Part shown: positions 1-64,000 of the stretch, one piece after another
Layout: each line of letters starts with the position of its first letter
Numbering within the stretch: position 1 is the first letter of the stretch
DNA from: Octopus vulgaris
Taxonomy: Eukaryota
DNA: 64,000 nucleotides
Direction: 5' to 3'
NCBI GenBank assembly: GCA_951406725.2
Contig: OX597815.1
Location: 93,558,001-93,622,000 of the forward strand
Notes under the pieces: generated by a model
Told to the model about the DNA's origin: nothing
Seen by the model: only the letters and a program-made list of their open reading frames with translations
Databases searched by the model: none
Translations under genes and position numbers: made by a program

Positions 1-92
1 AGGATCAGGATGACTGCCAACATGTGGTTCTTGGGAAGGCTTACCCACCTCGACAAAGCTGGAGTTCAGGTAGAGCTGTGTGTGTATGTGCA

Positions 93-2520
<2,428 letters not shown>

Positions 2521-2676
2521 ACATAAGGGACTAAAGCCATCTGAATATGGCTAGGGACAGGGCAGGGTGGTGGGGGTGTTACTGTTGCATTTAGCCCCAG
2601 GCGAACATCGACGTCACCAGAAAGGCTCGACACCGTCACGGTGCCCTTAACCTGCAAAGGGAGGTAATTCCCCGAT

Positions 2677-2750
2677 GAAGCGGAAACCACACACGGACCA
2701 TGGTTTCAAGGTGTATTGCCTATCATCGGCGTGTGGTAGGCCTCCGCTTC
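2677..2750 (-). ncRNA. Type I hammerhead ribozyme, monomer 1
   Basis: Reverse complement reads cacacg-CCGATGA-tagg caataca cctt-GAAAC-catg-GTC-cgtgtg, with extended stem I gaagcgga/tccgcttc. Confidence 0.8.
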
Positions 2751-3036
2751 CTCGACGAATTCTCACTCTGCAGGATTTTCTTATATAGATTTTCAAGCAA
2801 AATACATTTGCTGATTTCGAAAATCTGTTCGAAAGCAATAATAATTCTCTAAAAGGGATATAGACAGTAACTGCTCGATAACATAAGGGACTAAAGCCAT
2901 CTGAATATGGCTAGGGACAGGGCAGGGTGGTGGGGGTGTTACTGTTGCATTTAGCCCCAGGCGAACATCGACGTCACCAGAAAGGCTCGACACCGTCACG
3001 GTGCCCTTAACCTGCAAAGGGAGGTAATTCCCCGAT

Positions 3037-3110
3037 GAAGCGGAAACCACACACGGACCATGGTTTCAAGGTGTATTGCCTATCATCGGCGTGTGGTAGG
3101 CCTCCGCTTC
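3037..3110 (-). ncRNA. Type I hammerhead ribozyme, monomer 2
   Basis: Identical to 2677-2750, offset by 360. Confidence 0.8.
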
Positions 3111-3396
3111 CTCGACGAATTCTCACTCTGCAGGATTTTCTTATATAGATTTTCAAGCAAAATACATTTGCTGATTTCGAAAATCTGTTCGAAAGCAATA
3201 ATAATTCTCTAAAAGGGATATAGACAGTAACTGCTCGATAACATAAGGGACTAAAGCCATCTGAATATGGCTAGGGACAGGGCAGGGTGGTGGGGGTGTT
3301 ACTGTTGCATTTAGCCCCAGGCGAACATCGACGTCACCAGAAAGGCTCGACACCGTCACGGTGCCCTTAACCTGCAAAGGGAGGTAATTCCCCGAT

Positions 3397-3470
3397 GAAG
3401 CGGAAACCACACACGGACCATGGTTTCAAGGTGTATTGCCTATCATCGGCGTGTGGTAGGCCTCCGCTTC
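3397..3470 (-). ncRNA. Type I hammerhead ribozyme, monomer 3
   Basis: Identical to 2677-2750, offset by 720. Confidence 0.8.
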
Positions 3471-3756
3471 CTCGACGAATTCTCACTCTGCAGGATTTTC
3501 TTATATAGATTTTCAAGCAAAATACATTTGCTGATTTCGAAAATCTGTTCGAAAGCAATAATAATTCTCTAAAAGGGATATAGACAGTAACTGCTCGATA
3601 ACATAAGGGACTAAAGCCATCTGAATATGGCTAGGGACAGGGCAGGGTGGTGGGGGTGTTACTGTTGCATTTAGCCCCAGGCGAACATCGACGTCACCAG
3701 AAAGGCTCGACACCGTCACGGTGCCCTTAACCTGCAAAGGGAGGTAATTCCCCGAT

Positions 3757-3830
3757 GAAGCGGAAACCACACACGGACCATGGTTTCAAGGTGTATTGCC
3801 TATCATCGGCGTGTGGTAGGCCTCCGCTTC
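3757..3830 (-). ncRNA. Type I hammerhead ribozyme, monomer 4
   Basis: Identical to 2677-2750, offset by 1080. Confidence 0.8.
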
Positions 3831-3942
3831 CTCGACGAATTCTCACTCTGCAGGATTTTCTTATATAGATTTTCAAGCAAAATACATTTGCTGATTTCGA
3901 AAATCTATATAAGAAAATCCTGCAGAGTGAGAATTCGTCGAG

Positions 3943-4016
3943 GAAGCGGAGGCCTACCACACGCCGATGATAGGCAATACACCTTGAAACCATGGTCCGT
4001 GTGTGGTTTCCGCTTC
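3943..4016 (+). ncRNA. Type I hammerhead ribozyme in the inverted arm
   Basis: Stem I cacacg(3958-3963)/cgtgtg(3998-4003); core CCGATGA 3964-3970; stem II agg/cct with loop CAATACA; GAAA 3986-3989; palindromic stem III ACCATGGT; predicted cleavage after GTC at 3997. Confidence 0.8.
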
Positions 4017-4218
4017 ATCGGGGAATTACCTCCCTTTGCAGGTTAAGGGCACCGTGACGGTGTCGAGCCTTTCTGGTGACGTCGATGTTCGCCTGGGGCT
4101 AAATGCAACAGTAACACCCCCACCACCCTGCCCTGTCCCTAGCCATATTCAGATGGCTTTAGTCCCTTATGTTATCGAGCAGTTACTGTCTATATCTCTT
4201 TTAGAGAATTATTATTGC

Positions 4219-4231
4219 TATATATATATAC

Positions 4232-4263
<32 letters not shown>

Positions 4264-4289
4264 ATACATATACATATATATACATATAC

Positions 4290-4320
<31 letters not shown>

Positions 4321-4321
4321 C

Positions 4322-4394
<73 letters not shown>

Positions 4395-4409
4395 CATATA
4401 TATATATAC

Positions 4410-4478
<69 letters not shown>

Positions 4479-4531
4479 CATACATACATACACACACATA
4501 CATACATACATACATATATATATATATATAT
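4219..4531. repeat. (TA)n/(TACA)n microsatellite
   Basis: Read directly from the sequence. Confidence 0.95.
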
Positions 4532-5149
4532 GCATGACTGGGCCTTTTGCCCAATTTCTTTCCTTCTTAAGACACTACGACTTTCCATTACCTCCTTGAC
4601 TATCTCTTTCTTAATATTACTTTTCTTACAACCCAGAACAATTTCACTTGTTATCCACCCTTCATCCATTAATACTGTTCTCTCCACACTTTCACTGATT
4701 GCCCCATCTTTTCACTGAGCCACCAAATTATCTCTCCTCTCCCACCCCATGTATTTTTCACCTTCCTCATGCACTTTGCCTATCTGTTCTCCACCCACTC
4801 CTACAACTTATTCAATACCACTTCTCTCTCATCCTTCTCTTGTCTACTGTTTCAATATAACTATTCTGCAGCTCCACACTGTTAGTCATATTCTAATCTT
4901 GGCCCCTCTGCCCCACTCATTTCTAGCCACCTCATACCTTGAAAGTCCACTTCATATCTTTTTATCCCTTTCTAGCTCCACCCAATCTCTCTTCTAAAAT
5001 GTGAGTAGCCATGTAGCTCCTCTCTACAGCAAGAAACCTCCTCTGCTCCCTTCTCTAATTTTACCCCTTTCTCATCCCTTATCTCCAAGCATAACATAGG
5101 CTTATAAAATGCATGGTGACAAGAATTTTGAATAGGCAGTCTCTACTCG

Positions 5150-6340
5150 CAAGGTCAAAAGCCTTCATGAGGCCAACAATGTAGAGTGATTGTCTTTGCA
5201 CTGTGCATTTTTCTTGTAATTGTCATAGGGAGAAGATCCTCATTCCAAACACTGGCACTAACTAGAGCCTATAATTACAAGATGCTATCATCCAGAATAC
5301 TACATGGATCACTTATTGGTTTGCTGCAAGATCTGACTGCAGCCAAAAAAGATGCATAATATGAAGCCAACCAGCAAGCAGCATATTGATGTTACTATAA
5401 CATCATCATCATCATCGTTTAACGTCCGTTCTCCATGCTAGCATGGGTTGGACGGTTCGACCGGGGATCTGGGAAGCCAGAAGGCTGCACCAGGCTCCAG
5501 TCTTATCTGGCAATGTTTCTACAGCTGGATGCCCTTCCTAACGCCAACCACTCCGTGAGTGTAGTGGGTGCTTAGTTCATCAGATTACAGATGAGGTGGG
5601 ATTCTCTCAGGGTTTCTATCCACAATGTTCATCTGAAAACTTTTGGTAAGAAATGTTGCAAAACACAGGATTGGTTTGAAGTTATTCTGGGCAAACTCAC
5701 AACTTTCAATGAAGCAAAATGTGCTGCACTACTTGAACATAAATTCCACACCCATCCAGGCAACCATACAAATATTAAGATTAGAAAGTTGCAAGCCCAG
5801 AGAACAATCAGACACTGAGCAACTGACTATTGGCTACAGCTTTGCAAAGGTATCAATCAACATTTGATACAGAGGATATCCATGGAATATATGAAAGCAT
5901 AAAGAAGGCCAATGGCCCAACCATGAGCAAGATAACATCACCATAAACCATAACAGGTGAGACCATCAAAGATAAAGGCAAGCAAATGGAAAGATGGTAA
6001 TATTCCACAAAATTAAACCATTTCAGTGTGCAAGATACCATGGAATGTCAGTCAGTGATGGAGGAACTGGGTACTCTGTCAATTGTTGAAAAAAAGAGCA
6101 AAACTATTGATTATCTCCCCCCTACTGGTAAGGCACCAGGATTGGATGGCACCCTGTTATGTCACTCACACAAACTCCTGATTCAGTGCTGGAAAGAATG
6201 AGCATTTCCACAGACCATGAGGCAGCAACACTTAACCCATACAATAACAAATGAGATAGAAGCGACAACAACAATTTCCCTGCTGAGCATCATTAGGAGG
6301 GTCAGGGTCTTCATTTGTGGGGTCCTAAACAAACTCCAGG
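5150..6340 (+). mobile_element. Decayed RTE-like LINE fragment (endonuclease-RT linker and start of RT)
   Basis: Fragmentary frames such as RWDSLRVSIHN..KTFGKKCCKTQDWFE and GETIKDKGKQMERW resemble RTE/BovB ORF2; multiple stops. Confidence 0.55.
5401..5572 (-). mobile_element. 3' end of RTE-type repeat with (GAT)n tail
   Basis: Matches 62528-62710, which is contiguous with RTE coding remnants. Confidence 0.8.
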
Positions 6341-6435
6341 TCAGAATACTGTGCGTGTGTGCATATAAATATATACATATGCACACACACGCATATTTAC
6401 ATACATATAGATGCATTTATATATATATATATATA

Positions 6436-6777
6436 TATCATCATCATCGTTTAACGTCTGCTTTCCATGCTAGCATGGGTTGGACGGTTCAACTGGAGTC
6501 TGGGAAGCCCGAAGGCTGCACCAGGCCAGTCAGATCTGGTGGTGTTTCTACAGCTGGATGCCCTTCCTAACGCCAACCACTCCGTGAGTGTAGTGGGTGC
6601 TTTTTATGTGCCACCGACACAGGTGCCAGACGAGGCTGGCGAACGGCCACGCTTGGATGGTGTTTTTTACGTGCCACCGGCACGGAGGCCAGGCGAGGCT
6701 GATATATATATATATACTTTTAGGTACATGCATACACATGCACACACGTGTATGTATATAAATATCTATACAGTGTA

Positions 6778-6823
<46 letters not shown>

Positions 6824-7002
6824 CACATACACAGTATGCTGGTGGCACGTAAAAGCACCCATTACACTCTCGGAATGGTTGACATTAGGAAGGGCATCCA
6901 GCTGTAGAAACCACGCCAAGACAAAACGAGTCTGGTGCAGCCTTCCAGCTTGCCAGCCCTGGTCAAACCATCCAACCGATGCCAGCATGGACAATGGACA
7001 TA
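6436..7002. mobile_element. Two RTE-type 3' tail copies in opposite orientation (6436-6700 minus; 6836-7002 plus)
   Basis: Shared motif tttctacagctggatgcccttcctaacgccaaccactccg and its reverse complement. Confidence 0.75.
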
Positions 7003-8286
7003 ATACATATGCAGAAAAACCAATGCTCATAAACTTACATATATATGTTTATCTCAACAGCCTCATATCTGCCATTGACACCACCACTTCTTTGCCACTC
7101 CATACATCCTTATGTTCCTCTAACCTTCATCTCTGTTACTATACATCTCTCTTTCACACACATTCACGCCACACTTCATCTGCCTATTTTTCATTCATCT
7201 GCTGTTTTATTATACTGTGACACTCCACCCAATCTCTACAGCCACTTACCATCTCCACTGCTATTTCTTTCACTTCCCAACACCAAAATTATATTTATCA
7301 TTGAGCACAGCTCCACTCTTGTTCACCATTTATTACATTCACCACAACCCTCATCTCTAATCTCACAGCCTTGAGACCTTATCCATAGATTCTAAACCGA
7401 TCCTCTGTCACTATTCTCTCTCATACTCACCTTCCATCTTAAGAGTATGCACTGAGAGCTTCTCAGTAAAATCTTTATCTCTTTTTCCAAATACTCCCAC
7501 TCACCCTTATATAATATGAGGTGATCATACATTTCTGCAGCCAGACTCCTATTCCCATCCATCTATATTTTAGCTCTCAACACCTGGCATAAAGTCACTT
7601 CCTGCTGTACAACACCTACACTGCATCAAGGGAGGTTTTTTTCTGCCTTGTAAGTTACTTGGTAACTTCACTAGAGCAGGCACAACAAAAATCATACACA
7701 GTACACTCTATAAATTGATTGGCATGAGGAAGAGCATCAAATCATAGAAACAGCACCAAAGAAATCCTCCAGCTTCGTATTAGCATGGAAGATAGAGATT
7801 ATGATGTTGATGTCAAATGCATACATATATATAGATACATACACACACACACTTAAACATGAATATATAAGCACATTCACACATATAATTATGTATACAT
7901 GTATTTAAACACCCATGTAAACATAAGAATATTTATATATGCATGTGTGTGTGTTCTCCATTCTCTACTTTAGCATGGTTTCTATGGGCAGATGCCTATG
8001 CTAATGCTAACCATTCTACAGAGGGCTTTTTACATGACACTAGTAGCAGCGAGGTCAACAAGTAACTAGCAAGACAAGACCTCTCAACCAATGGGAGACA
8101 AGAATTGAGGGAGGTGAAAGGTTATAATATAAATAGAGGGGCAGAAATAGCTGTCTAGAAATAGAAGAGGAGATACATGCCTACCTCAGTTGGAGAGAGA
8201 GAAATAAATAAAGAGAGAAGAGAGTGGAGAGACAGAGCAGAGTTCTGAATACATACACATAGATATACATGTGTATATATACACAC

Positions 8287-8868
8287 ATCATTTAACATCT
8301 GCTTTCCTTCCTGGCATGGTTAGACAGTGTGACTGAAACTGATAAGCTGTAGGGCTACACCAGATTCCAATCTAATTTCACATGGTTTCTACGGCTGGAT
8401 GCCCTTTCTAACAGCAACCACTCCGAAAGTGTAATGGGTATGTTTTATGTGACACCAGCACAGGTGCCAGTTACATGCTACCAGCACAGGTACCAGTTAC
8501 ATGACACCAGTATTGTCCATGACTACAAATTCACTTGGCTTGACAGGTCTTCTCAAGCATATCACAGCATGTCACCAAAGGTCTCAGTCACTTATGGCCT
8601 CTGCAATGCTCAATGTTTGAAAGGTGCATTTTATGTGCCACTGGCACAGGTGCTGGTTATGTGACACTGGCATCAACCATGACTATGATTTCACTTGGCT
8701 CCATGGATCTTCTCAAGCACAGCATACTGCCAAAGGTCTCAGTCATTTGTCATTGCCTCCATGAGGCCCAACGTTCAAAGATCATGCTTCACCACCTCAT
8801 CCTATGTCTTCCTAGGTCTAACCTTTCCCACAGGTTCCCTCCACAGTTAGAGATTGGGACTTCTTTAC
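8287..8868 (-). mobile_element. RTE LINE 3' end remnant
   Basis: Similar to 62528-63360 (tail, gtgccac repeats, ctaggtcta.cct.tccc region). Confidence 0.7.
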
Positions 8869-8914
8869 ACACACACATACACATATATATATATATAAAA
8901 TGAAAAATGTATTG

Positions 8915-9975
8915 TAAACAAGTGACAGGTACAAAATGTACAACGTATACTGAGTGTACAACCAGACACAGAAGATCCCTAATTCTTCATCAACCAGATG
9001 GTATTACTTAGTTTCACACCTTCAACGATAAGACCAAGAACTTCCCATGCTGTTGGTGCCCACATAAGTTGCAGAGAATATAGGGCCGAGAGCAAACCAA
9101 AAAATACAGAGTGGACATACAAAAGTGAATAAACGTAATTTAAGATGATGGACAAGGATGAAACAAACATGAAATGAGCAAAATATAGCCTTCAGGACAA
9201 AAAGACAAGAATGGTGGATAACACTTAGAAGGTACCTATAGGATTAGAAAACAACAAATAGAAAGACAGTGGGACATGGAAATTTCAGGACTGGTAAACC
9301 AAGTGGTGTGAAAAAGGGAGAGAAAGAAGAAGGACTGGCGACAGGTCATGTGTCAGCAGCAGGCAGAGGAAAAAGGGCAAGCGAGAGAGAGCAACAGAGA
9401 AAAAACAAGGGAGGGGATGAAGGTGGAAAAAGGAGAAAGGCTTTCTTTTTCTAGCCTTTCTCCTTTTCCCCCCCTTCATCCCTTACTTTGCTTTCTCTCT
9501 CCCTCTCTCTTGCCCTCTTTTTCCTTTGCCTGCTGCTGACATGTGACCCTGTGGCCAGCCCTTTTTTCTCTCCCTTTCCACACCATGCATGTGTAGCTGA
9601 CCAGTCCTTAATTCTCTGTGCCCCACAGTCTTGTTATCTGTTGTTTTCTAATCCTTCAGGATTCCTTCTAAGTGTTATCCACCATTCTTGTCTTTTTTGC
9701 CACAAGGCTCATTTCTTGTTTGTTTCTTCTGCTCATTTCTTGTTTGTTTCATCTTTGTCCATCATCTTAAATTACATTTATTCACTTTCGAATGTTCACT
9801 TTGTATTGTTTGTTTGCTCTCAGCCCTATATTCTCTGCAACTTTCAAGGGCCCTGCCAGCATGGGAAGTTCTCAGTCTTATCATTGGTTGATAACTGATG
9901 GAGAATTAGGAACCTTCTGTGTCTGCCTCTCATCCAGTGGTACACTCAGTATATGTTGTACATTTTTTTCACTTA
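8915..9975. repeat. Diverged ~1.05 kb palindrome (arms ~8915-9442 and 9453-9975) flanked by (TA)n
   Basis: aaaggagaaaggct / agcctttctcctttt meet across a 10-nt spacer, and the arms align throughout (e.g. gacaagaatggtggataacacttagaagg / ccttctaagtgttatccaccattcttgtc). Confidence 0.9.
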
Positions 9976-10111
9976 TTAAATAATGGAATGCAATGCAGCA
10001 CAGCTTTTATTATCAGTAAGTTATATATATATATATATTTACAGATAAATTCCTCTATTTACATAATATCGAGGTCTCTTTCATTCATTTGTTGCCTTGC
10101 CATTTCTATTA

Positions 10112-10143
<32 letters not shown>

Positions 10144-10206
10144 TACACACACACATTTTTATATAAAGGGATATGTATATCCATATTTATAGATATATAA
10201 TAGATA

Positions 10207-10960
10207 TCAAGTATTTGGGCTAAGTTTGATGGTATTTTTGTTTCCTTTTTACAGGAACAGCTTGATGTATTGGTTAACAGTCAATAGCATTGGAGAGCAT
10301 GAAGATTAAAGTTGTAGTTGAGAAAAAGTTACCTGACATAGAGGACTAGAAGCCATTTGAATATTGGAAGGGCCTGTGGGAAGGGACACAGCAGGTGTTC
10401 TGACTGCATCCACATGCCAGAATTCATCCCCACATCTTTTGCACAGGCCTTTAAGCTCAATTCAGATGGTATGTGAAGCTGCAGGAGACTATGGTCAATA
10501 CCTGGCTGGAGAGGGTTGCTGCTGGAAAGCCATTTGAGTAGCAACAAGATTCAGAACCTTGCCATACCTCCGGAAAGAGACAGAAGTGGTTGTCAGAGAA
10601 TTTCTATGACTTCACCAAGCCCCAATTTCTGGCCTAATTCCTCCAATTATATTCCCATGGATTACTATAGGTGGGGTGCAGTTGACAATGATACCAACTG
10701 TTGCTGCAACACCAAAGTCGAGCTAGTGGCCAGGATCAAGGAGTTGTTCAAAGATCTAGGGGCACAGTGAGGAATATATGTGTCAAGTTCTGGTGCCATC
10801 TTGAGGCTGTGGTGGAGGCTGAGGGTAGCTACTTTGAGTGAACTGTTATCTCCCAGCCATAATCTCAGAAATTTCTTTATTGATATTTTAAAAACATTGA
10901 TTTTTGGATGGAGTATTGTTTTTTTTTTCTTTTTATACAAACTGTCAAATGTAGGCTGAA
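10207..10960 (+). mobile_element. Tc1/mariner (maT-like) internally deleted relic
   Basis: PNFWPNSSNYIPMDYYRWGAVDNDTNCCCNTKVELVARIK resembles the WPxxSPDLNPxDY C-terminus; related to 59634-60510. Confidence 0.65.
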
Positions 10961-11011
10961 TACCAAGTGTGTATACACACACACACACACAAACACATGC
11001 ATGGCTATATA

Positions 11012-11050
<39 letters not shown>

Positions 11051-12055
11051 GTATACTAATATATACGTATGTATAAATATACATATATTTATTTCTTTAA
11101 ATATAAATTCATTCATGTGTATTTTAATATATATATATATACACACACACAGCTGTCTACTTTTCTGTGTGTGTGTATATATATATATATATACACATAA
11201 ACATACATATAGACATATTTATATACATATGTATATAAACATATAAATGCAGATACCTATATCCATATTTCTATAGGTACATATATACACATGCATACAC
11301 ACACACATATATACACACACTCATAAACATATATCTATATAAACAATGATATATATATATATATACACACGCACACACACACACACATGATGATGATGGC
11401 TATCCACCCCATAACCAAGAATGACCATCACTGACCATTAAGAACATTGTGCACTTGGACAAATTTATACATTCTACTTGAGGCTCCACAGGTGACTAAT
11501 GAGCCTAGCACTTCATAAACATAAATGTGTGCAGATATTGCAGACCAATATTTCCTAATCCACAACACCAGCAGTGTGTTTTCAAGTAACTTGCTTAAAT
11601 TTTGCATTATAAAATGCATGTTTTTTCAATACCACTCACTCCTTTCTTTACTTCTTTCCTCCATTAGTGACAATGGCAATCTTTGCTTCACGAACTAACC
11701 TCCTATATTCCACAGGCTTTCAACAATCCTTAAATTGTAGTCTTAATTTCTACTGGGTGTGTTTTCCGCAAACAAGTTCACCATATATATATATATCAAC
11801 TGCATAAAGATCTTCCAATCAGTCATCTGAACAAGATGTCCAGTCCAACGTAACTAGTGTTTGTGCCCCATTGCCTCAATACTCAGGACATCAGCTCCCC
11901 TCTAGACCTCTGTGCCTGGCATCTGCATGGATCAGCCAACATTTAGAACATGTCTCAGACATCTCTGACGGAAGCACTCAAGAACCCCTACAAGATGCCT
12001 GTATGCATACATATATGTATATATACATATGACTACTCATACATGACATATTTGC

Positions 12056-12128
<73 letters not shown>

Positions 12129-12291
12129 CATATATATATATACATGTACCTATACAGTTATTTATAGAGGTATATAGTGTATACATAAATGTATTTACAT
12201 ATAATGTCCAACAAACGTCAGCATGGAGACACCGAGATTAAATGATTATATTGATATAATGTGAGAATCTGTATAAACATATATATATATT

Positions 12292-12330
<39 letters not shown>

Positions 12331-12367
12331 GCACATACACATATATATATGTATTCATACTTGTATA

Positions 12368-12399
<32 letters not shown>

Positions 12400-12734
12400 C
12401 TAACACACTCACACATATACATTTACATAAATGCAGGAATTCATTCATATATACATACACACACAAACATATATATTTATACATACATAGAAATAAATAG
12501 ATATCATCGTTATAATTTAACGTCCACTTTTCCATGCTGACATGGGACAAAGAGAATTTATTGCGGCAGATTTTCTACGACCAATTGGCCTTCCTGTTGG
12601 CAACCCTCAGAAGGTAATAACATTTCAGTAGCTACACATAGGAAATTGAAAATGAATGACACAACTTGAATGACAGTGACACTCATTTATCACTCACGCA
12701 ATGTCAAGACAAGGGGACGTAAGCATACACACAC

Positions 12735-12890
12735 ACAACAGGCTTCTTTCAGTTTCCGTCAGCCAAATCTATTCACATGTCTTTGGTCAAACCAAGGATA
12801 TAAGATTCTTGCCCTAAGAACTAACGCAGTGGAACTGAACTGAACCCGGCATCACATGGTCAGAAAGCAAGCTTCTTAACCATACAGCCA
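12735..12890 (-). mobile_element. tRNA-derived CORE-type SINE, partial
   Basis: Reverse complement of the 5' half of 56989-57393. Confidence 0.7.
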
Positions 12891-13343
12891 CGTCCGTGCA
12901 TTTGTATGTGCATGTATGTATATCGTTCGAAATTTATGTATAAAAGAAAAAAAATATATATATATACATACACCACATATGCACGTATACGTATATAATA
13001 TAGCATGTATGTGTGTGTGTGCGTGTATGTATGTATATATATATATATTAGAGAGAGATTCTAATGTATGCGTGTGTGTGTGTATATATATACACATATC
13101 TACTCATATACACATATGTTACATACATTACACCACATATTCACATAATTTTCATACAGATATATATATATATATACACATACATAACACACGTCCATAT
13201 ATACGTATATATGCATATAATTATGTAGATCTATTTGGATACATTCAAGTACACACACATAAATATACGTAACTATGTTTGTATATACACATTTACATAC
13301 ACACACAATGTCTATACATTCATATATATTATACACACACACG

Positions 13344-13381
<38 letters not shown>

Positions 13382-14063
13382 ACCATACATTTATATATAC
13401 ACATACATGCATATAGATAATTTTAGATGCATATCTATTTATATAGATTTTTGATTATGTATATATACACTTTTACAGTAGCATCCATACATATACGTTT
13501 ATGCATGTAATTTGTGCATGCGGTGAGATACTCATGAATGCGCGTACCTCAGCACATGCACAAATGTCTTACGCGTATAAGCACACAATTATATGCACTT
13601 ACAGTTATGTATATTTTCATACATCTTTATACATGTACATTTGCATTTATGTATGCACACATATGTATACATTTTTATGCATCAATACATGTATACACAT
13701 CACGCTCATACACAGATGCACCCACCCATCCAAACACTCTTGTATATATACCTATATTCCTAATTGTAAGCGCACACACGCGCGCGCTGAAGTGTGTGTG
13801 TGTGTGTGTTAGTATTGTTCATACATAATTTGATAAAATGAAGAGTAAAGCAATTCTGTCCTAAAGAAAAATCTCTTTGCTCCTCATCTCTTTTCAGCAA
13901 AGTTTTATTGGATAGAATGAGATGTTGGAAAACATATTAAGAGGAAGACTAACAACTACAATAACTATACGAAATGGAATTAAATTATTTAGTCCTTTAC
14001 TGACAGAAGTTAATTACATGTATTTATTATTTAAATAGAGAACGGTTGATGTAACAAATCAGT

Positions 14064-14124
<61 letters not shown>

Positions 14125-14775
14125 CTTTGAGTTTCGAAACGAACGGGAAAGGTACTCAATACCAAAGAAAAGTGTAAATATTTAGTGTTGAGATTGTTCT
14201 ATTCCTCAATTTCGCGTTTACTGCTGTTCACATAGCTAATAGGCTGTGTGTGTATGTGTGTGTAAGCATACATTCATGTATACAATTGTCAGAAAGGTAT
14301 ATAATGTGTGTGTGTGTGTATTAATATGAATCATTCACATCATCCAACCCTCAGACTCTAACTTTCGTCTTGAGATAAAATATAACCATAGACAATCCAT
14401 ACAATCCCGGTAAGAAAGCTTAGTGATGATGATGATAATGATGATGATGATGACAAAGAGGAGGAAGAGGGCGATGATGATAACGATGATGATGTCAATG
14501 ATAATAATAATAATAATATCTAACAAGCAATCTCCATTGAAATACAATATTAGGTTTTATAATAAAGCAAAGATGATATATTACAAGCTACTGATAAATT
14601 TGATAGCGTCGTGTTTTGTGTTACTGCTACAGAATGTATATAATTTGTAGTAAGAAATCAGTTGTAGCCACATTGGCTATTTTTTCTTCTCCCCTCTGTT
14701 CATACAGTGAGTGCCTCTCTCTTGACGGACGAAAATTTACAGCTGAGAACGAAGAAAAAGGTGAAAACTAATTAC

Positions 14776-14842
14776 CTGGTTTGTAATAATGAGCCACCTC
14801 ACTATCACTTATATTATCTTCCGTTTGTTCACACGAGCTCAT
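14776..14842 (-). CDS. Possible first coding exon of an unidentified host gene (MSSCEQTEDNISDSEVAHYYKP)
   Basis: gccATG at 14842-14840 with an open frame to a CAG|GTAATT donor at 14776/14775, in unique CpG-retaining sequence. No homology recognised. Confidence 0.25.
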
Positions 14843-16710
14843 GGCTCACATTTCCATATTCTATCAAGAAAACTTAAACTCCCTGTACATCACTGTAGTA
14901 GTCCGTGAGTACAGTCCACTGTCAGCCATTATACCAACACACACTTCGGCTACATTCGTATGTTTCCGTTACAGCTGCCGAATGCAAATTGTAAGACCGT
15001 CGATTCTGAGATCAAACCCCGTCGGACGATATTAATTGAGCTTGGCGAGCGTGTGAGTCAGGGAAAGGAGGAAAGTTGTAGAATTGTTTGAAGAATACTG
15101 AAGTTTTCAAAAATTCACCGCCGCTCTTACTGTGGTAGAAGACATTTCGCTACTACTCGTATCGAATGTTATTAAAATGTTCAGCGAGAGATATATAGAT
15201 AAATAAGTATTTCTCTCTTCGCTTTCTCTCCCGCTCTCTCTGTCTCTCATTCAAAACCGCGCTTTGGAATTGTGAAAACTATGAAAGACCATAGTTGCCT
15301 AAAGCTACATTCACATCTTTTAACAGATTTCTTGTTGAGTGGGCTGGTTGGCTTGTTTCTTGTTCATTATTTATTTCATATTTCAAAAATATACACTGAC
15401 TTTATATAAATGCTTTATTGAAATAAAATTATTAGAATGGTTCATTAAATTATTTTTTACATGTTTAAGCATTTTCATTTCATCTATTAAACCTATTTAT
15501 TTCTGGTTATAAAATAAACTAATATTTAAAATATTAACAAAACACTAAGCAGCCGTTAAAAATTTTTTACTTCATATTTTTTAATGTTAAACAACGATTA
15601 CCAGTAATTAATGTCTTAGAACGATCATGATTTTAGCTGAATGTTTAAGTTAAAAGTAAGTGAAGTAGAGTGAGTGGGCTAAGGCTGTGTAGTCAAGTAC
15701 TTCGCTCTAATCATCGTTAGGTTAGTGGCAGAGCATGAAAACAAGAGAGAGTCGTGTGCAAAATTCTTGAAGAAACAATCGCGGTAGAATGAGAGATACA
15801 GCAGGTATGAATGTTGGCTGCTGTACTCCCATCAAGTCGTCTCTGAAAGCAATGTTTTGAGTGTAAAAATATCTACTGAATGAAGTGAAGCAACAGCAGT
15901 TGTAATTTACATAGCTGTGTGAACCGTACTTCTATACTTCCATGTTCTGAACACTAGAGTTTGCTTATAAACTCATCAAGGTATGTGTGGACGTCAAAAT
16001 TCGAAATGAATAAATAATAATAATAATGATTTCTAACTTTGGCATAAGTCCACAAATTTTGAATTAGTGTTATAGCATAATTAGTAATCCTAACACTTAG
16101 CAGGTATATTATTTTATCGTCCCATAGAGATGAAAAGTGTAGTTAACTCTGACTAGATTTGAACTCTAAATATAAAGGGACAATAAATACAGCAAGACGC
16201 ATCAAAATTTTGTGGGGAGGAGTTAGTCGATTAAATCGATCTTACTAACCTAGAAGAGAGGAACGGCGAAGTTGGACCTCGGCGGAATTTGAGCTTTTAT
16301 CCAACGCTCTAACGATTCTACCAATCAACAGAATTCTAACAGCCCTAAGACCAGATGTTGTAGGAGTGTGTAGGTGACTAAACTGAAACCTCAAACATAT
16401 TTGATGGATGGTATAGTCAATTTTAAATCGCTGCTAATAGTTGGCTATACAAAATACCTTGTAGTATTATTTTGTTGTTGCTTTGTACGTGCTGGGTTCA
16501 AATCCTTCCGTGATCAACTTTGCTTCCCGAATTCGATAAAATAAAGTACTAGTTGAATACCTGGATCGATGTAATCGACAGATCCCCATCTAAAAATTTC
16601 CGACCTTGTCCCCTATTCAAGTCCTTAAATGAGCAGCGAGTTGGCAGAAATATTAGAATGTCAAAATGCTTTGCGGTGCTTCTTCCCTCTCTTCGTTCTG
16701 AGTTCAATAC

Positions 16711-16941
16711 CTATTTCTTTACTACCCACAAGGGGCTAAACACAGAGAGGACAAACAAGAACAGACAAACGGATTAAGTCGATTATATCGAACCAGTGCG
16801 TAACTGGTACTTAATTTATCGACCCCGAAAGGATGAAAGGCAAAGTCGACCTCGGCGGAATTTGAACTCAGAACGTTACGGTAGACGAAATACCGCTAAG
16901 CATTTCGCCCGGCGCGCTAACGTTTCTGCCAGCTCGCCGCC
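16711..16941 (-). mobile_element. tRNA-derived SINE with Nin/Deu-like central domain
   Basis: Reverse complement of 23776-24003; B-box-like gagttcaaattc and gtcgactttgcctttcatcctttcggggtcgataaa core. Confidence 0.85.
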
Positions 16942-19900
16942 AACATCAACTTTGCCTATCATCATTTTGGGGTCGATTAAATAAAGTACCAGTCATATAC
17001 TGATGTTGGTGGTATCAACTAACCACCTTCTCCAAAATCCATAATTATATTTATTCGTTCAGCCTAAAGAGAAGGCGTGTACTCAGACTCTTCAAACTTC
17101 CGATATGGATGCGGTTAACGTTTTCAATATATAACCATCATACATTTTTGCATACACTTGCACGTTCCCAACGTGTATGCCCAACTTCTCATTAAAATTA
17201 TTTCGTGGACCATGGGAATTTGAACTCAGAATGAGAAAGTATGTAACTAAATAGCATTTAGACCTTATGATTATAATTTCCAACTTTAGCACAAAGCCAT
17301 ACATTTTGGAAAAAGATTGTGTTACTTGAATCGGATCCAGTATACAAGAAGTACTTGTTTTTTCTACCCCTCTGTGAATAACGGACCATTACCAAATGCC
17401 GCATAATATTTTGTCCGACGCTTTACAGTTTCTGTCATCCAGTCTTGAAATTTGCTTTTTAGAATTTGAAAAATTACAATAAAGGAAAACAGTAAGACAT
17501 TTTTTTATGTATTCCTGCTAGAACTTCAAAGCTGTCATCAATTACAAACTCGTCATATTTCCGTGACTTCTCTAACAAACAGTCTAACTCTGTTATTTTT
17601 AAGCTTGGGGAAATTTTGAGGATTTATGGGGAAACTGTTTTTGGTTTTAAAAATCATTACCTGAACTGTTTTTACTAGATTAATTTTCCTTACAGTTGAT
17701 TTTTAAGGACACTAATGTTAAAGTAATATAAGGCTATTAATAAATTGCACTGTGCATAAGATAACTTTTTCTTATCATATATGTAGGAATTAACGGGATG
17801 ATGAATAGTAAAGGGAAGACATATAGACAGGATGGTTAAAAAGTACCGGTCTATTTTAAGATGTATGTTAACCGTCAGGACAACCCTGATCTACAGACAT
17901 TTAATCAAAGACGTTCCATCTGAAACCATCCTGTTTTTATTCAAGATGATGCTTGTGAATTGAGAGGAATTTGATTGCTATTTCTAGCATTCAAACGGTT
18001 ATATGAAATGTGCTTGTTGGCTTAGATTTAATATATCTGATAAAGGACATTATCTCGACACTGACACCGGTGAGAAATTATCTTGTTTCGTCAGTCCAGT
18101 ATGGATAACACCAAATTTTCCTTTGTTATTAGTCTTATGTTCAAATTTTACCACAGTCAAATTCATCTTTCTACAGTCCCAAGGTCGATAAAATAAGTTC
18201 TAGTCAAGTATTAGAAGCAATTTAATCGAATATTTCTCTCCTTCAGAAATCTGTGCACTTATGCTTATATGAGATAAACAATACATTCCATGGTCTTTAT
18301 ACAATTGACGTTTAGCTTCAGGTTAACCCTGATCGAGTAGACCTATGATCAAAGGTATTTCTACAGTGACCATCCAGTTTTATGGATATGTAGGATTAGT
18401 TGCATTCATCAATGTAACCTTTACTGTCCCAAGACGGTAGAATGTAATTTGAAGATTTGACTGCTACTTCTAGTAGATTGGTCAACCATGTAGAGGTCCC
18501 ATGATTTTCAGCTTGAACCACTGCACGTTGATGTCAGTTGTGAAAAATCTGAACAAGAGGGAATTCTGAAGGGTTGTGATTCTGGAGAGGAAATATAGAG
18601 TAGTGTTTAGTGTGGATGCTGGTAGGGGTCGAGACACAGAAAGAGAGAGATGAGAACATCAGGTGAGCCTCGACAGAAATAATAACACAACTTGCTGGTT
18701 CAGAGAAGTAGCAGCAGCAGCTTTAGTAGTAGTAGTAGTAGTAGTAGTAGCACAGCAGTAGCAGCAGCAGCACAGCAGTAGTGGTAGTAGCAGCAGTTGT
18801 AATACCAGCAGCAGCAGGAGGGACGAGAGAGAGAGAGATTATTGGGTCAGAGATTGTAAGCTGTTGGTTTGCAAAGATTTGCCAATTACTCAGATGGCCT
18901 TTTATTTGCTGAGTGTTTGTCTAATGTATGTGTGTGTAGAAGCTACTCTGTCCTAGATATGTGAGCAGTACTCTAATGTAGAATGCACTTCTACCTTTTA
19001 AATGGTCAGCAACGTTTTAGAGCAGACATACCATACTACTTTAGCTGTGTATAGTAATGGACATTAAATAGATACACTGAGAAACATTATTTAGGGATGG
19101 GAAACTGCTTTGTTCAGTCTGTTCTGTGTAGCTGTATCTAATTCTGTCCACCATCATCAGTGGTGGTATCATCATTATCATTATCAGCTTCATCATCATC
19201 ATCATTTTGATATCTTTTCTTTCAATACTACTGAGAACTGGGTACATGCACATTACTTCAGATTTTACTAGCTAGAAGAAAGTGTCAAAATACCAATTAG
19301 GTTATTTACAATATAAATTTTACGAATCTGTGAACTACTATTTTCTATATTAAATATGGTTGTGCATGCATACATATATGTACACAAATATTTACCTAGA
19401 TATCAACAGGGGGAAAAATGCAATATATAATCATCATTGTATGACTTTTTCATGCTGGCATGGTTTCGATAGATCATCAGAATCCAAGGTAATTCTTATT
19501 TGGTGTTAACTGCTTTTGTTTTGTTCATACATTCCATTTTAACACAGTATCTATGGCAAGATGTCCCTCCTAATGCTAAACAGTTTACAAAGACTGCTAG
19601 ATGCATTTTATTATTGCATTAATAATAGATCATCATGCCCTCACAAAACTAAGAGTCGTCTCTACATTGTCACTACACATTTTACAACTTTTACACAATG
19701 TACAGGTGTATTTTTGCCATAGCACCAACATTAGAGCAGCTGTCTTGTCAATTGCAAGACTAAAGGTTACTCTTTAGTACAAACATGCTTTAGCAATAAA
19801 GATGGGTGATGATAGAGAGAGGGAGGAGGAGAAAGAAAGAAAGGTAGAATGATAAAGGATAATGTTGGGAGAATTGAATACAGATCCAATGCTATTCCCT

Positions 19901-20099
19901 ATTATACAAAGTGGCATGGGACAGTGAATAAGAGAAAAGGCACTTGATGGATGAGAGGGCAATAGATGAAGACTTAACAGAAGCAGAACAGGTGAGAAAT
20001 TCAGTGTAGATATATATATTGTAAATCCCAGCCTCCATCACCACCACTGCCATTTCAATGACTATTTTGCCATGCTTTCACTTGTGTGTAGGACTCCTT

Positions 20100-20690
20100 C
20101 CTTATTGAAAGTCACTACTTGTTTCTATCTTTTGCCATCTTTATCAGATTGCCCCAAGCACCATTGTTAGTTTGATGTTCTGTTGCAGCCATAAATGGCA
20201 GTAGTAATCCAGGCAAGAATAAATGTCCTCCATAGGACCAACATGGTTTCCTTTTCCTTGTATTGATTGAACTCAGAATCCAACCAGCCAGTCACCTTGT
20301 TACTATGGAATGTTGCATCATTATTTATGTGAACTCCCAGGTCGTGCAACAACTGTGACTCTGGGACTGCAATACTACCTGGCCCTAAGCATTCTAATTG
20401 TAATCAACTTGTGAGCTAATAGCAGTGCATTTGAAATTTCTCAGCATTGAGCTGCATGTTTTCTTCAGCCCTCTTGTATATTGCATTCATATCTTTCTGT
20501 AGTTTTGAGATATCAGGGTCATTGACTGCCTGTAATACTTTTGTATTGTCAGTATTGCTGGTATGAGTGGCATGTCTGAGAGAGCTATCACAAACTGTAG
20601 TGGTCCCAATACAATTCCCTGAGTGAAGCACTTAGAACTAGTATTTTTTCAGAGAGCAACATTGGCTGTACCTGTCTGACTCCTAAATTT
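20100..20690 (-). mobile_element. CR1/Jockey-group LINE RT fragment
   Basis: DNTKVLQAVNDPDISKLQKDMNAIYKRAEENMQLNAEKFQ and DLGVHINNDATFH (ORFs 20416-20631, 20167-20352). Confidence 0.7.
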
Positions 20691-20776
20691 TAAATAGTCA
20701 TGCATTCACAGGCATATTCATACATATGTGTGTGTGTGTGTGTGTACATCTGTGTATATAGAAATGTGTGTGTGTG

Positions 20777-21046
20777 TGCAAGCCAACCAAAGCCTTGTGA
20801 GTGGATTTGATAGGCAGAAACTGAAAGAAGCCCATCATATATACATACATATGTGTGTGTGTGTGTGTGTCTTTGTATCTGCGTTTGTCCTCCCATCATC
20901 ACTTGACAAATGGTGTTGGTGTGCTTATGTCCCTGTAACTTAGAGGTTCAGCAAAAGAGAGATGATTTATTTGCCTGAAATCCTTCAAGGCAGTGCTCCA
21001 GCATGGCTGCAGTCAAATGATTGAAACAAGTAAAAGAATAAAAGAG
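20777..21046 (+). mobile_element. CORE-type SINE, 5'-truncated
   Basis: Matches 57090-57375. Confidence 0.75.
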
Positions 21047-21059
21047 TATATTGTCATTA

Positions 21060-21763
21060 TCATGTACTGTATGCCTGCAGCACATTGATGACACTGCAAG
21101 AAAAATTTTGCCAATTAAGCACAAGGTTCCCAGCTGCCTTGCTACTCTTGTCCAACCAGCTTTTGATATTGTCCATCCATTGCATTCTTTGTCTGCCTCT
21201 TGATCTACTGCCCTCTACACTTCCTTCTATGATAATGTTTTTCAAACCACTGCTTCTTCAGATATGGCCATAATGAATGAGCTTTTGTTTCTTCACATTA
21301 TTCAGGAATTGTCGTCTTTCACCTTCTTGTAACACCCTTCATTTATCTGATAATCCTTGTAAGAGACTTGTAACCTTCTCCTATACACCCATATTTCAAA
21401 TGCATTGATTATACTTTCTTTAAATTTTTTCATGTATGAGTGTTCATTTGGCCAACAGGCATTATAAATGCCTGTTGGTCAAATGAACACTCATACAAGC
21501 CTTGTTTTATACTTAGGACATTTTTGCTGGTCCAATTGTTAACAAATACACATGGTCTTTATCTCAACCATAAGCAAACTAAGGTCATGGTAGTAGGAAA
21601 AGAGAAAGTAAAAGTTGACATTAAACTGAGCAGTGAGAGGATTCAGGTTGAATTGTACAAGTATCTTGGAACCCAAGTCTCTGATAATGCCATATGTAAG
21701 AAAGAAATTAGGACACAGCTAGCTATGTCAAGAACATCCATAGAAAAGCTTACTAACATCTAG
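21060..21763. mobile_element. RTE LINE fragment with internal inversion (C-terminus on minus 21060-21430; thumb region on plus 21500-21763)
   Basis: IIIEGSVEGSRSRGRQRMQWMDNIK (minus) and GLYLNHKQTKVMVV..YKYLGTQVSDNAICKKEIRTQLAM (plus). Confidence 0.75.
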
Positions 21764-21793
21764 ACCATAATATATATGCATAGATATGATATA

Positions 21794-23400
21794 CAGGAAT
21801 CCCTGGCTTTACGGAAATAATGTATTCCTGAAAATCTGGCTATAACACAAAATTCCATAATGCAAAATTCATTTTCCTATTGATGTTCATATCATTAAGT
21901 AAGATTGCATTCCTGCAGACTTTTCCAATAAAAAAGCAAGCACAAGATTACAACAGAGAAAAAGCAGCATGATCTCCTTAATATATGAAAATATCAATTT
22001 CTGAACATACATAGTACAATACAGATACATATAAATGCAAAAACATTTTAAGAGAAATAAGTTAGGGAATAGATATGAATCATAATATTGTAAGAGTACT
22101 TCTTGCCCCAAAAGATGTTGACAAGCAACAATATTTACTATCTTATAGTTCATTATCACCAACATCAGCTTGAGAGGTGAAGATTTTAAATTGTCTGTTG
22201 TTTATGATGCATCCTCCCTTAGAACATCTCAATAGAGGAACAGAGCTCATTGTAATTTTTATGTTATATTCATGATTGGGATCATTATCAGCAAAAATTT
22301 GCAGACCTTCTATAAGTGCCAACCCTTTAGCAATAATTTTTGTAGTCAATTTAAGTGGTGTAGGTGGAACTTCCATTCTCAGCTTGTCATCTTTCCTCCA
22401 GCATCAGCTCCCCATGAGATAAACTTTCTCTCTGGTACACTAGTGACTCAGCTACATCATCCTCTATGACTTCTTCAAATCCTATATGTTTTGCAAGTGT
22501 CACAATATCTTTCCGAATTTGAAGCAAACTTTCTGCTTTTGGAAAACTTGTAATGTCACAAATACAGTTTGGCTATATACTTTTCCAAGGACTATTTGAA
22601 GTTGAAGGTTTCACTTCATCCCATGACTCAGCTATATTTTTCACAGCATCCATTATGTTGAAATTCTTCCAGAAATCTCTAACTGTAGGTTTATTCTCTC
22701 TGCCAATTGCTTTCATAAGTTGTCTGAAAGTTCTTCTCATAAGATATGTCTTGAAGTCAGTAATCACACCTTGATCCATTGGCTGGAGCAAGGAACGTGT
22801 ATTCTTAGGGATATATTCTACTTTCACATTATCAAAGATGTCATCTAAGCTCACTCAGTGGCTCAAGGCAAAGTCTAAAAGAAGCAATGTTTTGTTTGAA
22901 AGGTTATGTTTGTCACTTTCTACAGAAGGACAATAAATGTTTGTGAACCACTCTTTGAAAAGGCTCTTTGTCACCCATACCTTCTTATTTGAATGCAAAG
23001 TCAGAGGTAGATTAAACTTTGAATATGTAGAGATTTTACTTTCATAAGAAATTCCAGACAATTTTTGGAAGCTTTAAAACTGATTTTTCTTTTTGAAAAA
23101 TAAAACTTCTAACTGGCATGCTTTTACAGAGAAGTTCATTTTCTTCAACCTTGTATATTAGCTCTGATGTGTAGCCCCCTTTATCAACCATTTTCTTTAG
23201 ATGCTCAAGATAATTACAAGCTGCATCTATGTCAGCACTGACAGCATCACCAGTCATTTTTGTGTTGTGCAGATTCAAGTGCTTCTTAAACTTTTCAAAC
23301 CAGCCTTTACTTGCCAGGAAAGTTTTTTCATTAGAAGTTTAAACTTCTTTTTCAATAAATACTCATACAAAATTTTGACTTTCTTTTTATTACCATTGTC
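21794..23400 (-). mobile_element. pogo/Tigger DNA transposon relic (DDE_1 transposase pseudogene)
   Basis: YIPKNTRSLLQPMDQGVITDFKTY, LLLLDFALSH, ASKGWFEKFKK; TA followed by a cag-starting terminus at 21794. Confidence 0.85.
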
Positions 23401-23775
23401 ATTGGCACATATATACATACCTGTACATAAATACACACATAATCATGCATATATCTACATATACTCACGTAGCAGGTTTATACATATGAGACTAAATATG
23501 TACAAATCCAAACACTGGGTATTATTGGTGTATTACATTATATGATGAAATGAAATAATTTGAAAATGGGAAATGATGAATCAAAACTTAAACAAGAAAT
23601 TTTTTTAAATAGCACAAAAAAATAAAGATAAAAACAAATAATAAAATTTGATACTTCCATAGGTCTTTAAAGCAAAATGGTAAAAAAAGCACACCTCTTT
23701 GCTTGTTGAATAGGTGAATGCACTCATGCAGTACACTGGATGTGATAAACATGTGCACATTAACATATATATAGA

Positions 23776-24003
23776 AGGCGGCGAGCTGGTAGAAACGTTA
23801 GCACGCCGGGCGAAATGCGTTGCCGTATTTCGTCTGCTGCTACGTTCCGAGTTCAAATTCCGCCAAGGTCGACTTTGCCTTTCATCCTTCCGGGGTCGAT
23901 AAATTAAGTACCAGTTACGCACTGGGGTCGATGTAATCGACTTAATCCGTTTGTCCTTGTTTGTCTCCTTTGTGTTTAGCCCCTTGTGGGTAGTAAAGAA
24001 ATA
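23776..24003 (+). mobile_element. tRNA-derived SINE with Nin/Deu-like domain, near full length
   Basis: ggcggcgagctggtagaaacgttagc (A-box-like), gagttcaaattc (B-box-like), conserved core and gtaaagaaata tail. Confidence 0.85.
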
Positions 24004-24479
24004 TATATATGTATATGTATATACAAGCATGTTCTGCCACTACCAGCTGGTATACATGCATGTTCTGTCATTATCAGCCTTTATGAACAAGGTTGCTTAG
24101 CTTAATGACATCTTTGGAATAGGAATGCCTTTAACTGTTCTTTAATTTACCATCTCATTCTGCAATCCATCCTCAGTCATTGACAGACTGTTGCCACGCA
24201 CACTTAACAGTTCTTAAATGTTTGTAATTCTGATTAGAAATTTCACTTGTTGATGATTTGTTGATTGATTAACTTGTCACTGCTCACTTATTTATTTGGT
24301 TAGCCTGATGAGTTGAGAGCCGCATAACATCTTATGGATGTTGTGCATACTGCATACCTGACTATGCTTATGTCACAATAAAGATGCTTAATGAAGCAAC
24401 TGTAGCAATACCAAATGACCCATTTGCCTTCATCCATTTTTGTTTTATATATATATATATATACACTTATACTTATGTA

Positions 24480-24536
<57 letters not shown>

Positions 24537-24540
24537 ATAT

Positions 24541-24736
24541 ATGTTGGATCGCTAGCTCCTACACGCATTTTTTTTCTCTCCTTGTTTCTTTTCTGTGTAT
24601 ATCTCTGTCGAAGAGCGTAGACTTGAAACGTAAAAGACTTGTTTTATTTCTATTCCTGAGCGTCATACTAATACAATTGTTTGTTTGTACTCCACCTGCC
24701 TTCGTCTTTTGTTTATTTTCGTAAACCTTCCCGTTA
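24541..24736 (+). mobile_element. Short (TA)n-embedded element with minimal hammerhead-like motif (PLE pLTR-like)
   Basis: Motif at 24600-24637: CTGTCGA-A-gagcgtagactt-GAAACGTA-aaaga; reverse copy at 50759-50970. Confidence 0.6.
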
Positions 24737-24786
24737 TATATATATATATATATATACATATACATATGTATGTGTGTGTATATATC

Positions 24787-25322
24787 ATCATCATCATCAT
24801 CGTTTAACGTCCGTTTTCCATGCTGTCATGGGTTGGACAACTTGACTGAGGTCTGGAGATCCAGCAGCTGCACCAAGCTCCAATCTGATCTGGCAATACT
24901 TCTACAACTGGATGCCCTTTCTAATGCCAACCACTCCGAGAGTGCAGTGGGTGCTTTTTACATGCCACTGGCATAGGAGCCAGTCAGGCAGGCCTGGCAT
25001 CGATCACGTTCAGATAGTGCTTTTTACATGGCACTAGCAGGAGAGCCAATCCGGGGGATTGGCATCGGCCACATCCAGTTGGTGCCTTTTACGTGCCATG
25101 AGAGTCAGTCAGAGGGTACTAGCATCATCCACGTTTGGATGGTGCTTTTTATATGCCACTGGCACAAGAGCCAATCAGGCAGACCTGGCATTGACTATGT
25201 TCAGATGGTGCTTTTTATGTGCCACTGGCATGGATACATATATAAATATATATACATATATATATTTATATTGGAAAATGCACCACATTCAGATGGTGCT
25301 TTTTATGTGCCACTGGCATGGA
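24787..25322 (-). mobile_element. RTE LINE 3' UTR with internal ~55-bp tandem repeats
   Basis: (CAT)n tail plus repeated ggtgctttttatgtgccactggca units as in 62700-63050. Confidence 0.75.
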
Positions 25323-25467
25323 TACATACATATATATATATATATGTATGTGTGTGTGTATATATATATATATAGATAAGAAAGTTGGTTTGTGAAACCA
25401 ACTTATATATATATAAATATATATATTTATATATATATATATATATAAATATATATATATGTATATA

Positions 25468-25641
25468 TTCACCATGATAGATTGCTAGCCACTACACATT
25501 CTTTATTTTCTCTCCTTGTTTCTTTCTGTAGAAGAGCGTAGGCTCGAAACATTAAAGACTTTTTCACTTCCCAAGTGTTAAACTAATACATCTGTTTGTT
25601 GTCTACACCACCTATCTTTTTCTTTTGTTTTACTTTTGTGA

Positions 25642-25645
<4 letters not shown>
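25468..25645 (+). mobile_element. Short (TA)n-embedded element with minimal hammerhead-like motif
   Basis: 25521-25558: tcttt-CTGTAGA-A-GAGC gtag GCTC-GAAAC-ATT-aaaga; related to 24541-24736. Confidence 0.6.
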
Positions 25646-25681
<36 letters not shown>

Positions 25682-26254
25682 GAAAAAGCACCCACTACAT
25701 CCTATAAAGTGAGTGGTTGGTAAGTGGAAAGATATTCAGCCATAGGAACCAAGTCAGATGACATGTATGAACACACATGGGAGCAGCAAATTCCAATAAG
25801 AAACGATTTGAACAATGTGACCCATCCAACCCATACCAGCATGGAAAGAAGATGATATAAAATGATTATGTAAAAAGGTGATACACCTATACACATACAC
25901 AAACACACACACCTACGTGTATGTATGAATGTATGTTTGTGTATGCTTATGTAAGTATGTATGTATGTATATCATTATTCAGTTTAATTTTGAGATTTTT
26001 GTCAAAAGAGAAAGAGCCGGTTTCTAACCTAGATCCATGGCTACTTTATTAGAATTTCAACATCAACAGGGTATTTTTGTTTGTTTGTTTGTTTGTTTGT
26101 TTGTTTGTTTGTGTGTGTGTATGTATGTATGTGTGTGTGTGTGTGTATATGTAAGTATGTGTGCAGATTTATATGTTTTATGTATGTATGCATTTCAGAC
26201 TACAAATAACTCTTCAAACATAAACAAATCTCTCTCAGACACACACTCTCTCCC

Positions 26255-26291
<37 letters not shown>

Positions 26292-27149
26292 TTGTGTGTG
26301 TGTGTGTGTGCACACACATATTAATATGCATACATTGAGAAAGAGAGAGAGAGATGAGTTATTACTAGTCTGGTAAAAATAGAATTATGAACCCTAAAGT
26401 TTTGTATTTTTATTTACTCCTGACTAGGATTAACCTAACAGGCATACATTTTAAATCACAGGCTTTCATCACATTTGTCCTTTCTGTGACTGTCTCATAA
26501 AACCCACTTTGATCATTTTAATGTTATTTAATAATATGTCCTTAAAGTGTTCTGTATAGATGTTTAGCCATTTGCTGATAATAAGAGTGAGTCAATAGCT
26601 ATCCTCTCCTGTTATTGGTATAATAATTAACTGGAAATTTCCAGCTGGATGTGAGTTATATTTAAGTACGGAGTCAACATTTCCATTATGACATTCGATT
26701 GTAATATCTTATTAACAATTGGCTGGGCAATTAGCTTTATCTTCAGTTATTTTATTTACAGTACATTTGATCAATGTATAGTTTGAGGCTACCATAATGT
26801 TGTTGTTGCTAATGCTGCTGTTGCTATTGTTGTTGTTGTTGATGATGATGATGATGATGATGATGATGAGCTTTGCTCAAATTCATTCCATGAATGTCTA
26901 TTCCATCTTTAATTTTCAGACATAGAATAGATGCATTTATAATTTCATAGAATATTGCTGTCTTTACACCATCACCCTACCTTCACTTATAAACACAAAG
27001 AGAAAAACTTAATCTTTACATGAGTGCTTTTCTTTGCCCATAGGTATAAATGAATGTCTCACATTCTCCTAGTTCACTTCTACCCTTGCCTATTTCTTTT
27101 TTCTTCACATTTAACCATAACGAACCCCTAACACTTCTTCCCAACTTTG

Positions 27150-27364
27150 TACAAGGGAGTGCAACAAAGTTTCTGGTTTTAAGGGTATCACAAAAGGCCT
27201 GGTTGGAGGCCCACCTTCTGAGTTCTTTTACAGGGCTTAGAAAAAATGAAGGACTGCTACAATAAGTGTGTGAATCTGAGCGGGGAATATGTTGAATAAA
27301 ATCTTAAGTGATGCTCCTGTATTTTTTTTTACCCAAAGCTGGGAACTTTTTAGCACCCCACCAT
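27150..27364 (+). mobile_element. Mariner-derived MITE
   Basis: Imperfect terminal inverted repeats; retains a transposase C-terminus-like DCYNKCVNLSGEYVE*. Confidence 0.55.
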
Positions 27365-28748
27365 ACATTGATGAACTTGTTTCTGTTCTTGTTGTTTAAT
27401 TTCAGGACTACCCTGACCTAGCAAGCTTATGGTGAGAGATGTTCTGACCCAGGAAGTACTGCCTTTTTTAATACTTTGGGTATGTGTCTTCATCTATGGC
27501 TTCACCAATGGCTTGGAAATGGATTTGGTAGAACAAATACCATAAAGCATTTTGTTTGGCACTCTAATGATTCTGCCAGTCCATTATCCTTTTTGAGTCT
27601 ACTTCATAATTAAAATTATTTCTTAAGTCTTTCAAAAGAAAATACATTTTAACTCAATTCACTCCCAGATTAACATCACCTTTTGGCCTTTCTGTAAGAT
27701 TTTGAACAAAGTTTCCAGTGTTAGAATAAATCAATATCTTGATGCACTGTTTCCATCTACAATGACCCATGCACTTTGGTTTCTTCCTCCCTTTTCTATC
27801 ACCAATCCTGGGAACTCAGAAAAAAAACATGGGTGTTGCACTTCCTCCTCCACTGATTAAACCATTAAAAAAATTAAAAATAAATACATATAGCAATGAG
27901 CTTTTACAATACAATGTCATGTGAAGGAGATAAATATATGAAATTGAAACAACCCTAAAATACAACTAGTATTCATTTGAGCTAAAGAGGGAGCTCTTTG
28001 TGATTGTTTAACCTGCTAGTAATAGCACTGAAATCTCCCACAAATCACAACATATTATATTAACAATTAAGACATTCAATAATGTAGCCTTATATACATG
28101 AAAACGATGGCAGGATGATCATGGCTGAAATTCCTTTGAATGTAGGCTTACAGTAAAAACAACTGGTACTTATTTTACCAGTTTAGGATTGTTGTTGTTG
28201 CTGTTTAGTCTCTGATCAATGAGTAAGCTGATCTTTTTTTCAGATATAGTGCATTAAAAAACTACATACACTATTTGCTTTCTTTCGTAGTGTCTGATAT
28301 CACTTTCTTTGGTAGTGTATGATAAGAGGAAAGTTTGGCTGCAATTTCTAGCCGATTAAGTGACCATGTAGAGGCTTTGACTTGTAAGCAACTATGAAAA
28401 TTGAAAGACAATGCTAACCCTAGTGTGCTTTGAACTCAAAATATAAAGGTATATAACTATTTACTGGAAGGCATTTCTTCTCACACTCCACTGTTTTTAA
28501 CCAATGCTCTTTCGCTTGTTTGTTTTTACATCCATTTTCTTTGCTATCATGGGTTAGACAAAATATATTATCAAGGTATTGTTTTACAGCTGGATGCCTT
28601 TTATGTCATGTATTTGTTTTCCAAGTTAGCAATATCTTATTCCATGAGTCTTCAAGCTTACGTAGCCAGCAAATGATCCACTAAAAGAGAAAATAACAGC
28701 ATCACCCATAGCTGAGCAAATTTTGCAGAAGAGCAAAAGTAAATGCAT

Positions 28749-28800
<52 letters not shown>

Positions 28801-29264
28801 ACACATACACACACACACACACATAGACACACACAAACAAACACACATGCATACACACAAACATGTGTGCACACACACACACAAACACACATATGTACAT
28901 GCCTACACAAAAGCACACAGTTGCCCATGCACACACACATACACCCCACTTTATATATATCATCATCATCACCTTCATTTAACATCACTTCATTGCATGG
29001 GACAAATGGAATTTGTTGAGAACTGATTTTCTACAGTTGGATGCCCTTCCTGTCACCAACCCATACCTGTTTCCAAACAAAGTAATATTTCCTCATGACC
29101 AGACATTTTTTTTCATTAAAGACCAGAAATGAACAACACCACTTGTATAACACATGCTTTTTTTTATATATATATAATCATCACATAATGTCAAGACAAA
29201 GACAGACATAAAGGTGCACACACACACTCACACAAACACATATACACACATACATATTTTTACA

Positions 29265-29410
29265 ACAAGCTTCTCAGTTTCTTTCTGTCATACCCACTCA
29301 CAAGGCTTTGCTTGACTTGAGGCTATTGTAGAAGATACTTGCCAAAGGTGCCACAAAGAGGGACAAAACCCAAGACCACATGGTTGAGAAGCAAGCTTCT
29401 TAACCACACA
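29265..29410 (-). mobile_element. CORE-type SINE, partial
   Basis: Reverse complement of the SINE 5' half. Confidence 0.65.
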
Positions 29411-32400
29411 CCTAAGCTTGTGACTATATGTATGGCAGGCTTCTTCCAGTTTTCAGCATGCAAATTGTCTCATAAGGGTTTGATTGGCATGTGGTTATAG
29501 TAAATCAAATATTAATTCATTACTGATGTAGGATTACAATTTTTTTTTTTCAGTTAGAGGAGAGACAGCACCCATGATAGTATTTGTGAATATGATGTGG
29601 CTTGTGTTTAATTATAACATCCTTAAATTGACATCTACAAGAGAAAAAAAAAACATGGTGGAAAGAGGAGGTAATTCAGAGAGTTGGGTACTGCAACATA
29701 ATTCTAACTAAAGGGAAAGAGAATAACCTTCTAGTCTTAGTCTTCTATTATAATTATAATTACATCTATGACACATTATAAAAATATTAATGATTCAATA
29801 CCAGTATTTGACTGGTTTGTATTTCTTTGACCCTGGAAGGATGAAACACAAAGTTGAAAAGTTGACTCATGAAGTTCGGTAACTAAATCCCATAGACATC
29901 TTCTCTGATGTTCTAACAATTTTAACAAGATTGATCATAGTATATTACTGGTACTCAATTTAACAGCCTCAGAAGAATATAAGCATGCACTAATATACTA
30001 GGATATTACATTACTATAGGCAGGGCTAAGGTTACATACTGTAAAGTAGTGTAACATTCTACTATTTCTGCTGACTCACTACTATTCTACTCAGTTTACA
30101 TACTTCATAAGAATGAAGAACAAAAGGAATCTCAACTGGAATTGAACACAATAACTGTCATGTGTTCACAGACCTCTTGGTACATGTTCTTTATCTGTAG
30201 TCTTTGCTGAGCAAATGCCTTCAAAATTTCCTTATCATTTTCAGATTTATAAAATATTTTATTTGAATTTTGCAATGGAAATGTTCAGATCTATTCTGGA
30301 ATAAAGTAATTCTATAATAATAAATGATACTCTTGCTATTTGTATTATTTGATGTTTTTTCACTTTTATTCTTAAGAATCTGAGACCAAGTTCTGTTTTA
30401 ATTAAAGTATTTTAAATAGGGACAAATTAATGAGAAAATAATTTACAAAGCTATTTAGCAATTTAATTAAACTCAGTGAGTAAATACTTTTAAAAAGTAA
30501 CAAAATTGACAAACACACACATCCACATTTATATATGCTCTCATACACATACATTCACATACATACATAAATACATCCATTCATACACACACACACACAC
30601 ACAGAAAGAGAGAGAATCATAGACATACATGCATGTACACACATGCACATATATAACAAATAAATATATTCATGCATTTATTCAGGTATACATATACATA
30701 TATACATAAAAATGCATATTACACGCACATGTATATATATGTATATATATATATACACACACTCACGCGCACGCATACAGGGAATTTCAACCATGTTTTG
30801 TGGTCTGCTGCCACAACAGCTCCTTTATAGGATCCATTTAGCTCAAGACATCATCAAGAGGAACCACGTCCGGTTTCGGCTCCTACTCCTCTACTATTTT
30901 GACATGGCGGTGCTCCTCTTTCAGAGGTGTCTTCAGCTCTGGTGTTGGGTGCATGTCTTCTTTCTACTTCTTTCTTGTGTTCCCTGGCCTCTTCGATGTA
31001 GCGTCGAGTGTCAGCGGGCTACCTCATTGTCAAATTCTTTATAACTCGCTGCGTCATTTGCTTTAGCCACTTAATCTTTGTCCTCTTCACGCCTATCACT
31101 CTTTTTGACTGTTCCAATTCAACTGTGGAATAAACCTCACTATGGTTATTTTCCAGGAGGTTTTGGCCTCACGTCTTATGGTTTATCAACCCGCATTGTT
31201 GAATTACTTTCTTCTGACACACCTTCCCTTGGTGGATTCTCAGCCCAATGTAACTAGCAAACACCTATCCGCAGCAGCTGAATTCCTCATCTACCATTCC
31301 TTTACCGCTTCCTTTCTCATTGTCCATTTCCTGTCCAAGTCCATTTCGTTTTCTTCCGTTCCTATTTGATCTTTTATTCTCCCCCTGTGGTCCGGGATCA
31401 TGGGGGCATGATTTCCCTTATGGGCATGCATACATACAAACGTGGTGCCTTCTAACTCCTTGAGCATGATACCTTCTGTACTAAAATCACAGACGTAGTA
31501 CCTTCTTGTCATTTGCTCCTATAGTGTCAAAATTAGAACAGTATGACAAGACCATGACTCTATCTCCTAGACACTAATAACACTTCACTGAAGGGTGCAA
31601 ATATGTGGGCAACTAGAAAATTACACCTGCTCCCACCTATAGCAGATCTTTAGTCCCTATCAAGCAAAGAAGCTTCAAAAGTGGTGGTATTTCATTATTG
31701 CAGTTGCACATAATACTCCAACTCCCACAATAAAAGGTCTAGAATGTTTTTGTATCATCAGTACCACTCTGTAAATGTTTGAAGTCAAACTGGTTACAGG
31801 CAAAACAGACAAAATGCCAGACTACACACGCTGCAGGTTTCAAGCAAGAGTGTCTTTCTCCTAGCTGGATTTCCATACACAATTAATTATAGATAAATAT
31901 CCATACATACACACTAATGGATGGTTGATGACCCTTTTGAGTTTATCCACATTTTGACAGGTTTTGTTTTTCATCCCACAGGCTGTCCAAAAGTTACCCT
32001 CCTCACCCAGAAAACTTGGTGGTGCTGTTGGTTTAGTCATTGTCAACATAACCATGCAATAGTTTGTACTAGTTTACGTGGTTACCAATTGTAGGTCCCT
32101 AACTATTAGATACTTTAACCTCGAACTCACACACACACATGTATGTGTGTGTGTGTGATAAGAATTCAAATATATGTTGGTGCATTTGGCTATGTTAGTA
32201 AATATCTAAGCAGTAATCATAGTATGTATTGCAGTTCCAATATTTGAATTTATGGGCTTCCTCTAGGCATTCTGGTCTCACACATTATAAGAATGACTTT
32301 ATTTCATGGGTAATTTACCTCCTGATACTTTGATTTTAACTCATTTTCTGATTCTTTAAAGAAAGAATTTCAAAAACAAAAGAATATATTTTCTTCAAAA

Positions 32401-35400
32401 TTTGCTTCAAATGAAATAAAACTAATATCACATTTACTTAATTGTGTCTTCTTTTTAATATGCTTGAATGGTAACTCTGTCTTATTTAATATGCTTAAAT
32501 CATGTCATTTACACAATTATATTGCGAAATATGCTATCAATATTCAGTACATATCTGTAGTTACAGCACATTAGACACTGGAATGTTATAAATGTATTGG
32601 AAAACTAATTCCTTTCATCCATTAAATATAAGTTTTGAAACAATATACAACAGTGTTTTATTAAACTGGATACACCTTTGTTAAGATCAACAGTTCATGG
32701 CAATTTATAGCTACTTTTGCTAGTATGCATTAGATTCAGAATAAATTTATTACAAGCTCTATTGCTAAAATCATGCAGAAACTATGAAGCAGGCTGGAAA
32801 CTCTTGAATGGTTACCTAAAATTCTATTAACCAGTGAGCCATAAAAGATGTTGAGTCATTGAAATAACACAGCAATAAGCTCCTTAACTGAATCCCTGAT
32901 GAGAGTTGTGATTAATCTCCTACAACTTGCCAATCTAATGAAAACCAAGCTGGTGTAGATAGAATATCTAGTGAAGTGAATAGAAATAAAGCAGAAGAAC
33001 CAGTTGAGATTCAACATCAAACTGATAAACTAGTTTACATCAGAAGGAAGAAGATATTTCACTTGAGTTGGGGAATAAAATGTTTTGTCAAGGCTACAAA
33101 TATGAAAAAAACAAAAAAGATAATCATGATTCTGTGGCAATTATCACATGATAAGTTTAAATATTTTTTTTTTTTTACAGTTTTACATTCATTATTTCAT
33201 GCTTGCTTAGGTAAGATGGTTGTTATTGGAGCAATTGTTTTTACAGCTGGATGCTCTTCCCCTCCACTACTAACCAATTCAAACTATAAAGAAAGAGCAG
33301 GACCTGTTTTTCTTAGTTAAGTAACTTACAGCAAGCAGATTTTTATACCTTGCAATAGCTGTAAATTTTTTTCATGGGGAATATTTCCTTTTCGGGATTG
33401 ATCAAGATGTGTGTATGTGTGTGTAATCATTATAATTTAACTTCTATCTTCCATACTGTCATGGGTCGGGCAGCTTGACAAGATTCAATGAGATGGAGTA
33501 TGCATAAAGTTCTAATGTCTGTTTTGGCATGGTTTCTATGTTTGGATGACTTTCCTAAAACCAACCACTTTACAGAGTGTATTGAGTGCTGTTTTCGTGA
33601 CACAGGCACTTATGACATTATCAAGTTGCTTGCAAGACAAAGAAATAAAAATCTGAAGGAGGAGGAGAACAAAAAGAAGGAGGGGGATGATAACACAAAG
33701 AAGAAGAAGGAAATGAAGAAAAAGGAGGAGGAGGGGGAACATTCTTTACTGAGTGGAGTTGAAATAGATGAGGAGGTGGCTCTATGCCAGATGTAGAGAG
33801 GTTAAGGTATGATAGCAGGACAAGAACGAGCGTCTTGCTACAGAAGAGATAGCTGGCTGCCCCACATTATATAAAAGTGGATAGGAGTGAGTAGCTGGAA
33901 GAAGGTAAAGATGTTCATGATGAGGTATCAGAGTGTACTGTCAAGGAATAATAAGGTGAATGTAAGCGAGAACATGACCTGAGGATTGGAAGGTGTGGAT
34001 GAAGTTCATAGGAGTGTAAGAGAAGAGTGACAAGTGATTAGAGATAGGAGTAGAGGTTAATGTAGGGAATGATGTACAAGGGTGGTGTGGTCAGAGGTAA
34101 ATATCAGTACAAAGAAGAGTAAAAGCAATAGCTCAGGAATGAAATGTTGAATGGCAGTACAGGAAGGGTGGAGAGTAGCAGAATACTAAACTTGTAGATA
34201 GATCAGAAAATAGTGAGATGATAGGCAGTGGTAAAAAGAGAGTGATATACAGGGTCAGAGGTATGTGTTGGTGGTTATAGTGAATGGGGGACAAAAGTGA
34301 TTGGGGTATCAACAACAGATAGGGTGATAGATATGAGAGGATGTTAAAGATGAAGTATAATCGTCCTAAGATGTATCTCAGGAGATAGAGATATGCGGAA
34401 GCACAAAAAGTGGTGATCAGTGGAAAATATATATACACACACACATACATGTGTATGTATACACACACTCATATATATATATATAGATAGATAGATAGAT
34501 TATAAAGGATCTAATCACATGCCCAATTCCTTTTGTTGATGTCTTCTTTTTCTATTACATTATATGAATTTGAAAAGAGGAAGTACCGGCTGTGCTGAGT
34601 GTGGTGGAAGAGTGAGAAAGAAAGTATTATAAAGTAAAGTAAATTAGATAGACAAACAGACAGGTGAGAGATTGACAGATCTAAGAGAGGAGAAACCAGT
34701 AGTAGTTAGCAGCAAGAATGGTGTCAAGACAGGCAGTCAAGGGAGCAGACCATGAAATATTGGAAGCTATGGCAAAAAGGGTGAGAGAAGAGACAGTGTG
34801 AGTAAGAGAAAGGAAAAGAATAAAACAAGAGATTTACAATATGGAGACAATAATTAGATGATGTGATACAATACACAATGCAGAAGGAGAAAGAAGTGGT
34901 TGTGCTGAGAGAAGTGGAAGAGAGAAATTATAAAATCAAAACCATAAATAAATAAGATGGAAATTGACAGAGCATAAGAATGAGAGACTGAAATATAGGG
35001 AGGGATGGAAGAAAGAGTGACAGAGGAAAAGTTAGCTCAAGAAGGAGAGCAGAAAAATGGAGCTCAGCTGTACAGAAGCAACATCATAAAATAAGAGGTA
35101 TAAAAGGTAAGTGAATTATAGAGAGCAAGAGAGAGAGAAAGAAAGAAAGAGAAAGGGAGAAATTTATGCAAGATGTTATGATAGCTATTAAAGTGGTGGA
35201 AGTAGATTTTGACTAAGAGAAAAAGGAGAGTTTATGATATATATATATATACACACACTTACAGAGGAAAAGAAGAAATAAAGAAGTATGGTCCCACTAT
35301 CTTAGTTAAATAACTTATTTATTCAATGATTAATTAAATATAGGGCCAATATTCAAATATAAATTATATGTATATATGTGGGCATATTTGCATCAGGTTA

Positions 35401-35837
35401 AACATATACAAACACATGCACATATATATACATAGTCATATGCACACATATACAGACATATATAGATACATACACTCGCACATGCTCACACACACACACA
35501 CACATACATATTTACATGTAGCTTGAATTACACAAAGGAAAATAAATCACAAAGAAAACACACACAAACATTGATTACACACATACATGTGAGTGTATAT
35601 ACGTGTCTATTTAGGAATGTCTATGTGTTTATTCATATATGTGTATACATTTATACAAGCATACATATATAACATAACATATATGCATAAAACTTATACC
35701 ATTGTTATTCTGAGTATCATGTCACCAGTTTTCCATATACAGTAAGTTGCATTGAAGAGTGGTAATGGGAATTTTAATTGCTGTTATTATTGACTATGTA
35801 TGAATTACATTTTTTTATGCCTGTATATATGTGTGTG

Positions 35838-35872
<35 letters not shown>

Positions 35873-35908
35873 ATGCATATATATATATATATTTATATAT
35901 ATATATGC

Positions 35909-36003
<95 letters not shown>

Positions 36004-36005
36004 TA

Positions 36006-36155
36006 GGTGCAGGTATGAGTGGCTTCCCAACTACATGGTTCTGGGTTCACTCCCACCATGTGGCACCTTGGGCAAGTGTCTTCTACTATAGCTTCAGGCT
36101 GACTAAAGCCTCGTGAGTGGATTTGGTAGATGAAAGCTGAAAAAAGCCTGTCGTA
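36006..36155 (+). mobile_element. CORE-type SINE 5' half
   Basis: ggcaccttgggcaagtgtcttctactatagc core. Confidence 0.75.
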
Positions 36156-36179
36156 TATATATATATATATATATATATT

Positions 36180-38050
36180 CTGAGAAAGTTAGAGGTTGCG
36201 AATTCAACCAACTAAGGGATAATATCTATCCAATATACTGCTGGAAGAATACACAATTATTAATACACAAGTGTTTTTTCATTGCATTGCAATTACATAA
36301 CCGAGTGTACTAAATGGGTGAGGGTAAAGGGTTATTTTACCATTAATTTATAGAGCAATAAGAAAATGGAGGGGATCAATAGGTGGTATTCATCAACTTT
36401 TAGACATTATATTATGTCAATTTATTTATTTATTTACTAAAATGACAATTACAACAATATACATACATGTATAACATATTATGCTTTACATATATAATAC
36501 ATAAAGATACCAGTAATTATAAAATATATAACATACAGGAATAGAAATTGGGAAAATATCTTACAGATGTTTCATCCAAGAGGCAAAAATACCTCATTCT
36601 ACCTTTATCTCTCCAGTAGACTGAAGTAATTAGTAGACGAAATTGAGGTATTTGGGTGTTTCTTAAGGCTTTGTCAGAAATTTTAGAAAGTTAACCTTAT
36701 GTACAGAAGTATGTGCCCCCATATACTTCTGCATGCTCAGTTGTCCATTGGATCCTGTTGCTGTTACTTCTGTTTCTGTATTGCAGTGGCCACTTAGTGG
36801 ATAAATTGTGTTACCCTTGCATGAGCATCATACCTAAGCCTTGGGTCTGGGCCTACCTACTAAATTTTTTTTACACTAGGTGCACAGCTAAAGGATAATT
36901 GTTGAATCTATTGGTACAGGGGAAGTCTCTATCAACTAAATTAAGGAAGATCTTACCTACTCTGGTTTTAACGTTTAAAGAGAATGGCAGTGTGAACCAC
37001 AGTACTTTCTGGTAGTGCTTTCTCTTGGGGATGGGGGCTAAGTTCTGGCATGTAACTAATATTATCCTTGAAACTTCTGGCTGCCAGAGCCCGGTTGTAG
37101 TATGGGGCAGCAGCATCAAAGATCTCTTTGCTTGAAGACAAACTAGAGATTCTACTGCTGACGCCCTTAATCAGGTTCCTGAACATTATGGCTGGATGGC
37201 AGGAACTTGTGTTAATGTAAAACAACTTCTCATTTGGTTTCTTAAAGGGCCTATAGGCATCTGATTCAAGGCCCAGGGTCACGTTGAGGAAACCTATTGT
37301 TTTCAGGTTGCTCTCTATAGTCCGAGAGAGTTTGTGGTGCTTGTGAGGTCCTTTCTGAACTTACCTAGCATGTGGCCATTGGCCCCTCTTGATATTGCTA
37401 GTGTGTTGTCCCTGTAGAGACCAAAGCTAGTTGAAGGGAATTTATTTTTTAGTATACCAAGGATGAAGAAACCAACTAGGTCACATACATCCACACTGTC
37501 AAAAGCACCCATTTCCATGTGTGTTTGATCCAAGCAGACTCCTTACTGAAGAGTAGGGTTCTTCTGGCATGCATGATAATGTATATATCCTCATCATTGA
37601 CTTTAGTATGGGCCCTAGCAAAGTTCAGTGCCTTTAACAGGAGCTCCTTTGATATAGATGGGTAGAAGTCCACTATATCAAATTGGGTAAATCTAGCTCT
37701 ACCCCTACCCTGCCACTGTTGGCTTTAAACTATGTAATGACTTCATTAGTGTTGTGCCATAGGGTTAAGTCAGAGGCATTTCTAAAACCGTTACCCATCT
37801 TCCTGATAAGCTGTTTGCTCACCTGTCCTATCTCAGACTTCAGATTGCATTTAGGGATAGAGGCAAAGTTAGGCTTATGATCCTTGATCGTTAGGAAGGC
37901 CTCTTTCTTCACCAGTGTCTATCTGCTATGCTTAGTTTAAAAGCTATATCTCTGATGAGCATAAAGTTATATAATCGGATTGTTACCTAACACTCCATTG
38001 TATTCTTTATGCAAAACCGATTGGTAAGATCAGCCATGATGGGTATCTAA
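36180..38050 (-). mobile_element. Penelope-like element relic (RT, thumb, pLTR)
   Basis: DFYPSISKELLLKALNFA, MGAFDSVDVCDLVGFFIL..GLYRDN, RPFKKPNEKLFYINTSSCHP, KVLWFTLPFSLNVKTRVGKIFL; frameshifted and flanked by (TA)n. Confidence 0.85.
36558..36681 (-). ncRNA. Degenerate hammerhead in PLE pLTR
   Basis: Reverse complement: attt-CTGACAA-long stem II (aaatacctca/tgaggtattt)-GAAAC atct GTA-agat; G8 mutated to A. Confidence 0.45.
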
Positions 38051-38064
38051 TATTATACATTTCA

Positions 38065-38100
<36 letters not shown>

Positions 38101-39059
38101 GTACATATATATTTTTGTGTGTATGTTTGTATTTGTCCTTCCACCACTGTTTGCCAACCAGTGTTGATTTGTTTACATCCATAGTACTTAGCAGTTTGGT
38201 AAAAGAGATCGATAGAATAAGTACCAGACTTAAATAGAAGCACTGAGGTCAATTTGTTTCACTAAAACCTTAAAACTTTCAAAGCAGTACCCCAACAATA
38301 GCTACAGTCCAACGAATGAAACAATTAAAAGTTAAAAAATAAATTAGGTAAACAGATAATTAAATAGAACTGGTAAAAAAAAATGGAACTTTATGAACTA
38401 AATACTATATCATTTTACCAATAATTACTTCAATAGCTTTATGATAATAATTTTAAAAACATTTCATAATGTTTCAAAACAAAATGTTCATAATGGAGAC
38501 ATTTTTAACTCACATGACTAAAAGTCACAATGTATGATGATAGAGGTGGTGGTGGTGGTGGTGGTGGTGACATTGGCATTAACAACAGGCCTGCTAAGGT
38601 TTTGAGGTTGGAGGCCATTCCTAATTAATCAATCAGAGCAATTTATTGTTTGTCAACTTATTAAAATAACAGAAGAGGAATGTGTCTTAGATGAGAAGGT
38701 CAATTAGATAAGATGAACAAAGAAACATGATTTATTAAGGCGGGAGGAGGGTTTATATAATATTAATGTGACTAATCATAACATTCTGTAGACATTAACA
38801 TAGGTAATGAGAACGTCTTTAGTGTAAGTACCACTCACATATATACTTATATACATTCATATATACATGCACACATATATCTACATAAATATAAATAAAT
38901 ATTCATACATTCATACACCCCCCTCCACACACACACATAGTAATAATAATAATAATAATAATCCGGGGATGGAATTTATATATATTCTAATTTATTGCAT
39001 CTATGTGTATATGTATATATAGATATATATATTAAAGTTTGCTTCTATGTTCAGTTATA

Positions 39060-39440
39060 TCATCACCATTATTATCATCATCATCATCATCATCATCTTT
39101 TAAATCTGTTTTCCCTGCTGGATTAAGTTGGAAGGTTTGACAGGAGCTGGCCAGCTGAAGAACTTCCCAGGCTCCATGTATGTTTTGCCATGGTTTCCAC
39201 GGCTGGATGCCCTTCCTAATACTAGTCACTAATACCAGTCATAGAGTGTACTGAGTGCTTTTACACAGCACTGCCAGGGATGCTTTTACATGACACCAGC
39301 ATGGGTGCTTTTCATATGGCACCAACACCTATGAGCCTGCAAGATTAGAATTGTTCAGCTGAAGAGGGAAGCAGAGGATATGCCTGTATGCAAGGACAAC
39401 CACAATTTCACTTAGCTTGACGTGTCTTCTCAAGCGCAGT
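39060..39440 (-). mobile_element. RTE-type 3' tail remnant
   Basis: (CAT)n plus ggctggatgcccttcctaat motif. Confidence 0.65.
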
Positions 39441-39585
39441 CAGTAAACCAGCAGAAATCTGATGGACTACTCTATACAATGGCTTAGCTGGCAGAAACTT
39501 CAAAGTCACTGTCAATAACATTCTGGTATAAGAATAATGTGTTTGTGTGTGTATGTGCATGTGTGTGTGTGTATATTTCTGTGTG

Positions 39586-39782
39586 TAAACTACCAAAATC
39601 ACAATTGGCTGTGTGAAAGAGCAATATTAGCTCCAAAAAACGTCGCTGTTAACAAAATTAATCAACAGCTAATGCATTCTCTTCCCGGCACTATACACAC
39701 TTACAAGTCTGTTGATACAATTCCAGATATAAATGAAGTTGTGAACTATCCTCCTGAATTTCTCAATTCACTGAAGCCATGA
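39586..39782 (+). mobile_element. Helitron Pif1-like helicase fragment
   Basis: NHNWLCERAILAPKNVAVNKINQQLMHSLPG..YKSVD..VVNYPPEFLNSL is characteristic of Helitron helicase. Confidence 0.85.
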
Positions 39783-39873
39783 TTTTGAAATGAAGAAAAA
39801 ATATACAAACAACAAAGAACAAGGGACACAACCACTTTTATGCACGAAATTACAATTTCTAAACATATAGCGC

Positions 39874-39936
<63 letters not shown>

Positions 39937-40119
39937 ATTTGAAGAAAAATATGTTAGGGAGAAAATAACAATCATAATATTGTAATAAGATGTGTTCTTC
40001 CCATAAAAGACGTTGACTACTGTGTGAGTGGGGTGGAATGACAGTTACCGAGAGAATGAGTGATGCTCTGTTCTATTTCAACTTTGGATATGTTCTTCAC
40101 CCATCTGTTTGAGGGGTGA

Positions 40120-41190
40120 AGAACATATCAAAAGTTGTTTGATGTTTATGGTGAATCATCTCTGTGCATCAGTGTAGAAATGAAGCTCAAAGTAAACTTT
40201 TCTTGTAATTTCTATATGTTCACAATTAATGTTGTTATCAGCAAATACTTACACACTTTCCTCTGTAAGTGCCAACGTTTAATATTCTCTGCAATCAATT
40301 TAAATGGAGTTGGTAGAATTTCTGTACTCTTGTCCTTGTTCTAAAAACTTTAGCTTCTTGTTAGATAAACTTTCTCTATGGGACACTGCCAACTCAAATG
40401 AAAGACTTTGCTAGCCAGGAAAGTCTTTCATTAGAAGTTTCACCTTCTTTTTCAATAAAAATTCATACAAACTTTTGGCTTTCTTTAATTGCCATTGTAT
40501 TTATTGACACATTACGTTGAGTCTGATCTTTAATCTGTACACTCAAGAGCTGTTGCATTTTAAGCATCACATTATTTCTATTAAAAAAATAAGCATTGTA
40601 GTCCAGTGGTAGAAAATGAAAGAACAGTAAAATAAAGAAAACTTCTAACAATGACCAACATCATAACATATGCCACCAATAGCATTTTCCCCCACCACTA
40701 TGTGAAAATATGTCACAACTACAGCTAATAGTTGGAGAGTTGCTTGCACCAAAATTTGGAGAATTGCTGCTGCTGCTAATCCAAATGCTGAGCAGTTTAA
40801 AATAAAATAATGAAATTAATGTAACTAGACATGTCTTGGATTGCATTCTTCTGAAGATAGGCTTTTGCATCTGAACTATAAAGTTTTTTGATAAAATTTT
40901 CTGCACTGTTAGAAGCTTTCTTTACTTCCCCTTTCTTTCATTTTCTCCTTCTGAAAAAAGAAAATAATGGCCAAGCAATTAACAGAGTACTTTCTTGTGC
41001 ACTTGACTTAATTTTCTCTCTGTTGTCATGTATTATTCTTACTGCAGGCGGAAGCTGTAATGTTTTGGCAATGCGGTTGTTTTTTGGGGTTTTTTTTTCT
41101 CAGGCTGGTGTTAGTTATATTGCAATGTGTTCATTGAAGCTGTATGAGCTTCAACCAAGTGCTATCAGAAACTCTATAGCCATCTAACAA
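40120..41190 (-). mobile_element. pogo/Tigger relic (CENP-B HTH N-terminal region)
   Basis: 40413-40500 is similar to 23313-23400; ORF fragment MLKMQQLLSVQIKDQTQRNVSINTMAIKE. Confidence 0.6.
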
Positions 41191-41220
41191 TTTTTGACCA
41201 ATATTCGAATATTAAATTTT

Positions 41221-41259
<39 letters not shown>

Positions 41260-41263
<4 letters not shown>

Positions 41264-42862
41264 GCCCTGATGCAGTACCAGGCAGTGGCTCTCATGGCTT
41301 CTGATCTTAACTGATTGGAAGTGTTATCATGTACATTGTTTTGTCTTGGTATAAAAGATGGGCTACAGCAAATATTCTGCTCAATACCACAGATTTGCTT
41401 GTCAGTTGTTTGGCCTTAACCAGTTGAGCATGTCCCTTAGTGGCTGACGATATGTGCATCTCTGATCACGAGCAGAAGTAGTGGGGGAGCATCATGGCCA
41501 TGTGTTGAGAGGGATTCTTTGGGGTTTGAATAATTCACCTCTGGAAACATAGGTGTTTCGTTCAACATCCTAAAGCAACCCTTATTCAGGGACCTTTTGA
41601 GCAGGATGGGCTACTCAACCTGAAGAAAATTCTAACTGGGCTCCACCTGCAAGGTCATGTGCTGTTTATCTTGATATGAGATCACCATGTCGCGCACATA
41701 TGGTTGTGATGCATGTGCCTGGTATACCTTTATCAGACGAGTAGTCATGATGGGTATATTGGGCTTCGTATATTTTACCCCAGTGTCACTTTGATGGCAT
41801 GAACTGCTCTCTCACTCAATAATAATAATAATAAATGCCCTGATGCAGTATCAGGCAGTGGCTCTCATGTCTTCTGATCTTAACTGATTGGAAGTGTTAT
41901 CATGTACATTGTTTTGTTTTGGTATAAAAGATGGGCTACAGCAAATATTCTGCTCAATACCACAGAGTTGCTTGTCAGTTGTTTGACCATAACCAGTTGA
42001 GCTTTAGTGGCAGACAATATGTGCATCTCTGATCAGTAGTAGAAGTAGTCAGGGAGCATCATAGCCATGTGTTGAGAGGAATTCTTTGGGGTTGGGAAAC
42101 ATGGGTGTTTCATTCAACTTCCTTAAACAACCCTTATTCAAGGACCTTTTAAGTGGGATGGGCTACTCAACCTGAAGAAAATTCTAATTGAAGAAAATTC
42201 AAGGTCATGCACAGTTTATCTTGATATGAGATCACCATATTGTGCACATACGGTTGTGATGCATGTGCCTGGTGTACCCTTATCAGACAGGTAGTCATGA
42301 TGAGTATACTGGGCTCTGTATATTTGTACTCCAGTGTCACTTAGATGGCATGCACTGCTCTCTCACTCAATAATAATAATAATAATAACAATAAAAGATG
42401 GGCTACAGGAAATATTCTGCTCAATACCACAGATTTGCTTGTCAGTTGCTTGACCATAACCAGTTGAGCATGTCCCTTAGTAGCTGTTGATATGTGCATC
42501 TCTAATCATGAGTAGAAGTAGTGGGAGAGCATCATAGCCATGTATTGAGAGGAATTCTTTGGGGTTTGAATAATTCACTCCTGGAAACATAGGTGTTTCA
42601 TTCATCATCTTTAAACAAACCTTATTCAGAAACCTTTTGAGCAGGATGAGCTACTCAGCCTGAAGAAAATTTTAACTGGGCCCCACCTGCAAGGTCATGT
42701 GCTGCTTATCTTGATATGAGATCACCATGTTGTGCACATATGGTTGTGATGCATGTGCTTGGTGTACCCTTATCAGGCAGGTAGTCATGGTGTGTATATT
42801 GAACTTCATATATTTGTACCTAAGTGGCATGCACTGCTCTCTCACTCAATAACAATAATAAT
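41260..42862 (+). repeat. Three head-to-tail copies of a ~560-bp element, each ending in (AAT)n
   Basis: Units at ~41260-41820, 41833-42372 and 42394-42850 (5'-truncated); diverged copies separated by (AAT)n. Confidence 0.9.
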
Positions 42863-43084
42863 AGTTTCAAATTTTGGCACAAGGTCAGTAATTTTGGGGG
42901 AGGAAGTAAGTCAATCATATTGATCCTAGTGTTCAACTGGTACTTATTTTACTGATCTCAAAAGAATGAAAGGCAAAGTTGACCTCTGTGGTGTTTGAAC
43001 TTAGAATGTGAAGTCATAAGAAATGCCGCTTAGCCTTTTTTCTGACACAGTAGCATTTCTGCCAGCTCCCCACCTTAATAATGA

Positions 43085-43480
43085 TTCAGACAAGAGTGCC
43101 TAATAATTGACGTGGCAGTGCCAGGAGATCAACATACTATCATGAAAAAAAGAGAAAAGATTGATAGATATGGAGACCTGAGAAGTGAAATCATTAAGAT
43201 GTGGCAGCTACGAGAGTCAAACATAAAGGTTATCCCTATTGTCATTGGAGCATTGGATTCTATACCATCCAATCTGAAAAATAAAAAAAGGAAAACTTTA
43301 GAAATACCCTACAATCTAAGTGCATTGCAAAAGTCGGCATTACATGGAATTGCATGTATATTGTATAAAGTATTGTCTGTCTGAGGTCATTGTTGTGACT
43401 TGACAAACAGTACAAACCCCCGATAGACACAATATCTTCAATCAACAATCTCACAATATTGTATACTGTGTGACATCTAC

Positions 43481-43481
<1 letters not shown>
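43085..43481 (+). mobile_element. R4/Dong-clade LINE 3' end (restriction-like endonuclease)
   Basis: IIDVAVPGD..KKREKIDRYGDLRSEIIKMWQL..KVIPIVIGAL..LQKSALHG; 3' end abuts (AAT)n. Confidence 0.85.
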
Positions 43482-43541
<60 letters not shown>

Positions 43542-43631
43542 GTAATAATATTAATAATAATAATAATAATGATGATGATGATAATAATAACAACAACAAT
43601 GATAATGATGATGATGATGATCATCATCATC
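43481..43631. repeat. (AAT)n/(GAT)n microsatellite
   Basis: Read directly from the sequence. Confidence 0.95.
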
Positions 43632-44505
43632 ACTTTATGTCTGTTTTCAATGCAGGTGTGAATTGAACTGTTTGACAGGATCCAACATTTTCCTCCAGTG
43701 TCTCAATTTTGGCATGGTTTCTACAGCTGGATGCCTTTCCTAACAATAACCACTTTACAGAATGTACTCGGTACATTCTTTGTGGCACATACAACAGAGG
43801 TTACCTTGCTCTTGCATCAGTAAAACTAAACAGTCCTCTCATGTCGTGCACTGTTACTCAATTTGATTTACTACCCTCTTACAGAGAGTACAAGGAGGTG
43901 GTAGTTTTGGTGGTGGTGGTGCTGCTAGTTTTGTAGTGGTGGTGGTAGTGACAATAATGATGATTAACATCATTTTACAATGTGTTAGTGTAAAACAATA
44001 GTGTTCAATACATATTTATAAGTTGAGTGTAGCTTGGTGGTAGTGGCGGTAGTGATGATAATGCTGATGTTGATGCTGATGCTGAAGCTGTTGATGGTGA
44101 TGATGACTACAAAAGTGATAATGATGGTGGTGTGCACACAGAAATATTCGTGTTTACAAATATTTTACAATTTCAACAACAAAACATAAACTCCTTAATA
44201 CTTCACAAGAGGATCAACAAAATCTCATTATATTTGCCAGAACTATATGTATTTAGTGGAGGTGGGAGGAAAGTAGAAAAGAAGTAGCGCACGTTACAAC
44301 ATATAAATGTGTGTATATGTTTATGCATGAATGTGTGTATTTGTTTAATGCATAGACATGTGTATATGTGCAAGTGTGTATTCAGTGTTTCATTGAACTG
44401 TTACTGATGTGTGTAACATTATTGGTTCTATATGTGCAAATATGTGTATGCATATACATACTTGTGTGTCTGCGTGTTTGACTGCTCTTTTTTTTTGTTT
44501 GGAGA

Positions 44506-44718
44506 GAAGAAGAAGAAGAAGAAGAAGAAGAAGAAGAAGAAGAAGAAGAAGAAGAAGAAGAAGAAGAAGAAGAAGAAGAAGAAGGAAAAGAAGAAGAAGG
44601 AAAAGAAGAAGAAGAAGAAGAAGAAGAGGTGGTGGTGGAGGAGGAGGAGGAAGAAGAAGAAGAAGAAGAAGAAGAAGAAGAAGAAGAAGAAGAAGAAGAA
44701 GAAGAAGAAGAAGAAGAA
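44506..44718. repeat. (GAA)n microsatellite
   Basis: Read directly from the sequence. Confidence 0.95.
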
Positions 44719-46169
44719 CCCATGATTCATACATGGCTTCAGAGGTTGGTGAGATCAATATGGCTGATGGTCACCTTGAACATTTGAGTAAGATTAACAT
44801 GGCTGGTGTTCACCTTGAACATCTATAAGTTGACATCTGCAAGGAAAAGATGAGTGGCTATGGTAATACCAGCTAGTTGTTGCTCTGGAAAAGAAATATT
44901 GAATAAAGTGGTTGGTAAGTGCCTTGGAGCTGAGAAAGACAAGAGGAAGAAAGGTTGAGATGTTGGTTCATTCAGAGAAACAGAGAGAGGAGACAATGCA
45001 GATTAAAATTTTTTTAATGGTTTCATCCAAGGAGGAAGGGCAGCATTCATGACCTTTGTATGGGTCCACTTATGAAGCTGGTGGAATGAACAAGAAGTTA
45101 CTTGTAGATTAGGAGATAGACTAAAAAGCTTGGGATAAAGATATCAAGTTAAATAACTTGAGATTGTTTACAGCAGAATGGACTTTACTGATGAACCCAG
45201 GAGCAGACAATGGTGTTATCCTAGATATTATATTCGATCTACCCATATCTGCTTACTTTATGTAATTAGCACTCTAATGTCTGTTGTAGTTGAGTTTTGT
45301 AGAGACTCAATAAATGATCAGAACCGAGCAGTTTTAATTGTGTTGAGTATAAAAAATATCTAGGAAAGATCATCAGTGATTGTGAGACCTTAATAGTTGT
45401 AGCAACTTTGAGTTTTAATTATGTATTTTCCATTACTAATGAATGGATTCAAGAATGTTCCATTGCTATAAGCTATGGTTATGCTATGGTTGTATTTATG
45501 TGCTGTTAAAAAAAGGCTATATTGTTGTGTCCCTGGGGTGAGAGAAAGCTGGTTGCTAATGTACATAAGAACATTTTGCATATTAATGAATAAAAATCCA
45601 AGGGAACACATCTTCTGGAATTGATGAATTTGTAATATGTTTGGGCATTCCATTCTACCTCTATTATATGAACTAATAATATATGAACTGTCAATAGAAT
45701 TTATCTTTAAGATCTGAAAGTAATTTCTAATGTCAGATAACTACCACCCTGTTGATCAGTTCAAATTGATCATGACTGCCTCTATAGAAAACCTACATCC
45801 TAGGTCTCAGTCTATGTGGGAATGAGGTGAACCAGAAAGAAACGGTCAGTGACGTCAATGGCTGAGGGGCCCGACTGGAAGAGTAAGAATGAGTGAGGAT
45901 GTGGGCGGAAGTAGGACCAGCATGGGCCTCTTTGGCCTCAGGCAGCAGGAGTGGACGGACGTGTGTAGATGTGTGAGCTAGAAAGGGTATTAGTGCAGGT
46001 TCTAGCAATAGGTCAGACAGGTAGGGTGCATCTCAGATTTAACCCAGCTGGACAGTTGATGCTGAGAGGTAGGTGAATTGTACATCGTTTTTCACATTAC
46101 AGTTCCCCATACTACAGTCTATTAACTAAGAAACAGCCAATGTGACTGTAAATCACCCTGATTGATATG

Positions 46170-46930
46170 TAGGAAAGATGTAGGTAGAAATTCCATACTA
46201 TCTACTCAGTGTAAATTGTGGGCACATAAAAACTGCAGTGGAATCACAGGAAGTTAGCAGAAAAAGTAGATTTTGTAGCAGATGTGCAGGAGCAATAAAT
46301 ACTAAAAAGATATTGAAAATAGATTTTCTGGAATTCCTAGGTGGATCCTCAGAGGTAGTAAATAGTTTATATTACCTAAGAGACCTAATTAGCAGTGGTA
46401 GAAATGTTCTGAAAATATAGTTGCTAGAATAAGAATAGGAGAATGGAGAAAGTTCAGTGAGCAAGTACCTCTATTGAAAATAGGACGTCTCTTTCTCTTA
46501 GAGTGAAAGGCAGATTGTATGATGCTTGTGTACAAACAGCAATGCTACATGGTTGTGATAGTTAAGCCATGAATGCAGAGGATATGCAAAGACTATGAAT
46601 AAATGAAGCTATTGTGCACCACTAAATATGCAACATCAGTGTGCATGTACAACAATGTACAACAATGTATTGAGAGAAAAATTGGTCATAAGAGGCATCT
46701 GATGTAGTATACAAGAAAGAAGACTGTGCTAGCATTGTCATGTGATGTCTCTGGATGAGGACAGCTGCATAAAGAAGTGCCTATCACTAACATGGATGGA
46801 GCCTGTGAAAGTGGGAGACCTAGACAAATGTGGAGCAAAGTAGACCAGCCTCAAGATGTTGAGCCTCATGGAGGAACAAAAGACCGAGATGATTGGCAAT
46901 ATGCTGTGCTTGAGAATATCATCCATCTCA
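46170..46930 (+). mobile_element. RTE LINE RT C-terminal fragment
   Basis: CSRCAGAINT..EVVNSLYYLRDLISSG, RVKGRLYDACVQTAMLHG; same family as 63300-64000. Confidence 0.8.
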
Positions 46931-47901
46931 GCCAAAATGTAGTCCAGTCAAACTTTCCTCTACAACTCATTTTCTAACATTCCTCCTTCCATCATTCTTT
47001 CAATTATGACACTACCTACTTAGGCGCTGTAAATGTTATCATTTATCTCCCTACATTTCACATCATCTCCCTATTTACTGTCCCTTGTCACTTCCTCCTC
47101 CTGCTCAACATTCTCCTGCTTCCTTCTTTTGTACTCCAAGCTGATATTCACCATTGAGCATGACTCCATCTATGTGCTCCATGCATGGCATCCACCTCAT
47201 TCCTCATCTCTGACCATCTGTCACACTCCTTTCACAGTCTTGCAAACTTACCTATCCATCTACACTTTCCAATCCTCTATCCCTAATTTCATACTTACAT
47301 ATATCTTGTACCTTGAGCTTATATCCTCACCATCTTTCTCTCTCTCCCTCTCTCCCCTTCTCTCACTATTCCTCTCTCTCCCTTTCTCTCCCTCTTTCTC
47401 TCCCCCTTCCTCCCTCCCCATCTCTGCCCCTCTCCTTTCTCCCTTCCCTCCTCTCTCTCCCCTCTCCCCCTCTCCCTTTCCCACTAGGAAAGCCATGTAT
47501 CTGCTCTCCAGTTAGTTATCTGTTCCTGTCCCTTTATTATATTTGCACCTCCCTCAATACTACAACTGGCTTCCCCACTCAGTCACGGTGTCTTGTCTTG
47601 CGAGTTACTCAGTGACTTCATTAATGCTGGTGCCATGTAAAAAGCATCCAATACACTCCGTAAAGTGGTTGGTGCTAAGAAGGGCACCCAACCATAGAAA
47701 CAATACCAAAGTAGACATCAAAGCTTGGCGCAGTCTTATCATTCCTGTTGAAACATCTAACCCATGCCAGCATGAAAAACAGACGTTAAGCAGTGGTGAT
47801 AACATACATTCACACTTAGATGCACACACATACATACATACATACACATGCATTTACATGTATTTACATGGACATGCACACATGTGTACATGCATATGCA
47901 T

Positions 47902-47959
<58 letters not shown>

Positions 47960-48056
47960 ATTGCAAAATAGTGAATGGAAGCTTATTCTTGCACATGCAA
48001 ATATATTTGTTCATATGCACAAACATACAAATATATGCATAAACATCATACATATA

Positions 48057-48278
48057 TATTTCTTTACTGCCCACAAGGGGCTAAACATAGTGGGGACAAA
48101 CAAGAACAAAGAGATTAAGTCGATTACATCAATCCCAGTGCGAAACTGGTACTTTATTTATCGACCCCGAAAGGATGAAAGGCAAAGTCAACCTCGGCAG
48201 AATTTGAACTCAGAACGTAACGTAAGACGAAATACAGCTACGCATTTCGCCCGGCGTGCTAACGTTTCTGCCAGCTCG
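48057..48278 (-). mobile_element. Nin/Deu-like tRNA SINE
   Basis: Reverse complement of 23776-24003. Confidence 0.85.
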
Positions 48279-48287
48279 CATACATAT

Positions 48288-48700
48288 AGGTGCAGGCATG
48301 GCTGTGTGGTAAAAAACTTGCTTCCCAACCACATGGTTCCAGGTTCAGTCTAACTACATGGCACCTAGGGCAAGTGTCTTCTACTATAGCCTCAGGCCAA
48401 CCAAAGCTTTGTGAGTGGATTTGGTAGATGGAAACTGAAAGAAGCCCATCGTATATATGTGTGTATATCTATGTATGTGTGTCTGTGTTTGTCCGCCACC
48501 TTCACAACTTAACAGCCAGTGTTGGTGTGTTCATGTCCCCATAACTTAGCAGTTTGGCCAAAGAGATTAATAGAATATGTATCAGGCTTTAAAAAAAAGT
48601 ATAGGAGTCAATACATTCGACTATAAATTCTTCAAGGCAGTGCACCAGTATGGCCACAGTCTAATGACTGAAACAAGTAAAAGATAAAAAGATAAAAGAT
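48288..48700 (+). mobile_element. CORE-type tRNA SINE, full length
   Basis: Aligns end to end with 56989-57393. Confidence 0.85.
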
Positions 48701-50563
48701 ATATATATATACAAATATGTACAATAAAAAGAAGAATCAGCATCAGTATTGGATAAGTGCTTTATCAACCTACACCAAGAGATGAAAAGCAAAGATGGCA
48801 TCAACCAAAGTCTGAATGATTTGATGCTGATATTAGAAAAAGAAAAGGTAATGAATTGGTTAAATCATTTAAGCATCAGACAAAAGTGATTCCCCACATA
48901 CCTTTTGATTCTTTGTACCCTGAGTTCAAATCTCACCATGGTCAACTTTACCTTTTTTGTCCTTTTAGGTTCAATAAAAGAGTATCAGTCCAAAGGCAGT
49001 GGATTAGTAGAACTGTAAGAATTTTGGACTAGATGCTTGGTAGAATTTTTTCTTTTCATGTGTGTGTATGTTATGAGTTCAGATCCTGCTGTCTTATATG
49101 GATGGTAAACTTAATCCATTCCCTGAGTTAACTCTACCATCTGACACCTTTGATCCTTTTAGTAGAGTCTACTCAGTCACAAGAATTCAAGTCAGATTTC
49201 CAGTGAGGGGAAGGAAACCTTCTTCTTTCTCTCCCACAAGTCTCAGCAGCCTTGTAAAGGATCATAGGCATTGGCTTCCCTCCTGAATAAAAGATAAAAT
49301 TTTATGCTGATTGGGGAGAAAATGGGGGTAGGGCAAATGTCAGTTACCTCTAGAGAATAGATGGTTCTCGAAGACCACAGCTAAGAGATCACTTCTTAGA
49401 GGATGTAGAATGCTTAAGAATTCAGCTTAGGTCACAGCTGCTCATAGGTATCTTGGGTGAACCCAGTTTGCAAAAGGTGACTGGAATGGCAAATGCTCAA
49501 AGATGTGGATTGCTCTGATCCTAACTAGATGGCAGTTTTTTAGCCCTACATAGGTGGATATTACTTACTTATTTTGTGGACTAAATTTCTAAACTGTTTT
49601 AATATATTGTATTACATTTTTGCTCCACTTCCATTTATCAAGTTCATTTCCATATGCGTGTAATTTGTTTTGTATTATATATATAGGCTCTAGGCAGTGG
49701 TGGCAGCATCAGAGGTGATGGTGATAACAGCAGAGGCATCTGGCAGTGGTAGTGATGCAGTGGAGGGGTTGGCAGTGGTGGTTTATAAAATTCAAGGACA
49801 AAGCATAGTGCACCTACCTTTTTCAGGTATTCCTAGACAGGTAATGCCAATGTGTGCTTGATATTCAGCAAAGACATCTGTATTTTTATGTTGAGAAGGA
49901 AAGTGCAAGAATAGAGTTTCAGAAGGTTGTAGGTGTAAGGAAGAAAGGATTGGGTGAAGTGTTTAGTATGAAGTTATACATAATAAGGGTGGTGTATCAA
50001 GTGGGCTTGGAGAGCAGCCATGCCATGCAATGTTGTAGTTCAGAGGAGTAGGAACAGTGTCATAGAAACAGAAATGACAAAGACAAGAAATTGCACATCT
50101 GTATCTCAAAGTTTCTGTGTGTTGGTGAGTTTTTGTTCTCCAGTCAGATGGCCTGTTTTTTAATCATTTTTGTCGTCATCATCATTGCTGTCGTCGTTGT
50201 TGTCATCACCACTGCCACTGCCATTGCCACCATCAGCCTTGTCATCATCATCATCATCATCATCATCGTTGTCGTCGTCATCGACATCATCATCATCATT
50301 GTCACCATCATCTGATGTCCACTGTTCCATATTTGCATGAATCAGATGGAATTTGTTGAAGCACGTTTTCTACAGCCAGATATACTGCCTGTCACCAAAC
50401 TTCATCTGTTTCCAAGCAAAGTAATTTTTTTCCCCATAGCTAGACATATTTTTGTTTACTAAAGACAGGAAATGAACAATCTTACTGGTATAACAATGAT
50501 ACTCATTTACAACCACCACTTGATGTCAAGATGAAAGTACATGCAAACACATACAACCACTGC

Positions 50564-50594
<31 letters not shown>

Positions 50595-50663
50595 TGTATG
50601 TATGTATGTATGTATGTATGTATGTATGTATGTATGTGTGTCTGTTTGTATGTGCCTGCCTTT

Positions 50664-50695
<32 letters not shown>

Positions 50696-50697
50696 CA

Positions 50698-50737
<40 letters not shown>

Positions 50738-50758
50738 GATATGTATATATATATATAT

Positions 50759-50970
50759 AACGGGAAGCTTTATGAAAATAAACAAAAGACGAAGGCAGGT
50801 GGAGTACAAACAAACAATTGTATGAGTATGGCGCTCAGGAATATAAATAAAACAAGTCTTTTACGTTTCGAGCCTACGCTCTTCAACAGAAAGATACACA
50901 GAAAAGAAACACGGAGAGAAACAAGGAGAGAAAAAAAATGCGTGCAGAAGCTAGCGATTCAACATGATAT
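50759..50970 (-). mobile_element. Short (TA)n-embedded element with minimal hammerhead-like motif
   Basis: 50857-50894 reverse complement: tcttt-CTGTTGA-A-GAGC gtag GCTC-GAAAC-GTA-aaaga. Confidence 0.65.
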
Positions 50971-51010
50971 TTATATATATATGTATGTATGTATATATAT
51001 GTATATTATA

Positions 51011-52279
51011 TTGGGTTGTCAAGAAAATCTAGCGGAATTTTTAATTTGGGTCTTAAATGATGTATTTTCAAATTCATTTTTGTTAAATTACTTTGAATTT
51101 ATATATCATTTTAGAGCCTGTTTTTTGTTCTATCTAATCATGTTACTCTATTTCTTTTTGAATAATTAGGCCATTTCTTCCAGAATGGACAAAAAGCAAA
51201 TTCACACAATTTTCTTATTCCAGTTCAAGCTAGGCCAAAAAGCTGCTGAAACAGCTCGCTATATCAATGATGCATTTGGCCCAGGAACCACTAATGAACG
51301 TACAGCACAATGGCAGTTCAAGAAATTTTGTAGTGCTGATGAAAGTCTTGAAGATGATAAGCATAGTGGTTGGCCAGTGGATGTTGACAATGTTCAACTA
51401 AGAACCTTAGTCGAAGCCAATCCATGCACAACTGTTTGAGAGCTTGCTTTTGAATTAGACGTAACGTATATGACAATTTCTAACTACTTGAAAGAGATTG
51501 GAAAAACAAAAATAATTGAGAAATGGGTACCGCATGAATTGAACGACAACCAAAAAAACGCCATTTTGAAGTGTCGTCTTCCCTTCTTTTACACAACAAG
51601 AATGACCCATTTCTCGACCGGATTGTGACTTGTGATAACAAGTGGATTCTGTATGACAACTGGCAATGCTCAGCTCAGTGGTTGGACAAAGACAAAGCTC
51701 CACAGCACTTCCCGAAGCCAAAGTTGCACCAAATGAAGGTCATGGTGACTGTTTGGTTGTCTGTGGCCGGTCTCATCCATTTCAGCTTTTTGGATCAAGG
51801 TGAAACCATTACGCCGAAGAAGTACTATCAGCAAATGGATGAAATGCATAAGAAGCTCCGACAACAACAGCCAGCATTGGTCAATAGAAATGGACCAATT
51901 CTTCACCACAACAAAGTTAGGCCACATGTCACACAACTGACACTGCAGAAGTTGAACGAATTGGGCTACAAAACTCTGCCTCATCTGCCATATGCACCAG
52001 ACCTCTTGCCTACTGACTACCACTTTTTCAAGCATCTCGACAACTTCCTGCATGAGAAATGCTTCAAAAACCAAGACGATGCCAAACAAGTCTTCAATGA
52101 CTTCATCACCACCAGAACACAGGATTTTTACGCTAATGGCATAAATGAACTTGTTTCACATTGGCAAAAGTGTGTTGATTCTGGAGTTTATTTCGATTAA
52201 TAAAGCTTTGTTTGAGCCGATACATGTGCATCTGAATTTAAAAAGGTTAAAAACTTCAAGAATTTTCTTGACAACCTAA
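51011..52279 (+). mobile_element. Full-length mariner element with TIRs and TA target duplication
   Basis: TA|ttgggttgtcaagaaaat ... attttcttgacaacctaa|TA; about 1.27 kb. Confidence 0.95.
51185..52200 (+). pseudogene. Mariner transposase pseudogene
   Basis: [38 protein letters not shown] motifs; stop at 51437-51439 and a frameshift near 51555. Confidence 0.92.
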
Positions 52280-52419
52280 TATATATACACACATTCAAAA
52301 GAGATGTTTTAGGAACTCAGCAAATACTACTACCATCCACAGCAGGTCACTTGACCATTCTACTACCATCCACAGCGGGCAGTTGACCCTTAAACATACT
52401 ACTGTCATAGCACTCCCAC

Positions 52420-52494
52420 ATTCTTCTTCTTCTTCTTTTTTTCTTCTTCTTCTTCTTCTTCTTCTTCTTCTTCTTCTTCTTCTTCTTCTTCTTC
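52420..52494. repeat. (TTC)n microsatellite
   Basis: Read directly from the sequence. Confidence 0.95.
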
Positions 52495-52754
52495 CCTACC
52501 AAGAATTCACAACAACCTTGAACCCACAAGAGTAAACAAGAGAGACAGAGACAGGCAGAAACAAGGAAAATGCCACTTGTATTTGAACACTATGCAAATA
52601 TTCTTTTAAAAAAACTTTTCTTTTAATTTTTCCAAAATTTAATTGATTTCCATACTTACAGTCAAAAAAGTCTCAATGACTGAAACCAGTACTGAAATGC
52701 TTTTTATAAAATTATTTTAGCATTTTCTATCTTGACCTTTTTTTCCATATATAT

Positions 52755-52981
52755 ATGTGTGTTGTGTGTGTGACCATGTGTGTGACCATGTGTGTACCGT
52801 TGGCGATTTTCTTTCTCCGTCTTCCCTTCCTTGGACCTTTCCTTTTTCTATGTTTCTGACGAAGAGCTCCACTCGAAACGTTAATCCTCCTTCTTTCTTT
52901 CCTTTCCTGAGTGTCCAATAACACTATACTTGTTCCACGTCCTCGCGTTGTGTTTTCTTTTTGTTCATGTTTGGATTAACT
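52755..52981 (+). mobile_element. Short (TA)n-embedded element with minimal hammerhead-like motif
   Basis: 52852-52886: gttt-CTGACGA-A-GAG ctcca CTC-GAAACGTT-aatc. Confidence 0.6.
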
Positions 52982-53418
52982 ATATATATATATTTCGTTT
53001 TTGGATTTGGTTTGCAAGATTTCTATTCAATTTAAAAACAGAAGCTGCCCTTCTTGAGAAACAAAAAATTCTCTAATTTTCTGCAGATAATTAAAAATGC
53101 AAATGAAATGGTAAGTTGTAGGAAGAAACATTCTAGCATTCCAGCAAGCCAAATATAAATTTAAGTCTTCCATCTGGCAATACTTTTTGCATATTTTTGA
53201 CAAGAAACCTATAATATTTATCTTTCCAAACATATTGGTTTTTCAATTCAAGCTTTGATGTGTTCAGTTTTTCTTCAAAATAATTGTCATTTGAAAAGAA
53301 AATTGAAACAATGTGATCATAAAACACACACATATCAATGCATATATACGCAGACATGCATATATGTGCACATATATAAGTGTTTATGCATGTGTGTATA
53401 TGTGTGTGTATAAGTATT

Positions 53419-53460
<42 letters not shown>

Positions 53461-54036
53461 AGTATGCATGTATGTGTCTATGTATGTACATCATCATCAT
53501 TCAAAATCCATCTTCCAAGTTAACCCTGTGTGTGTGTGTTTATGTGAAGTTATTTATAAAAATAATTTAACATTAAGCTGACGGATCACTCAATACTTTT
53601 TAGTAGAGTACATATTTATTAATTTTTTCAGGGAAAATATTAACAGTGACTTCGAAGTTTCATCTTGCTTGCCATCATTAAACAGTCTGATGATAAAAAG
53701 CAAGCAAAAATATGGAAGTTAATGTCAACTTTTACTTAATATATATAATTGGCATAAGGAAGGGCATCTAGCCATTAAAACCATGCCTCGACAGATACAC
53801 CAGCTCCATGTCAAACCATCCAACCCATGCCGGCTTGGAAAGCAGATGTTAAATGATGATGATGATGATGATGATAATGATGATGAGCATCATAATTTTG
53901 AAATATCTATAAAACCGTCAAGAGCTTGTTTGCTTTTATGCTTTTTGATTTATTATTAGTGTTGCTTAATATGTTTTGCTAAAATTGCTGTTTCTTTTCA
54001 GATATCATCAGGTAAAGGTAATTAAAATTCATTAAA

Positions 54037-54753
54037 ATGATAGATCTATCGGACTTTCAAAGAGGTCAAATTGTTGGTGCTCATATGGCAGGTGTTAGTG
54101 TAATGAAAACAGTTGAAATGTTTGGTGTATCAAAAAGTACTGTCTTGAAAGTAATGACAACCTTTGAGAAAGAGGGAAAAACCTCCTTGTTGAAACAAAA
54201 CTTTGGAAGAAAACCAAAACTTTCAGATAGGGACCGTTGGACTCTTACATGAATTGTTAGAAAGGATCAGAAAAGTACAGCTCCCAAAATTACTGCAGAG
54301 CTTAATGACCACCTCAAGAATCCACAGAAGCTGGATTTCAATGGGTGGGCTGCAATCAGAAAGCCACTATTTTCAAAAACAAACATTGCAAACCGTTTAG
54401 AATGGAGTAAAAACCTACAGAATTGGTCCCTAGAGCAGTGGAAGAATGTTATTTTCTTGGACGAATTGTCCTTTACCTTATTTCCGACCACCAGCCAAGT
54501 ATATGTGTGGAGGCAGCCAAAAGAAGCATTTGATCCAGATTGCCTTCTTCCAACTGTAAATATGAAGGAGGATCTGTGATAATCTGTAGGGCTATATCTT
54601 GGAAATCTGCTGCCCAATGGTTTCCCTTTATGGCAGAATTAATAGTCAAGACTAAGCATTTTATCTTATCAAATTCATCCTATGGTTGCCGAACTGTTTC
54701 CAGAGGGAAACACAATCTTTCAGGATGATAATGCACCAATCCACACAGCTAAA
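54037..54753 (+). pseudogene. Tc1-like transposase relic
   Basis: DLSDFQRGQIVGAHMAG..GRKPKLSDRDR, WKNVIFLDELSF, GGSVII, IFQDDNAPIHTAK; stops and frameshifts, truncated. Confidence 0.88.
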
Positions 54754-55626
54754 GATTTATTTGAAGCAATATCATGGGATTTGGTAAAGGAAAACTAAAA
54801 TCAAGATGTTAGCTGACAATTAAGGGGGCTGGTCACTAGCAGACCATTGATAATGGAACAGGGGAAATCTTATCATGAAGTACTATAATTAAATATTTTA
54901 AGCAATACTGCTATATTGTATAAAGTTAAAGTTTAGGGTTATTCAGAGGATTATTAAGAAGAAGAATTATAACAAAAGGATAAAATGTTTTAAGAATACT
55001 TTTGAGTATATATCAAACTTTTACCACAATAGAGGAAGGAAAAGAAAATTATCCAGAAATAGTTTAATATTTATACATATCATAAACTTAGATACTAACT
55101 AATCAGATGGTATCAGTGACTATTGATCAATTGGTATATACTGGTATTTAATAAAGGAGTACTGAAGTAAAAGAACACGCTAACTATGAATTAATTTAAT
55201 TATAATCTAAGCAGTTTATTTTAAGTAGTGAATATACCAGTATTGTTATATATAAGCTAAGTATGAATTTATAGAGGTACAAATATTAGATTTATTTTAT
55301 AAATAAATAAATAAATAAAGGCTATTATAAAATAATAAAGAAATAAAATAATCAGGTAGGGCAGAACACCAGAGAAAAGGAATAAAAACGCTTAATATCT
55401 AAAAACATGATAAAGTATATGTAGCTTATTAAGCACAATAGAGAAGATATATAAAAATGTATAATAATTCAAGATATACTATACTAAAAATTATATATTT
55501 ACTTATATAGCTAGTATCAATAAAGACTGATACCTGGAATTAGCTAAGGTTGCATTGTTCAATTAAATGGAGTTGTGTGAAATGATCGTACTGCATTACC
55601 TCTGGATATCCTTGTTGCTTATTTTG

Positions 55627-55674
<48 letters not shown>

Positions 55675-56103
55675 ATGTACACACACACATACATATGTAA
55701 AGGAGATTCTTTTCTAATCTAGGCACAAGGCCCGAAATTTTGGGGAAGGGGGGCAGCCGATGAGATTGACCCCAGTATGTAACTGGTAATTAATTAATCG
55801 ACCCTGAAAGGATGAAAGGTTAAAGTTGACCGCAGTGACTGAGATTGAGATTCAAGAGATTGAGAAGGATATATATATCTTCACTGATAGTTCTTATAAC
55901 TGTCTTGCTACATCTTATAGAAATTCCTTATATACCTATCCTTATATGCACTTTAGAATTAACCTTATTCTAATTATAGGAGGAGCTTCCCTCTCAATTT
56001 TCTGAATTTCATTTTTCACATTTACGTATTTTCAGTGTTAATACTTTACTATGCATATACATAAATATAAATGTTTCCCCAAAAAATTACACTCCATGTT
56101 TGA

Positions 56104-56184
56104 GGCTCTGATGAACCTATAAGGTGATACTCAGCCACTCAGCTATGAGTCCATTGCATCTAACAGTAGAAACAGCTGTAAGCT
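56104..56184 (+). ncRNA. Hammerhead motif in a probable solo PLE pLTR (~55880-56270)
   Basis: ggct-CTGATGA-long insert-GAAAC agct GTA-agct; palindromic stem III ACAGCTGT. Confidence 0.6.
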
Positions 56185-56744
56185 AATGGAATTCATATGG
56201 TAATTATTTATTCCTTTGTCATCTGAATTTCTTATTACAGCACTGTAATCGACTGATGTTTCCTTCAGGAGCATATATATATATATTGTATTCCAACACT
56301 AGGTTATTAGTATTGCAATGCCCGAGCAAAATATTGAAATATATATATACACACAAATACATGCAAATATGCATATGTATGTATATTGGAGTTATAATTA
56401 TTTGGCAAGTCATTTGATCATTTGATGGGAGAGTGTGTGTTGAAACTGAAACAATTACATTAGAGAAGCCATTTAAGAATATATAGCCAAAAATATAATA
56501 TTCATTTTTCATTTATTTCTAAATGGGCTACACTATTAAGAAATAAATGAAAAGTGAATTTTGTGTACTCTAGAATGGCTAAAATAACTCTTCCATGAGA
56601 TAATTGCTTATGTGTATATATATATGTGTATATGGGTGCATGTGGTGTATGTGTGTACATGCATGTGTTTGTGTGCATGTGTACTTATATGCAGATGCAT
56701 ACATACATACCATACACACACACACACATACTCATATATATATA

Positions 56745-56788
<44 letters not shown>

Positions 56789-56988
56789 GAAAGAGAGAGA
56801 GAGAGAGAGGAAGTTTGTTAGAAAGTACTCAAATATTTCTTTAGTTTATCACTCACTATGGTAGAAGACTCACTGGAAAGAAAGTGGAGAAGACTAAGCC
56901 GACCTACCCCTCACACATACATGTTTGTTTGTTTGTGTGTGTGTGTGTGTGTGCCTGCATGTGCATGCATGTGTATATATATATATAT

Positions 56989-57393
56989 AGGCGCAGGAGT
57001 GGCTGTGTGGTAAGTAGCTTGTTTACCAACCACATGGTTCCGGGTTCAGTCCCACTGTGTGGCACCTTGGGCAAGTGTCTTCTACTATAGCCTCGGGTCG
57101 ACCAAAGCCTTGTGAGTGGATTTGGTAGACGGAAACTGAAAGAAGCCCGTCGTATATATGTATATATATGTATGTTTGTGTGTCTGTGTTTGTCCCCCTA
57201 GCATTGCTTGACAACCGATGCTGGTGTGTTTAGGTCCCCGTCACTTAGCGGTTCGGCAAAAGAGACCGATAGAATAAGTACTGGGCTTACAAAGAATAAG
57301 TCCCGGGGTCGAGTTACTCGATTAAAGGCGGTGCTCCAGCATGGCCGCAGTCAAAATGACTGAAACAAGTAAAAAGAGAAAAAGAGAAAGAGA
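56989..57393 (+). mobile_element. CORE-type tRNA-derived SINE, full length
   Basis: A-box-like tggctgtgtggt, B-box-like gggttcagtcc, MIR-core-like ccttgggcaagt and purine-rich tail. Confidence 0.88.
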
Positions 57394-57659
57394 ATATCCA
57401 TCTATCCATCCATTTTCTCCACCCACTATTCCTGGTGGGGTTGTTGGAGTAAAATCCTCAGACACCTCCTCCGTAGGCTCCTATCAAAAGTAACCTCGTT
57501 ACATTTTCTTGCTGGATTCCCAAATGTGACCCAACTGAGACTGTGGATATCATCCAACCATCTCATTCTCAGTCTTGCCAATGCCTTGTTATAATGATGT
57601 GACCTAGTGCAGCCTGTTAAAGCTATTTCAGACTGCTGATAGTTTAGAGATGCCTGTAC

Positions 57660-58930
57660 TTATGCTTGTGACCAAATTTCTAATTACACCTGGGGAGATG
57701 GTTGGAGTTCCTGTGGACTGGAGAAGGAAGTCCCATCCCCAACCTTGAACGTGAAGATACTCAGAAAAAGAAAGATAATCTGGTCCAATTCTCCATTTAA
57801 TCTAGAAGTTTTAACTAACATAGCTAAGAGCTTCATGATACTAATTAAGATTCGTTTCCCTATAACCCACAAATATTATAAACTTTACAATCCCCAAAGT
57901 CTTAAGGTCAGTTATTGCTGCTTAGCCAACATTGCTTCAAACACTGCATGCTACAATTGATGCAAGTATATACCTACACAACCTCCAATCCATACCCCAA
58001 CCTGTAACAGCCAAAATCCTGCCAACTGCCCACCAAGAGGATCTTGCCTTTCAAAGGCTGTAGTCTATAGAGCTACCCTCACACCATCCAATGGTATCAC
58101 AAGATACTATACAGGCATGACAACCAATGACTTTGAGGGAAGTTATGCACAGCATATAAGCTCTTTCAGATGCAGAGATAGAGAAAAATCCACCTCCCTA
58201 TCCTGCTTCATCTGGAGACTTTATGACCATCAGAACAACTTGCCCAAAATTGAATAGAGTAGCATTGACAGAGACCCTACCCCTTACTCACCTGAAAGTC
58301 ACAATTGTCAACTCTGTCTCCACAAAATACTACATTAGCCTGCAGTATCCTTCAGTAGGAAGAATGAACTATCTTATTGCTGCCACCAGAGATACACCTT
58401 AAGGAACTTAAAGCTGCTGGCAGCTGACATTCCAAATATATCACCCTAGGCTTGGTTGCCCTACACACAAGCATAAAAACTGCTGCTGCTAATGTGTTTA
58501 ACCAAGCAGCCACCAAGTGATTAAACCATAACAACACCCCCATCCTACTGTGTATGATATCAAATGCAATGAACTGATGTCACTGAATATGCTATATTGT
58601 AGCTTGCAGACATAGTGATGACAGCTCCCTGCCAACATCCTGGCTGAGCTCATAGGCCTAAGAATAAAGACAAGAACTGATGCTGCTTCCTCAACAACCA
58701 TCATTGATGAGAAGCTTTCTTCTACTATTACATATGTTTAACCTATCTCTCTCTCTGATGACAGCATACTCAGCCTATGAAATCTACACATGACATGATG
58801 TTCCAATAGCTGAGATATTCTAGAAACAGCTGTCAGAGACTAAACCTTTTATTATATAGTTAAATTAAATGTTCTTGTAAATCCTTGCCAAACTGTTTGC
58901 TTTTCTTTTCTGCTTTAATTTATACCTACC
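57660..58930 (+). mobile_element. Penelope-like element 3' relic: GIY-YIG endonuclease and pLTR
   Basis: RKIIWSNSPFNL..LKVSYCC, NCPPRGSCLSKAVVYRATL..YYTGMTTNDF..HISSFR..STSLSCFIW, CQLCL; hammerhead downstream. Confidence 0.85.
58750..58839 (+). ncRNA. Type I hammerhead ribozyme in PLE pLTR
   Basis: tctct-CTGATGA-stem II (ctcagc.tat/atagctgag)-GAAAC agct GTC-agaga; canonical core, 5-bp stem I, palindromic stem III. Confidence 0.75.
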
Positions 58931-59078
58931 AACTCAAGGAAAAGTCACTTCTAGCTGTTTTAGAAAGGGCAGTTTCAAAGTCACAGTTCAAACCAGAGTT
59001 TTAGTGACATACTAAATCAAGCACTCAGAGCACACACCTATTAGTCTGAGTTACCCTAATGAAAACTCTTCATATGTA

Positions 59079-59131
<53 letters not shown>

Positions 59132-59221
59132 CAGATAGATAGATAGATAGACAAACAGACAACAGACAGCTGTGTGTGGGGAGGGTATGTGTGTGTATGC
59201 GTGTGTGTGTGTGTGTGTGTG

Positions 59222-59257
<36 letters not shown>

Positions 59258-59516
59258 CTTTACAGTCTCTTTGCCTTGACATTGTGTGATAGCTGTGACC
59301 AAGTGTCCCAGTAATGCAAGCAGTGTCATTCATTTCCAGTATACTGCAACAGCATGTCTGGGTATGTGGAAATATTACCTTACTTGGAAACAGGTTAGGG
59401 TTGTTGACAGGATGGGCATCTGGCTATAGAAAATTTCCCTCAACAAATTTTGTCTGATCCAATCAAGCATGAAAAAGTGGCCATTAAAATGATATATATA
59501 TATATCATTTTAATGA

Positions 59517-59633
<117 letters not shown>

Positions 59634-60510
59634 TACAGAGTGTAGTGAATAAATAGTTGTCTACATTACACAAAAATTAAATAACACTGACATCTCATTT
59701 TAACAGATATATTTACAAAAATTACTTTAAAATATTTGAAATACTAAAGAGTAAATTTATTCTATAAAATCACCATTGACTTCAACCATGGCCTCCAGAT
59801 GACTTCGGAATATTCTGCAACTCTCCTGGATGGTCTCCTTGTTTAAGTTGGTGAATGCTGTCATAATCCTTGCCTTCAGTTCATCTTTGATGTTACAAGG
59901 AGTTCTGTACCCACACATAAAAAGCAAGGAAGTTGCAGTTTGGGTAATTAGGTGATGTGGTTGCAGAAATTGTCTGATAGCCACGACTGGGTTCTCCTGC
60001 ATGTGTGGCATGGTGCAGAGTCCTGTTACCAGACATAGGGTCTTCCAGCAGCCACCCTCTTGACCCAGGGCAGCATTATCTTCTCCATGCACTTGATGTA
60101 GGGCTTCATGTTGAGTCTGAGGCCATGTGGAAAGATGAATTCAGGAATAATGCTGCCATCACTAGTGATCACTCCTAACATCATGATGTTAACTGGATGT
60201 TTGATTTTTATTCCTTTCAGTACATGTTTTGGGGACATGACAAGCCAACAGTTGTTCTGTGTGTTCACCTTCTGATCTTGGCAGAAATTTTTCTCATCTG
60301 AGAAAACCCAAAGCATGTCTGGTTGGAGGGGATGCTTGAGTTTGTTCAAATGCTTCATAGTGTAGTCTTTCCTCTTGTCCTTGGTGGCTTGGGATACAAA
60401 TTAGCCCGTTCTCATCTTGTATGAGGAATACTGAATGCCTGCATGCACTACCTGCCTGATAAGAAACTCAGACACTCCCATGTCCCTGGTGATGTGCCTG
60501 ACTGACTTTC
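59634..60510 (-). mobile_element. Tc1/mariner (maT/DD37D-like) transposase relic
   Basis: WVFSDEKNFCQDQKVNTQN, GVITSDG, RPYVW*QDSAPCH, DELKARI..FRSHLEAMVEVNGDFIE. Confidence 0.85.
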
Positions 60511-60514
60511 CACC

Positions 60515-60910
60515 TTAGAGCGGCTTTTGGTGAAGGATGGAGTTCGATGTTACTGTCCTCTTTTGAGTTTCTCGCCTAGATATTGGCTCATCTGAGATCT
60601 CTGTGAGCCAGAGGTCAAGTTCACATTTGAAAACGTCTACATCCACTCCATGAAGGCTCCTCAGATGCTTTGGCAGACAATTAAACAGCTGTGGGCCCCT
60701 GAAACCCAAGCTACTGCATTACATCATCCTTGCCCGAGATGAAGCAGTCAGCACAATGGCGACAGCACAGTGACGTCCTGTTCATGGTCTGGTATAGCTC
60801 TTTATTCCAAAGTTTGGTACCAGTCCTTCCAGTATCTTCCATATATATATATCACTGCATACCTCTCCCACCTTCGTTCCAGGGAATAGAGTCGTAGCTC
60901 TTTCAATCTG
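60515..60910 (-). mobile_element. CR1/Jockey-group LINE 3' fragment
   Basis: RLKELRLYSLERRWERY..WKILEGLVPN and GFRGPQLFNCLPKHLR..FKCELDLWL. Confidence 0.75.
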
Positions 60911-61488
60911 TATATATTATTTATACATATATGTATATATATGTGCATGTGTGTGTGTGTGTGTGTGTATATACAGATACATCAAGTATTGACACAAGGA
61001 AAAGCTGACCATGGCAATCATGACCACATGTACAAAATATTAAAGCTACATTTTACCAACTGTACATGGAAACAATGCTTGTACTATTAAATGGGAATTA
61101 TGTCGTTTTAATTCATCTTAGTGGTCATCAGATATAAGCAATTATAATAAACCATTGATTATAAAATATAGTATAAAATGATAATTAAGTTGATATAATT
61201 AATCTTAATAGTCATAATATGTAAAAAAATGTTTGTAAAATATACTATAAAATAGTAATTAAATCAGTTTGACTAATCTTGATGTTTTATGTTTTTAAAA
61301 TATAGTATAAATTAGTAGTTAAGTCAATTAAACTAAATCACATGTAAAATGTTTATCATTAAATAGACTGTGCATCAGCTACTAAGATGCTTTCATTTCT
61401 GTATCACATTTGTTTTGTATTAGAGATCAAAGTTGGTGGTGGCATGGTCAGCATCAGTGTTTCATTTCATAGACATTCAACAAGTTCG

Positions 61489-61527
<39 letters not shown>

Positions 61528-61569
61528 CACACACACACACACACACACACACGCATACAAATACACAGT

Positions 61570-61845
61570 TATGTCCGAGGAGAGTCATTTTCTTTTAGTG
61601 CCTTACAATTTAATACACTCACCAGTAACATTTCCACTCATTTACTTACTTATTTTTCTAAAATTTCTGTTGCTTCTTGCAACCTTTTCAATAGTTGTTG
61701 TACAGACAGAGTCAAAAACTATCGAAAAGGTTGCAAGAAGCAATGAAAGTTTTAGGAAAATAAAAATAAGAAATAAGTGGAAATTTTACCGGTGAGTGTG
61801 TTAAATTATAAGGCACTAAAAGAGAATAACTCTCCCTAGACACAA
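61570..61845. repeat. ~125-bp-arm inverted repeat
   Basis: ttgcttcttgcaaccttttcaatagtt / aactatcgaaaaggttgcaagaagcaa with a ~20-nt spacer; outer arms ttttagtgcctta / taaggcactaaaa. Confidence 0.85.
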
Positions 61846-62484
61846 CAGAATATGCTTCAACACACAAACTCACATAAAGAATTTGCAAACCAAATCCAAA
61901 AATGAAATATAAATACACACACACACACACACATATATATTAAAAGTCAGGGTACAAAATGTACCTGTTTGGTTGAAAGAAGAACAAAATTCTCCAAACC
62001 ATGCATCTCTCACTACATATAACCACACACTAAAAAAGTAGTAAATACATTTAGAAGAACAGTTTTTCCAGTTTGTAAAACTACAAACAGAAGGGTAGAT
62101 ATTCCAGTATCAATTGATTTTGCTTTCTATGTCGAATTGACCCTTAAAGTTCATCAATTCTCTGTTTATATATTGTGAGTAAGGATGAATGGCTGCCATT
62201 TCTAGCAGGCAGGTATCCAGTACTGATGATGGGTGGAGATCCAGAAACAATGGTCTACTGGTCTTGCCAAGCAGGAGGGGAGTGGTTCACGCCCTTACTT
62301 ACAATATATCAAACATAGGTTGTGTGTTGTTAACCAGCTGGAAAAGATCTTTTCCTGGGGTTAAAATGTAGTAACATAATTCTGTATAGAACAGCTATGT
62401 TATAGTCACAAAAAAATATTACTGTCTCATATTCTTACTACATATATTTTGAGATTTTAGAACTCACTACTTTGCTTGTGTGTA

Positions 62485-62520
<36 letters not shown>

Positions 62521-62527
62521 TATGTAT

Positions 62528-64000
62528 ATCATCATCATCATTATCATCATCATCGTTTAACATCTGCTTTCCATGCTAGCATGGGTTGGACGATTTGACT
62601 GAGGGCTGGCAAACCAGATGGTTGCACCAGTCTTCAATCTTGATCTGGCAGAGTTTCTACAGCTGGATGTCTTTCCTAATGCCAACCACTCCGAGAGCGT
62701 AGTGGATGCTTTTACGTGCCACCGGCATGGGGCCAGTCAGGCGGTACTGGCAACGACCTCACTCAAATCTTTTACACATGCCACCGGCACAGGTGCCAGT
62801 AAGGTGATGCTGGTAACGATCACGCTCGAATGATGTCTTTTATGTGCCACGGGCACGGAGGCCAGTTAGCCGCTCTGGCAATGATCTTGCTCGGATGGTA
62901 CTCTTAACACCCTACTAGCACAGGGTTCGAGTGCCAGTAAGGCAACTCTGGTAACGATCACAGTCGAATGGTGCCTTTATGTGCCACTGGCATGGGAGCC
63001 AGTTAGCCGCTCTGTCAACGATCACACTCATATGGTGCTCTTTGCACCCCGCTAGCACGGATGCCAGTCATTAAATTTGATTTTGATTTTGATTTCACTT
63101 GCCTCAACATGTCTTCACAAACAGAGTTTTAGTGTCCAAAGAAGGAAAAGGTATGCATAAGTGGGCTGGTTATGCTCCTGGCATAGGCCACGAGATTATG
63201 GTCTCATTTGGCTTGCTGGGTCTTCTCACGCACAGCATATTTCCAAAAGTCTTGGTCACTAGTCATTTCCTTGGTGAGGCCTAAAGTTTGAAGGTCGTGC
63301 TTCACCACTTCATCCCAGGTCTTCCTAGGTCTACCTCTTCCACAAGGTTCCCTCAGCTGCTAGGGTGTGTCACTTTTTCACACAGCTATCCTCATCCATT
63401 CTCACCACATGACCATGTTCCTCTTGCACACCACATCTGATGCTTCTTAGGTCCAAGGTACTTACACTCTGTCGTGTATGCACACTGACATTACACATCC
63501 ATTGGATCATACTGGCTTCATTCCTTGCGAGCTTACGCATGTCTTCAGCAGTCACAGCCCATGTTTCACTGCCATGTAGCTGGCTGTTTGTACACATGCA
63601 TCATACAGTCTACATTTTACTCTGAGCGAGAGGCCTTTTGTCACCAGCAGAGGTAAGAGCTCTTTGAACTTTGCCCAAGCTATTCTTATTCTAGCAGCTA
63701 CACTTTCAGTGCACCCTCCCCCGCTACTGACTTGGTCACCTAGGTAACAGAAGCTATCAACTACTTCTAGTTTTCCTTCCTGGAATGTGGCGGAAGTTGG
63801 TCTCTGTGTATTTTCAGAGTTTATTGCTCCCGAGCATCTGCCACATACAAAAACTATCTTCCCAGTTAGTCTTCCTTTGGTATTACTGCACCTCTTATGT
63901 GTCCATAGCTTACACTGGGTACATCTTATAGAGTTTCTACCTATGCCTCAACTACAGATCGAGCAGGGCCATCTACCTGAAGGGATTTGTGGTTTCTCAC
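62528..64000 (-). mobile_element. RTE LINE 3' portion (PHD-like finger, RT thumb, C-terminus, repeat-rich 3' UTR, (GAT)n tail)
   Basis: EVVDSFCYLGDQVSSGGGC, LHGSETWAVTAEDMRKL, GHVVRMDEDSCVKK; runs off the window end. Confidence 0.92.

Follow-up and report, generated by a model that had tools for sequence, protein, structure and literature searches.

Octopus insertions of a 360-nt hammerhead retrozyme have two inverted arms with fixed start sites and resemble products of Penelope-like elements

It was found that a 64,000-nt stretch of the Octopus vulgaris genome (hereafter, the window) contains an insertion of a non-coding 360-nt retrozyme, whose two inverted arms start from fixed sites. I propose, with a probability of roughly 0.6, that the insertion was made by a borrowed enzyme of a Penelope-like element (PLE) reading round one RNA circle. 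On the testable features of its sequence, the element would be a non-LTR retrozyme with a variant ribozyme core and a predicted hammerhead: the 360-nt units, within the roughly 170-400 nt of such retrozymes, are arranged head to tail, each unit has one hammerhead fold and no ORF, the family is dispersed, and the genome bears PLEs.

The anatomy of the insertion is summarized in Table 1. A previous sequence-only reading had described 2518..4219 as one tandem run of about 3.9 identical 360-bp monomers. The monomers are indeed identical in arm A, where self-comparison at a lag of 360 gave zero mismatches. The single run holds for 2518-3906, whereas the sequence at 3907-4219 is inverted, is connected to that run by an 8-nt overlap, and carries a fifth hammerhead on the plus strand. 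Since both outer ends correspond to 3′ ends of the ribozyme-sense RNA, arms A and B meet head to head. This two-arm inverted anatomy and the Penelope-type tail were missed by that reading and are the most informative features of the locus. Its other descriptions of the locus were reproduced. The longest stop-free frame in the unit has 90 codons, and there is no ORF or LTR structure; GC content is 46.9% in the unit versus 36.4% in window 4601-64000, and the CpG o/e ratio is 0.86 versus 0.29. GUC is present at each of the four predicted minus-strand cleavage sites, and the outer ends lie 178 and 222 nt beyond the cleavage site, as claimed. No PLE protein match was found in the window, and the unit has no RT/GIY-YIG ORF, i.e., it is not an autonomous PLE. 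Target duplication is not resolvable at this locus, where (TA)n adjoins both outer ends. A short non-TA insert lies within the left TA array (window 2344-2372), and its core motif recurs at window 5418. Far from the insertion, a 220-codon open frame (window 51538-52200, plus strand) presumably resembles the catalytic part of a mariner-type transposase. The unit with its own junction was also seen outside this assembly, in contigs from three public runs (three studies, two organisms); these contigs are 390 nt long, and in them the 360-nt unit is joined to itself, with 1, 1 and 6 letters differing. They support the unit and the junction, and are silent on RNA, strand or circles.

Table 1. Features of the retrozyme insertion and its flanks (positions in the window)
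Feature	Position	Strand	Details
Left (TA)n target array, 2.4 kb	135..2517	.	TRF period 2, sequence
Arm A, 3.86 identical 360-nt units	2518..3906	ribozyme sense minus	
Outer end of arm A (fixed site A)			phase 0, 178 nt past cleavage site
Hammerhead motif 1, type I	2688..2736	-	core CCGAUGA, palindromic CAUG loop 3, predicted cut after GUC 2696
Hammerhead motif 2	3048..3096	-	predicted cut after 3056
Hammerhead motif 3	3408..3456	-	predicted cut after 3416
Hammerhead motif 4	3768..3816	-	predicted cut after 3776
Hammerhead motif 5	3957..4005	+	predicted cut after GUC 3997
Internal copies of the 44-nt "tail" between start sites B and A	2834..2877, 3194-3237, 3554-3597	-	
Head-to-head arm junction	3899..3906	.	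overlap 8 nt
Arm B, inverted 0.87 unit	3907..4219	ribozyme sense plus	one mismatch, 4197
Outer end of arm B (fixed site B)			phase 316, 222 nt past cleavage site
Terminal 44-nt tail	4176..4219	+	this insertion end only
Right (TA)n target array	4220..4531	.	

The putative ribozyme is a type I hammerhead with a 6-bp stem I, the core CCGAUGA, a 3-bp stem II above a U-U mismatch, GAAA, and a 2-bp stem III that has the palindrome CAUG as its loop and is followed by GUC. The core is the U4C variant of the canonical CUGAUGA. The Rfam search suggested with the first description gave no hammerhead family match in the window even at E ≤ 10, nor in four related loci. Thus, the hammerhead call rests on the pattern, the stems and their covariation. 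In 17 natural copies, 95% of the cells are paired, compared with 3-58% in slid controls, and two-sided changes are present in stems II and III, representing few independent events. Two other candidates were dismissed: the Rfam miRNA matches at 3805-3968 merely reflect the inverted junction, and a plus-strand second hammerhead at 2672 fits the pattern but lacks stems I and II, its match being the complement of the segment that pairs with the real core.

Among 239 motifs in 99 loci of the young family to which the window insertion belongs, 187 have CCGAUGA, 41 have CCGACGA, 10 have UUGA, and one has the canonical C3U4. The sole canonical motif sits at a junction, leaving 238 of the 239 non-canonical. 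Loop 3 is a palindrome in all three of its forms, CAUG, CUAG (one young subfamily), and UCGA (a sister family). Palindromic loops 3 are tied to dimeric cleavage in one report (PMC4209133), and U4C is described in another as a change that considerably reduces in vitro activity, yet permits viroid infectivity (PMC3088659). It is likely that the window ribozyme is slowed by its U4C core. The predicted cutting of a transcript into exact 360-nt monomers loses some of its force with this core. Subfamilies with a UUGA core (C3U opposite G8) have still spread (L101, L102, L119, L120, L125, L141, and L142); either there is selection for slow ribozymes, or cleavage can be dispensed with. It may be argued that the ribozyme is under selection, as the sister family keeps the fold with a canonical core and loop 3 alternates among palindromes. 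The sense strand of the monomer folds with a z-score of -5.3 and the other strand with -2.3. For the monomer as a circle, z is -4.9, and the predicted pair probability of stem II is 0.08. With stem II mostly unformed, the predicted circle would be shielded from recutting.

How far is this element spread in the genome? A search with the monomer gave 761 candidates; among the best 40 scored, many are 99-100% identical, on many contigs. Exact TA-A junctions number 535 genome-wide and exact TA-B junctions 221, with 0 for the reversed-pattern controls. The family is young and has at least 535 insertions in (TA)n. These junctions and near-identical copies bear out two expectations of the sequence-only reading, a recent insertion and many dispersed copies of a retrozyme. 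A third one, differing permutation points among the dispersed arrays, was contradicted. I analyzed 99 loci, 39 chosen by score and 60 chosen by the A end (the first further ones on contigs 1-2); degraded fragments at L051 and L142 were dropped from the arm counts. The outer ends lie at phase 0 (site A) or phase 316 (site B), with 44 nt between the two. Two arms are present in 79 of the 99 loci, and 74 of the 79 have one A end and one B end (A+B). In the score-chosen set, 28 of 39 loci are two-armed (24 A+B, one A+A, one B+B, and two with one end elsewhere). In the A-chosen set, 51 of 60 are two-armed, 50 of these being A+B and the remaining one clipped by the edge of the extracted sequence. 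Of 80 B-class ends, 62 lie exactly at phase 316. The inner arm ends are variable; the junctions have a 0-8 nt overlap in 51 cases and a gap in 27. Median arm lengths in the A-chosen set are 199 nt (A) and 301 nt (B), the maximum is 3281 nt, and the longest arm seen corresponds to 9.1 units. Direct repeats of 12-15 nt, junction microhomology included, flank five loci (L033, L054, L068, L107, and L141), all of them imperfect TA targets.

Some arms contain internal template jumps, which land at phases 180-181 in L106 and L108 and near start site A or B in L049, L059, and L051. In L114, one pass bears a patch of variants typical of other subfamilies, which reflects either a template switch or a later conversion. 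Among the papers listed by literature searches, no title or opening of an abstract describes this family, a cephalopod retrozyme, or a two-arm fixed-end retrozyme insertion. The main text of a 2026 repeat paper on Octopus vulgaris contains neither "ribozyme" nor "retrozyme". The family may exist in some repeat library under another name.

The genome also has a sister retrozyme family, with 2621 candidates, of which 40 were scored, and about 60% identity to the window unit. Its unit is 356-358 nt in length (three loci), the core is the canonical CUGAUGA, and the loop is UCGA. It has a fixed A end (219 exact junctions) and B ends as well, the latter at loci chosen by a B-end query. This family seems older and larger (L180-L209; L178:5780-6018), with two fixed ends in TA. 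An intermediate motif, combining the CCGAUGA core with the UCGA loop, was found at L153:5254-5301.

The two arms of one insertion share their sequence variants. Over 74 two-armed loci (a set that leaves out L051, L102, and L142), lineage variants are concordant between the arms in 161 cases and discordant in 5, and a locus-private variant is present in both arms at 6 of these 74 loci. The A and B arm lengths correlate (rho 0.54, n = 49), a relation that is weaker or non-significant in some subsets. In the window, arm A ends at phase 308 and arm B starts at phase 316, which hinted at twin priming as in L1, with the second primer at the stop of the first cDNA. In L1 twin priming, a single RNA is copied from primers on two target strands, and microhomology serves to join the cDNAs; the first site is the poly(A) end, and the second site is variable and internal. 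In contrast, both sites are fixed here, with 44 nt between them, and the stretches copied by the two arms overlap. Since site B is fixed while the inner ends vary, the L1-style mechanism was rejected.

Could the second arm be a copy of the first? In such a fold-back, priming on the target would give one arm, and self-priming of the first cDNA the other, as proposed for the rotifer Penelope (PMC3846280). The window junction is indeed a hairpin with an 8-nt overlap, the variants of L045 lie in mirror register about the fold, and one arm is contained in the other at 41 of 59 clean A+B loci (17 loci were skipped in this test, and 4 were left out beforehand). However, neither arm is contained in the other at the remaining 18 loci, which excludes fold-back copying there, and the second arm would have to end exactly at A or B whatever the turn. 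I regard fold-back as quite improbable. It is very improbable that the arrays are a satellite, i.e., solo PLE ends amplified locally in DNA by unequal crossover into multimers without an RNA step. A DNA-level route is discussed in a 2026 preprint (10.64898/2026.07.22.740005), and the partial variants of L038 and L064 could stem from local duplication. Against this stand hundreds of scattered short arrays with identical fixed ends in TA, the common haplotype in both arms, the variable inner truncation, and the target-site repeats. The complete identity of the arm A units, next to a 2.4-kb TA run, might also raise the suspicion of an assembly or polishing artefact, such as collapsed units or a fold-back chimeric read; polishing could mask some unit differences or alter the unit number. 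This explanation is extremely improbable in the face of the equal anatomy at 74 of the 99 loci with different junctions and haplotypes, and of the public-run contigs, which close the 360-nt unit with variants of their own.

It is very likely that PLE-type twin internal priming made these insertions. The anole PLE was reported to cut and extend both target strands, preferentially in AT-rich DNA, and to start at two adjacent internal sites, the interval between which becomes the genomic tail (PMC11167929). PLE insertions often include an inverted 5′-truncated copy and a tail of 30-40 bp at one end, and some clades favor (TA)n (PMC8557442). All of these marks are present in the octopus insertions: two fixed 3′ ends, an inverted truncated copy, a one-ended tail, a (TA)n target, and a short duplication. 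The tail, at 44 nt, is slightly above the published range, and sites A and B form the base of one predicted stem-loop. As the start site was reported to be no different between the strands in vitro for the anole enzyme (PMC11167929), the A+B rule is not predicted by that study.

Are suitable PLEs present in the octopus genome? It contains 6136 GIY-YIG candidates; among 150 scored, at least 16 have an open 781-codon frame, with RVT_1 (just below the curated cut-off), GIY-YIG, and a CxxxxCxxC linker. At 17 loci of this family, 12 copies end at one site and 3 at a second site 38 nt further; of the other two, one has both ends on inverted arms and one was uncalled. A second local PLE family has a two-end pattern likewise, with a tail of about 30 nt. 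The young PLE family (L160-L176) has, upstream, a separate and overlapping frame with as many as 479 codons, as well as direct pLTRs, and its ends lie 38 nt apart in TA; a pattern search for a compact hammerhead in the sense strand of this 781-codon family found none. The second family (L178:5006-5045, L179) has a putative minimal hammerhead, whose core is also CCGA (U4C). By sequence, the U4C core appears to occur in more than one element type of this genome. No sequence match between the retrozyme unit and the pLTRs or ends of PLEs was found in 50 PLE loci (from the 150 scored of the 6136 candidates). A match to the tail at L178 was considered as a PLE end and turned out to be a separate old retrozyme copy (L178:5780-6018). 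At L101:1-402 and L037:573-2610, a PLE copy ends and the TA run that follows immediately contains a retrozyme insertion, which may reflect a shared target or nesting of one insertion in another. These PLE fragments were rejected as partners, as TA separates them from the retrozyme and only the target is shared.

The template of this priming was, I think with some preference, a monomer circle rather than an uncut linear multimer. Arms run through the cleavage site 247 times, and 3 substitutions and 0 indels were counted within phases 174-181, in accordance with the earlier proposal that the template is continuous over the cleavage junction. Only 4 of 177 inner ends lie at phase 176, and no enrichment of cDNA stops at the cleavage site is claimed; genome-wide, the phase-176 stop pattern gave 7 matches, of which 4 are true truncations (already counted), phase 177 gave 1, and two uninspected controls gave 1 and 3. 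From the scar-free crossings and the lack of a clear pile-up, it follows that the template is not a set of sloppily joined cut monomers; it is either an uncut multimer or a circle closed by ligation. At 33 loci with at least 3 units (183 passes), substitutions relative to the window occur in every pass in 43 cases, in some passes in 11, and in one pass in 69. For each of five haplotypes there is an arm with 4-9 near-identical units, the 16-18 passes of L133 are uniform, and a private variant of L106 is present in 6 of 6 passes. Thus, a new haplotype goes through a monomer stage and is then found again in long arrays. Rolling reverse transcription would do this in one step and is favored by it. 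The rolling-circle origin suggested from the sequence alone is hence favored by the haplotype homogeneity at other loci, and the window by itself fits a circle or an uncut multimer equally.

In the competing account, the PLE twin priming is the same, but long homogeneous source arrays are transcribed into a linear multimer that stays uncut; the weakened ribozyme would cleave only rarely, and the family would spread without circles. Homogeneous source arrays would yield equal homogeneity, and a source of about 10 units would suffice for the longest arm of 9.1 units. The U4C or C3U core in 238 of 239 motifs also speaks for it, as does the anole PLE, for which unprocessed RNA is reported as the dominant substrate and main template in vitro (PMC11167929). 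Partial variants are of mixed kind: 5 of the 11 miss just one pass, and true mixtures are found in L045 (5/6 and 2/4 passes), L038 (2/8), and L064 (3/16, three variants). A monomer circle gives no simple explanation of these mixtures, which a multimer would accommodate. Single-pass variants common to several loci number 5 versus 2.1 expected under a crude uniform null (p = 0.048). On the other side, a separate source, long and homogeneous, would be required for each of the five haplotypes, and would itself have to be built from a monomer; the sister loci L107, L133, and L135 (36 passes) have no single-pass variant in common; and the palindromic loop 3 has been maintained through three sequences. 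I consider the linear multimer less likely than the circle. The jumps in L106 and L108 beside the 3′ end of a cut monomer are a weak hint that cutting occurs. In L045, the variants shared by the arms are missing from the outermost unit of arm B, and their mirror register may reflect hairpin conversion, fold-back, or a mixed multimer template.

For the circle-templated reading, the following course is proposed. A genomic array would be transcribed, slow and probably dimeric hammerheads would free some monomers, and a host ligase would circularize them, as in other retrozymes. A PLE protein would then cut both strands of the (TA)n target, with site A used for priming one strand and site B for priming the other, and these sites would flank one stem-loop of the same RNA. 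The fixed sites, the A+B pairing, and the shared haplotype behind this step are direct observations; the enzyme and the hairpin are the inferred parts. Each cDNA would pass the cleavage site and stop at a variable point, as seen in the scar-free crossings and the inner ends, and the two cDNA ends would be joined head-to-head with the 0-8 nt overlap or short gap seen at the junctions. A more specific version can be put forward tentatively: a PLE RT dimer primes both strands of one TA cut at the opposite sides of one stem-loop, and both enzymes roll round the 360-nt circle up to nine times. If this is true, the family records, in an animal genome, target-primed reverse transcription of the rolling-circle type, the A+B rule gives each strand one start site, and the ribozyme cores are selected to be slow.

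The movement of animal retrozymes and the circle as its template have been proposed before, not shown. The present family offers unusually direct genomic evidence for the mobilization of a retrozyme by PLEs, as hundreds of near-identical insertions define the start sites exactly and provide haplotype markers and a rule for the pairing of strands. Since the insertion anatomy, a predicted 360-nt RNA, and intact PLE proteins come together in one genome, the mobilization mechanism is directly testable in a defined in vitro assay. The A+B rule would refine the only in vitro PLE study and explain the tail at one end of PLE insertions.

Metazoan non-LTR retrozymes, as described by Cervera & de la Peña 2020 (PMC7229834), are likewise short tandem non-coding units with one type I hammerhead each (350-390 nt in mussel), and likewise have a short stem III with a palindromic loop, strong self-pairing, and PLEs in the genome. 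The U-U at the base of stem II is also found in axolotl Amex2 (PMC7229834). The words "inverted" and "target site" are absent from the main text of that paper, in which PLEs are merely proposed as candidates, whereas the octopus insertions have two inverted arms, fixed ends, and a non-canonical core. The low stem II probability (0.08) in the predicted circle is unlike most animal circles described there. Li, Clavereau & Pollet 2026 (10.64898/2026.07.22.740005) regard vertebrate retrozymes as non-autonomous PLE derivatives, which is an equal conclusion as to the use of PLE machinery. As presented in the preprint, that view rests on co-occurrence and pLTR homology in Xenopus, with 35 genomes and no mollusc named; here, the basis is the insertion anatomy, and pLTR homology was not found in the 50 PLE loci. 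MRC1 and other non-autonomous PLEs of Chlamys (PMC8557442) are, as here, non-coding, multicopy head-to-tail insertions moved by a PLE. At the 3′ end, these elements are similar to their autonomous partners, and most elements of Chlamys are reported to be without hammerheads.

A close correspondence in insertion structure is seen with the EN+ PLEs (Frangieh et al. 2024, PMC11167929; Craig et al. 2021, PMC8557442; Arkhipova et al. 2013, PMC3846280). As described for them, two start sites bound the tail and both strands are extended, and they share with the octopus insertions an inverted 5′-truncated copy, an AT-rich or (TA)n target, a short target duplication, and a type I hammerhead upstream of the start sites. 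In contrast to the EN+ PLEs, the octopus element has no ORF and consists entirely of one 360-nt unit, which is read as many as nine times. Its tail is 44 nt rather than 30-40 nt in length, and site A is used on one arm and site B on the other in 74 of the 79 two-armed loci.

Follow-up and report, generated by a model that had tools for sequence, protein, structure and literature searches.

An apparent hammerhead retrozyme insertion in Octopus vulgaris with Penelope-like junction geometry

The DNA analysed here, called the window throughout, is a stretch of 64,000 nucleotides from Octopus vulgaris (assembly GCA_951406725.2, contig OX597815.1, positions 93,558,001 to 93,622,000). Near its left end lies an insert that is flanked on both sides by (TA)n (table 1). 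The first part of this insert is a direct tandem array of 1389 bp, which comprises 3.86 units of 360 bp with zero mismatches between units; TRF gave a concordant result. The second part is an inverted arm. It pairs with 3554–3874 of the array to give an inverted repeat with 321 bp on each side and a single mismatch, G at 3576 versus the base at 4197. In the direct units the equivalent base is G throughout (2856, 3216 and 3576). An earlier note on this DNA had described these arms, the mismatch and the 24-nt spacer, and on re-analysis its coordinates proved exact. The mismatch cannot discriminate between mechanisms, as one change in about 1700 bp lands in the arm about 18% of the time (313/1702, hand calculation). 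Within the 64 kb we found no further long, close inverted repeat of this kind except a head-to-head pair of SINE-like elements (6464–6615 and 6841–6991), 80% identical and arranged around short (TA)n tracts.

Table 1. Positions of the features of the insert, its flanks and the two PLE relics in the window.
Feature	Position	Strand	Remarks
Left (TA)n target tract	135..2517		interruptions mostly C on the plus strand (75 C, 10 G)
Candidate target-site duplication, 28–29 bp	2490..2518	+	tentative; equals 4220–4248
Direct tandem array, 3.86 identical 360-bp monomers	2518..3906	-	RNA-sense (ribozyme) strand: minus
Type I hammerhead fold, copy 1	2690..2735	-	further copies 3050–3095, 3410–3455, 3770–3815
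Seven monomer bases lying between direct-run end and arm start on the template	3547..3553	+	position in the preceding unit; missing at the junction
8-bp inverted repeat, 5' arm	3867..3874	+	inner end of second cDNA or snap-back landing site
24-nt spacer	3875..3898	+	contains inner agcaaa/tttgct stem
8-bp inverted repeat, 3' arm	3899..3906	+	direct run ends here; common to both orientations
Inverted arm, 321 bp	3899..4219	+	less than one monomer; single mismatch at 4197
Type I hammerhead fold in inverted arm	3958..4003	+	cut triplet GUC, site at 3997
44-bp one-sided extension ('tail') relative to left end	4176..4219	+	partner 3554–3597; includes the mismatch
Right (TA)n tract	4220..4531		plus-strand C interruptions as on the left (28 C, 0 G)
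Broken Hydra-clade PLE RT relic	36910..37906	-	context, outside the insertion; RT and thumb, no endonuclease match
Broken PLE C-terminal/GIY-YIG relic, Hydra-type motifs	57736..58401	+	context; C-terminal region with endonuclease

What might such an insert encode? All stop-free frames of at least 100 codons that touch it run through (TA)n, and it appears to be without protein-coding content. An ORF for reverse transcriptase (RT) and GIY-YIG is absent from it, so the insert is not an autonomous Penelope-like element (PLE). The layout is purely tandem, with no apparent arrangement of LTR, PBS and PPT as judged from the repeat structure.

Instead the unit carries a putative ribozyme. Each unit can be folded as a type I hammerhead with a helix I of 6 bp, a U4C core, a helix II in which a U.U pair is followed by 3 bp and a 7-nt loop, a palindromic helix III and a GUC site. 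In the direct array the hammerhead is encoded by the minus strand, in the arm by the plus strand. Reportedly, U4C reduces in vitro activity but still permits viroid infectivity (PMC3088659). Rfam gave no match at gathering score anywhere in the window, its hammerhead models included; on 3500–4230 its 14 matches by E-value were all to microRNA models below gathering score and reflect the long hairpin. As a circle, the monomer has a predicted folding energy of −116 kcal/mol, against −90 ± 5 kcal/mol for 60 shuffled sequences (z −5.7), and the predicted minimum-energy fold differs from the active ribozyme fold. A second hammerhead on the opposite strand was considered and rejected, the core-like words there having neither a closing helix I nor a valid cut triplet. 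Retrozymes are recognized by repeats of about 150–450 bp in at least two consecutive units, and this array has 3.86 units of 360 bp. Judged by sequence, the locus looks like a young non-LTR retrozyme insertion with a putative hammerhead.

No second clear copy of the monomer was found within the 64-kb window. The best-scoring region among 197 segments compared contains a weak relative of part of the monomer at 10336–10470 (37 nt at 81%, E 0.006; 10336–10410 for the marginal match itself); it lies in an imperfect inverted repeat, no hammerhead is visible nearby by eye, and it may be an old relative or a chance match. A minimal hammerhead-like motif occurs at 52856–52883, with no link to any PLE match. 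In a scan of GTDB genomes the strict hammerhead pattern had no hits. The loose pattern had five versus about three expected by chance, and in these five helix I never exceeded 2 bp and neither a tandem repeat nor additional similarity was present. No octopus retrozyme family was met in the literature searched.

Is the junction between array and arm real? A fold-back chimeric read that bridged oppositely oriented copies of different loci, or polishing that homogenized the array, could account for identical units, a very long (TA)n tract and a single variant base in the arm, and assemblies are known to have trouble with complex PLE structures (PMC8557442). The flanks argue otherwise. The mirror ends at 4219, whereas a plain fold-back would have gone on copying upstream sequence. 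Nor is the right flank a mirror of the left, since its interruptions are C, not G, on the plus strand. Moreover, the last 28–29 bases of the left flank are the same as the first 28–29 of the right flank, one C included, and under three nulls a match of this length arose in just 11, 32 and 12 of 600 random placements. C-containing flank matches of any length are frequent (327–396 of 600 random placements). As the flanks are of low complexity, the proposed target-site duplication is tentative. The 44-bp tail and the 7-nt gap described below would, on an artefactual origin, demand a biological cause of their own or a coincidence. We consider an artefact unlikely.

The insert lies in the microsatellite, AT-rich kind of target associated with mobilization by PLEs; since (TA)n is abundant in the window, this carries modest weight. 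The left tract is unusually long, about 2.4 kb (135–2520), and its length in the assembly may be unreliable. Within it, 2341–2372 is a 32-bp end fragment of an abundant SINE-like repeat, with relatives at 5405–5436, 24790–24821 and elsewhere.

How does the sequence turn back upon itself? The direct run stops at the final base of GAAAATCT (3906), beyond which the DNA repeats, in reverse complement, the sequence upstream of AGATTTTC (3867–3874). These two octamers form an 8-bp inverted repeat which, together with its inner agcaaa/tttgct stem, is present in 4/4 units, bearing out the earlier observation that the switch sits at a repeat belonging to every monomer. Of the 129,600 ways in which two cDNA end positions can be combined on the monomer, only 8 offer complementarity of at least 8 nt, so the position of the switch is not a matter of chance; the pair observed is the one with the shortest loop of the eight.

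Short inverted repeats seed fold-back in replication or repair. The junction might then have arisen after insertion, by a replication template switch within an existing array and unrelated to the mobilizing enzyme, and the predicted stability of the hairpin at the junction is in keeping with that. But the arm runs straight into (TA)n with no return to direct monomer, so that a second event removing the right end would be required. We regard this origin as very improbable.

Alternatively the switch belongs to the insertion itself. A single cDNA, made by a PLE enzyme, would end at 3906, fold on the 8-bp repeat, prime 313 nt of synthesis upon itself and join the right flank, perhaps once the endonuclease had cut at the tail site. 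This is the mechanism that the earlier note proposed. Physically it is possible: the DNA hairpin is predicted at about −8 kcal/mol with its end paired at a probability of about 0.8, ranking 15th of 360 possible ends. Use of the repeat with the shortest loop favours intramolecular fold-back of this kind and goes against priming from two separate ends. There are precedents as well. Self-priming has been proposed for palindromic PLE junctions (PMC3846280), R2 proteins yield snap-back 5' junctions (PMC11371274) and the tail of PLE insertions was formerly ascribed to endonuclease-mediated resolution (PMC8557442). What the mechanism does not account for is where the arm ends.

To locate the ends, we mapped all four onto the 360-nt monomer, taking 2518 as phase 0. 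The direct run extends from phase 0 to 308; the arm spans phase 316 (outer end) to 276 (inner end). Cleavage by the ribozyme would fall at phase ~178. Both outer ends are downstream of that site, by 178 and 222 nt, and for that reason are not ribozyme-made termini. The earlier note had the 3' ends of the ribozyme strand merge outward into (TA)n; that contact is confirmed, with the qualification that these ends are not products of the ribozyme.

Two distances emerge from this map. First, the arm exceeds the phase of the left end by 44 bp, on one side only. By chance an end comes to lie no more than 45 nt from the first start at 319/1349 positions, and the tail alone is weak evidence. Second, the outer end of the arm lies 7 nt along the template beyond the stop of the direct run, so that the insert, un-inverted, reads as one colinear template of 1717 nt. 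A uniformly random stop would fall within 7 nt at 45/1349 positions and within 10 nt at 63/1349. These geometry tests were picked after inspecting this one locus. Microhomology at the outer junctions amounts to 3 nt (left) and 1 nt (right). The insert has neither poly(A) nor a simple-repeat tail, and its left junction shows the 3-nt homology only.

Self-priming of a single cDNA gives no reason for a stop 7 nt from colinear continuation, and it leaves unexplained why the arm should end 44 nt from the first start site. In vitro, moreover, the tail of a PLE maps to sites where RT starts, not where it stops (PMC11167929). We judge self-priming rather unlikely, though a serious candidate. The same sequence at the junction would arise if two cDNAs had been primed from the two ends of the target; the two mechanisms differ only in what sets the outer end of the arm.

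Priming from both ends would proceed as follows. A PLE endonuclease would nick both strands of the (TA)n tract. The top-strand end would prime at an internal site on the RNA (2518), giving a first cDNA, the plus strand, that begins at 2518 and extends over 3.86 rounds of the 360-nt unit. From the bottom-strand end, priming would occur 44 nt further 3' on the RNA, at a second internal site (4219, equivalent in phase to 3554), with 321 nt copied. The first RT would halt 7 nt before the second start site, whereupon the 3' ends of the two cDNAs would anneal through the 8-bp inverted repeat and be filled in. The geometry in this scheme is observed; nicking of both strands and two internal starts that define the tail are taken from published in vitro work on a lizard PLE, and we infer the enzyme, the order of events and formation of the junction in vivo. 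Since it predicts both the 7-nt gap and the 44-nt offset, we favour priming from both ends somewhat over self-priming. A real junction, a PLE RT/GIY-YIG enzyme acting in trans (most likely of the Hydra clade) and priming from both target ends together form our preferred account, which we hold tentatively, with a confidence somewhat short of even.

Twin priming is best known from L1. There the internal breakpoints are often close together, with deletions (22/32) or duplications (10/32) of 1–10 bp (PMC11702581), the cDNAs anneal at short complementarity (PMC2912911) and variants have been described (PMC2837659). The octopus insert shows a gap of 7 nt, within the limit of about 10 nt, and an 8-bp overlap at the inversion. 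Its 1–3 nt of microhomology at the outer junctions is scant for L1-style twin priming and counts against it.

Might the enzyme then have been of the LINE type, the (TA)n setting and 44-bp offset of a real insertion being coincidental? The 7-nt gap and the microhomology at the inversion junction match the signature of L1 inversions (PMC11702581, PMC2912911), LINEs have been named among the possible partners of retrozymes (PMC7229834) and the window has many SINE-like repeats that end in simple-repeat tails. Yet the insert carries neither poly(A) nor a simple repeat as a 3' tail, both its ends are internal and its outer-junction homology is 1–3 nt. Elements moved in trans by L1 have few 5' inversions (PMC2912911). 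For the target-site duplication, discrete and of about 12–18 bp in a twin-primed LINE insertion, the locus offers the tentative candidate of 28–29 bp in low-complexity DNA, which does not decide the matter. A LINE-type enzyme is, we think, quite unlikely.

Within the preferred account, that of PLE priming from both ends, a bolder version can be framed: that the locus preserves the moment at which a PLE dimer was copying a circular retrozyme RNA from the two strands of the target. One RT would roll through 3.86 laps while the second, starting at the tail site 7 nt ahead, would stop short of one lap (321/360 nt) on meeting the stalled first complex. The stem-loop of 3867–3906 is predicted in the RNA as well (pairs at P 0.73–0.86), just 3' of the second start, and from this modelled fold it may be a putative binding site of the PLE protein. 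This version is speculative and, in our judgement, unlikely to be correct as a whole. If true, it would mean that the inverted repeats and tails of PLEs come from twin priming and not from self-priming, and it would supply direct genomic evidence for retrozyme circles as the template of retrotransposition.

How well does a PLE fit as the mobilizing partner? PLE insertions are reported to be partial tandems to which a 5'-truncated copy is joined in inverted orientation, with a tail of 30–40 bp at one end (PMC8557442). In a rotifer Penelope the inverted pLTR has a 15-bp overlap with the direct one and is the shorter by 37 bp, and the tail measures 31 bp (PMC3846280). In vitro, the protein of a lizard PLE cuts AT-rich DNA on both strands and extends each of them; the element's tail is the interval between two internal start sites of RT on the RNA, and unprocessed RNA is used, ribozyme cleavage being dispensable (PMC11167929). 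Hammerheads occur in the pLTRs of PLEs (PMC4209133). The octopus insert has a partial tandem with an adjacent inverted copy, internal ends lying off the ribozyme cut, and no poly(A). The claim of PLE-like insertion geometry, made before on the arms and the (TA)n setting, is strengthened by the one-sided, tail-like extension of 44 bp and by internal ends away from the ribozyme cut. By this sequence evidence the locus appears to behave like a PLE insertion, a fit of geometry and without a sequence tie to a particular PLE family. A PLE partner for the retrozyme insertion is plausible.

The window itself contains PLE relics. These had been placed at 36180–38050 and 57660–58930; both are real, but protein-level matches cover only the shorter extents given in table 1. 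With Hydra-type proteins as queries, tblastn against the relics gave E-values down to 7e-50. By eye, one relic has 35/54 and 38/55 residues (about 65–70%) identical to Hydra-1_Obim. With its stops read as X, the endonuclease relic yielded three homologues out of 120 candidates. They have the cysteine linker, and the CxxC and CxH flanking the catalytic E and N, that are features of the Hydra clade; DKT is present in the one homologue covering that position. Pfam gave nothing for the four relic segments or the three homologues, so the clade assignment draws on motifs and on a by-eye comparison to a published consensus. The segment around the RT relic (36180–38068) is bounded by (TA)n on both sides, and its part 3' of the relic (36180–36900) matches no endonuclease and occurs just once within the window. 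Downstream of the endonuclease relic, at 58755–58800, there are hammerhead-core-like words with unconvincing helices I and III, possibly a decayed ribozyme.

Does the monomer share sequence with such elements? Eight nucleotide comparisons with the relics and their flanks gave a best p of 0.065, and the 3' regions of the two relics are not alike when compared with each other (p = 0.60). By eye, the monomer has no similarity to the ends of Hydra-1_Obim beyond helix III of the hammerhead. A pLTR or 3' end shared with an autonomous PLE was thus not found among the two relics and the Hydra-1_Obim ends. Being broken, the relics cannot be the active partner; because they also lack nucleotide similarity to the monomer, their co-occurrence with it is weak evidence. 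The earlier inference of a PLE partner gains from relics in the window that belong to the (TA)n-targeting, hammerhead-carrying Hydra clade, but not from their condition or from any nucleotide similarity to the monomer. In the families listed for the clade, 26/27 prefer (TA)n, and 14 of the 25 whose hammerhead is listed share with the monomer the U.U pair that forms the base of helix II. The latter is not specific to Hydra, since the axolotl retrozyme hammerhead has U.U in helix II too (PMC7229834). Naiads also target (TA)n but are without canonical hammerheads and, as described, have long been inactive in cephalopods.

Other mobile elements leave traces in the window. A relic of a Mariner-type transposase occupies 51538–52200 (Pfam Transposase_1, E 3e-25), with weaker Tc1-like pieces at 54253–54579 and 59757–60400. 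Fragments at 63552–63947 (minus) and 21440–21763 (plus) presumably resemble C-terminal regions of LINE RTs; on both, Pfam gave sub-threshold hits only.

Which enzyme mobilizes animal retrozymes, and whether their template is circular or of another form, are open questions in the field. PLEs were put forward as partners in 2020 (PMC7229834), and a preprint of 2026 links them to retrozymes in vertebrates by co-occurrence and pLTR phylogeny, its available text containing no junction analysis (bioRxiv 10.64898/2026.07.22.740005). Thus in the accessible parts of these two sources the support for PLEs is co-occurrence and pLTR similarity, not insertion junctions. Both of the inferences made earlier for this locus, a self-primed PLE junction and a PLE as the partner of the retrozyme, are already in print (PMC3846280, PMC7229834, bioRxiv 10.64898/2026.07.22.740005). 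How the tandem and inverted structures of PLEs form has been described as undefined. In the literature searched, from which subscription papers were largely absent, we met no retrozyme insertion with an inverted arm and tail and no explanation of PLE inversions by twin priming. With a unit this short and repeated, every insertion gives four end positions on a common 360-nt scale. Counts of these positions over many copies could separate self-priming from two-ended priming, and circular from linear templates. The feature is well formed and probably real, and it offers junction-level support, from one locus, for an existing hypothesis: a hypothesis with its test, not a proof.

Metazoan non-LTR retrozymes resemble this insert in having tandem, non-coding units of 150–450 bp, a type I hammerhead in each unit (putative in the octopus), a GC content below 50% and strong self-pairing, here predicted, of the circle (PMC7229834; bioRxiv 10.64898/2026.07.22.740005), and the units of mussel retrozymes, at 350–390 bp, are comparable to the 360 bp found here. 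The U4C core sets the octopus unit apart from them, as do the inverted arm, the tail and the (TA)n junctions, which the accessible text of the same two sources does not describe.

The PLEs of the Hydra clade share the (TA)n target and have relics in the same window; their hammerheads are canonical, and helix III of Hydra-1_Obim differs from that of the monomer by a one-base loop. However, there is decay in the relics and essentially no divergence in the retrozyme insert, and no 3' sequence can be aligned between them.

The R2-protein snap-back has the same layout, a cDNA end that primes on cDNA and then joins the target, but it belongs to an engineered system for which the text available states no fixed stop position (PMC11371274). 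L1 twin priming shares with the octopus insert an inverted 5' segment, a template gap of a few bases and microhomology at the inversion junction (PMC11702581, PMC2912911, PMC2837659). It differs in that the template here would be a tandem or circular RNA, so that direct and inverted parts repeat each other, in the lack of poly(A) here and in the enzyme inferred.

Unlike PLEs, the insert has no ORF, consists wholly of repeats of one short unit and showed no homology to a known pLTR in the comparisons made; its tail, at 44 bp, is slightly above their range of 30–40 bp. In its arrangement, on the other hand, it is like the endonuclease-bearing PLEs (PMC8557442, PMC3846280, PMC11167929), which combine a tandem with an inverted, 5'-truncated copy, an overlap or palindrome at the junction, a one-sided tail (a candidate one in the octopus), internal starts, an AT-rich or (TA)n target and a hammerhead upstream of the 3' end.
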